Source: Candidatus Woesearchaeota archaeon | GTDB lineage: Archaea; Nanobdellota; Nanobdellia; CAZCWL01; CAZQAZ01 | Direction: 5' to 3' | Length of the DNA: 41,816 nucleotides | NCBI GenBank assembly: GCA_964591855.1 | Contig: CAZQAZ010000004.1 | Location: 1 to 41,816 of the forward strand | In this document: positions 1-41,816 of the stretch, in pieces | Numbering within the stretch: the stretch's first letter is position 1 | Layout of the letters: each line of letters opens with the position of its first letter | Notes under the pieces: generated by a model | The model's input: only the letters and a program-made list of their open reading frames with translations | Told to the model about the DNA's origin: nothing | The model's database searches: none | Made by a program: the position numbers and the translations under genes

Positions 1-76
1 TATTCCTAGGCCACGTAGATCTCTTAGAAACAGTAGCAAAGTATAAGAGATTCTAATAGCACTATCTATTTATTCC

Positions 77-1030
77 CTAAGGCTTTCTCAACCTTTTTTC
101 TTTATTAAACTTCTCTCTGTCATAGTGCATGAGAACTTCCACTCTACTATAATCCTGATGAAAGTGTTTGATTTTGTAGTTCCAACTCAAAGCTGCATCC
201 AAATTCCACAAAGCAAACTTGAAAGCCCCGAATTGAAGCATCTCAAAGATATGGTCTCTTTCCCAAGGATTCAACCTTCTTTCTCTAGTATATCCTTTAA
301 TCAAACTGCCAAGAACTTCAAAATCTATCTTATTGAAACGAAAGCAACTAACCAGGGAAGTAGCTAGATCAAAGAAGCAGAAATCCCTAGTAACCAAATC
401 CCAGTCAATAACTTTAAACACTTTCTGATCCTTAAACCACACATGCTCGAACGTAAATTCATTATGCAACACAGCTCTTGGCAAACTTTTTGGAATCTTC
501 AACAAATTGAGTTCCTTATCAATGTAATCGTATATCCCTCTTACCTTCTTAGGGGCTTTCTTAATTTTACATCGGTTCTTTCTTAATAGTCCTCTAAGAT
601 AGTTTAAATCTTGACGCTCCTTGGACTTTATGTTCAGACCCTTAGTTAGTCTATGTAATCTCCCCAAATATTTACCTAACTCATAAAACATCTTGGGACT
701 AAGTCTTCTATTAGTTTGATGTTTATTAGATCCCTCCAAAAACTCAAAAATTGCAAAGAAGTTATCGTCCACTTTAACATAAGGTCTACGCTCTCTTGTA
801 TATATAACCTTTACACATGGATACTTCCTCCTCGATAAATACTTAATCACCCTAAATCCATCTACCACACTTTGTGTCAATGAATCATACTCCTTTAGAA
901 AAAAACTTCCCTTTGTAGTCCTCACAATAAAAACCTTCTGTACGTCCCCAAGTCTTCTTAAACTCCGGTAGGATATTAAACTCCCAATATTATAAAATTC
1001 TAGAACATTCCTGATATCCTTGGATAGCAT
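77..1030 (-). CDS. APH/choline-kinase-fold phosphotransferase-like protein with an atypical catalytic loop
   Basis: 317-aa ATG ORF. It has the N-lobe lysine motif FFLKEY, the catalytic-loop-like VLHNEFTFEHVWF and the metal-binding-like VIDWDLV, arranged as in the aminoglycoside/choline kinase fold. Confidence 0.6.
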   Translation of the reverse strand: MLSKDIRNVLEFYNIGSLISYRSLRRLGDVQKVFIVRTTKGSFFLKEYDSLTQSVVDGFRVIKYLSRRKYPCVKVIYTRERRPYVKVDDNFFAIFEFLEGSNKHQTNRRLSPKMFYELGKYLGRLHRLTKGLNIKSKERQDLNYLRGLLRKNRCKIKKAPKKVRGIYDYIDKELNLLKIPKSLPRAVLHNEFTFEHVWFKDQKVFKVIDWDLVTRDFCFFDLATSLVSCFRFNKIDFEVLGSLIKGYTRERRLNPWERDHIFEMLQFGAFKFALWNLDAALSWNYKIKHFHQDYSRVEVLMHYDREKFNKEKRLRKP

Positions 1031-1120
1031 ACTAATATAAGCGTATCATGTAACTTAAATCTTTTTCAAACTATAGAAGCTCTTACATATATGCAAATTT
1101 TCCTCTTTTTGGGGGTTATT

Positions 1121-1128
1121 TTTATAAA
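1121..1128 (+). promoter_or_regulatory. TATA box (TTTATAAA) for tRNA-Pro
   Basis: TTTATAAA lies 26 nt upstream of the mature tRNA 5' end at 1155. Confidence 0.45.
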
Positions 1129-1154
1129 TACTAAAATGCTCTCTTTATAATGCT

Positions 1155-1229
1155 GGGGGATTCGTATAGCCTGGTCTAGTACTCCAGGTTTGGGACCTGG
1201 CAACCCGGGTTCAAATCCCGGATCCCCCT
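1155..1229 (+). tRNA. tRNA-Pro (anticodon UGG)
   Basis: Hand-folded cloverleaf. Acceptor GGGGGAT/ATCCCCC, D stem GTAT/GTAC, anticodon stem CCAGG/CCTGG with loop TTTGGGA, and T arm CCGGG-TTCAAAT-CCCGG. No intron and no encoded CCA. Confidence 0.9.
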
Positions 1230-1244
1230 TATTTTGGTGATACA

Positions 1245-2675
1245 ATGTCAAAGCAAGAAGGACTACAAAACAAAAAGGAAAACTTCATAGAGTGGTACAT
1301 AGAGCTCATACAAAAAGCTGAGCTTGCAGATTATTCTAAAGTAAGAGGATTCAATGTCATAAGACCTTATGCATATGAGATATGGGAAAGATTGACTAAG
1401 ATACTTGATTCAAAGATAAAAGAAAAAGGTGTCAAAAATGCTTACTTCCCATTGCTCATACCTGAGAGTTTGTTAAAGAAAGAAGCTACACACCTAGAAG
1501 GGTTCTCACCAGAAACAGCTTGGGTCACGGAAGCTGGGTCCTCAAAGCTTGATGAAAGACTAGCCATAAGACCTACCTCTGAAACAATAATGTACGACTT
1601 GTATTCCAAATGGATAAGATCATGGAGAGACTTGCCTCTAAAACTAAACCAATGGGTTAATGTTGTAAGATGGGAAAAAACGGATCCAAAAGTATTCCTA
1701 AGAGGAAGAGAATTCCTATGGCAAGAAGGCCATACAGCCTTCGCTACCAAAGAAGAGGCTGAGAAAGAAGTTAGAGATATAGTTAACATGTATAAAGAGG
1801 TCCTTGAGGAGTATTGTGCTCTTCCTGTTACAGTTGGTATTAAATCGCCAAAAGAAACATTTGCTGGTGCAGAATACACAAGAGTAACAGAGCTCGTCAT
1901 GCCAGATGGAAAAACAATACAAGGACCAGACTGCCACCACTTAGGACAAAAATTCTCAACAATGTTCGACATCACCTTCCTAGATAAAGACGGTGAGAAG
2001 AAGTATGTGTGGCAAAACTCTTGGGGTTTCACCACAAGAGTACTAGGTATAATGTTTGGGATACATGGTGATGATAAGGGATTAATTCTACCTCCAAAAA
2101 TAGCTCCAATACAAGTTGTAATTGTGCCTATATTCACAGAAAAAGACAAGCCTGCGGTGTTGAAAGAAGCTGATGAATTAAAGATAAGACTGGAGGAAGA
2201 TGGGATAAGAACATACATAGACAGCAGAGAAGATAAAAAACCTGGATGGAAATTCAACTACTGGGAACTTAAAGGAGTACCAATACGTGTTGAGATAGGT
2301 ACAAAGGACTTAGCAAATGACGAATACACTGTGGTAAGAAGAGATACTTTAGAGAAGATAAAGGTAAGTAGAAAAGATGCTATTGATCGTATCATAAAGC
2401 TATTCGATGTAATTCATAACAACATGTACCAAAGAGCAAAAGAGCTAATGGAAAGTAAGACCAAAAGAGTAGACAACTACGAGGACTTTAAAAAGTATGT
2501 AAACGGTAACAGAATACTAACTTGTTGGTGTGGAAATAGAAAATGTGAAGACGAAATAAAAGAAGAAACTGGAGCAAGGGTCTCATGTATACCAGATGAG
2601 CAAGAGATCTTCTGTAACTGTGTCAAATGTGGAGAACCAGCAAAGTACTCAGTGTACTTTGCTAAGGTTTACTAG
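1245..2675 (+). CDS. proS: Prolyl-tRNA synthetase, archaeal/eukaryotic type
   Basis: 476 aa with a class II core, an anticodon-binding domain, a Cys-rich C-terminal domain and the family-typical terminal Tyr (FAKVY). GGTGA at 1236-1240 precedes the ATG. Confidence 0.95.
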   Translation: MSKQEGLQNKKENFIEWYIELIQKAELADYSKVRGFNVIRPYAYEIWERLTKILDSKIKEKGVKNAYFPLLIPESLLKKEATHLEGFSPETAWVTEAGSSKLDERLAIRPTSETIMYDLYSKWIRSWRDLPLKLNQWVNVVRWEKTDPKVFLRGREFLWQEGHTAFATKEEAEKEVRDIVNMYKEVLEEYCALPVTVGIKSPKETFAGAEYTRVTELVMPDGKTIQGPDCHHLGQKFSTMFDITFLDKDGEKKYVWQNSWGFTTRVLGIMFGIHGDDKGLILPPKIAPIQVVIVPIFTEKDKPAVLKEADELKIRLEEDGIRTYIDSREDKKPGWKFNYWELKGVPIRVEIGTKDLANDEYTVVRRDTLEKIKVSRKDAIDRIIKLFDVIHNNMYQRAKELMESKTKRVDNYEDFKKYVNGNRILTCWCGNRKCEDEIKEETGARVSCIPDEQEIFCNCVKCGEPAKYSVYFAKVY

Positions 2676-2729
2676 AATCCACAAACTTTAAAAATAGAGA
2701 ACTAAAGATAAATATGAGCGTGATTGAAG

Positions 2730-2942
2730 ATGGGAAGAACAAAGAAAGTAGGGATTGCGGGAAGATTTGGATCAAGATATGGACTTAGAATAAGAAAAAG
2801 ATTTTTGGAAGTCATGTCAAAAGCTAAACAGAAACATGTCTGTCCTAAATGTCAGAAGAAATCTGTTAAAAGACTTGCTCCTGGAATATATCAATGTAAG
2901 AAATGTGGTCACAAGTTCACAGGAGGTGCTTACACACCATGA
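2730..2942 (+). CDS. rpl37ae: Ribosomal protein eL43 (L37Ae)
   Basis: [17 protein letters not shown] followed by a CPKC...CKKC zinc ribbon. The track start at 2724 is TTG, and the ATG at 2730 follows a GTGAT RBS. Confidence 0.9.
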
Positions 2943-3076
2943 TTTACGTATGTTTTGATTGTAAACATGAAATAACAGACGAAGAACTTGGAAAGAGAAT
3001 AAGATGTCCATACTGTGGTGGAAAGATATTGTTCAAGAAAAGACCCGAAATAGTTAAGCACGTCAAAGCACGATGA
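2939..3076 (+). CDS. rpoP: DNA-directed RNA polymerase subunit P (Rpo12/RpoP)
   Basis: Hand-translated 45 aa, [45 protein letters not shown], with a CxxC...CxxC zinc ribbon. AGGAGGTG lies 10 nt upstream. It has ATGA overlaps with both eL43 and the next gene, and is below the ORF-track cutoff. Confidence 0.85.
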
Positions 3077-3291
3077 TCAAGTCAAAGATTTACTTTGAAC
3101 TCGAGAATCCCAAACTAATCAAAGAGGTACTAAAAGAAGAGGAAAGACAAAGGTCCAAGTCCAAGATAAAAGTCCAGGATGGGAAGTTGATCTTGGACAT
3201 AGAAGCAAGAGATTTCGTTGCACTAAAAGCGACGATTGTACAGTACCTCAAATTGATAGAAACTGCGCTTAATGCGATGAAGGTGAGATAA
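3073..3291 (+). CDS. pcc1: KEOPS complex subunit Pcc1
   Basis: The C-terminal GKLILDIEARDFVALKATIVQYLKLIETALNAMKV matches the Pcc1 signature (compare Pyrococcus GKKIILDIKATDSSALRGTVNSYLRWIKAAIDVIEV, recalled from memory). Its position between rpoP and prefoldin beta is conserved. Confidence 0.8.
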   Translation: MIKSKIYFELENPKLIKEVLKEEERQRSKSKIKVQDGKLILDIEARDFVALKATIVQYLKLIETALNAMKVR

Positions 3292-3600
3292 ATGGATGAA
3301 AAGGATTTGATACGACTACAAAACCTACAACAACAACTTCAAAGCTTTTCTTTACAAAAGCAGAACCTACAGCTACAAGCTGTCGAGTATGAAAATGCTT
3401 TAAAAGAACTTCAAAACTCAAAAGAAGTTTACAAGATAGTTGGCTCAATAATGGTCAAAAAGAACAAAGAAGAAGTTGAGAAAGAGTTAAAAGAGAAAAA
3501 AGAATTAAATGATATGCGGTTGGAGTCTTATAATAAACAAATCAAAAAGATAACCGAAGAGATTCAAGAGTTACAAAAGAAGTTATTAAGTAAGAAATAA
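3292..3600 (+). CDS. pfdB: Prefoldin beta subunit
   Basis: 102 aa with two coiled coils flanking a beta-hairpin (EVYKIVGSIMVKK), the typical GimC beta layout. The synteny is conserved. Confidence 0.85.
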   Translation: MDEKDLIRLQNLQQQLQSFSLQKQNLQLQAVEYENALKELQNSKEVYKIVGSIMVKKNKEEVEKELKEKKELNDMRLESYNKQIKKITEEIQELQKKLLSKK

Positions 3601-3609
3601 GGTGAAGCG

Positions 3610-3870
3610 ATGGAAGTGAGAACCATGACAGATGAGATAATAAGAGAAGCCATTAGTCTGCTTACTCAGATAAAAGAAGACAGGTTTGCTCCTAGAAATG
3701 TAAGGAATATGGCTGAGGAAGCCATAAACATCTTAAAAGAGGATGGGGATTTGGACATTAATATAGATAAAGTAATCCAAATGTTGGACGAAATATCAAA
3801 CGATCCAAACATAGACATGGCTATAAGGACTATGATTTGGAATGTCGTGTCTGTCCTAGAATCGCGATAA
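3610..3870 (+). CDS. UPF0147-family conserved archaeal protein
   Basis: 86 aa carrying PRNVRNMAEEAINIL...LDEISNDPNIDMAIRTMIWNVVSVLE, as in the UPF0147 family. GGTGA RBS lies at 3601-3605. Confidence 0.7.
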   Translation: MEVRTMTDEIIREAISLLTQIKEDRFAPRNVRNMAEEAINILKEDGDLDINIDKVIQMLDEISNDPNIDMAIRTMIWNVVSVLESR

Positions 3871-3914
3871 ACTTTATATACTAAAAACTCTAAAAAATAA
3901 TAAGAGGTGACAAA

Positions 3915-4298
3915 ATGATAAACAAAATCAAAGACAAGGTTTCAAAGGTTCTTCCACTAAAGCCTTCTATGGATGAAGGTGAGTACATAGAGATAGACAC
4001 AGACGAAGCACAAAGAAAGACAGCTAAACTCTTGGTGAAGTTCTTTAACCTTACAGATTACAATGATATTAAGCCTATCTTAGATTCTATAAGAGAAGGT
4101 TACTCTATATGCTTAATAAAAGTCAAGACATTAAGGGAGAAAGATTTGACAGACCTCAAGAGAGCAATTGCAAAGTTAAAGAGGACATGTACTGCTGCAC
4201 AATGTGAGATAATTGGTATAGACGAGAACTACATAATCACAGTACCTGACTTCGTAGACGTGGTAAAAGGAACAGCACCTGTCAACCTCAAATTCTAA
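3915..4298 (+). CDS. sepF: SepF-like cell division protein (DUF552)
   Basis: 127 aa. The C-terminal domain reads VKFFNLTDYNDIKPILDSIREGYSICLIKVKTL...LKRAIAKLKRTCTAAQCEIIGIDENYIITVPDFV, the SepF pattern. GAGGTGA RBS is present. Confidence 0.65.
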   Translation: MINKIKDKVSKVLPLKPSMDEGEYIEIDTDEAQRKTAKLLVKFFNLTDYNDIKPILDSIREGYSICLIKVKTLREKDLTDLKRAIAKLKRTCTAAQCEIIGIDENYIITVPDFVDVVKGTAPVNLKF

Positions 4299-4360
4299 AT
4301 TCTTACAACCCTCTCATTTCTTCTTAACTTATTCCTAACTTCTTAAATCTAAAACTTGAT

Positions 4361-5134
4361 TCATATTAGAAGTAGTGTTGGTAGTAAGAAGGCTGAGATG
4401 ACAGGAACTGCAGGATAAGGTTGCTTCCTCTTGCCAAGAAGTAGAATAGTAACAACAGCCAAAGACGACAAAAGCACTGAGGTTAAGGAGATGTACAACG
4501 AAAAGTCTCTAATGAGTATTATGGAGTAGATCAATGGGAGAATTATATCCCCACCTCCAAGAACTGCTTTTTCCCTCTTCTCCTTTAACACAATACCAGG
4601 AATTATACCTAACGACTCATGACTCCTGACTAATGTGACCATATGCTTTGTCCAGAAGACGGACACAACATCATATATTGAAACAAAAGCCAGTACAAGC
4701 CAAAATGTTCTAATATTGAACATAGGAACAAATAAGCTAGCAAGACCTGGGAACAACAAAATAGTTACAATCTGCCTAACTATCTCGTCTCTTTCCTTAT
4801 AGAACAGTATAAGGAGAGTGATAGCTATCAAGATGGCAGGTAACTCTCCAAAAACTACAGACAACGTGAGAGCCATGGAGATCACATATGCCAAGAATAT
4901 CCAAGCTAGTAATACTCTCCTTAAGTTAAGCTTGAGTGCAAGCAAGAATATAGCAGTGGCAACTAAGATCAATCCAAAGAAATAAACAGGAGCTATATTC
5001 CCTCCCTTTGGAGCTTCGATTCCATAGGGAAACTCATTGCTGAAGTAGTGAACACCTACTGCTAACCCTATTAATTGTATCGCCAAGAACAGTACCAACA
5101 ACTCAAACATTAGCTTTTTATTCTTGTACTTCAT
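4361..5134 (-). CDS. Presenilin/signal-peptide-peptidase family (A22) intramembrane aspartyl protease
   Basis: Polytopic 257-aa protein with the family motifs YD (IYDVVSV), GxGD (LGGGDIILP) and a PAL-like PYPAVP, in the canonical order. Confidence 0.75.
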   Translation of the reverse strand: MKYKNKKLMFELLVLFLAIQLIGLAVGVHYFSNEFPYGIEAPKGGNIAPVYFFGLILVATAIFLLALKLNLRRVLLAWIFLAYVISMALTLSVVFGELPAILIAITLLILFYKERDEIVRQIVTILLFPGLASLFVPMFNIRTFWLVLAFVSIYDVVSVFWTKHMVTLVRSHESLGIIPGIVLKEKREKAVLGGGDIILPLIYSIILIRDFSLYISLTSVLLSSLAVVTILLLGKRKQPYPAVPVISAFLLPTLLLI

Positions 5135-5149
5135 CCAACCAACTCCAAT

Positions 5150-5560
5150 TCATCTTAAAAATAGCACCAACAAAAGCATAACTATGAAAAGGATGACACC
5201 AAATAAGACTATAATCTTATTCATTGGTATGACGTCTACCTTCTCTTCTTTCTTCCTCGATAACTCTTCTTTGATTATTCTTTCAAGATTATTAATGACG
5301 TCCTTGGCATAGTTTAAGTGCATAGTGGCTTCGTCTAAGTTCTTCCGTTTGAAATAGTAGTCCGCAAGCTCAAGGTTCTTCTCGACCTTTTTAGCTTCCC
5401 TTTTTGCTCTGAATACACTTATCGAGTTGTAACCATATTTGTTCTCTAAGACAGAAATATCTTGAACTGCATCCATGAATCTTTCTCCTACTTCCTTCCT
5501 AAGGGCATCGTATTCCTTTAACTTCAAGGTTTTGCTGAGTTTGTGATTTACTCTTTTCAT
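5150..5560 (-). CDS. Tail-anchored coiled-coil protein, function unknown
   Basis: 136 aa. The N-terminal ~110 aa are charged and helical, and a single C-terminal TM (IIVLFGVILFIVMLLLVLFL) ends the protein. Its ATG overlaps the stop of the upstream ATPase gene (ATGA). Confidence 0.55.
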   Translation of the reverse strand: MKRVNHKLSKTLKLKEYDALRKEVGERFMDAVQDISVLENKYGYNSISVFRAKREAKKVEKNLELADYYFKRKNLDEATMHLNYAKDVINNLERIIKEELSRKKEEKVDVIPMNKIIVLFGVILFIVMLLLVLFLR

Positions 5561-6195
5561 GCTTTCACGGATTCCATCTTATTTTGATACAAGAAAGAAC
5601 AGATAAGAAGTATAAGTCTTGGGTTACCACGTGCTTTAAGCCAGATATGCTTTAGCTCCTTTTCTGTGAAGGGCTCCAAACTATTGGACTTCTTCTTCCT
5701 TACTTCGTTTAACCTACTTATGACCATGGCTTTAGCTTGGTCATATGTTAGTCCCTTAAGTCTATAGCTCTTCACTACTTTCTTCAGATCTTTATTCGAT
5801 ATTATAAATTCATAAGTTTCAGGTGTTGTGGTTATGAGTATACTATTGCCAGCTTTGTATAACTTCAATAGTTCATTCATAATCTTTTCTAGAAATTCCT
5901 TACTCGTTAGCTCCACAGTCTCTATAGCTATTGTGGATTTCTTTTTCTTCTGAGCTCTCTCTTTAAGAGAAGTTAGTATCCTTGGTCCAAACTTATACTC
6001 TTCTACATTCTTTAGATCTTTGATAAGCATTTTAAGAATCAAAGTTCTCCCTACACCCCTTTCACCATAGATTATGAAGAAGAAATGCTTTCCCTTGATC
6101 TGCTTTTTAATCTCGTCTACAATCTTCTTTCTTTCAGGTGCAAACTCATCTTTTCTTGGAGCAACAAAAACAAATGGATTCTTAGGTAGCGCCAT
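5557..6195 (-). CDS. Small AAA+/ORC-ExeA-like P-loop NTPase with Walker A Lys replaced by Arg
   Basis: 212 aa with IIYGERGVGRTLIL (Walker A-like), TIAIETVE (Walker B-like), ILITTT (sensor-1-like) and a C-terminal ARGNPRLILLIC, as in ExeA/ORC-type ATPases. Confidence 0.6.
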   Translation of the reverse strand: MALPKNPFVFVAPRKDEFAPERKKIVDEIKKQIKGKHFFFIIYGERGVGRTLILKMLIKDLKNVEEYKFGPRILTSLKERAQKKKKSTIAIETVELTSKEFLEKIMNELLKLYKAGNSILITTTPETYEFIISNKDLKKVVKSYRLKGLTYDQAKAMVISRLNEVRKKKSNSLEPFTEKELKHIWLKARGNPRLILLICSFLYQNKMESVKA

Positions 6196-6217
6196 ATATC
6201 AAATAATAGGCTACCAG

Positions 6218-6225
6218 TATATAAA
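6218..6225 (-). promoter_or_regulatory. TATA box (TTTATATA on the minus strand) for the ATPase operon
   Basis: It lies 22 nt upstream of the ATG at 6195 with no SD between, consistent with a leaderless start. Confidence 0.4.
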
Positions 6226-6311
6226 TTTTGGGCTGTGGGGGAACTCAAAGCCACCTGTTTCTAGAGTGTTTTCCAATTGAAGATCGACCAGGGGGACAAA
6301 CTATGCACTTA

Positions 6312-7040
6312 CTATAGAATCGCATTGTTGGCTCTAGAAGTCGCTCTAGAAGCATGCGCTAGTAAGTCTCTGTCTCTCCAGTCCAATAGACCAAGTCTAT
6401 ACTTCTCTCCCTTATCATCTAAACCCTCAAAGTTCTTGAAGGAGATATAATCCCTACAATCCCGGATAGTTAGATCTATACACTTATCAAATTGCCTTTT
6501 AACTAACATCCCATCCTCTAAAGAGTACATCCTTTTATAGAACATAAAAAACGCCCCTAAAACCTCCGGCTTTTTAACGGAAGCTGTGTACTCCTCTACA
6601 AATCTTTTCTTAGACTCCCAATCCTCACCAGCCTTATAGAGGGTTAGATCATATACGCCAATCCTATACCTACCATACTCCTCTTTTAGTGCGCTACCTT
6701 CTGACTCAATATGATTAACTATATCTTCTATCCCAAGCTTCGATACATCAACATACCTAACTAGAGATCTTACCTGCTCATAAAAGGAGGATCCAAGTAT
6801 GACACTTAAATCCAGTTCTACACCTCTACTATCTCCATGACCACTTAATCCACCATCCAAAACTACCAAAGAAGGTATTTCCCTCCTTAGTCCATCGGCT
6901 ATAAAATAACTAATAACTCCTTCTCTACAGGGAAACCCATATACAAGAATACACTCTCCAGCGAAATCTCTACCATCGAATCTCTTAGATAAGATATCAA
7001 GGAGTTCTGGAGCTCTTTGATCTTGGATACTTTGATCCAT
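6312..7040 (-). CDS. Hypothetical protein, possibly an inactivated KaiC/RecA-like fold
   Basis: The track start at 7055 is TTG, and the ATG at 7040 has TTTATAAA 21 nt upstream. LLDILSKRFDGRDFAGECILVYGFPCREGVISYFIADGL resembles the KaiC/RadA N-terminus, but the P-loop is degenerate (GFPCREGV). It is richer in R/D/G than its neighbours. Confidence 0.45.
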   Translation of the reverse strand: MDQSIQDQRAPELLDILSKRFDGRDFAGECILVYGFPCREGVISYFIADGLRREIPSLVVLDGGLSGHGDSRGVELDLSVILGSSFYEQVRSLVRYVDVSKLGIEDIVNHIESEGSALKEEYGRYRIGVYDLTLYKAGEDWESKKRFVEEYTASVKKPEVLGAFFMFYKRMYSLEDGMLVKRQFDKCIDLTIRDCRDYISFKNFEGLDDKGEKYRLGLLDWRDRDLLAHASRATSRANNAIL

Positions 7041-7061
7041 AGGTGTTTCACGCAATATAGT

Positions 7062-7069
7062 TTTATAAA
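7062..7069 (-). promoter_or_regulatory. TATA box (TTTATAAA) for the 6312-7040 ORF
   Basis: It lies 21 nt upstream of the ATG at 7040, immediately after the nrdG stop codon. Confidence 0.4.
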
Positions 7070-7076
7070 TTTTACT

Positions 7077-7763
7077 TTAGATGTTTAAGATTTCGACTTT
7101 AGAGACATACTTCTTCATGACTTGGGCTATGCGCTCAAGATCTTGCCGCCTGAGTGGTTGGACTTTACTTGCGGTTGGGTCAAGCGTATATTTGTTTGAG
7201 AATTGCTGGAGGTGATAAAGCTTAGCTCCCTTGATTTGTTTTCCAATCTCTTCATAGTCTTCAAGAGTAAGCTTTGGCCAAGCCGTAGTTCTAAAGACGT
7301 AGTCTACTTTTGAAGACATTATGATCTTTATGCTTTCTTTAAGCAGGTCTGTGTCTACGTCCACACCCACCACATCTTTATACTTGCTAAATGGTGCTTT
7401 AACATCCATAGCAATAAAGTCCAACAAACCCTTCGATAAGAGTTCCTTTATCATCGAAGGGTTTGAACCGTTTGTGTCAAGCTTAACAAGGTAGCCCATT
7501 CTTTTTATTTTAGATATAAACTTGGGAAGGTCTTTTTGGAGAGTGGGCTCTCCACCTGTTATCACCACACCATCTAACAAACCCATTCTGTCTTTGAGGA
7601 AGTTTAGTATTTCTTCTTCAGGAATGTGTGGCCTTTTATTAAAAACAAGTTCATAGTTATGACAGTACACACATCTAAAATTACACCAAGGTGTGAAGAT
7701 TATGCATGCTACCTTGCCAGGATAATCTAAAAGAGTAAGCTTCTGCAGCCCAGCTATGATCAT
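7077..7763 (-). CDS. nrdG: Anaerobic ribonucleoside-triphosphate reductase activating protein (radical SAM)
   Basis: 228 aa with the CNFRCVYCHN CxxxCxxC cluster and the GGEPTLQ motif. It lies 4 nt downstream of the glycyl-radical mini-ORF. Confidence 0.9.
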   Translation of the reverse strand: MIIAGLQKLTLLDYPGKVACIIFTPWCNFRCVYCHNYELVFNKRPHIPEEEILNFLKDRMGLLDGVVITGGEPTLQKDLPKFISKIKRMGYLVKLDTNGSNPSMIKELLSKGLLDFIAMDVKAPFSKYKDVVGVDVDTDLLKESIKIIMSSKVDYVFRTTAWPKLTLEDYEEIGKQIKGAKLYHLQQFSNKYTLDPTASKVQPLRRQDLERIAQVMKKYVSKVEILNI

Positions 7764-7767
7764 GCTT

Positions 7768-7932
7768 TCACTCAGCAGACTCCACAGCTGTTATTGCTTT
7801 GTCGAAGGTCTTTCTGTCTTCGAACTCTGCTTGCTTTCCATCGTTCCACTGAGATACAGGTCTTATGTAACCCACAACTCTTGAGTACACTTCACATCTT
7901 GTTCTCTTTGCTTCGACGTTCTCTTTCTTCAT
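7768..7932 (-). CDS. Stand-alone glycyl-radical C-terminal segment of class III RNR (NrdD C-terminus)
   Basis: 54 aa from the ATG, MKKENVEAKRTRCEVYSRVVGYIRPVSQWNDGKQAEFEDRKTF..., carrying the NrdD glycyl-radical motif (RVxGY...WNxGKxxE). GAGGGGTGA precedes the ATG, which lies 4 nt after the nrdD stop in a different frame. Confidence 0.75.
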   Translation of the reverse strand: MKKENVEAKRTRCEVYSRVVGYIRPVSQWNDGKQAEFEDRKTFDKAITAVESAE

Positions 7933-7936
7933 AGTA

Positions 7937-9955
7937 TCACCCCTCAGCAACTTTTATTCCCAGTTCCTCATCACATATTGGACAAAACTCATGCTCTCCA
8001 GGAATATAACCATGTATTGGACATATGCTAAATGTGGGCGAAAGAGTGTAATAAGGAAGTCTATACCTAAAAGCTATAGTTCTTACAAGTCTTTTAACAG
8101 CCTCTATAGATGGCGCCTTCTCTCCTAAGAATATATGTAATACAGTTCCTCCCGTATACTTTATTTGTAGAAGGTCTTGTTTATCAAGAATCTCAAATAA
8201 ATCATCGGAGTAATCTACTGGGAATTGAGACGAATTGGTGTAATAAGGTGCCGCTCCTAGTTCTCTGTAGTTTTTCTCATTTGCAACTATTATGTCTGGA
8301 TATTTCTCTTTATCTAATCTTGCAAGCCTATACGATGTACCTTCGGCAGGTGTAGCTTCAAGATTATATATGTTCCCTGTTTCTTCCTGGTAGTCGCTTA
8401 TCCTCTCTCTCATGTAGTCCAAAACTTTAACAGCAAACTTAAGTCCTTCATTGGTTGTTATAGGTTCTCCTATCAAATTCAAGCTTGCTTCATTCAATCC
8501 AATAAGACCTATTGTAGAGAAGTGATTCTTCCAGTAGCTACCAAACCCTTGCTTTATGTCCTTGAGGTAGTATTTGGAATATGGGTATAATCCTTGCTCC
8601 GTAAACTTCTCAAGGACTTTCCTCTTAATCTCAAGAGACTCCTTTGCTAGATCCATTAATCTTGATAATCTCTCAAAGAATTCATTCTCATCTTTCGATA
8701 CATAACCAAGTCTTGGTAGGTTTATGGTTACCACGCCTATTGATCCTGTAAGTGGATTTGCACCAAATAATCCTCCTCCCCTCTTTCTAAGCTCTCTATT
8801 GTCTAATCTCAATCTACAACACATACTTCTTGCATCTTCTGGCTTCATATCCGAATTAACAAAGTTCGAGAAGTATGGAATACCATATTTAGCTGTCATC
8901 TCCCAAACTGGGTCTAAGACTTCATTGTCCCAGTCGAAGTCTTTGGTTATATTATAAGTTGGTATAGGGAATGTAAAAGGTCTTCCCTTAGCATCACCTT
9001 CAAGCATGACTTCGGCAAATGCCCTGTTGATCATGTCCATCTCTTTCTGAAACTCACCATAAGTTTTATCCATTATCTTGCCGCCAATAATGACAGGCTC
9101 TTTCTTCATGAACTCTGGAACAGATAAGTCCATTGTTATATTAGTGAATGGTGTTTGGAACCCAACTCTTGTTGGAACATTAACATTAAACAAGAATTCC
9201 TGCATGGCTTGCTTTACTTCCTTATAGGTTAGATTATCATATCTTATGAAGGGTGCAAGAAGTGTGTCGAAGTTAGAGAAAGCTTGAGCTCCAGCAGCTT
9301 CTCCTTGTAGTGTATAGAAGAAGTTAACCACTTGTCCAAGGGCTGTTCTGAAGTGTTTTGCTGGTTTAGTTTCTATCTTACCAGGTACACCACCAAAACC
9401 AAGTATAAGGAGTTGCTTTAAGTCCCACCCAACACAATAAGGACCCAAAGTTCCTAAATCATGAATGTGAAAGTCTCCTGATTTATGCTTAGATTGTATC
9501 TCCGGAGGGTATATCTTACCTAACCAATAATTCTCCACTAACTTTGATGCAATGTGGTTATTTAAACCTTGTAGTGAGTAAGACATGTTTGAGTTCTCTT
9601 TTACTCTCCAATCAGTTTTATTGATGTAGTTGTCTATAATCTCGAACGAAGAGAATAAAGAAGCAAGATTTCTTAGATCACTATGTTGCTTCCTGTATAA
9701 GATGTAAGCCTTTGCAGTCCTAGCATGACCATTCTCTATTAAAACCTTTTCAACAATATCTTGTATGTCTTCAACTGTTGGAATTCTGTCTTTAAACCTC
9801 TCCTCCGCTATGGCTACAACCTTGTCCGCCAGAGAACTTGCAAGAGTTCTATCCGTTCCTCCAACGGCCCTTGCAGCCTTCCATATAGCATTTGCTATCT
9901 TAGCCTTATCAAAACGAACGAGTCTACCATCCCTTTTTCTTATTAATTTTATCAT
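7937..9955 (-). CDS. nrdD: Anaerobic ribonucleoside-triphosphate reductase large chain lacking the glycyl-radical tail
   Basis: N-terminal ATP-cone (IRKRDGRLVRFDKAKI...AKAYILYR), the active-site SMCCRLRLD, and a C-terminal Zn site CPIH...CPIC. The track start at 9970 is TTG, so the ATG at 9955 is used. The ORF stops before the RVxGY motif. Confidence 0.9.
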   Translation of the reverse strand: MIKLIRKRDGRLVRFDKAKIANAIWKAARAVGGTDRTLASSLADKVVAIAEERFKDRIPTVEDIQDIVEKVLIENGHARTAKAYILYRKQHSDLRNLASLFSSFEIIDNYINKTDWRVKENSNMSYSLQGLNNHIASKLVENYWLGKIYPPEIQSKHKSGDFHIHDLGTLGPYCVGWDLKQLLILGFGGVPGKIETKPAKHFRTALGQVVNFFYTLQGEAAGAQAFSNFDTLLAPFIRYDNLTYKEVKQAMQEFLFNVNVPTRVGFQTPFTNITMDLSVPEFMKKEPVIIGGKIMDKTYGEFQKEMDMINRAFAEVMLEGDAKGRPFTFPIPTYNITKDFDWDNEVLDPVWEMTAKYGIPYFSNFVNSDMKPEDARSMCCRLRLDNRELRKRGGGLFGANPLTGSIGVVTINLPRLGYVSKDENEFFERLSRLMDLAKESLEIKRKVLEKFTEQGLYPYSKYYLKDIKQGFGSYWKNHFSTIGLIGLNEASLNLIGEPITTNEGLKFAVKVLDYMRERISDYQEETGNIYNLEATPAEGTSYRLARLDKEKYPDIIVANEKNYRELGAAPYYTNSSQFPVDYSDDLFEILDKQDLLQIKYTGGTVLHIFLGEKAPSIEAVKRLVRTIAFRYRLPYYTLSPTFSICPIHGYIPGEHEFCPICDEELGIKVAEG

Positions 9956-9965
9956 TTTAGAACAC

Positions 9966-10008
9966 CACAATATGTTGTGCTGTATCTAAGTAATAGCTCA
10001 ACATATTG
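9966..10008. promoter_or_regulatory. Two quasi-palindromic boxes (perfect 10-bp inverted repeat, centres 31 bp apart) between the nrdD TATA and the ATG
   Basis: CAATATGTTG at 9968-9977 and CAACATATTG at 9999-10008. The extended box CACAATATGTTGTG spans 9966-9979. TATA-like boxes lie at 10026-10044 and the ATG at 9955. Confidence 0.45.
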
Positions 10009-10050
10009 GTATTAAGCAAAGGAAGTATATAAAGGATTTTATAATCCGAA

Positions 10051-11124
10051 CTATGTTTTGGAAAGGATATGTTTGAGTGAAGCGTGTAATTCCGCAAGCT
10101 TACGAGATCTCTCCTTAATAATCTGAGAGGGAAGCTGCTTTAGTTTAGAAGCTTCCGTTCCAGGTCTTGAATAAAACTTTGATATGTTTAAAACTTCTGG
10201 CTTTATTTCTCTTATTAAGTCTAAAGTTTGTTTGAAATCTTCTTCTGTCTCAGTAGGGTAACCAACAATTATGTCGGTTGATATCCTTATGTTTGGAATT
10301 TCATCTCTGAATCTTTTAACTACTTGTTTAAAGTCTTCAACAGTGTAGAGCCTTCTCATATGTTTTAGCACGATGTTGCTTCCCGATTGAACTGGAATGT
10401 GTGCGAACTTTATGATCTTCTCATCCTTGTAAACTTCAACTAACCCATCAACTATCTTCAAAACATGATTTGGATTCATCATTCCATTCCTGATTTTGAA
10501 CTTTTTATCTATTTTGACTATCTTGGAAAGGAGCTCTACTAAATTTGTACCTATGTCAAAACCATAACATCCATTATCTTGAGACGTGAGATAAAAAGTA
10601 CTTGCATTTGAACTTTTTATTCTGTTAATTATCTTCTCAGGAGGATAAGACCTTAAAGTTCCTCTTGCGAACTTCGTAGCACAATAAGTACATGCTCCAA
10701 GACATCCTTGAGATATTGGAATTATGTCTATGTTCTTGCTCCTTGTTAGGATTAACCTCTCACAGTACTTTGCACTTAGCTCTACGACTCTCTCCCCATT
10801 CAAAACTCTTTCGAATATGTTAACCACGTCAAGAACCTGATCTGGTCCCATCATGGAGTAATTTGGAAACTCCTTCTCAAGTCTTGGCTTGTTTATTTTT
10901 GGAAGGCAGCCTGCTATTATAACTTTCTCGTTTTTAAGCCTTCTAATGAAATCTACTATCTTATTTTCAGTTGGTCCCTTAACCCCACAAGTGTTAACTA
11001 TAACAATGTCTGCCTCTTCCAAGTTAGATTCTTCATACTTCCTGCTAAGTAACGTCCTCATGACTTCAGAATCTGCTTGATTAGCTGCACAACCAAATGT
11101 AACAATGTTAAACTTTGGTCTCAT
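10051..11124 (-). CDS. MiaB/MtaB-family radical-SAM tRNA methylthiotransferase (archaeal CDKAL1-like) without a TRAM domain
   Basis: 357 aa with the N-terminal UPF0004 domain (FGCAANQADSE...VNTCGV) and the radical SAM cluster CLGACTYC. The protein ends about 35 aa after the radical-SAM core. Confidence 0.8.
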   Translation of the reverse strand: MRPKFNIVTFGCAANQADSEVMRTLLSRKYEESNLEEADIVIVNTCGVKGPTENKIVDFIRRLKNEKVIIAGCLPKINKPRLEKEFPNYSMMGPDQVLDVVNIFERVLNGERVVELSAKYCERLILTRSKNIDIIPISQGCLGACTYCATKFARGTLRSYPPEKIINRIKSSNASTFYLTSQDNGCYGFDIGTNLVELLSKIVKIDKKFKIRNGMMNPNHVLKIVDGLVEVYKDEKIIKFAHIPVQSGSNIVLKHMRRLYTVEDFKQVVKRFRDEIPNIRISTDIIVGYPTETEEDFKQTLDLIREIKPEVLNISKFYSRPGTEASKLKQLPSQIIKERSRKLAELHASLKHILSKT

Positions 11125-11126
11125 AC

Positions 11127-12932
11127 TCAGAAGTGAGGTCTAACTGATATAAACTTTGCGTTATTTAGTGGTCTAAATGGATAGCCTTTGGTCCTCTCTT
11201 TTATCTCTTCTATGAGATCTTCTGCTTTCATCTCCTTAACCTCTCCAGTCTCCCGAGTTCTGACCGCCAGCACTCCTTTTTCAATCTCTTTGTCTCCTAT
11301 AACTACAATATAAGGTACCCACTCCTCCTCTGCATCTCTTACTTTCTTTGGAATAGTCTCATTTCTATCATCTACATCTACTCTTATGTTCTCCTTCTCA
11401 AGTATGTCTAAGATCTCTTTGGCTTTATCAAGGTGCTTATCTTTAACTGGGCATAATCTAACTTGTGTAGGTGTGATCCATAATGGAAGAGTAGGATTCT
11501 TCTTGTGTAAAGCTGTATCAAATAAAGCATAGAGATATCTCTCTATGCCTCCAATAATAGCTGTGTGAAGTATAACTGGATGCTTTTGTTTCCCTTCATG
11601 ATTTGTGTACTTGATATCAAACCTCTTTGCATTGCCTATGTCCATCTGTACAGTTCCTATCTCTCTTGGAGTTCCAGTTTTGTCTATTATGTGATACTCT
11701 ATGTTAATAGTCCAATAGAACTCCCCTTGTGGTACAGTACTTATCAAAACAGGCTTCCCTTTGTATTTAACCAGCTCATGTATCCAATCTTTGTTTTCTT
11801 CTAAGAACTCTTCAGTAACATTGTATAAGTCCCAGTATTCTCTCCCAAGTTTTTCTATTTCATCGTATATTTTCTTGTGTATGGTCATGAAGAGTTCTTT
11901 AGCTTGCTTTTTATCCTTGCAAAAAACATGCATATCTGGCATGAAGAACCTACGAAGCCTAAAAGCAAACACAACCTCTCCACTTTGTTCTAATCTATAA
12001 GAGTCTGCTATCTCAAAAGCTCCAAATGGTAGATTTTTGTACGACAATATCCAATCCTTTATCATAGAAAATTGTTGGTGGCATGCAGCATACCTCATTA
12101 TAAATTCTTTATTTCCTGCCTCCAAGGAATAAAGTCTGTCTCCAAATAGTTTGGCATGCTCTGCTATGGCTGGAAGTCTAACATTGAATAAGTTAGTACC
12201 TCTAACTTCATACACTGGAAACTCAAACTTTGAAACTAAATCCCTAACGTAATCTGAGACCAAGTTAAACATCAAAGTAGCTTGTGGTCCATACCTCATG
12301 TGTCCCACATCAGAAGCGGGCTCCCAATCAAAGCCAAATTTCTTCATTACTTTTATGTACTCAGGTTCTCCCTTACTTGGAAGCTCTTTCCCGAGAGCTT
12401 CCTTCTCAACAAGGGTCTTAAATTCCTCCTCTCCAGGCTTGAAATTGTATTCGTCAACATTGTACAGCTTACCATCAACATCCATTATGTAGAAGTTCTT
12501 CTTCAAGCCATGCCTTTTCTCCTCAAGGTTTTCAGTTGCTTTGATCTCTTTACTTAATTCTGCTAGAGGATGTCCTTTAACAGATATGTCAAATTGTTTG
12601 TACCAACCAAAAGGAGCGTGCTTTGCTCCAAGTTTCTCAGAAAGAAGTAAGAAAAGCTTCTTTGCGGTGTCCAAATCTGAGAGATTGGAGCTAAGATGTG
12701 CATACGGGTAAACAATTATCTCCTTAGCTTTAACTTGATCAACTGTTTTCATTATCTCCTTTACTGCGTTGTCTACAGTGTTTTCATTGTCTCCCTTTTC
12801 TATGGCTGTGAAAACTACAAGTGCCTCTTTTCCTTCTAAAGAATAATCCTCTGGGACTTCTTCTGCATTCTTAACTGCCCTCTTTACAGGCTTTACCTTT
12901 ATCCAGTTGGAGTGCAAAGTTAAGATTTTCAT
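11127..12932 (-). CDS. thrS: Threonyl-tRNA synthetase, archaeal type with N-terminal editing domain
   Basis: 601 aa with the archaeal editing domain (MKILTLHSNWIKVKP...), a class II core and a C-terminal anticodon-binding domain. Confidence 0.95.
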   Translation of the reverse strand: MKILTLHSNWIKVKPVKRAVKNAEEVPEDYSLEGKEALVVFTAIEKGDNENTVDNAVKEIMKTVDQVKAKEIIVYPYAHLSSNLSDLDTAKKLFLLLSEKLGAKHAPFGWYKQFDISVKGHPLAELSKEIKATENLEEKRHGLKKNFYIMDVDGKLYNVDEYNFKPGEEEFKTLVEKEALGKELPSKGEPEYIKVMKKFGFDWEPASDVGHMRYGPQATLMFNLVSDYVRDLVSKFEFPVYEVRGTNLFNVRLPAIAEHAKLFGDRLYSLEAGNKEFIMRYAACHQQFSMIKDWILSYKNLPFGAFEIADSYRLEQSGEVVFAFRLRRFFMPDMHVFCKDKKQAKELFMTIHKKIYDEIEKLGREYWDLYNVTEEFLEENKDWIHELVKYKGKPVLISTVPQGEFYWTINIEYHIIDKTGTPREIGTVQMDIGNAKRFDIKYTNHEGKQKHPVILHTAIIGGIERYLYALFDTALHKKNPTLPLWITPTQVRLCPVKDKHLDKAKEILDILEKENIRVDVDDRNETIPKKVRDAEEEWVPYIVVIGDKEIEKGVLAVRTRETGEVKEMKAEDLIEEIKERTKGYPFRPLNNAKFISVRPHF

Positions 12933-12954
12933 AACTAAAAACTGAAACTCAGCA

Positions 12955-12962
12955 TTTATAAA
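12955..12962 (-). promoter_or_regulatory. TATA box (TTTATAAA) for thrS
   Basis: It lies 22 nt upstream of the thrS ATG at 12932. Confidence 0.4.
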
Positions 12963-12963
12963 A

Positions 12964-13173
12964 TTAATCTTTTATTATGATCTTTTTCTTCCTAGAGGTC
13001 GTTCCAATTATCTTGATTTTGGATGGTGGAACTTTATACTTCTTTGAAATGAGCTTTACCACTTCCCCATTTGCCTTGTTATCTCTAGGTGGAGACTTAA
13101 CTCTTATTATGTTGCCATCTATCTCAGAAACCTTAGAGTTTGGAATAACTTTTACCTCTAAACAAATGCTCAT
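12964..13173 (-). CDS. DUF167/YggU-family protein
   Basis: VKVIPNSKVSEI...VKSPPRDNKANGEVVKLISKKYKVPPSKIKII matches the YggU (UPF0235) pattern. The track start at 13182 is TTG, so the ATG at 13173 is used. It overlaps the upstream membrane-protein gene by about 41 nt. Confidence 0.65.
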   Translation of the reverse strand: MSICLEVKVIPNSKVSEIDGNIIRVKSPPRDNKANGEVVKLISKKYKVPPSKIKIIGTTSRKKKIIIKD

Positions 13174-13711
13174 ACTCACCAACCGTGATCAAGGATGCTA
13201 AGAAGGATATTATTATTGAACATATTGATACTTGGTATGCGCCTAACTCAAAAAGATTTATGATTACTGGTATAAAGAGTCCTATTAAAGCAAGAATTAT
13301 GTATCTAACCTGACTCCTTAAAACTATTTTAATCTGATTGTCCTTGTGGAATATCATACCAAATATCATAATATAGAATGTACCAAGGCTTAAGAGAATT
13401 ATGAAGAAATCGTTTCTAAATGCAGCGGATAAACCTAATATTAAAGGTAAGGCTGTAAATCTATGCATTCTCTTTTCTGCCAGGAGAATCACGGCAAAGG
13501 CTAGCAAAATACCTGCCACAGAGTACCACGACTCCAAGAAAGATATAATTAAAGCTACGAACATGAAAATTACCCAAATGAGCTTATCAAACTTCTTAAA
13601 CGCTGTTAGGTTCTTCCTTATCTCTTTATCAGAAACTCTTCCTATTAATGTTCCTACTAAGTAAGCAAAAGATGATACAACAAATAGCACCAACAACTGC
13701 TCCAACAGCAT
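13133..13711 (-). CDS. Polytopic membrane protein, function unknown
   Basis: 192-aa ATG ORF with about 6 hydrophobic segments and no recognisable motif. Confidence 0.5.
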   Translation of the reverse strand: MLLEQLLVLFVVSSFAYLVGTLIGRVSDKEIRKNLTAFKKFDKLIWVIFMFVALIISFLESWYSVAGILLAFAVILLAEKRMHRFTALPLILGLSAAFRNDFFIILLSLGTFYIMIFGMIFHKDNQIKIVLRSQVRYIILALIGLFIPVIINLFELGAYQVSICSIIISFLASLITVGEYEHLFRGKSYSKL

Positions 13712-13769
13712 ATTGTTATAAGGGGTTGTTAATTTATAATAGTTTTTATGCCACTAAGTGAGCAGTGAG

Positions 13770-13854
13770 CGCTGGGGGTGGGATTCGAACCCACGCATCC
13801 CGTGAGGGAAACAGGCTCTCAAGGCCTGCGCCGTAACCGCTTGGCTACCCCAGC
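13770..13854 (-). tRNA. tRNA-Ser (anticodon UGA)
   Basis: Hand-folded. Acceptor GCTGGGG/CCCCAGC, anticodon stem CAGGC/GCCTG with loop CTTGAGA, a long variable arm, T arm GTGGG-TTCGAAT-CCCAC and discriminator G. Confidence 0.9.
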
Positions 13855-13868
13855 TTAGTTGGCCAGCT

Positions 13869-14033
13869 TTAAGTGTCCAACATTAGTATAATCCCATCTT
13901 CTATTTTATATTCTTTCCCACATTTTGTGCACTTGAACTTACCTTCTCCATTGCTTTCATATTTGAGCTTGGACCCACACTCTAAACATACCATTATCTC
14001 TTCTAGTTTTGATACCGTCTCTTTACTTAGCAT
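13869..14033 (-). CDS. Trm112-like zinc-ribbon protein (methyltransferase activator family)
   Basis: Hand-translated 54 aa, MLSKETVSKLEEIMVCLECGSKLKYESNGEGKFKCTKCGKEYKIEDGIILMLDT, with CxxC...CxxC plus YxIxDGI(P)xML. TTTTTATT lies 21 nt upstream. It is below the ORF-track cutoff. Confidence 0.7.
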   Translation of the reverse strand: MLSKETVSKLEEIMVCLECGSKLKYESNGEGKFKCTKCGKEYKIEDGIILMLDT

Positions 14034-14089
14034 GCAAAACTAATGACAGGAGAGAATAAAAAGGTTTTGAGAGGAAAGGAAAAGGGAAG

Positions 14090-14218
14090 AAAAATTTGTG
14101 GGCGTATAGCAAAGGGAATGCATCACCTCCGAAGAGTTAATGCACCCTTGCTAACACGCTTTCCACTATCAATTACAGTGATTTTTAAGTTTAAAAACCT
14201 TTTGAGTGGAAAATGCCG
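14090..14218 (-). ncRNA. Candidate small structured RNA of unknown class; strand and ends inferred
   Basis: The palindromic TTTATAAA at 14240-14247 would place a minus-strand TSS near 14216. An 8-bp stem pairs 14160-14167 with 14205-14212. A ~58-nt extended hairpin at 14102-14159 is capped by C(UUCG)G on the minus strand. ACA and a U-run follow at 14090-14099. Confidence 0.2.
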
Positions 14219-14239
14219 GTGAAACTATCAACAGACAGC

Positions 14240-14247
14240 TTTATAAA
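14240..14247. promoter_or_regulatory. Palindromic TATA box (TTTATAAA), possibly bidirectional
   Basis: It lies 21 nt upstream of the ATG at 14269 on the plus strand. The same box read on the minus strand faces the structured region at 14090-14218. Confidence 0.4.
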
Positions 14248-14268
14248 TAACTATTTCCTTTAATATGT

Positions 14269-14634
14269 ATGTCTGAATATATAGTTCCAATGCAAGCAGT
14301 GGGACAAGGGATCCAGGAGATAGACACTCAAGATTCACTTGCACTAGCATATATTCCATTAGATAGAGAACTAAAGAGAATACTTGGAGATAAGGATCTT
14401 GGCTTTCTATCACATGAACTTAGGAGAAATGATCTCTTTCCAGGTCTTGAAGACCTTTCTTTAATGAGAGAGAACTCCAATTTATTGATTCTTGGTAGGT
14501 TTAGAAGAGACTCCCACTCAAAGTATGTTAATATGTGTAATATAGTAAGAGCTATAGGTCTATACGCGTATTTAAAAGCAAACAATTGCTTAGATTACTC
14601 TCTTCAAGGAGAAGGCTATTCCTCGCTCTCTTGA
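14269..14634 (+). CDS. Orphan hypothetical protein with uncertain coding status
   Basis: 121-aa ATG ORF at leaderless spacing from TTTATAAA. It is poorer in Lys than its neighbours, has no recognisable motif, and its last 45 nt are antisense to the 3' end of cbf5. Confidence 0.3.
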   Translation: MSEYIVPMQAVGQGIQEIDTQDSLALAYIPLDRELKRILGDKDLGFLSHELRRNDLFPGLEDLSLMRENSNLLILGRFRRDSHSKYVNMCNIVRAIGLYAYLKANNCLDYSLQGEGYSSLS

Positions 14635-15525
14635 TAAGATTTCTTCTGTTGACATCTCAGCTTGACCTATTGCTATAAGTTCTTCATTTATGCCCATTAT
14701 TGCTACTGTATCTCCTTTTTTTATTCCCGTGTGGAGTTTAACTATACCTGGTATTGCTAACTTTGCTCCTCTTCTTATGGTTTCAACTGCTTTATCAGAT
14801 GCCCAAACCTTCGGAAGGTGCTCAACTGCTTTCTCTATTGGAAAGATTATTTTCATAAGAGGCTCTTCGTTGCCTTCATCAAACTCTTGTTTTGCATCAA
14901 CAAGGTCTTGTAATGTGACTAAGTTATCATCTTCCGTGAAAGGTCCAACCCTTGTTCTTCTAAGTTCTTGCATATTAGCCCCCACACCCAACTTAACTCC
15001 AAAGTCATGGACCAACTTCCGTATGTAGGTTCCTGCCTCACAACTAACTCTAAAAAGAACATCTCTTCCTTCTATCTCAAGAACCTTTATTTCGTATATG
15101 TGTCTCTCCCTTACTCTCCTTTTAACAGCACTCTTCACTGGTGGAAGCTGCTTGATCTTCCCCTTAAAGAATTCAAAAGTCTGTAGTATACCTTCCTTTG
15201 GCACGTCCTTATGCAAGTGCATCAAACACACATACTCCTTACCTGCTGTTAGTAAGTATCTTAAAACCTTCGTAGCCTTGTTAAGTGCCACGGGTAGAAC
15301 TCCTGTTACTTTTGGATCCAGAGTACCAGAATGACCTGCCTTTTTGATACTGAGAATAGATTTTACATGACTCACTACTTCATGAGAAGTGGGTCCTGGT
15401 GGCTTATCAAGATTTATTATTCCATAGTTCAAAAGCTCTAACAAGCTTCTTTGTATTGGCTCTACATTTGTGTAATACTTTCTCTTCGTTACCACCTCTC
15501 TTTTTATAGAATCATAAGGTAGCAT
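14590..15525 (-). CDS. cbf5: H/ACA RNP pseudouridine synthase Cbf5 (TruB family with PUA domain)
   Basis: 311 aa with GHSGTLDPKVTGVLPV containing the catalytic Asp, and a C-terminal PUA domain. The L14e-cbf5 synteny is conserved. Confidence 0.95.
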   Translation of the reverse strand: MLPYDSIKREVVTKRKYYTNVEPIQRSLLELLNYGIINLDKPPGPTSHEVVSHVKSILSIKKAGHSGTLDPKVTGVLPVALNKATKVLRYLLTAGKEYVCLMHLHKDVPKEGILQTFEFFKGKIKQLPPVKSAVKRRVRERHIYEIKVLEIEGRDVLFRVSCEAGTYIRKLVHDFGVKLGVGANMQELRRTRVGPFTEDDNLVTLQDLVDAKQEFDEGNEEPLMKIIFPIEKAVEHLPKVWASDKAVETIRRGAKLAIPGIVKLHTGIKKGDTVAIMGINEELIAIGQAEMSTEEILSRERGIAFSLKRVI

Positions 15526-15528
15526 ACT

Positions 15529-15885
15529 TCACTTCTTACCTTTTGTACTTTTAGCCTTTGCGCTTTTAGCTTTCGTAGCCTTTTGCTTCTTTGGCTCTTT
15601 TTTAGGCTTAGCTTCCTTTTTCTCGGCTTCTTTCTTTTCCTTCTTCTTAGGAAGTTCCTGTATTATATTAGCCTCTAGCATCTTAGCTAAGATTTTATCT
15701 GTAGTATCATTCTTACTGATATCCAACTTGAATGGAAGAAGCTCTAAATGCTTTATGTTGCATCTTCCTCTCTTAACCTCCCCATCTACCAAAACGAAGT
15801 TCTCATCTATCTGTTCCACAACGACACAGTATTTTCCAGACTCACTTCCAGCAATTTTCACACAAACCCTTCCAGTCTCTATCAT
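15529..15885 (-). CDS. rpl14e: Ribosomal protein eL14 (L14e) with a Lys-rich C-terminal extension
   Basis: KOW-like GRVCVKIAGSESGKYCVVVEQID...KRGRCNIKHLE followed by a ~40-aa K/A/E tail. Confidence 0.85.
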   Translation of the reverse strand: MIETGRVCVKIAGSESGKYCVVVEQIDENFVLVDGEVKRGRCNIKHLELLPFKLDISKNDTTDKILAKMLEANIIQELPKKKEKKEAEKKEAKPKKEPKKQKATKAKSAKAKSTKGKK

Positions 15886-16433
15886 GCCTTATCACCCTTG
15901 AAAAGTGTTTTTAAGATTAGCCTTATCACCCTCTTCATCTGATCTTGGCTGAACCTAGTAGTATCAAAAACAAAGTCAAATGGTCTTAGATCATCTATGT
16001 CTATACCATACAACTTCTTCCATCTCTCCCTTGAGATCTTAAGCCTGTTCTCTGTCTCACTCTTAACTTCTCTTCTACTCAAGTTCTCTCTCAATGCTAT
16101 TCTTTTTATAGCAGTGTTAAGATCTACTTTCAAGAAGATCTTAAGATCTGCTTTCTTAATTAAGTGTCCTGCTAACCACGAGTCTATAACAACATCTCCT
16201 TTCCTTGCTTCCTTCCTTATCATAGCGTCTATTTTTCTATCTATCTCAGGATGATTCTTAACGAACTTATTCCACTTGATAAATTTATCACCTTTACTAT
16301 CGTATCCCATTTTAACTGCTAAGTCTCGAAATAGCCCACCAGCGCTCACGTACCTTAAATTAAGATATTTAGAGATGAATCTAGCAACAGTGGATTTTCC
16401 TGAACCTGGCATACCAGAAACTATTATTAACAT
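15882..16433 (-). CDS. cmk: Cytidylate kinase, archaeal type
   Basis: P-loop SGMPGSGKST followed by YVSAGGLFRD. The L34e-cmk-L14e order is conserved. The track start at 16442 is GTG, so the ATG at 16433 is used. Confidence 0.8.
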   Translation of the reverse strand: MLIIVSGMPGSGKSTVARFISKYLNLRYVSAGGLFRDLAVKMGYDSKGDKFIKWNKFVKNHPEIDRKIDAMIRKEARKGDVVIDSWLAGHLIKKADLKIFLKVDLNTAIKRIALRENLSRREVKSETENRLKISRERWKKLYGIDIDDLRPFDFVFDTTRFSQDQMKRVIRLILKTLFKGDKA

Positions 16434-16438
16434 AGACT

Positions 16439-16684
16439 TCACTCTTTTGGCTTTGTACTCACCTTAGCTCTTATCCTTCTTATCAATTCCCTTCTAGCAC
16501 AGGAAGCACATAAATTACCCCCAAACATTCTATTAACTACCTTGTTCCTTTTAACTCCATGTAGGACCTTTCCACATGAAGCACACTTTGGAGGCGATTC
16601 CTTTTTCTTCTTAAAAGTGAGCTTTACACCCTTAGCTGTTCTCTTGTAGACTCTTTTCATTCGTCTCTGGAAAGGTTTAGGCAT
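16439..16684 (-). CDS. rpl34e: Ribosomal protein eL34 (L34e)
   Basis: MPKPFQRRMKRVYKRTAKG...CASCGKVLHGV. GGGTGAT RBS lies 4 nt before the ATG at 16684. Confidence 0.9.
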   Translation of the reverse strand: MPKPFQRRMKRVYKRTAKGVKLTFKKKKESPPKCASCGKVLHGVKRNKVVNRMFGGNLCASCARRELIRRIRAKVSTKPKE

Positions 16685-17120
16685 TCTTATCACCCTTCTT
16701 CTTTTTTCTATAGTACTTAACTACGGCTTGTATTACAGTTGTAGCAATAAGTGAGATTAATATAAATGTTCCTATCCAACCAATATAAGATTTTCCAAAA
16801 AGGTTGAATGGGAGATTTATCATTGGAACACCTTCGTATCTCTTCTTTAGGAACGTGAACATAACTAGGTAAGGTACTATTGTTACGAGATTGGGTTTAA
16901 AGGTATGCTTAGTCATGTCCATATTAAGCTTTAGCTGTTCATTTAGTAGCTTCTTATACTCTTTAGAGCTTGGATCCAACTCCCTAAGTTTTTTTGTTAT
17001 GTCTCTTATCTTCTCCCTTGTTTCTTCTACGTAGTCCTGGTCTACCATTAAAAGGTAGACTGCCTGCGAAAGCCCTGTTACTCCAAGGGCTATCAAAGCT
17101 ATTTCAATTAATGGCGTCAC
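16677..17120 (-). CDS. DUF106-family membrane protein (archaeal YidC/EMC3-like insertase)
   Basis: 147 aa arranged as TM, coiled coil, then two TMs. It holds the conserved position after secY. The start is probably GTG, preceded by GGTGGT. Confidence 0.7.
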   Translation of the reverse strand: MTPLIEIALIALGVTGLSQAVYLLMVDQDYVEETREKIRDITKKLRELDPSSKEYKKLLNEQLKLNMDMTKHTFKPNLVTIVPYLVMFTFLKKRYEGVPMINLPFNLFGKSYIGWIGTFILISLIATTVIQAVVKYYRKKKKGDKNA

Positions 17121-18502
17121 CTTTTACCACCTATCCATTTCGCTATCAAACTCATTTCTTCAGGGTGCTGTCTTTGTAATTGTTCGTAGAAGGTATAAAC
17201 TATCATAACTGTTAATAGTATACCTGTTCCTCTTGACAAAGCACCAAGAAGGTCTGCAAACGCAGCCAAGAAACCAACGGCCGCACCACCAACTATTGCC
17301 ATCGGATATATGTAATGTCTTAGCTTCTGCTCGAGTATTCTTGGGTCTCTTCTAAAGCCAGGAAGAGATAGTCCAACCGCAAATATTTGTTCGGCCACTT
17401 TAGAAGGATCTTGCCCACCAACTTTCATCCACAACACAGAAAAGAACATAGCACCTATTATCATAAAGGAGCTATAAACAAGTATTGATAGAAGATTATC
17501 CCTAGTCAAACCTTGCACGAACAGAGTTCTTATGGTTGGAGGGTTAAGATATTTAACCAATCCTGAAACAGGTACTTGCCTTACTCCCTGTCCTGTCTGC
17601 TGGGTTTCATACGTTCCCAAGATAGGCAAGCCTGCGTTATAAAGCATTACACCCCACAGCTGCATGGATGCTATAAGTGCTGCAACAAGAATAACTGGAA
17701 TGTTTGATGTGTAAAGTAATTTTATTGGCCATCTTATACTAAATCCTCTTATCCTGCTAAACGTTAATGGAATATCTATTTTCACAGCCTGCAAGTAAAC
17801 TGCTAAAGCAAATACAACTATTGTAGCCACAATCGCTACAAGAGGCCATAGAGCTTCACCCGGAACTCCTTGAGCAATTAATGCTATAATTCTCCATATA
17901 GCCCCAACTCTTAACCCCGAAGCATCTTTAAATGGAGACAATGCTCTAACGAATATTGACTTTGAGACACCAGCTGCAATGAAAAGGGATATACCTGATC
18001 CTATTCCCCACTTAGATACTACTTCGTCTAGCAATAGTAGTAGAAAGCCGCCAACGATTAACTGCAAGATAAGAGCTGCTGTGTTTATGGGAAGACCTCC
18101 TGCAGCAGGTAAAGCTCCAGATAAGACATATCCTGCATTCTCCACGACTATGAAGAATATTGAGAAAAGCTTCTGCATTCCTTGATACATCTCCCTACCT
18201 TCATGTGTTGTGGTATCAATCTTTATTATCTCCGCTCCTATTAAAAGCTGAAGTATAATACTTCCAGTAACTATTGGTCCTATACCTAAGGATATCAACG
18301 AACCAAAGTTAGCAGCCAAAAGAATTTGAAGTGTTTCGAATCTTGAGACTGCATTTGGATCCAATCCCCACAAAGGTATCATTCCTAATACGAAGAATAC
18401 AAGTAAGACTGCTCCTGTCCAGATTAGTTTTGTTTTGAAGTTTAGCTTTTTCTTTGGAGGTTCTACTTCCGGCAAAGATTTCAACAGACCTTCAAGCTTC
18501 AA
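17117..18502 (-). CDS. secY: Preprotein translocase subunit SecY
   Basis: 461 aa, 10-TM SecY/Sec61alpha pattern, following L15. The start is probably TTG, preceded by GGTGA. Confidence 0.95.
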   Translation of the reverse strand: MKLEGLLKSLPEVEPPKKKLNFKTKLIWTGAVLLVFFVLGMIPLWGLDPNAVSRFETLQILLAANFGSLISLGIGPIVTGSIILQLLIGAEIIKIDTTTHEGREMYQGMQKLFSIFFIVVENAGYVLSGALPAAGGLPINTAALILQLIVGGFLLLLLDEVVSKWGIGSGISLFIAAGVSKSIFVRALSPFKDASGLRVGAIWRIIALIAQGVPGEALWPLVAIVATIVVFALAVYLQAVKIDIPLTFSRIRGFSIRWPIKLLYTSNIPVILVAALIASMQLWGVMLYNAGLPILGTYETQQTGQGVRQVPVSGLVKYLNPPTIRTLFVQGLTRDNLLSILVYSSFMIIGAMFFSVLWMKVGGQDPSKVAEQIFAVGLSLPGFRRDPRILEQKLRHYIYPMAIVGGAAVGFLAAFADLLGALSRGTGILLTVMIVYTFYEQLQRQHPEEMSLIAKWIGGKR

Positions 18503-18902
18503 TTAATTCACCGCCGGCGTTCTTTATTTTCTCTTTAGCTTTCTCAGAATAAGATTTAACTTTGATTTTTATACCCTTCAAACTTGGTGCTATCCCTTTT
18601 CCTAAGAGTTTATCGTATCCAAGTTTAGCTAAATCAAGAACACCATTTTCAACTTTACTCAAAAGCCTGCCTAGCTCTCTAACATTAATTGTATTTATCT
18701 CTCTCCTAAGAGGATAAGTAAAACCTTTTTCCTTCTCCTCTTTTATGAACATAAGTTTCTTGTGAGCAGCTCTCTTACCATGTCCTGCTCTTCCCTTACC
18801 ACCCTTCGTACCTTTACCTCTATTCTGCTTTCCACCTTCGCCACTAAAGTGGGTCTTATGACCATGTGCTCTTGTGTTCTTCTTTCTCCTTCTCACTACC
18901 AT
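18492..18902 (-). CDS. rpl15: Ribosomal protein uL15
   Basis: Gly/Lys-rich N-terminus (GGKQNRGKGTKGGKGRAGHGKR) and operon position. Confidence 0.9.
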   Translation of the reverse strand: MVVRRRKKNTRAHGHKTHFSGEGGKQNRGKGTKGGKGRAGHGKRAAHKKLMFIKEEKEKGFTYPLRREINTINVRELGRLLSKVENGVLDLAKLGYDKLLGKGIAPSLKGIKIKVKSYSEKAKEKIKNAGGELIEA

Positions 18903-19367
18903 TTAGATCATCCTCTTTATTAGGTCATTGATCTTCTCTCCCCTATAACCTAAAGCTCCACCTTTATTAAAAGACTTCTTGATTCCAAGCCTCTCGAATC
19001 CTTTCTTTGGAGGAGCAAGCCTAAAGAAAGGTTTTATTCCAAGATCCTTCAAGCTTTTCTTACCATTAAGAACCTCGTCCAAAAACTTGTCCAGGTCTCC
19101 AACTTTCTTTTTAATATAGTCCTCTGTTATTTTCTTTCCTTTAGCGATCTCTCCTCTTTTAAGTATTAATTCTTTAAGTGTGTCTTTGTCTATCTCCCCC
19201 CAAGTTATCAAGTGTTTAACTTTCTTAAGCATACCTTCAACTACTGGGTTCTTATCGAATATAGAACAGTTGTGCTTCTTGAAGAGATTAAGCATCCTAA
19301 GTGTATCTCTCTCTTCCTTATTCGTATTAATACTCCCTCTTATTTGTATTATACCTATCTTTACCAT
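18903..19367 (-). CDS. rpl30: Ribosomal protein uL30
   Basis: IIQIRGSINTNKEERDTLRMLNL motif and operon position. The ATG at 19367 is used because the track start is TTG. Confidence 0.9.
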   Translation of the reverse strand: MVKIGIIQIRGSINTNKEERDTLRMLNLFKKHNCSIFDKNPVVEGMLKKVKHLITWGEIDKDTLKELILKRGEIAKGKKITEDYIKKKVGDLDKFLDEVLNGKKSLKDLGIKPFFRLAPPKKGFERLGIKKSFNKGGALGYRGEKINDLIKRMI

Positions 19368-19368
19368 T

Positions 19369-20046
19369 TTAATCAACTATCCCTGCTTTTTTGTAAAAGT
19401 CCTCTCTTATTCTATACTCACTCAAGTTCTTGAGAGCATTAAAGCAAGCCTTAATTAAGTTAAGCCTTGTAGTAGTCTGACCTGAAGTTCTAGACCAAAT
19501 GTCCTTTATACCAGCCAACCTAACAAGTCTTTTACATTCATCGTTAATAACCAAACCTGAACCCTTTGGAGCAGGTTTAAGAGTTATTCTAACACTTGAC
19601 TCTCTTCCGTGAACCTCAAAGGGAATAGAATGCGGTGTTCCACACCAACACTCCCATGATCCACATCCTAACTTAACTTTTATTAAATTCTTTTTAGCTT
19701 CTCTAACAGCTTTCTCTTTAGCAGGGACAGACTCATTTGAACTTCCAACCCCAAGTCCAACGTAACCTCTACCATTACCAACTATTGCAACGGCTGCGAA
19801 CTTAACCCTTGGTCCTTCTGCTGTCATCTTTTGTGTACGTCTTAGAACTATTCTCTTACCACCACCAGCTTTACCCTTAGCCTGTCCAACTAAAGCAAAT
19901 TCTACCTGCAAATCTGGAAGAAGATGATCGACTATCTCAGGCTCTGTTATTCTCTTACCACTCTTTAGAATCTCATCTATGTCTGTTATCTCTCCAGACT
20001 TTACTTTCCTTCCCAATTCTGTTTTTGGTATCCACTCTTCCGTCAT
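19369..20046 (-). CDS. rps5: Ribosomal protein uS5
   Basis: dsRBD plus the S5 C-terminal domain (VAIVGNGRGYVGLGVG...) and operon position. Confidence 0.93.
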   Translation of the reverse strand: MTEEWIPKTELGRKVKSGEITDIDEILKSGKRITEPEIVDHLLPDLQVEFALVGQAKGKAGGGKRIVLRRTQKMTAEGPRVKFAAVAIVGNGRGYVGLGVGSSNESVPAKEKAVREAKKNLIKVKLGCGSWECWCGTPHSIPFEVHGRESSVRITLKPAPKGSGLVINDECKRLVRLAGIKDIWSRTSGQTTTRLNLIKACFNALKNLSEYRIREDFYKKAGIVD

Positions 20047-20555
20047 TTGAACTCCCCTTCAATTTTGTTTTTCATAGCCTCAAACATTTTTGGGTAATCT
20101 TCAGATATGTGCTTACCCATTATTCTATCTTCGCTTGGAAGTATTTCTTCATTATAATTTATTTCTATGCCTGCGTCTGCCACACCTTTCATGCAGGCAA
20201 ACAACGAACTTCCCTTAACTACTTTATGTAGTCCTATATCAACTATTAGCTTTTTAACCTTTTTGTTGGCTTTCTTTCCTAAAGCATACCCTACTAAGTA
20301 TGCAGTAGGTATGTTTCCACCATGTCCCTTCCATCCCATCTTCTTTAGATTTTGAGATGTGAAGGAGAATAGTATTCTATCTCCTTGTGGTTCATACTTA
20401 ACTATTTGAGCAACTATATTATTGTGCCCTCTTCTTATGACTAACCTTAACTCTCCAGATTTAAGAAGCTCTAATCTCTTCCTATAATTTGTTCTCTGCT
20501 TCCTGTGCCTTCTATACTTCACTGTATACCTTAACGATTTTGCCACTTTACTCAC
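20043..20555 (-). CDS. rpl18: Ribosomal protein uL18
   Basis: RRHRKQRTNYRKRLELLKSGELRLVIRRGHNNIVAQI pattern and operon position. GTG start. Confidence 0.9.
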   Translation of the reverse strand: MSKVAKSLRYTVKYRRHRKQRTNYRKRLELLKSGELRLVIRRGHNNIVAQIVKYEPQGDRILFSFTSQNLKKMGWKGHGGNIPTAYLVGYALGKKANKKVKKLIVDIGLHKVVKGSSLFACMKGVADAGIEINYNEEILPSEDRIMGKHISEDYPKMFEAMKNKIEGEFK

Positions 20556-20997
20556 CCTTTCCCTTCAATTTTGTTAGATATATCTTTAAGTGTGATTTGT
20601 TTCTAAAGAATCCACCACTTACTTTCCTGTAAAGTTCTCTATATATTTTAGTATCAACCACACCTCTTTCTTTCAATGATCGTAAGAATTTTCTTAAGGC
20701 TCTGACTTTATTTATCCAAGCTCTCTTTCTAGGTGTTCTTGCAGTCTTCTTACCTTTTCTTGAACCTGGGCCTCTTCTCTTTCCTTTCCTCTTCTTCTGG
20801 TGAAGGACTCTTGCCCTTGCTCTTGAAACTCCTTTCTTAGGCAATACCTTTATAGCACCACGATTAACTAAAGTTCTTATATCCTGCCTTGTTATGGCTT
20901 CCTTTATCTCATCCATTCTCTCAGGATCAAACCATATTCTATCTTTACCAACCTTCAATACTTCCCTTGCCAATCTCCTTTGTAAACTTAAGTCCAT
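20548..20997 (-). CDS. rpl19e: Ribosomal protein eL19
   Basis: MDLSLQRRLAREVLKVGKDRIWFDP signature. The ATG at 20997 is used because the track start is GTG. Confidence 0.92.
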   Translation of the reverse strand: MDLSLQRRLAREVLKVGKDRIWFDPERMDEIKEAITRQDIRTLVNRGAIKVLPKKGVSRARARVLHQKKRKGKRRGPGSRKGKKTARTPRKRAWINKVRALRKFLRSLKERGVVDTKIYRELYRKVSGGFFRNKSHLKIYLTKLKGKGE

Positions 20998-20998
20998 C

Positions 20999-21370
20999 TT
21001 ACACACCTGGATTCAATACTTTTATCTTAAGCTTCTTTGCTTCTTCAATTATTGCCATCTTCTTTTTCCTTCCAATCTTTCTTATTCTTATAGCTTGTGT
21101 TTTTGGATCCACTTTCTTTAGATCATCAACATTTGAAACTAAGATCTCTTCATATCCACTTGGGTGAATTCCTCTTACAATCTTTGGTGCCTTGTACCCT
21201 TCTTTAACATTCCTTATCTTAACAAGATCCCTTACTCTTGCCTTGTTGTGGTGGAAGGCTTTCTGCTTCCTCCACTTCTTCTCCAACTTCTTCCTAAGAT
21301 AATCATTTCTAATGAACTTCAACTTCCTTATGAACTTCTTCCTTAAATCTCTCTTTTCTTTCACATCCAT
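20999..21370 (-). CDS. rpl32e: Ribosomal protein eL32
   Basis: WRKQKAFHHNKARV...GYKAPKIVRGIHPSGYEEILV signature and operon position. Confidence 0.9.
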   Translation of the reverse strand: MDVKEKRDLRKKFIRKLKFIRNDYLRKKLEKKWRKQKAFHHNKARVRDLVKIRNVKEGYKAPKIVRGIHPSGYEEILVSNVDDLKKVDPKTQAIRIRKIGRKKKMAIIEEAKKLKIKVLNPGV

Positions 21371-21371
21371 A

Positions 21372-21914
21372 TTACATCCTTCCTCTTGGCTTTTTGACTA
21401 TGAATATTCCATCCTGGAACTTCCTTCTATCTATGCCTGTAACCTTTGTGGCTCTCTCAATGTTAGCGGCTGTCTGTCCAACCTTCTCTATGTCTATTCC
21501 CTCGACAATAATGTCCTTTCCTTTAACAGTGACACTCACTCCTTCTAAGATCTTAGCTATTCTAGGCTGACTCTCACCCATGAAGTTTGTTATCTTAACT
21601 TCATTGCCTTCTACTTTAACTGTTATTGGAAAGTGTGAGTAAACCACTCTTAACTCCGCTGTGAATCCTTCTTGAACACCTTGGAACATGTTTCTAACAT
21701 GAGCCTTGAATGTGTTAACCATTCTCTTTAACTTTCTATTTTGCTTGTTTCCACTTATAATGACCTTTCCATCCTTAACCTCTATGCTCACACCAGGGTA
21801 GAATAACTTCCTTGAGACTTCTCCCTTAGGCCCCTTAACACTAAGAATCTTATCACTATATTTAACCTCTACTCCCTGTGGTATCTCTAACTCAGCAACT
21901 AGATCAGTAGACAT
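21372..21914 (-). CDS. rpl6: Ribosomal protein uL6
   Basis: Two-repeat L6 fold ([22 protein letters not shown]...). The ATG at 21914 is used because the track start at 21935 is TTG. Confidence 0.92.
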
Positions 21915-22296
21915 AAGCCAACAACCTTCCTCCAAGATTTTTATTCTTAGCTTGGATGTGAGTCATAATCCCTTTCGGCGTTGTTACTATGATAACTCCA
22001 AAGTCCTTAGCTGGTAAAAATCTTTTTTCATACTTCTCAATTTCATCTTTCTTGTAGTTAAATCTTGGCTTTATGGCGCCACATCTATTGATTTTACCTA
22101 TAAGCGTGAGCTTGATCTTGCCACCCTTTCCATCGTCTATGAACTCGTAGTCTCCTATGTAACCTTCCTCTTTCATAACTCTTAATATTTCTTTTAGCAC
22201 TTTTGATACAGGTTTAAGATAGCACTCGCTCTTGTTAGCCCTCTCTGAATTGTATATATGCGATAAAGCATCTGCTATTGGATCTTGCATACTCAT
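21904..22296 (-). CDS. rps8: Ribosomal protein uS8
   Basis: [19 protein letters not shown]-terminus and operon position. Confidence 0.93.
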
Positions 22297-22299
22297 TTT

Positions 22300-22539
22300 T
22301 TACACCTCATGACCATACTTCTTAAATCCCAAGTCCTTAGCAACTTCTCTAAAGCATTGTCTACAAATATGGAGGCCATATTTGCTTATGTGGGCTCCGG
22401 TCCTTCCACATATTCTACACTTTTTTAAATTTAACCCAGTAGTCCTCTCTTTAGGTTTGTTATGCTTAAGGTATCTATTCCTTTTAGCAGGTTTGTGCAT
22501 TATTTGCTTCAATACTTTTTCATATGATTTCGTAGTCAT
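22300..22539 (-). CDS. rps14: Ribosomal protein uS14 (zinc type)
   Basis: [35 protein letters not shown] with CxxC...CxxC. The N-terminus is longer than usual, and an internal Met at codon 14 is an alternative start. Confidence 0.88.
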
Positions 22540-23051
22540 TCTACCACCACATTAAATTTCTCTTTGGCAAATTTTATTGTATCTTCTTTTGTAATCATGT
22601 GTTTCTTACCAACTTTCGACCTTCTATACGTTCTTCTCTTAACCCTAAATCCAGGTCTTTCAAGAGTAACACAAACATCCATACCAAATATACCCAACTT
22701 TGGATCATACTTAACCCCTGGAATGTATATGTACTCCTTAATTCCAAATGAAAAGTAACCATCAGCAAAGCTTGATTCCTTAATCTTCCTTTCAACTGCG
22801 TCCAAGAGCTTGTTTAATAATTCTTCTGCTTTTTTACCTCTAAGATCAACCTTAACTCCTATCTCAAGACCTGGTCTGATGTGAAATTCTGGAAGTCTCT
22901 TCTTCGCCTTAGTCTTAACAGGCTTCATACCAGTAATTCTTTCTAGGAGAGTGTAAGCTTTCTCTAACTTCTCTCCAGGTTCACCTACACCTATGTTTAT
23001 CGTTACTTTCTCCAACCTTATCTCTCTCATTTTATTTTCTTTCTCACTCAT
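22536..23051 (-). CDS. rpl5: Ribosomal protein uL5
   Basis: [17 protein letters not shown] signature and operon position. Confidence 0.93.
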
Positions 23052-23754
23052 ATGTTATCACTATTTCAGGTTTTTTATCACCAACAACTAAAACATAATT
23101 CTCTGGAGTTTCTATTACGGAGTCTTTTTCTTTCAATACAAGCTTTCCATCTTCCTTTATGTCTTGAAGTGTAGCAAGCTTACCAGCGTGCTTACCTTCC
23201 ACTATTAGCACTACGGAACCTTTCTTGTGTGTAAGGACTTTCTTTATTTTGTTTGAAGGTGATTCTAACAACAATGAATCCTTGGTCTTGTAATCGCCTT
23301 TGTCTACAAGGATGTTTGTACCATCTGAAAGGTTAAGCTGAATCTTTCCTCCTTTAACTGGAGTTTTGTTCTCAATCTTAACTATTCTCAAATTAACTTC
23401 TTTCTTATCTATCTCAACAGGCTTAAATCTTCCCTTGTTATCAAGTACAATTCTGTAAGCCTTATCAAGTTTTGGAATCCATATTCCATCAGACAATCCA
23501 CAAGGATATCTCAATTCCTTAACAACTCTTCCATTTATGATTATGTTTCCTTCGTTGACAATTCTTTTGATTTCCTTTCTTGTCTCTCCTAACTTTAACA
23601 TATCTCTAAGGACCATTAAAAGAGGGATTGCTTCTCTCTTGGAATGGGGTCCAGGCCTAATGTTGACTACATAATGCTTCTCCTTTCTAGGAAAATGCCA
23701 TGTTCTAGGTGCGTTCAATGAGTGCACTGTTCTATCTCCACCTTTCTTAGCCAT
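23044..23754 (-). CDS. rps4e: Ribosomal protein eS4
   Basis: 236 aa with the S4e N-terminal, S4 RNA-binding and KOW domains, and operon position. Confidence 0.93.
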   Translation of the reverse strand: MAKKGGDRTVHSLNAPRTWHFPRKEKHYVVNIRPGPHSKREAIPLLMVLRDMLKLGETRKEIKRIVNEGNIIINGRVVKELRYPCGLSDGIWIPKLDKAYRIVLDNKGRFKPVEIDKKEVNLRIVKIENKTPVKGGKIQLNLSDGTNILVDKGDYKTKDSLLLESPSNKIKKVLTHKKGSVVLIVEGKHAGKLATLQDIKEDGKLVLKEKDSVIETPENYVLVVGDKKPEIVITYE

Positions 23755-24135
23755 TTACTCACCCTTTTTCTCTTTCTTTTTCAACCTCATCTTATCTTCT
23801 TTTAATTTTATGATCATCAAGTTTGAGCTTGCAAGACCAATCTTATAAGCTGACCCATCTTTCTTTTCCTTTTGTACACCTTTGATGTAAACTTTATATC
23901 TTTGTCTATCAACTTTCTCCACTTCTCCTTCCTTGCCTTTAAACTCTCCCCTCATGATTCTTACAACATCTCCTACTCTAACAGGTAGTGATCTCCTTCC
24001 CAACTTCTCTCTCAACTCCTTGGACAAGTGGGAAGACATGAGCTTCCTTCTTATGTGTAATGGAGCATTGTAAATATACTTCCTCTTCTTTCCAGGCTTC
24101 TTTGAACTTATCCAATGTCTTGACCACAACTTCAT
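23755..24135 (-). CDS. rpl24: Ribosomal protein uL24
   Basis: KOW motif VRVGDVVRIMRGEFKGKEGEV and operon position. Confidence 0.92.
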   Translation of the reverse strand: MKLWSRHWISSKKPGKKRKYIYNAPLHIRRKLMSSHLSKELREKLGRRSLPVRVGDVVRIMRGEFKGKEGEVEKVDRQRYKVYIKGVQKEKKDGSAYKIGLASSNLMIIKLKEDKMRLKKKEKKGE

Positions 24136-24566
24136 ACTATCACACTCGCTATCTTACCTATGTTTGGAAATCTTTTAGCAACTTCTTTTGGAACAGGTCC
24201 TTTTATTATCGTTCCTTTTGGCTCATATTTCTCCAAATCCTTCAACACAACGCAAGCATTATCCTCGAACTGAACTCTTGTTCCATCAGGTCTCCTAAAC
24301 TCTTTTCTCTGCCTTATTATAACACAAGGTACTACCTTGTGTTTCATGTCAGGAGTTCCTTGTTTAACAGCACCTATTATTATGTCACCAATACCTGCCT
24401 TTGGCATTCTGCCTGCCACACCACCATATTTCTTTACACCTATAACTTCGACTACCTTTGCTCCTGAATTATCAGCTACCTTAAGCTTAGCCCCCTTATT
24501 TATACCCTTTGTAACTTTCAATCCAAGGGGCCTTAATCCAACTCCTACCTTTCTTGATGCTGCCAT
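24132..24566 (-). CDS. rpl14: Ribosomal protein uL14
   Basis: VADNSGAKVVEVIGV...FEDNACVV signature. Confidence 0.94.
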   Translation of the reverse strand: MAASRKVGVGLRPLGLKVTKGINKGAKLKVADNSGAKVVEVIGVKKYGGVAGRMPKAGIGDIIIGAVKQGTPDMKHKVVPCVIIRQRKEFRRPDGTRVQFEDNACVVLKDLEKYEPKGTIIKGPVPKEVAKRFPNIGKIASVIV

Positions 24567-24908
24567 TTACTCACCTTTGTTTTCTCCTCTACTTATTATT
24601 TGAACAACAACAAAGTTCTTGGTCTTAGATAATGGTCTACATTCCATTATCTTTACCCTATCTCCAAGCCTTGCATTAATACATGGGGGATTGTGAGCGC
24701 TAACTTTTGACTTGGTCTTTAAGTATCTTTCGTACTTCTTTATGTACCTTAATCTTTCCCATTGAACTTTAACAGTCTTAGCCATCTTATCACTAACTAC
24801 GACACCTTCGAATACCCTTCCCCTCACTTTGAGATTGCCGTGGAAAGGGCAATTCTTATCACTACACTTTTCTTTTGGGGCTTCTACTCCCTTCACAATT
24901 TCTCCCAT
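24567..24908 (-). CDS. rps17: Ribosomal protein uS17
   Basis: [29 protein letters not shown] signature and operon position. Confidence 0.92.
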
Positions 24909-25186
24909 CTATTTTTCACCTTCACTCTTCTTTTCAACCTTTCCCAAGGGTTCCCTACCAGCCTGTCACCCTTGATCATGATCTTTTTTCCGCCGACCTT
25001 AAATACAAAGGTCGAATCCTTTTTTATTATTTTCCTTTCTTTTCCATTACTTCTTATTGTGAATGTGTTTTTTGTTTCGTCTACTATTCTTCCCTTCTTT
25101 CCTACCAAACTTCTGTTCTTGCTCTCTACTATCTCCACTTCCAAACCAATCAACTCATGGTTTGGAAGGTTATTTTTTGATATCAT
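24893..25186 (-). CDS. rnp1: RNase P protein component 1 (Rpp29/Pop4)
   Basis: [35 protein letters not shown], the Sm-like Rpp29 core. It holds the conserved position between SUI1 and S17. Confidence 0.88.
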
Positions 25187-25494
25187 GACAATGAAATTGA
25201 TGATTCCTTGAACCCTTTTTCTATTAAAGCTTGTTTTGCTTTTTCTCTTTGGTCACCTTGCAATTCTATTACTCCATCTCTATATGTTCCACCACATGCC
25301 AATTTTGTTTTAAGGAACTTCGTGAGTTCCTTTATGTCTATGTTCTTAGGGTCTATCCCTGAAATTATTGTCATTGCTTTACCGTATCTTCTTGTTACCT
25401 TTTTTATTGTTATTTTCTGCTGCTCTTTAGATATGGTCTCACAAACACATAGTTCTTTTGGTAAACCACAAACGGGACAGACTTCTGCCATCAT
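25183..25494 (-). CDS. sui1: Translation initiation factor SUI1 (aIF1)
   Basis: N-terminal CPVCGLPKELCVC knuckle plus the SUI1 domain (RRYGKAMTIISGI...LACGGTYRDGVIELQGD). Confidence 0.92.
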   Translation of the reverse strand: MMAEVCPVCGLPKELCVCETISKEQQKITIKKVTRRYGKAMTIISGIDPKNIDIKELTKFLKTKLACGGTYRDGVIELQGDQREKAKQALIEKGFKESSISLS

Positions 25495-25703
25495 TCACCT
25501 CTCTTTCTCTTTTTCTCTCCTATTACAAATTTTATTCTTGCAATAGTTCTCTTTAACTCCTTTATTCGTCCTGGGTTTTCTGGAACCATGCCCATTGTCT
25601 TTTGAGTTTGTGATCGTAATAATTCCTTTCTTAACTCTTCCTCTTTCTTCAAAAGATCCTTTAAACTCATTTCTCTTAACTCCTTAACTCTGAGTATCGC
25701 CAT
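25491..25703 (-). CDS. rpl29: Ribosomal protein uL29
   Basis: 70-aa helical protein starting MAILRVKELREMS, and operon position. Confidence 0.9.
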   Translation of the reverse strand: MAILRVKELREMSLKDLLKKEEELRKELLRSQTQKTMGMVPENPGRIKELKRTIARIKFVIGEKKRKRGE

Positions 25704-26442
25704 CTTTACCTACCTCTTCTTCCTTTTCTTCCTCCTTATCTTCCACTTTCTCTTCTTCACTCTTCTCCTCTTTCATATCCTCATAATCTCCTCCTTTTTG
25801 TAAGTCTTCCATCATCTCTTCCATTTCTTCTGATGTCTCTTCTTGATCATCATAGAATATAACATCGTCCGGCATTCTCACATCCGGCTTAAGAATAGAC
25901 ACTGTAATCCCTATCACTCCTGGCTTAGGTTTTGCAATTTCAAATCCAACTGCAACATCTTCAACAGCAACATTACCACACTTAGGAAGGTATCCTTTCC
26001 TGAACCTCCAACATGTAGCTCTTTTACCAGGAGCCTTACCATCTATTTTAATCTCCACACCTCTCGCTCCAGCATCCATAATTTGTTGTAAAGCCCTAAA
26101 AGCTATTGGCTTAAATCTTCCCGGACCAAACCTTTCTATCTGTAATGCTATACTCTCAGCCATGATTTGTGGGTCCAAGAAAGGCTCTTTAACTTCGTGC
26201 ACTTCTATCTGCGGGTTCTCAAGATCAAATTTTTCTTTAAGGCTCTTTGCTAGAGCCGAAAGGTTTGATCCCCTTCTTCCAACTATCAATCCTGGCTTAG
26301 ATGTGAATATGATAACTCTCATACCTAAAGGTGTCTTATCCAGCTCTATCTTAGAGAACCCTAACTTTGGGAGTCTCTCTCTAAGATACTCCTTAACTAC
26401 ATGCTCCTTCATCTTTTGTGCTATAAATTTTCTCTCAAGCAT
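25684..26442 (-). CDS. rps3: Ribosomal protein uS3 with an acidic C-terminal tail
   Basis: KH domain (GLIVGRRGSNLSAL) followed by a ~55-aa D/E-rich tail. The ATG at 26442 follows GGGTGA, and the track start is GTG. Confidence 0.92.
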   Translation of the reverse strand: MLERKFIAQKMKEHVVKEYLRERLPKLGFSKIELDKTPLGMRVIIFTSKPGLIVGRRGSNLSALAKSLKEKFDLENPQIEVHEVKEPFLDPQIMAESIALQIERFGPGRFKPIAFRALQQIMDAGARGVEIKIDGKAPGKRATCWRFRKGYLPKCGNVAVEDVAVGFEIAKPKPGVIGITVSILKPDVRMPDDVIFYDDQEETSEEMEEMMEDLQKGGDYEDMKEEKSEEEKVEDKEEEKEEEVGKDGDTQS

Positions 26443-26914
26443 TCTTCTTCTCACCCTTAATTAATCCTATTTTTATATGTGTCCATCTTCCCCTTCTTGA
26501 CACATCTGAAACAGCCTTGTTTGCAATAGCCTCTTTGATTATTAATCCTTCCTCACCAATGCCTAAGTACTTTGCATTTGCCTTCGCTGATTTTAACACT
26601 TCTATGATGTACTTACTTGCCTTGTAAGGGAACTTACCCTTTTCCATCCTCCCTTTTCTGTGAGGATTGTCTCTATTGTATCTTGGAAATGGAATAGCTT
26701 TCTTTTTCTTCATCACATCTTCAAGATACTTTATTGCCCAATCAACATCCTTGTATCTTATGAAGTTAAGTATGTTAATGGAGTGTTTTGGAGATATTGG
26801 GAGGTAGAGAGCTCTTGCTACTGCCATTTTCTTTTCACTTTTCTTCTCCACACTTTTCTTTTGTTCCTTAACTTCCATTTTCTTATCTTCTTTCTTATCT
26901 GCCATGCTCATCAC
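26435..26914 (-). CDS. rpl22: Ribosomal protein uL22
   Basis: The L22 core ([21 protein letters not shown]...) follows a K/E-rich N-terminal extension. Operon position fits. Confidence 0.9.
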
Positions 26915-27300
26915 TTCTTAGCAAAGGCTGAACTTCTTGTAGCACCAACACCTGGATCTGAGTGCTGCACTCTCTTTCTGGTATCAGCGAACTCACCGAG
27001 CCTATGTCCTAACATTTTCTCGGTGATCTTAACCTTAACAAACTCCTTACCATTGTGTACACCTATAACCAAACCAACCATCTGTGGAACTATAACCATG
27101 TCCCTTAAGTGAGTTTTTATTTCCTTCCCTTTGGCTAATTTCTTTGGTATGCTTTCAAGGAACTTCTTGTGTCTCTCATCTAATCTTAATAAACTCCTTC
27201 TTTCCCTAGATGGAACTAACTCAGCAAATTCCTTTAAACTCATATTCTTCAATTCTTCAAGTGTTTTGCCTCTGTATGTGAACTTTGCGATGGGTATCAC
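26911..27300 (-). CDS. rps19: Ribosomal protein uS19
   Basis: [34 protein letters not shown] signature. Confidence 0.94.
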
Positions 27301-28010
27301 CTTTTCTTCCTACCTGTTCTCTTAGCAGCTATGGATCCAATCTTTCTACCTGGAGGAGCATTTCTTGAAACGGTCTTAGGCTTCTTAGCCCTCTTTCCTC
27401 CAAATTTGTGATCAACAGCATTCATAGCATTAGCAGATACTCTTGGATAAAGCTTTCCTCTAGCCTTCATTGCTTTAAACTTATTACCTGCTTTAACAAA
27501 CGGCTTTTCATGTCTTCCACTTCCAGCTATGGTTCCTACCATAGCTCTACACAAACCACTCAACCTCTTAAATTGCTTACTTGGCAACTGAATTATCACT
27601 TCATCACCTTCGTGAAGGACGACTCTTGCAGCTGTTCCAGCTGATCTTATTAACTTTCCACCATCACTTGGTCTAAGTTCTATGTTTGATATTATTGTTC
27701 CATCAGGTATCTTTGCAAGTGGAAGGATATTTCCTGGCTTAACCTCTGCCTTTGCTCCTATTTGTATCTCCTGCCCAACGGACACTCCAAGAGGTGCAGG
27801 AAGCAATATCCTCTTGTCCTTGTATTTTAATACCATAAGTGGTGCTGTTCTTCCAGGATCATGAATTATGTCTTCGACCTTAGCGGAGTAATAACCTTTC
27901 TTCTCTTCATCTGTGTAAGGTAAATATGAAGAGTCTCCCTTGTACCTAAATCCCAATGCCGTCCATTTTGTACCGGCTCCTCTTCTTCTCACAATTGGTC
28001 TCTTACCCAT
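27297..28010 (-). CDS. rpl2: Ribosomal protein uL2
   Basis: [19 protein letters not shown]...[10 protein letters not shown] signature. Confidence 0.95.
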
Positions 28011-28019
28011 GGAATCACC

Positions 28020-28271
28020 TTATATTATTCCTAATCTCGACGCAACATCAACAGCAGGTGTATCTCTTGAGAGTTTCACCATTGCTTTCTTTCTCCCCTT
28101 TGTGTCTACCATGACTCTAACCTTCTCAACTTTCACCTTAAACTCTTCCTCAATCTCCCTTTTTATATCTGCTTTGGTTGCTTTTCTATCGACTATGAAA
28201 GTCAGCACATTGTCTGACTCTATCAACCTAACAGCTTTCTCTGTTGCTATTGGATGTTTTATGTACCTCAT
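28020..28271 (-). CDS. rpl23: Ribosomal protein uL23
   Basis: IKHPIATEKAVRLIESDNVLTFIVDRKATKADIK signature. Confidence 0.93.
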   Translation of the reverse strand: MRYIKHPIATEKAVRLIESDNVLTFIVDRKATKADIKREIEEEFKVKVEKVRVMVDTKGRKKAMVKLSRDTPAVDVASRLGII

Positions 28272-29026
28272 ATAAACAATCCCTCTTTCAATTTCTCTAT
28301 AGCACTTTGTGTCCAGATTGTCGTTCTACCAGGGTTCCCACCAGGTGCTAAGACTTTAACATTCAATTTTTTAACATTAACTACATCCACACCTGCTAAG
28401 TTCTTAGCAGCTTTTAACAACTTTGAATTGGGCTTACCAACAACAAACAACACTGATTTCCTCTTTTTATATTTTCTTCCCCTCATTTTACCTCTTCCTG
28501 CTCTAACCTTTTTCTCCTTAGCTCTCTCTATGAGGTCCATCAAGTTTAACTTCTTAAGCATCATCTCAACATCCTTTGTCTTCTCCAAGTCCTCTGCCTT
28601 ATCTTCCACGAATATGGACTTGGCAGCAGCTATGGCGCTTCTTATTGCCTTTCTATTTTCTTTCTTGTTTATTCTCTCAACTATAACTTTCTCTACCTTT
28701 GGTGGATGTGCTGTCCTACCACCTCTTGCAAATGGAACAAAGGCACCAACCCATCCAAAACGGGAACCAATCCTCCACAATACCTTCCTAGGTGTTCTTG
28801 ACTGACCATAACCATAAGTTGTTCTATAAACTCTCCTTCTTTTTCTTAGCTCGACAACTTTCCTCTTACCAGCGAGAGGATCTACACCTTGTGGCTGGAA
28901 TTCCGTTGACTTCTTAGCAAGGAAGGCTCTTCTTATCAAGTCTTTCCTTATAGGTTCAGAGAAGTGAATAGGTAAATCTATTTCTCCCTTACTTTTTCCA
29001 TCTATTGAATAAATTTTTGCTTTCAT
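28268..29026 (-). CDS. rpl4: Ribosomal protein uL4
   Basis: 252 aa with the L4/L1e pattern, and operon position. Confidence 0.92.
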   Translation of the reverse strand: MKAKIYSIDGKSKGEIDLPIHFSEPIRKDLIRRAFLAKKSTEFQPQGVDPLAGKRKVVELRKRRRVYRTTYGYGQSRTPRKVLWRIGSRFGWVGAFVPFARGGRTAHPPKVEKVIVERINKKENRKAIRSAIAAAKSIFVEDKAEDLEKTKDVEMMLKKLNLMDLIERAKEKKVRAGRGKMRGRKYKKRKSVLFVVGKPNSKLLKAAKNLAGVDVVNVKKLNVKVLAPGGNPGRTTIWTQSAIEKLKEGLFI

Positions 29027-30018
29027 TGTTGTGATCCCCTATGTATGTATTTTATGTCTGGAACTTGATTTGGAATCTTTGGATTAGGCCTTATAGCATG
29101 CCTTATCCTAACAAATCTCTTCTTAGGACCAGGAATCGATCCCTTAACAACTATATAATCACCATGAAGAACACCATAATTAACAAATCCTCCATCAGGA
29201 GTTATGTCATCTGAACCAACCATTAAAACCCATTTGTTGTAATCACATCTTGAGTGGAAACCCATTTGTCCAAACTGTGGCACAGTGTGCATAACTTTTG
29301 CTTGACCTTCTGGACCAAGAGTAGCAACTCTTCTCCTTGGTCTATCCGACTTCTTACTCTCTAATTTAACACCAAATCTTTTTATTGAACCTTGTGTTCC
29401 TTTTCCTTTTGTGACAGCAAGAATATCAATTTGCTCACCAGGCTTTATCACATCTTGAACTTTTATTTCCTTCTTCTTGACTAATTCCTTAGCATACTCC
29501 AAAGCCTTTTCTTTGTCCCCACCTATGGCTATCTCAAAAACCTCTGGCTTTTTCTTGAGATTGATTAAATGTGGTTGAGTATAAACTAAGAGGCGAATAT
29601 CAGAAACGTCGTCCATGTTTATACTCTCTAACTCTTTGTTGAAGTCTTTTTGCTTCTTTGGTAGATTTAAAGTTCTGGATACATATTTTGATATGTCCTG
29701 GACGAGAACGTCCTTAAGAACCTTTTTACCATATGGAGTCTTTGTTATGAATCTTAAGCCAAGAACACGCAAAGGAGGAGTTTCGATGACTGTGACGGGT
29801 ATAGTTACTTCTTGATTGTAAGTTGGTGATGTTTTCTTGGTGTCTATGTATGTTATGTGTGTCATTCCTGCCTTGTAACCGCCAAAACCTAAGAGCTTAG
29901 TCTCGTCTGTGTTTGGCCAAGACTTAACTCTAGGAAAAATTCTTCTGGCCCTAACTCTGGGCCAATACTGCATACTACCTCTTCTTGGCCTTTTGGCCTT
30001 TCCTTTTCTATGTCCCAT
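29023..30018 (-). CDS. rpl3: Ribosomal protein uL3
   Basis: MGHRKGKAKRPRRGSMQYWPR...GYKAGMTH signature. It is the first gene of the cluster, and GGGTGGT RBS lies at 30028-30034. Confidence 0.95.
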   Translation of the reverse strand: MGHRKGKAKRPRRGSMQYWPRVRARRIFPRVKSWPNTDETKLLGFGGYKAGMTHITYIDTKKTSPTYNQEVTIPVTVIETPPLRVLGLRFITKTPYGKKVLKDVLVQDISKYVSRTLNLPKKQKDFNKELESINMDDVSDIRLLVYTQPHLINLKKKPEVFEIAIGGDKEKALEYAKELVKKKEIKVQDVIKPGEQIDILAVTKGKGTQGSIKRFGVKLESKKSDRPRRRVATLGPEGQAKVMHTVPQFGQMGFHSRCDYNKWVLMVGSDDITPDGGFVNYGVLHGDYIVVKGSIPGPKKRFVRIRHAIRPNPKIPNQVPDIKYIHRGSQQ

Positions 30019-30073
30019 TCTGCTTTAACCACCCTTTAGGCTAATTTTAAGTATATTGATTAGAAAAAAAGCC

Positions 30074-30083
30074 ATTTATAAAT
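30074..30083 (-). promoter_or_regulatory. TATA box (ATTTATAAAT) of the ribosomal-protein superoperon
   Basis: It lies about 56 nt upstream of the rpl3 ATG, and an SD sits in the predicted ~30-nt leader. Confidence 0.4.
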
Positions 30084-30090
30084 GTTGTGC

Positions 30091-31569
30091 CTACCCTTTA
30101 ATAACACCCATAGGTACAAGCCTTGCTACCTTTCTACCAATACCAATCTCGTGGGAAACTCTAGCAACTTCATCTATGTCTTTATAGGCTCCAGGTGCTT
30201 CCTCTATAGCTCCTCTTCTTGAGGCAGATTTCAATATTATTCCTCTCCTGCTAAGCTCTTTCTCTATGGCTTGCATTGTGTAAGTTCTTAGAGCAGCATG
30301 TCTACTCATAACTCTACCAGCACCATGTGCTGTGGAACCAAAAGTAAGGTCCTCTGCCTTCTTACTGCCTACTAATAAATAAGAAGCTGTTCCCATGCTA
30401 CCTGGGATTATGACAGGTTGGCCTGTTGATTGATAGATCTTTGGTAGTTCTTTATGTCCTGGTCCAAATGCTCTTGTAGCACCTTTTCTATGAACATAAA
30501 GCTTCTTATTAACTCCATTTATTTCATGTTCTTCAAACTTAGCCAAGTTGTGCGCTACATCATAAACTAAATTCAATCCAAGACTTTCTGCACTTTCATT
30601 AAATACCTTTTCAAAAGATTCTCTAACCCAATGTGTTATCATTTGTCTGTTAGTCCAAGCAAAGTTAGCAGACGCCTTCATAGCTTTTAAATAGTCTTCG
30701 AATTCTTTTGAGCTGGAAGGAGCAAAAACAAGCTGGGGGTCTGGTAACTTTTTAATTAAGTCTTTATGTTTTTCCATTATTATCTTTATGTAGTCTCCAC
30801 ACACTTGATGTCCAAGTCCTCTGGATCCTGTGTGTATCATAACAGTAACCTGTCCCTCTTCCTCAATTCCAAACTTCTTAGCGGTTTCTTCGTCATAGAT
30901 TTTATCTACTTTCTGTACTTCAAGGAAGTGATTTCCAGATCCTAAACTTCCAAGTTGTGGCATTCCTCTCTTCTTAGCTCTATCTGATACTTTAGTACTA
31001 TCTGCACCTTCGTACTTACCATACTCTTCTATCCTCTCTATGTCTTCATCCCAACCATAACCATTCCTTAAGGCCCAGTTAACTCCTTCCTCTAGAACCT
31101 CATCAAGTTGACTACGAGTAACTCTGACTTTTCCCTTAGATCCTAAACCACTAGGAATATTTTTGAATAGAATCTCCACAAGGTTGTTAAGTTTCCCTTT
31201 AAGATCTTCGTATCTCAAGTTTGTCCTTAGAAGTCTAACTCCACAATTGATATCAAAACCTACCCCACCGGGAGAAACTCCTCCTTCTTCAGCGTCAAAA
31301 GCTGCTACTCCCCCTATTGGAAAACCATATCCCTCATGCCCATCTGGCATGACTATAGCATGCTTTTGTATTCCAGGAAGTGTAGTAACATTAGCTATCT
31401 GTACAAGAGTCTTATCTTGCTTCATCTTCTCAAGAAGTTTGTCTGAAGCTACGACTAAAGCTGGGACTCTCATAGGTCCTTCTTTTGGTATCTTCCATAA
31501 GAAGTCGCTTATCTTTTCCATATAAATTAGAGAAGCGTCTAAGTATTTAAGTTTGTCTAACTCACTCAT
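30091..31569 (-). CDS. rtcB: RNA-splicing ligase RtcB (3'-phosphate/5'-OH ligase)
   Basis: 492 aa with the metal and GMP-His motifs MPDGHEGYGFPIGG, GFDINCG, GSGNHF, HTGSRGLGHQV and STAHGAGR. Confidence 0.95.
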   Translation of the reverse strand: MSELDKLKYLDASLIYMEKISDFLWKIPKEGPMRVPALVVASDKLLEKMKQDKTLVQIANVTTLPGIQKHAIVMPDGHEGYGFPIGGVAAFDAEEGGVSPGGVGFDINCGVRLLRTNLRYEDLKGKLNNLVEILFKNIPSGLGSKGKVRVTRSQLDEVLEEGVNWALRNGYGWDEDIERIEEYGKYEGADSTKVSDRAKKRGMPQLGSLGSGNHFLEVQKVDKIYDEETAKKFGIEEEGQVTVMIHTGSRGLGHQVCGDYIKIIMEKHKDLIKKLPDPQLVFAPSSSKEFEDYLKAMKASANFAWTNRQMITHWVRESFEKVFNESAESLGLNLVYDVAHNLAKFEEHEINGVNKKLYVHRKGATRAFGPGHKELPKIYQSTGQPVIIPGSMGTASYLLVGSKKAEDLTFGSTAHGAGRVMSRHAALRTYTMQAIEKELSRRGIILKSASRRGAIEEAPGAYKDIDEVARVSHEIGIGRKVARLVPMGVIKG

Positions 31570-32413
31570 TGAGTATTAACTTCACGCCCTCTTCCAACTC
31601 TGATTTTCTTTTCCTGAGTTCCCAGAGATAGCTAGAACTCATCTTTCTTATAACCTTTTTATTCTTTTTTACATTTCTTGTGTCCAACATGTCTGGAGTA
31701 AGAACATTTCCCTCCCCAATAATAGACTTTGGTGTATAAAGAGATAGAAGGTTCTCCACACTTTCTATTTTCTCCCCAAATCTAAGGTGAGAGTACATTA
31801 CTGGCAATAGAAGCAATTCCATCCACAAAATTTCTTTTATTTCTCCTTTTCTCTCGCCACTTGCAGATTCCAACTCATCTATAAGTGAATTCATAGTCTT
31901 TACTTCGTCCTTCAGTTTCTTTCTCCACATGATCTTTTGTACCATTGGATCCACGTTCCTATCCTCAGCGTATTTAACAAAGAATATAGACCTGTAGAAA
32001 TCCCTTAATGGATTTTTCCTTACGAGCTTCTTAAACTGTCCAAACTCTTCGGACAAGGCACAGCTTACACATGCAAGGTAATTGGAAATGAAATCTTCTA
32101 TCTGCATACTGTTTAAGACGTATTCCAACTTGGAGAAGACAAAAGCCGTGTACAACACTCCCTCCACAACATTAGTCGATGTGGAGCCTTGAAATGGTGT
32201 ATCTGACATGTCTTCCAATTCGCCAAGAGGGGAAACAATCTCAAAATTCTTACCATCAAGTTCCGGATATAACCTATTCGCATCTATCAAAGCAATATCC
32301 CAATAAGAAGGAATGTGTGGAAGGTTTGGCTTCATACCCACAAGTAAATCCCTCATACTCTCTGCCGTATGCAGTATCTCTGGTCCACCCACTGCAGTAA
32401 GCTCAAATCTCAT
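31562..32413 (-). CDS. Hypothetical protein with no recognisable domain, encoded between archease and rtcB
   Basis: 283-aa ATG ORF. Its stop region overlaps the rtcB start by 8 nt, and it lies 33 nt downstream of the archease stop on the same strand. Confidence 0.6.
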   Translation of the reverse strand: MRFELTAVGGPEILHTAESMRDLLVGMKPNLPHIPSYWDIALIDANRLYPELDGKNFEIVSPLGELEDMSDTPFQGSTSTNVVEGVLYTAFVFSKLEYVLNSMQIEDFISNYLACVSCALSEEFGQFKKLVRKNPLRDFYRSIFFVKYAEDRNVDPMVQKIMWRKKLKDEVKTMNSLIDELESASGERKGEIKEILWMELLLLPVMYSHLRFGEKIESVENLLSLYTPKSIIGEGNVLTPDMLDTRNVKKNKKVIRKMSSSYLWELRKRKSELEEGVKLILNE

Positions 32414-32446
32414 AGTGCTGTCACAAGTCTATAATTTTATAAACTT

Positions 32447-32851
32447 TTAGATGTCAACAAGGACTTTGACTATAAAATTATTATCTCCTTTCTTTATTAC
32501 AAGATCGTGATATGTGACTGCTTTTACTTCTATATCTGATGTGTGCTTCGAGGGGTCAAAACTTTCCCCAAAGCATGTTGCATGAAGCTTATTCTTCTCA
32601 ATCTTCACTTTAAATTTTGAGAAGAACAAGTTTTCTGTATCTTTGTAGAAGAGAAGTTTGTCAAGGAAGTTGTAAAGAAGCTCTTTTTCGTCTTTGCCTT
32701 GGACTTCAAACTCTACTTTAACTTTTGGTTCTATGCCTTGAACCATCATGTTTTCCATTCCTAAAGCTACGTTCTCAAATGCTTCCTCTAATGTAGAGCC
32801 ATAAGCTTCAATGTACTGATCTGCTGTGTGGGGAAGGTATTTGTACTTCAT
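32447..32851 (-). CDS. Archease (RtcB activator)
   Basis: MKYKYLPHTADQYIEAYGSTLEEAFEN...VKAVTYHDL signature. The ATG at 32851 has a TATA box 22 nt upstream, and the track start at 32860 is TTG. Confidence 0.88.
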   Translation of the reverse strand: MKYKYLPHTADQYIEAYGSTLEEAFENVALGMENMMVQGIEPKVKVEFEVQGKDEKELLYNFLDKLLFYKDTENLFFSKFKVKIEKNKLHATCFGESFDPSKHTSDIEVKAVTYHDLVIKKGDNNFIVKVLVDI

Positions 32852-32898
32852 GCAAAACAATAAAAGATACTAGTATTTATAGCTTTTATACACACAAC

Positions 32899-32906
32899 TT
32901 TATAAA
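32899..32906 (+). promoter_or_regulatory. TATA box (TTTATAAA) for the methyltransferase gene
   Basis: It lies 22 nt upstream of the ATG at 32929. The divergent archease has its own box at 32874-32881. Confidence 0.4.
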
Positions 32907-32928
32907 GACTTCAGGCCAGAGATATTGT

Positions 32929-33423
32929 ATGGGATACTATGATGCAATAGTCGAATCTTACAATAAGTTATACGGATTTGAACAGGAAAAGAAATATGCG
33001 CAAGTATTAGACTCTATTAAGGAAGGGAGCATTGCACTTGACATAGGTTGTGGGACGGGTTTGTTTATGGAGAAGATAAAAGATAAGTTTAAGTTGGTGG
33101 TGGGTGTTGATAGTTCTCTTGGGATGCTAAAGAAAGCTTCAAAGTATGAGAATGTAGTGTATGTTAACTGTGATGCTACGAAGCTTCCATTTGTGGATAA
33201 AGTATTTGATACCGTTTTTTCATTTAGTGTGATGCAAGACGTTAAAGATAAGGAAAAGTTTTTGTCGGAGGCAAGTAGAGTTTGTAGGAGTAAGGCGTTT
33301 ATTTCTATTCTTAAGGTGAACAAGGATCTGCAGGAGTTGAAGACTCTATTTTCGAAGTATTTTGTTGTTGAGAAAGTTATAGAGGAAGAGAAGGACTTCA
33401 TTTTTGTTTTGAATCCAAAATAA
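32929..33423 (+). CDS. Small class I SAM-dependent methyltransferase
   Basis: 164 aa with motif I ALDIGCGTGLF, post-I VVGVDSS, and a Methyltransf_11-like core. The substrate is unknown. Confidence 0.7.
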   Translation: MGYYDAIVESYNKLYGFEQEKKYAQVLDSIKEGSIALDIGCGTGLFMEKIKDKFKLVVGVDSSLGMLKKASKYENVVYVNCDATKLPFVDKVFDTVFSFSVMQDVKDKEKFLSEASRVCRSKAFISILKVNKDLQELKTLFSKYFVVEKVIEEEKDFIFVLNPK

Positions 33424-33453
33424 AATAAAAAAGAAAAAGTCAAGAAAGCTTAT

Positions 33454-33600
33454 TTATTTCTTCTTTCTCTTTGTTGTTCTCTTTTTTCTTGTTGTCTTTT
33501 TCTTTGTTGTCTTCTTCTTAGTTGTTTTCTTTCTTCCTTTTGTTGTCTTCTTTCTTCCCTTCGTTGTTTTCTTTCTCTTTGTACCTCTCTTAGCTGGCAT
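33454..33600 (-). CDS. 48-aa extremely basic K/R/T-repeat microprotein
   Basis: Hand-translated MPAKRGTKRKKTTKGRKKTTKGRKKTTKKKTTKKKTTRKKRTTKRKKK. AGGGGGT RBS lies about 9 nt upstream of the ATG. It is below the ORF-track cutoff. Confidence 0.5.
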   Translation of the reverse strand: MPAKRGTKRKKTTKGRKKTTKGRKKTTKKKTTKKKTTRKKRTTKRKKK

Positions 33601-33798
33601 TTTCAAAACCCCCTAAATCATTTTGATAGAAGAGCATAGAACAAACAAACTTTTTTGTTTGAAAAATCTTTTTTTCATTCATTTCTCGTCTCACTTTTGT
33701 TTTCATTTTAACATTACTATTAAAAAACTTTTAGTATATAAAGTTAATTTTTTTGAAAAACTTGTTTGAGAAAGAAAAATGTTAGCAAAAGTTATTAG

Positions 33799-33883
33799 CG
33801 CTGGGGGTGGGATTCGAACCCACGCATCCCGTGAGGGAAACAGCCTCTCCAGGGCTGCGCCGTAACCGCTTGGCTACCCCAGC
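33799..33883 (-). tRNA. tRNA-Ser (anticodon GGA)
   Basis: The body is the same as the tRNA at 13770-13854. The anticodon stem-loop is CAGCC-CTGGAGA-GGCTG. Confidence 0.9.
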
Positions 33884-33898
33884 TTAATAAAAATTGTT

Positions 33899-34477
33899 TT
33901 ACATTAAAGTTATTAATAACTTTCCATGTTCGAACTTTGTATCAACAATGTTTGAATTTGGTGGGAGTCTTATTATCTTAAAGTAAGTTTTGTCTTTTGT
34001 AAACGCTCTTAACTCAATTGATTCCTCTAACTCATTAAGCATTATGTCTTCCATTCTTTTTATGTCTGGAAGTAAAACCTCTATGTAAATTCTTCCAGCT
34101 CTTCTTTTTATTGACGTGACCGGCTCAACAACGTTCTTTGAAACCTTTGTGAGTCTTTTTATCTTAGTTTGTTTGGATTTAATTTCTTTGGGCTTAGGCT
34201 CCTTAACTTCTGGCTTGTGTGGGACTTGCACTTTTGGAGTTATGATCTTAAAACGTATTGTTGTTGGTCTCATTGGAACTTCTTTCTCTATGCTTTCAAT
34301 TTCCTTCTCCATTTCCTTGCTGAAGGACGGCCATATCTTTCTCTCCATGTCTCTTATCATCTTATCCATCTGCTCGAAAAAGTTAGTTAGCGGGTTACCT
34401 TTAGTTATTTTCTCACCACAGTATGGGCAGTAAACAAAGTCTGGTTTAAGCTCTCTGCCACAATATTTACACTTCAT
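33899..34477 (-). CDS. Zinc-ribbon protein with a C-terminal Hsp20/alpha-crystallin-like domain
   Basis: N-terminal CKYCG...CPYCG, then a charged K/E/P linker. The C-terminal ~75 aa (RIYIEVLLPDIKRMEDIMLNELEESIELRAF...YFKIIRLPPNSNIVDTKFEHGKLLITL) follow the ACD pattern. Confidence 0.6.
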   Translation of the reverse strand: MKCKYCGRELKPDFVYCPYCGEKITKGNPLTNFFEQMDKMIRDMERKIWPSFSKEMEKEIESIEKEVPMRPTTIRFKIITPKVQVPHKPEVKEPKPKEIKSKQTKIKRLTKVSKNVVEPVTSIKRRAGRIYIEVLLPDIKRMEDIMLNELEESIELRAFTKDKTYFKIIRLPPNSNIVDTKFEHGKLLITLM

Positions 34478-34501
34478 AAAACAAACTTAAAACGTGCGTA
34501 T

Positions 34502-35371
34502 TTAAACTTTATGTTTTAAGATAGAGAATGTTAAAACTCCTCCTATGTGAATTCCTACCCAATTCACAATTAGAACCTTGAAAGCTTGACACAAAGCTTG
34601 AGAATTGCCAAATGGTACTGCTAAACCTATAACCACAAGTGGCGGTAACAAAGTAACAGCTACTGCCACACCTACAAAACTTAGTACTTGTTCTGAGCTA
34701 AATGCAAAGGCTGAGGTAATTCCTATAACCACAGCCAAAAGGAAATACACTAACATATTGTTGCTGAATAAAATAAGGGTTGGAGTTGAGATTGTGCTAA
34801 ATAAGAATCCTATGAACAAAGCTACACCTATAGCAAGTGCTATCTCAATTAATTGTGATCTTAAGGAATTAGCAACTACTTTACTTTCCTTGTTTGAAAA
34901 GCCAAAGGAAGCGGATATCATAGGATTCATTATTGGTGCTATCAACATAGCTCCAATAACTATGTAAAAGTTGTTTATTAACATTCCTAGTGAAGCAATG
35001 ATTGTTGCTAGGATTAGAAAAGATAACTCTACCTTATCAAGCTTTGAGTAGTCTCTTATTGTTTCCTTTATTTTATTTTCGGGTGCCACTACTGCCTTTT
35101 TCTCAGTTATAACTGGAGCAGCTATAGAAACTCCCTCCACAAGTATCATACCTTCGCTAAGAGACTTTCCTATGTCTAAACTTTTCCTCAATTGCTCTAG
35201 AGTTGAGTTAACATTAGAATCAGTAACAAGTAAAACAATCTCTGAGAACTGCTTTCCTGTATTCAAGTCCTTAACTTTAGTAACAGTTACTTCTCTTATA
35301 CCAATTTTCTTTATGAGTTTCAAAGCAGCCTTTTCTTTTTGTTTTGGTATTCTCAAAGTGATTTTCTTCAT
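34502..35371 (-). CDS. DUF389-family membrane protein
   Basis: LILATIIASLGMLINNFYIVIGAMLIAPIMNPMISASFG matches the DUF389/TIGR00341 core. The start is set at the internal ATG (MKKITLRIP), which has an A/T box about 21 nt upstream. The upstream part of the track ORF looks non-coding. Confidence 0.7.
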   Translation of the reverse strand: MKKITLRIPKQKEKAALKLIKKIGIREVTVTKVKDLNTGKQFSEIVLLVTDSNVNSTLEQLRKSLDIGKSLSEGMILVEGVSIAAPVITEKKAVVAPENKIKETIRDYSKLDKVELSFLILATIIASLGMLINNFYIVIGAMLIAPIMNPMISASFGFSNKESKVVANSLRSQLIEIALAIGVALFIGFLFSTISTPTLILFSNNMLVYFLLAVVIGITSAFAFSSEQVLSFVGVAVAVTLLPPLVVIGLAVPFGNSQALCQAFKVLIVNWVGIHIGGVLTFSILKHKV

Positions 35372-35402
35372 AAATGTTGAAGGAGCTTGGAATTTAAAAA
35401 TG

Positions 35403-35410
35403 TTTATAAA
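35403..35410. promoter_or_regulatory. Palindromic TATA box (TTTATAAA) in a divergent intergenic region
   Basis: It lies 22 nt upstream of the plus-strand ATG at 35433 and 31 nt from the minus-strand ATG at 35371. A second box, TTTTTAAA on the minus strand, lies at 35393-35400. Confidence 0.4.
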
Positions 35411-35432
35411 ACTTGGGTGGAGTTTTTGTTTT

Positions 35433-36227
35433 ATGGAGCCGGATGGAACAAAGATATTGGCAAAGACTAGAGGAAGCAATATGTTTGTTAAGTGGTTACT
35501 TGACCAAGGATTAGAAGAGAAAGCAAGTATGTTCAACGAATTAAGAGGAAGTTCACCCGGAGCGGAGCTTTATGATAAGACTGAAAATGAATTCTATTCT
35601 CTGTCTGAATTTAAATGCATAAAGTGTAAGTCTAATAACCTAAGATTAGATTACAAAATTGAAGTTGATGAGGAAGGGAGAGAGTATATAGGAGCATGTG
35701 CTATCTTCTGTAAAGATTGTCATGCAAGGTTTAGGGCCAAAGACATAGATGAGAAACTTGACTTTGGATTGATTGGAAGTAACGATAGGGGAAGGTATAC
35801 AATAGACTTTTACTTACTTGCGTCACATCAAAAGCTGTACCAAACAAGAAACTTCTACTTTGGTATGCTATCTTCTAACGAATATCTCCCTTTGGAGTAT
35901 TTACATAAAGAAGGACTTCTAGATAAGAAAGACTTTGGAAGCTTCTCTGGTGGAAATTGGAGTTATGCTTACGTTCTAACTAAGAAGGGTGAAAAGAAAA
36001 GAGACGAGGTAGTTAGATCCTACCTTGAGAGGGGTTTTGGCTTTGAGTTAGCAATGTACTTAGGTCAGAGATGGGAAATGGTAAGAAAACTTGCGAAGGA
36101 GATAAGCTTTGAGGTTAGAAGGATAACAGAAAAAGAAGAGAAGGAGTTTAGGTCAAAAGTACTTCACTTGCCAGAGAGAAGCCTTGAACAGGTGTTAAGA
36201 GAAGACCAAGAAGAACTTCCCCTCTAA
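35433..36227 (+). CDS. Hypothetical zinc-ribbon protein
   Basis: The start is set at MEPDG, at leaderless spacing. The earlier part of the track ORF is antisense to the DUF389 gene. It carries CIKC...CKDC, and no family was recognised. Confidence 0.5.
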   Translation: MEPDGTKILAKTRGSNMFVKWLLDQGLEEKASMFNELRGSSPGAELYDKTENEFYSLSEFKCIKCKSNNLRLDYKIEVDEEGREYIGACAIFCKDCHARFRAKDIDEKLDFGLIGSNDRGRYTIDFYLLASHQKLYQTRNFYFGMLSSNEYLPLEYLHKEGLLDKKDFGSFSGGNWSYAYVLTKKGEKKRDEVVRSYLERGFGFELAMYLGQRWEMVRKLAKEISFEVRRITEKEEKEFRSKVLHLPERSLEQVLREDQEELPL

Positions 36228-36536
36228 TCACTCAACAAACTGGATCTCCACATTCACATCCTTTGGTATTGGGATTCTCATTATGTACTTAAGTGCCTTT
36301 TCATTTGCATCTATGTCTATCAATCTCTTGTAGATTCTAAGTTCCCAAGTTTCATATGTTTCTCTTCCTTCTCCATCTGGTGCTTTTCTAGTTGTGATCT
36401 TAAGACTCTTTCTTGGTAAAGGAACAGGACCAGAATACTTAACCTTCATCTGATTAGCTATGTCTATTATTTGATTGCACATTTCATTTAATAACTTCTG
36501 ATCTGTGGATGCTAATTTTATTCTTGCTTTCGCCAT
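36228..36536 (-). CDS. rps10: Ribosomal protein uS10
   Basis: ARIKLASTDQKLLNEMCNQI...GPVPLPRKSLKITTRKAPDGEG...ELRIYKRLIDI signature. Confidence 0.95.
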   Translation of the reverse strand: MAKARIKLASTDQKLLNEMCNQIIDIANQMKVKYSGPVPLPRKSLKITTRKAPDGEGRETYETWELRIYKRLIDIDANEKALKYIMRIPIPKDVNVEIQFVE

Positions 36537-36560
36537 TGTAGAAATTAAGATAATTTTGGT

Positions 36561-36568
36561 TTTATAAA
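36561..36568. promoter_or_regulatory. Palindromic TATA box (TTTATAAA) upstream of rps10
   Basis: It lies 24 nt upstream of the rps10 ATG at 36536. It may also serve the divergent ORF at 36573-37133. Confidence 0.4.
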
Positions 36569-36572
36569 AGTT

Positions 36573-37133
36573 TTGCTTCGAACAAAAGTATTAAATCCTT
36601 CTTCTTGCTATAATATTAAAGTGGACAAGAGAGTACTTAAGGAATTTGGGGGACCAAAGCATGACTACAAGAAGATAGCGATTTTGGTAGTTCTCCTTCT
36701 TATAATGTGCTTTGTGGTTTTTAATCTTGATCTATCAAGATTTGGGGAGAAAGAAGAGAGAAAGTATGAGATGAGACTAAGCTTCAAAGTTAAAGGTATA
36801 GGGAATTCTACCGCTATTGAGTACACATACGATGCTGGAGAGTGTTCACTATACTACATAAGATACGAGTTTAATAGTAGTGAGGAGGCTGGAGCTGAGA
36901 TCAATAATAAAGAGCTGTATGGTGCTGGATTTCTAGAGTCAAGGAAGTACAACGTACTTCCTTGGGCAAATTACTCTAGGCTTGACACATACTACAAAAC
37001 ATACTCAGATTATGTAAATAAGACTAACTTATGGACCAGACTTGTCTATTGGAAAGATAATAGGATATACAATATGGAAACCAACTGTAAAGAAGACCTA
37101 ACTAAAGTAGCTTATGAACTAACACAAGATTAA
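36573..37133 (+). CDS. Hypothetical membrane-anchored or secreted protein with an uncertain start
   Basis: 186-aa ORF with one N-terminal TM (IAILVVLLLIMCFVVF) and four N-x-S/T sequons. There is no ATG before the TM, so the candidate starts are TTG at 36573 or GTG at 36621. Confidence 0.45.
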   Translation: MLRTKVLNPSSCYNIKVDKRVLKEFGGPKHDYKKIAILVVLLLIMCFVVFNLDLSRFGEKEERKYEMRLSFKVKGIGNSTAIEYTYDAGECSLYYIRYEFNSSEEAGAEINNKELYGAGFLESRKYNVLPWANYSRLDTYYKTYSDYVNKTNLWTRLVYWKDNRIYNMETNCKEDLTKVAYELTQD

Positions 37134-37167
37134 AAACAAATTAATCAAGAAATAAAAGAAAAAGGCT

Positions 37168-38433
37168 TTATGCCTTCTTTGTTATGTCTATTACTACACC
37201 AGCTCCTACCGTAAGACCCATGTCTCTTAATACGAAGGAACTAAGTTGTGGTATTTCATCCTTCTTCTCAAGTACTATTGGCTTCAATGGCTCCATTTTC
37301 ACTATTGCTGCATCTCCAACTTTCAATACGTCTTTACCTTCTGTAACTTCTGCTCCTGTCTTTGGATCCATCTTCTTTATGATCTCTTTTATCTTACATG
37401 GAACCTGTGCTGTGTGTGCGTGTAGCACTGGTGTGTAACCCACAGTAACAGATGTTGGGTGGTTCAATATTATAATCTGTGCTGTGAACTCCTTTGCAAC
37501 TGTTGGTGGGTTGTCTACCTTACCCATAACGTCTCCTCTTCTTATCTGCTTCTTCTCTACACCTCTAACGTTGAAACCAATGTTGTCTCCTGGTCTTGCT
37601 TCTGGTATTGACTCATGGTGCATTTCTATGGACTTAATTTCTCCCTGTACATTTGATGGCTGGAATACTACCTTGTCTCCAACCTTCAATAATCCTGTCT
37701 CTACTCTTCCAACAGGTACTGTACCTACTCCTGTAATTGAGTAGACATCTTGTATCGGTACTCTTAATGGCAAGTCAACTGGTTGCTCTGGTGGTTCCAA
37801 TTGATTCAATGCTTCCAACAATGTTGGACCATTGTACCATGGCATGTTCTCAGACTTCTTTGTTACGTTGTCTCCTTTATATGCTGATATTGGGATTATT
37901 GGTACCTTTTCTGGATTGTAACCTACAAGCTGCATTAACTTCTTTAACTCCTCAGCTCTTTCCTTGTACTTTGCTTCGTCGTAGTTTACAGTATCCATTT
38001 TGTTCAAAGCTATAATCATTTGCTTAACTCCAAGCACTTTAGATAAATATGCGTGCTCCTTTGTCTGTGGCATTATTCCTTCTCCTACTGCAACTACTAA
38101 GACTCCTGCATCTGCTTGGGATGCACCTGTAATCATGTTTTTAATGAAGTCCTTGTGACCAGGTGCATCTATAATCGTAAATGAGTATTTATCTGTCTCG
38201 AACTTTCTATGAGCTAAGTCTATAGTTAAACCTCTCTTTCTTTCTTCCTTTGTAGCGTCTAATGCATAAGCAAACTCGAAAGTTGCTTTACCTAATTCCT
38301 CTGCCTCTTTTCTATACTTCTCCAAAGTCTGTTCGGATAAGTTTCCAGTCTCATACAAAAGTCTACCAACTGTTGTTGACTTACCGTGGTCTACGTGACC
38401 TACGAATACCAAGTTTATGTGTGGTTTTGCCAT
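37168..38433 (-). CDS. tuf: Translation elongation factor EF-1 alpha (aEF1A)
   Basis: [14 protein letters not shown] and NKMD GTPase motifs. The ATG at 38433 follows GAGGTGAG, and the track start is GTG. Confidence 0.96.
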
Positions 38434-38460
38434 ATCTCCTCTCACCTCAATCTAATTTTA

Positions 38461-40650
38461 TCATGCTATACGAGCATTAGGGTCTATTCCTTTTCTCTCT
38501 CTTATCCTTTTTATAGTTTCCGCTTCTAACTCCTTAGGGATTCTTTCAAATGTTGAGTCTACTAAGAACCATACGGCTCTTCCTTCCGAAACGCTTCTTA
38601 AATCACCTGTTATCCCAAACATGTTTGCAACAGGTACCTTAGCAAGTATGATTGTATTTCCTCCTTCCTGTTGTACATCTAATAGTTGACCTCTTCTGTT
38701 TGTTATAAGCTTTGTAACATTACCCATGTACTCCTCAGGTGTATCTATTCTTATTGTCTGTACTGGTTCAAGCAAGGTTGGCTTAGCTTGTAAGAAAGCC
38801 TCTCTGAGAGCTTCTCTAACTGCAGGTATTATCTGTGCAGGACCTCTGTGTATTGCGTCCTCATGAAGCTTAGCATCGTGTATAACGAACTTCGTTCTTG
38901 CTATAGGCTCCTTAGCAAGAGGTCCAGCATCCATATTGTCTCTAAAGGCTTGAAGCATGTACTCCATAATCTCTCCTAAGTGTATTATACCTCTCGTGTT
39001 GTCTATGAATAAGTTCGAGTTGTGTACACCTTTTATCCTCTTAGCCTCATCTCTGCTCATTCCATACTTCATGAATTTCTGTATCACTTCCTCGTCCTTC
39101 TTCTTTATCTTCTCCACTGAAATCTCTCCAGACTCAAGTGCTTTGTATATTGGTTCCTCTAGTGGCTCTATTGTAAAGTAAAGCTTGTTGTGTTTGTTTG
39201 GAGATTTACCTTCAACGATTGGAGACTTGGCTGTGACTGTCTCTCTATACACAACAATAGGAGGAGAAGTAACAATGTCCAATCCCATTTCTCTCTTTAA
39301 TTTGTCTTCGATTATTTCTAGGTGAAGTTCACCCATACCTGAAACAAGATTCTGACCTGTTTCTCTATTGATCTTAACATGAACTGTTGGGTCCTCCTTA
39401 TGAATAGCTCTCAAAGCATCTATAAGCTTTGGTAAGTCTTTTGGAGATTTGGCCTCAAATGCTTTTGTAACTACAGGTTCGAACAAGTGCTTTAATTCTT
39501 CAAAAGGTGCCACATCTGGTAACTCTGAAACTGTGTCTCCAGAAGACACATCTCTTAAACCAACCACACCTCCAAGATTACCAACAGGTAACTCATCTAT
39601 TGGAAATCTTTGGTCACCTTTGAAAACATAAAGTTGTTGCACTTTTGTCTTGATGTTCTTACCTATTAAGTAAACTTCTTGTCCTTTCTTTAAAGTTCCT
39701 GAGAAGGTTCTAATAAGTGCTATCTCACCAGCTTGTGGATCAACTGTTACTTTTGACACACAAGCAACTAGTGGACCCTTTGGATCACATTCCAACAAAT
39801 GCTTTCCAATTTCTGAATTCACATCTCCATTCCATATCCTAGGTATTCTATACTTCTGAGCTTCCTTAGGTGAAGGCAAGTGATTTATTATCATGTCCAA
39901 AAGAACTTTGTGAAGAGGTGCTTTCTGCTGTAGCTCTTTTATTCCCTCTTCTCCTTTTGCATAAAAGTCAAGTACGTCCTTGAAAGATAAACCAGTTTCC
40001 TTCATGAATGGAAAAGACATTGCCCATTTCTCTAAACCACTACCAAAGGCTACAGATCCTTCTTGAACATTAACAAGCCAATTCTTAACTTCTTCCTCTG
40101 GAGCTAACTTTCTAATTAGCTCATTTACTTGATATATTATCTTCATTAACTGCTCTTGCATTTTCTCGGGTGTAAGTTTAATTTCTGAGATAAGCCTATC
40201 AACCTTATTAATAAATAAGACAGGCTTTACTTTCTCCTTCAAAGCTTGTCTTAACACAGTTTCTGTTTGTGGCATTACTCCCTCAACTGCATCACATATC
40301 ACTACAGCCCCATCTATCACTCTCATAGCCCTTGTAACATGACCTCCAAAATCAACATGGCCTGGTGTGTCTATAAGATTAATAAGATACTCCTCACCTT
40401 TGTACTCGTGGACCATGTTCACGTCTGCATTTTGAACAGTAATACCTCTCTCCTGCTCAACTTCTAAGAAGTCAGTAGCACATGCCTTACCTGCTACCTC
40501 AAATGAAAGCATACCTGCACCAGCAAGTAAGGAGTCAGTAGTTGTGGTCTTACCATGGTCTACGTGTGCAACTATCCCTATGTTTCTTATTTTGTCAGTT
40601 TGGTACATCAATCTTTTAATTTTGTCGATCATTGATTCTTTCTTTGCCAT
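38461..40650 (-). CDS. fusA: Translation elongation factor EF-2 (aEF2)
   Basis: AHVDHGKTT, DTPGH and NKVD motifs, and the diphthamide loop HEDAIHRGPAQIIP. Confidence 0.96.
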   Translation of the reverse strand: MAKKESMIDKIKRLMYQTDKIRNIGIVAHVDHGKTTTTDSLLAGAGMLSFEVAGKACATDFLEVEQERGITVQNADVNMVHEYKGEEYLINLIDTPGHVDFGGHVTRAMRVIDGAVVICDAVEGVMPQTETVLRQALKEKVKPVLFINKVDRLISEIKLTPEKMQEQLMKIIYQVNELIRKLAPEEEVKNWLVNVQEGSVAFGSGLEKWAMSFPFMKETGLSFKDVLDFYAKGEEGIKELQQKAPLHKVLLDMIINHLPSPKEAQKYRIPRIWNGDVNSEIGKHLLECDPKGPLVACVSKVTVDPQAGEIALIRTFSGTLKKGQEVYLIGKNIKTKVQQLYVFKGDQRFPIDELPVGNLGGVVGLRDVSSGDTVSELPDVAPFEELKHLFEPVVTKAFEAKSPKDLPKLIDALRAIHKEDPTVHVKINRETGQNLVSGMGELHLEIIEDKLKREMGLDIVTSPPIVVYRETVTAKSPIVEGKSPNKHNKLYFTIEPLEEPIYKALESGEISVEKIKKKDEEVIQKFMKYGMSRDEAKRIKGVHNSNLFIDNTRGIIHLGEIMEYMLQAFRDNMDAGPLAKEPIARTKFVIHDAKLHEDAIHRGPAQIIPAVREALREAFLQAKPTLLEPVQTIRIDTPEEYMGNVTKLITNRRGQLLDVQQEGGNTIILAKVPVANMFGITGDLRSVSEGRAVWFLVDSTFERIPKELEAETIKRIRERKGIDPNARIA

Positions 40651-40654
40651 AGAA

Positions 40655-41245
40655 TCACCTTGAAGATTGAGCTTGTGCTTCTGCTTCTTGTTTCTTGCTT
40701 ACGGCATAAGACTTTGAGTCTCCATTAGCCGTAGCAATTATTTGTTCGGCTAAAGCAGAAGCCATAGAAACCTTTTTGTTTATAGATGATAAGTATGCTC
40801 CTTGGACTAACCATCTCAAAGCAAGATCAACTCTCCTTTGTGGGGATGTATCTACTTGCTTTAAAACTCTTCTTCCACCAAGACCTATTGTCGTAACTTC
40901 TTCCCTAGGAGATCCATTCTCAATAGCTTCAACTAATACTTGCACAGGATTCTTTCCTGTCTTATTTTTAACTATCTTAAATGCCTCTTTGACAATCTTG
41001 TAAACTGTAGCGAATTTTCCATTTGCAACATCGGATGTGAAATAGTGCTTCTTACCTTTGTGACCAGGAACCATCAAGTGCGTTATTAATCTCTCAACTA
41101 TATTCACCTTTGACTTACCAAAAGGTTTCTTTGCGAGTCTACCGTACGTGTGTGGAACCATAATAGGCTTAAGAGAAATATATCTAACCAAACCTGGATC
41201 ATTAACCTTAACTTCTGACAAATCGTATTCGTTGAAGAGTTTCAT
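40655..41245 (-). CDS. rps7: Ribosomal protein uS7
   Basis: 196 aa with the S7/S5e pattern. The S12-S7-EF2 order is conserved. Confidence 0.93.
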
Positions 41246-41679
41246 CTTGCAGGCTTCTCCTTCTTACCTTTTACTATTTGTTGCAATGAAACACCATTAA
41301 CTTTTATGACTCTAAACTTAACACCAGGTAAGTCTCCCCTAGCTCCTCTTTGTGCTCCACCAATTCTCTCTATTATAACTTCATTGTGCTCATCAACTAT
41401 TTTCATTGCATTAACCCCTGGAAGGTAAGCCGTAACAACCTTACCATTCTTAACCAATTGAACTCTAACACACTTTCTTAAAGCAGAGTTTGGTTTCTTT
41501 GGCTCTCTGTTAACCTTCTCAAGTACTATACCTCTTGCCTGTGGAGCACCTTCGAGAGGATCGTACTTCTTCCAAGTACCTAAAAGCTTAGACTTGTAAC
41601 CTTTTTTATTGTACTTAAATCTCTTCCTAAGCTTCATTAATCTCCTTGCAGCGAACAATCCTCTTGTCTTCTTTCCCAT
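41242..41679 (-). CDS. rps12: Ribosomal protein uS12
   Basis: [29 protein letters not shown] signature. GGGTGAT RBS is present, and TTTATAAA lies at 41717-41724. Confidence 0.95.
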
Positions 41680-41754
41680 CTAATCACCCAAGTATTAAGT
41701 TTAACGAAATGAGACATTTATAAAGCTTACGCCTAACTAAAAGAATTAGTTGAC

Positions 41755-41816
41755 TCAACTTACCACTAAATCATCTATGTCAAAGTATCTTTGGATGAGC
41801 TTCTTGGCCTTGTTTA
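41755..41816 (-). CDS. 3' end of an unidentified upstream gene (partial, runs off the window)
   Basis: An open minus-strand frame reads ...NKAKKLIQRYFDIDDLVVS then stop (TGA at 41755-41757). Only 20 codons are visible, so no assignment is possible. Confidence 0.25.
   Translation of the reverse strand, partial: NKAKKLIQRYFDIDDLVVS

Follow-up and report, generated by a model that had tools for sequence, protein, structure and literature searches.

A probable two-chain class III ribonucleotide reductase with its glycyl-radical loop encoded by a separate 54-codon gene in a Woesearchaeota archaeon

Can a class III ribonucleotide reductase (RNR) carry its radical glycine on a polypeptide of its own? 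To our knowledge, in every glycyl radical enzyme studied the radical glycine belongs to the catalytic chain. The locus considered here raises the question, as it was described in the first-pass annotation of the window (the whole analysed stretch of 41.8 kb) as a 672-aa NrdD ORF with an ATP-cone, the CCRL region and a zinc site, stopping before the radical loop, and a separate 54-aa ORF in the +1 frame, starting with ATG 7932 behind a Shine-Dalgarno-like site, carrying the RVxGY motif and ending 4 nt before nrdG. All these elements are indeed present in the sequence, on the minus strand, and are arranged as follows.

7937 to 9955, minus strand: nrdD large chain, 672 aa (ATG at 9955, TGA at 7939–7937), matching PF03477, PF13597 and NF006126; it comprises the ATP-cone, the alpha/beta barrel, the CCRL finger loop and the putative CPIH...CPIC zinc site, without a glycyl-radical loop
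7936 to 7945, minus strand: Shine-Dalgarno-like sequence GAGGGGTGAT, overlapping the last codons and the stop of nrdD, 3 nt from the ATG of the small gene
7768 to 7932, minus strand: gene of the 54-aa glycyl-radical loop peptide (ATG at 7932–7930, TGA at 7770–7768)
7077 to 7763, minus strand: nrdG, radical-SAM activase, 228 aa (PF04055; TIGR02495, NrdG2, E 1e-64)
9965 to 10011, minus strand: candidate NrdR-box-like operator upstream of nrdD, with the proximal box GCACAACATATTGTGG at 9980–9965 (three mismatches)
10011 to 9996, minus strand: second, much weaker NrdR-like box TACCAATATGTTGAGC, starting 31 nt upstream of the start of the proximal box

The operon (nrdD large chain, radical peptide, nrdG) is tightly packed. 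The nrdD stop and the peptide ATG are separated by 4 nt (TACT), a spacing that suggests translational coupling. The span of 7768–7950 originally assigned to the small gene does cover its region, but corresponds to a TTG-extended version, ATG 7932 being the likelier start. The sequence GAGGGGTGAT resembles GGAGGTGAT, the archaeal Shine-Dalgarno sequence as given by the anti-SD. As for regulation, the proximal box is the sole match with at most three mismatches to the NrdR-box consensus, reportedly that of Rodionov and Gelfand from 2005, in the 41.8-kb window, where 0.86 matches are expected by chance; the operator candidate is suggestive only because of its position upstream of nrdD.

The large ORF belongs to the class III RNR family NrdD (PF13597, TIGR02487, NF006126). 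In the Pfam scan it covers positions 1–530 of 562 of the NRDD profile PF13597 (E 8e-189) and matches the ATP-cone profile PF03477 (E 6.5e-25), while NF006126 is matched along profile positions 2–651 of 684 with 1075 bits (cutoff 548). The finger-loop cysteines are present in the stretch SMCCRLRL, with C382 and C383 invariant in the alignment (A3), and nrdG of the NrdG2 type lies alongside. Near the end of the ORF a CPIH-x10-CPIC pattern is found, predicted to form the zinc site, as the same Cys/His pattern occurs in fused relatives. The barrel polypeptide carries no RVxGY loop, since the ORF stops at position 530 of the NRDD profile; every split large chain examined likewise ends just past the zinc site.

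The remainder of the profile is found in the peptide (MKKENVEAKRTRCEVYSRVVGYIRPVSQWNDGKQAEFEDRKTFDKAITAVESAE), which matches positions 532–562 of PF13597 (E 9e-11) and, among NCBIfam models of NrdD, only their C-terminal ends. Thus, the NRDD profile is cleanly partitioned between the two ORFs, with the break between consecutive positions and a match far beyond chance. Both Pfam and NCBIfam scans of the peptide yielded NrdD models only, and not the glycyl radical domain of the pyruvate formate-lyase type, PF01228. The radical glycine of the motif YSRVVGY is Gly21 (codon 7872–7870), and residues C13, E14, S17, R18, V20, G21, P25, W29, K33, E36 and R40 are invariant across 54 homologues. Where dN/dS could be measured for the peptide it is 0.04–0.08, synonymous sites being saturated and the protein conserved, so that, judged from the aligned sequences, the peptide is under strong purifying selection. 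A special role for Cys13 was considered and is unsupported, as nearly all fused relatives keep this cysteine too, and some fused and viral forms have Thr or Ala at the position.

In all split loci examined the break falls at the same point, the large chain ending in ...CxxC-D-x-E-x-G and the peptide starting with K-x-T-x-C-E-V-Y. If the chains were joined, the last zinc cysteine and the glycine would be separated by approximately 32 residues, compared to 12 in short-linker single-chain relatives, in good agreement with the spacings given at first (about 30 and about 12). The break falls within a linker that tolerates insertions and connects the zinc ribbon to the strand preceding the glycine loop. 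The description of the small protein as a detached glycyl-radical domain needs to be narrowed: the radical loop and the C-terminal tail are detached, but the large chain keeps the zinc site, which the glycyl radical domain is usually taken to include (PMC11226230).

Two independent ENA assemblies, which differ by one synonymous SNP, have an identical junction, and short homologues are numerous. The peptide has 350 database relatives, the best 120 of which are all 39–93 aa long. A profile search over 1.84 billion cluster representatives produced 2449 matches at E<=1e-10, and the best 150 of these, representing clusters at 50% identity, all have lengths of 48–149 aa; among the 145 new proteins of these best 150, 135 start with Met and only 4 have an upstream CxxC. 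Split operons have been identified in approximately 24 of the 80 best species genomes, in archaea (Aenigmarchaeota, Woesearchaeota, Micrarchaeota, Nanobdellota, Thermoplasmatales) as well as in bacteria (Dojkabacteria, Saccharibacteria, other Patescibacteria, Hippea, MAGs assigned to “Gammaproteobacteria”, Synergistota).

The length and the frame of the junction vary widely: among related genomes the stop-to-start distance lies between –43 and +146 nt, with all three relative frames represented, and Synergistota have a changed gene order, nrdD–nrdG–peptide, with 722–729 nt from stop to start. Most archaeal and several bacterial relatives have their own Shine-Dalgarno sequence before the small gene (GGAGGTGAT, GGAGG or GAGGTGA). 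The suggestion that this is an evolved split rather than a fresh indel is strongly supported by the shared junction in two assemblies, the hundreds of short homologues, the varied junctions and the purifying selection, and the search for the same split in related genomes, proposed along with it, has revealed it across phyla.

We consider it probable, at roughly 85%, that the operon encodes an obligate two-chain class III RNR together with its activase, the radical loop docking into the large chain in trans; this reading is based on sequence comparison. Since a glycine loop is missing from the adjacent large chain, the peptide would be an obligate subunit and not a duplicate spare part. It would be translated on its own, from its own start and ribosome-binding site, and insert non-covalently into the barrel in the same way as the last ~45 residues of single-chain NrdD, so that Gly21 would face the CCRL cysteine loop. 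NrdG would then take the hydrogen of Gly21, whether the peptide is free or already in the complex, and the radical would shuttle from Gly21 to the cysteine to drive nucleotide reduction. If oxygen cleaved the protein at the glycyl radical, only the cheap peptide would be lost, and a fresh one might re-arm the 672-aa chain; easier replacement of what oxygen has damaged would be a plausible benefit of the split.

For the fused form, an AlphaFold2 model of the sister protein P0124 was built from a shallow alignment of 20 sequences (mean pLDDT 74). The predicted structure matches class III RNR structures at the level of the fold only, the linker residues 671–680 have pLDDT of about 76 and are not marked as disordered, and pLDDT of the finger loop is below 50. 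For the peptide alone, AlphaFold2 predicts no confident fold (mean pLDDT 62.6, pTM 0.31).

The strongest competing explanation concerns only the reason for the split and not the two-chain anatomy. The split may be functionally neutral, a stop–SD–start block having settled in a tolerant linker, with chains that assemble as well as the fused enzyme and no benefit for oxygen repair or regulation; we would give this somewhat less than an even chance. It agrees with the neighbour-joining tree of large chains, calculated without support values, where split and fused forms are interleaved, and with the comparison of a split/fused sister pair (P0123 and P0124, the latter fused in five contigs), separated by a single indel, a 53-nt block with TAG, GGAGGTGAT and ATG. 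The two forms appear to interconvert in evolution, at least as far as long-linker fused forms are concerned, while fissions and re-fusions are not countable on a tree of this kind. The core of the peptide is nearly identical in split and fused proteins, and in this comparison nothing points to a special adaptation for docking in trans. Moreover, many carriers are DPANN and CPR organisms with reduced genomes, in which gene fission and drift are common. On the other side, deeply diverged lineages of many phyla have kept the split, Synergistota have the peptide gene relocated behind nrdG, and there are free-standing NrdD-type radical proteins encoded away from nrdD.

The latter are of two kinds. 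In Desulfobacterota stand-alone NrdD-type radical proteins are encoded by orphan genes behind NrdR-box-like sites, and such proteins are also encoded in viral contigs, where no nrdD was found beside them within the DNA fetched. Among GenBank phages, the search for the peptide yielded a single match, ANMV-1, and PHROGs contain no dedicated family, the matches there being weak, to phrog_487 (NrdD) at its C-terminus and to phrog_4132 (unknown function). Radical-protein genes apart from any nrdD suggest that action in trans is itself used. The orphan and viral copies also lend indirect support to the hypothesis that the split may permit cheap replacement of the peptide once oxygen has cleaved it. 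A more far-reaching proposal, which we find possible but rather doubtful, is that the radical loop is a consumable, exchangeable subunit: NrdG would arm the free peptide, swapping it would repair the oxygen-damaged enzyme without resynthesis, and the orphan copies of Desulfobacterota and the viral copies would re-arm or take over the NrdD barrel of the host in trans. If so, this would be the class III RNR counterpart of GrcA and T4 Y06I, and the substrate of the activase would be the free loop.

Other explanations dispute the two-chain anatomy itself. Programmed +1 frameshifting at GGG-UGA-U could produce mainly a single-chain NrdD (...KVAEG-DTMKKEN...), as a slow UGA stop could let the P-site tRNA-Gly slip from GGG to GGU, a purine-rich SD-like stretch lies close by, and the site loosely resembles the RF2 frameshift site. 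This is very improbable, since relatives share no slippery site, having all three frames, overlaps, spacers of up to 146 nt and even an intervening nrdG, and since the SD-like stretch overlaps the codon at which the shift would occur, not lying about 3 nt upstream of it, and is correctly spaced for initiation at the ATG. Reassignment of TGA was also tried as an explanation and rejected: translation continuing in frame past the stop would miss the glycine motif, and the peptide gene, too, has TGA as its stop.

Still more improbable is that the junction reflects an indel from sequencing or assembly, or that nrdD was broken recently and is decaying as a pseudogene. Such artefacts do occur, an example being the locus of a Saccharicrinis MAG (L061), which has a frame break without its own tail or Shine-Dalgarno sequence and whose close relatives have a single-chain gene with a 12-residue linker. 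Here, the two independent assemblies agree on the junction; none of the stop, the Shine-Dalgarno sequence and the ATG is missing; the two ORFs are unbroken and conserved, the peptide with the low dN/dS given above; and the same architecture recurs across many phyla. The least credible option is that the chains are rejoined by a split intein or trans-splicing: related large chains often contain inteins (six loci, 985–1116 aa), but rejoining is rejected because intein halves would need tails far longer than those at the break (3–30 residues in the large chain, and before the conserved Cys of the peptide as few as 4), the spacer here is only 4 nt, and the Pfam scan of both ORFs yields the ATP-cone and NRDD and no other family.

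A class III RNR that is widespread and has its loop on a peptide of its own (~50 residues) would be without precedent, as pyruvate formate-lyase is the only enzyme known to be served by free-standing radical loops (PMC13450708). It would offer a new approach to the old question of how the activase gains access to a glycine buried in the barrel, since a loop in peptide form could be added, carry labels or mutations, or be exchanged. For anaerobes, many of them DPANN and CPR organisms, it might provide a cheap repair route for an essential enzyme and bear on oxygen tolerance, and viruses might manipulate the dNTP supply of the host with a tiny gene. Experimental access could be provided by Aminobacterium, a genus with cultured species, which carries the split system (WP_024821654.1). 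There are also consequences for annotation, as truncated nrdD genes currently receive the names of complete ones, and the small genes are called hypothetical or taken for an entire RNR, as in ANMV-1 (PMC4372165).

Among known systems, single-chain NrdD proteins with solved structures (phage T4, Thermotoga maritima, Prevotella copri, Streptococcus thermophilus) share the family and the fold, the order of the zinc site, the glycine loop and the tail, and the nrdG partner; they differ in the covalently attached loop, and sequence identity is only ~20%. The glycyl radical domain of P. copri NrdD is highly mobile (PMC11226230), which makes a detachable loop plausible. Phage RNR genes also come in pieces, e.g., T4 nrdD with its group I intron, Aeh1 nrdA-a/nrdA-b split by mobE, and phiAS4 nrdD, and still work (PMC3653736). 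However, these breaks result from introns, homing endonucleases or recent damage, occupy other positions and are lineage-specific, and none of them constitutes a conserved gene of a radical-loop peptide. The literature searched contains no description of a split or truncated NrdD, only the class II and phage intron cases.

The class II case is NrdJa/NrdJb of Pseudomonas aeruginosa and other Proteobacteria, where the catalytic subunit is likewise encoded by two consecutive genes of an operon, different taxa share the split and activity requires the C-terminal piece; it has been called the only split RNR found in a non-viral organism (PMC4520616). A conserved break point in two genes across taxa is observed in our case as well. 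The difference is that NrdJ is an AdoCbl enzyme, and NrdJb (229 aa) functions in thiol-disulfide exchange and carries no radical, whereas the locus described here belongs to the class III family and its small piece bears the radical glycine.

The closest likeness is to GrcA/YfiD of E. coli and Y06I of phage T4, which are also small free-standing proteins with the RVxG glycyl-radical loop, presumably activated by the cognate radical-SAM activase and seated in the barrel of a loop-deficient large chain. Formate lyases constitute the sole class of glycyl radical enzymes with known spare-part proteins, according to a 2026 review (PMC13450708). GrcA is homologous to the C-terminus of pyruvate formate-lyase (PF01228) and not to NrdD, and it duplicates a loop that the full-length enzyme retains, being used after oxygen cleavage. 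Hence, the initial comparison with GrcA/YfiD holds for the small free-standing glycine-loop protein, here a 54-aa ORF with its own start and Shine-Dalgarno sequence, but not for a duplicate spare part, the adjacent large chain having no loop.

We read the locus as encoding a two-chain class III ribonucleotide reductase (RNR), with a probability of roughly 85%. Its elements, all listed by the first-pass annotation and all found in the sequence, lie on the minus strand:

9955-7937, minus strand: large ORF, nrdD, from ATG at 9955 to TGA at 7939-7937, 672 aa
7945-7936, minus strand: Shine-Dalgarno-like GAGGGGTGAT, at SD distance from the small-ORF ATG
7932-7768, minus strand: small ORF, ATG at 7932, 54 codons, +1 frame, product MKKENVEAKRTRCEVYSRVVGYIRPVSQWNDGKQAEFEDRKTFDKAITAVESAE
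starting 4 nt past the small-ORF TGA, minus strand: nrdG (TIGR02495 NrdG2, E 1e-64)

The large ORF contains an ATP-cone (PF03477, E 6.5e-25), the SMCCRLRL finger loop and a CPIH-x10-CPIC zinc site, and covers positions 1–530 of 562 of the Pfam NRDD profile (PF13597, E 8e-189) and 2–651 of 684 of the NrdD equivalog NF006126. The small ORF, separated from the large-ORF stop by 4 nt (TACT), matches NRDD positions 532–562 (E 9e-11) and, in NCBIfam, the very C-terminal ends of the NrdD models. Genes nearby include those for a Cbf5-type pseudouridine synthase and for a threonyl-tRNA synthetase whose editing domain is specific to archaea, so the window is archaeal. The nrdD start is closely preceded by an NrdR-box-like palindrome with three mismatches (9965-9980), the sole such match in the window, with 0.86 matches this good expected by chance per window, so that a single one is within expectation; a much weaker second box is seen 31 nt further upstream (9996-10011). 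No nrdR gene adjoins nrdD in the window, whereas relatives carry nrdR directly upstream of it.

The first-pass annotation had taken the junction for an evolved split and not a fresh indel, and this reading held. Two independent assemblies from metagenomes, ENA ERZ27248101 and ERZ27248308, reproduce the junction base for base; what sets them apart from the window is a single synonymous substitution, located in the large ORF. Searching with the 54-aa peptide yielded 350 relatives, the best 120 all of 39–93 aa, with the common core R-[TQ]-x-C-E-[VI]-Y-S-R-V-V-G-Y-[IL]-R-P-V-x-Q-W-N-x-G-K-Q-A-E-F and variable tails at both ends. A profile built from 54 relatives and searched against 1.84 billion cluster representatives gave 4968 matches at E ≤ 1e-3, of which 2449 reach E ≤ 1e-10. 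All of the best 150 are proteins of 48–149 aa; as 135 of the 145 new sequences among them start with Met and only four have an upstream CxxC, these short matches do not represent the C-terminal ends of long genes. In one 66-aa cluster representative (P0241) the glycine-loop segment is tandemly duplicated (...CEVYSRVVGYLSPVSHWNEGKKEEW-EVYSRVVGYLSPVSHWNEGKKEEW...). Pairwise comparison of split loci over 36 core codons showed mostly saturated synonymous sites with 67–89% of residues retained, and dN/dS of 0.04–0.08 where dS was measurable; the small ORFs are therefore constrained by purifying selection and very probably expressed.

Operons of the nrdD-large, small gene, nrdG type, often with nrdR in front, are present in several lineages. 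Scanning a single genome per species gave at least 600 matching stretches, and of the best 80, on which the split state was judged, approximately 24 are split. The carriers among these 80 are Thermoplasmatales, Micrarchaeota, Woesearchaeota, Nanobdellota and unclassified archaea, as well as Patescibacteria (Dojkabacteria, Saccharibacteria, Veblenbacteria and others), Hippea and MAGs labelled Gammaproteobacteria. The closest relative (GCA_964554465.1) has a large-to-small spacer of 14 nt, compared with 20 nt for Dojkabacteria and 37–39 nt for Aenigmarchaeota; among the scanned loci the distance from stop to start varies between –43 and +146 nt, with all three relative frames represented. In Synergistota (Aminobacterium and one 2.9-Mb contig) nrdD-large is followed by nrdG and only then by the small gene, so a whole gene separates the enzyme pieces. 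The small gene has its own SD in most archaeal and several bacterial loci, and none in AT-rich CPR loci. All split large chains examined end shortly past the zinc site, with C-x-x-C-D-x-E-x-G followed by a variable tail. A Saccharicrinis MAG (locus L061, 3977-6147) provides a negative example: its gene, which close relatives have as a single chain, shows additional frame breaks and none of the split-locus features, and an error of assembly or sequencing is the probable cause. The large chain of a Saccharibacteria locus (L039, 792-2947) is itself in two overlapping ORFs, on top of the conserved split. Some large chains, split and fused alike, have 985–1116 aa compared to the usual ~670–710 (loci L008 1006-3963, L021, L033, L045, L051, L063 and L065; viral L106, L115 and L159), probably owing to intein insertions.

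Assembly error or a pseudogene is ruled out by the two assemblies, the stand-alone relatives, the conserved contexts and dN/dS, and rejoining of the two chains by an intein or intron, by the tail and spacer lengths. A programmed +1 frameshift at GGG-UGA-U, yielding one protein, is conceivable for the window alone, but the relatives have no conserved shift site.

Most members of the large chain's subfamily are single-chain: the loop is present in 113 of the 120 best relatives and absent in seven, which include the window's own protein and an annotated partial (P0206). In single-chain forms the linker from the zinc CxxC to SRVVGY is 7 residues in Bathyarchaeia, 9 in a few archaeal loci and 12 in Bacteroidales and Syntrophomonadaceae, while a few long-linker fused forms (L026, L027, P0124) have 20–25 residues and share C-D-x-E-x-G with the split large chains. 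Split and fused large chains are interleaved in a neighbour-joining tree, which was built without support values. The sister proteins P0123 (split) and P0124 (fused, on five contigs) share ~90% DNA identity around the junction, and only P0123 has a 53-nt block carrying TAG, GGAGGTGAT and ATG. This block, the linker lengths and the tree indicate that the break is a defined junction cassette within an insertion-tolerant linker; both states seem viable, and transitions between them appear to have occurred more than once.

Loop genes are also found on their own. Desulfobacterota have monocistronic genes of 111–118 aa with a CxxC...CxxC ribbon followed by an NrdD-type glycine loop (QKCEVYSRVVGYLRP...):

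L052, 5803-6144: orphan loop gene
L098, 10001-10345 (CP070697.1): orphan loop gene
L100, 10001-10354: orphan loop gene
L101, 4110-4463: orphan loop gene

The best 120 relatives of the orphan protein are covered nearly in full. In three genomic contexts neither nrdD nor nrdG was found within 6–10 kb, and the neighbours vary by genome. Upstream lie NrdR-box-like 16-mers, 31 bp apart around TTGAC; both boxes are clear in L052 and in L100/L101, and L098 has one clear box with a possible weak second.

On IMG/VR viral contigs (L102–L181), some of which may be misclassified cellular DNA, short stand-alone loop genes occur at 70 of the 80 best loci, nearly all of them with neither nrdD nor nrdG within 4 kb. 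A conserved N-terminal extension, M-T-E-L-x-N-G-D-L-x-L-D-N-G-x-x-I-P, marks one sub-family. Three contigs bear two copies each; L123 (3944-4141) and L153 share the 35.9-kb contig IMGVR_UViG_3300025600_000014, with genes for an O-like replication initiator, a NinG/Rap-type endonuclease, HNH endonucleases, a peptidase and an exonuclease as neighbours. The window peptide weakly matches positions 113–161 of 179 of phrog_4132 (PHROG family, function unknown; E 1.6e-5), which may be another viral family ending in a glycine loop. Archaeal virus ANMV-1 (KP703175.1, 25525-25959; L182, 4680-5114) encodes a 144-aa protein of Zn-ribbon and glycine loop only, without the catalytic barrel, annotated "anaerobic ribonucleoside triphosphate reductase"; its authors named the gene nrdD and took the product for an oxygen-sensitive RNR (PMC4372165). 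The existence of the Desulfobacterota, viral-contig and ANMV-1 copies suggests that the loop is able to work in trans with a barrel encoded elsewhere.

The sequences thus show a large chain devoid of the glycine loop and a peptide gene equipped with translation signals of its own, the two being conserved next to nrdG. The C-terminal domain of P. copri NrdD comprises the zinc site, a buried glycine loop and a surface-running tail, and is highly mobile as a whole (PMC11226230). By analogy with single-chain NrdD, the peptide would be the counterpart of loop and tail and would insert non-covalently into the barrel; Gly21, either in the free peptide or in the complex, would receive its radical through the action of NrdG and hand it on to the CCRL cysteine. 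An AlphaFold2 model of the fused sister P0124 has the class III fold with moderate confidence only, residues 380–406 (finger loop with the catalytic CC pair) having pLDDT below 50; two alternative AlphaFold2 conformations of this loop were reported for another class III RNR (PMC9669993). The isolated peptide gave no confident fold. That the peptide is an exchangeable part, replaced upon oxygen damage without remaking the large chain, we consider possible but less likely than not; its main rival, neutral fission without adaptive value, has somewhat less than an even chance.

The split NrdD is real and conserved, and apparently undescribed: no account of a split or truncated NrdD was found in the literature searched, which lies mostly outside subscription journals. 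According to a 2026 review (PMC13450708), formate lyases are the only glycyl radical enzymes with known spare-part proteins. The parallel with GrcA/YfiD drawn by the first-pass annotation stands as regards the free radical loop; the peptide does not match PF01228, hence is not a member of that family, and is not a duplicate. Fragmentation of phage nrdD by introns or endonucleases (PMC3653736) is a different phenomenon. The window enzyme shares homology with class III RNRs and departs from them in not being single-chain, and a parallel to a split RNR is provided by class II NrdJa/NrdJb.
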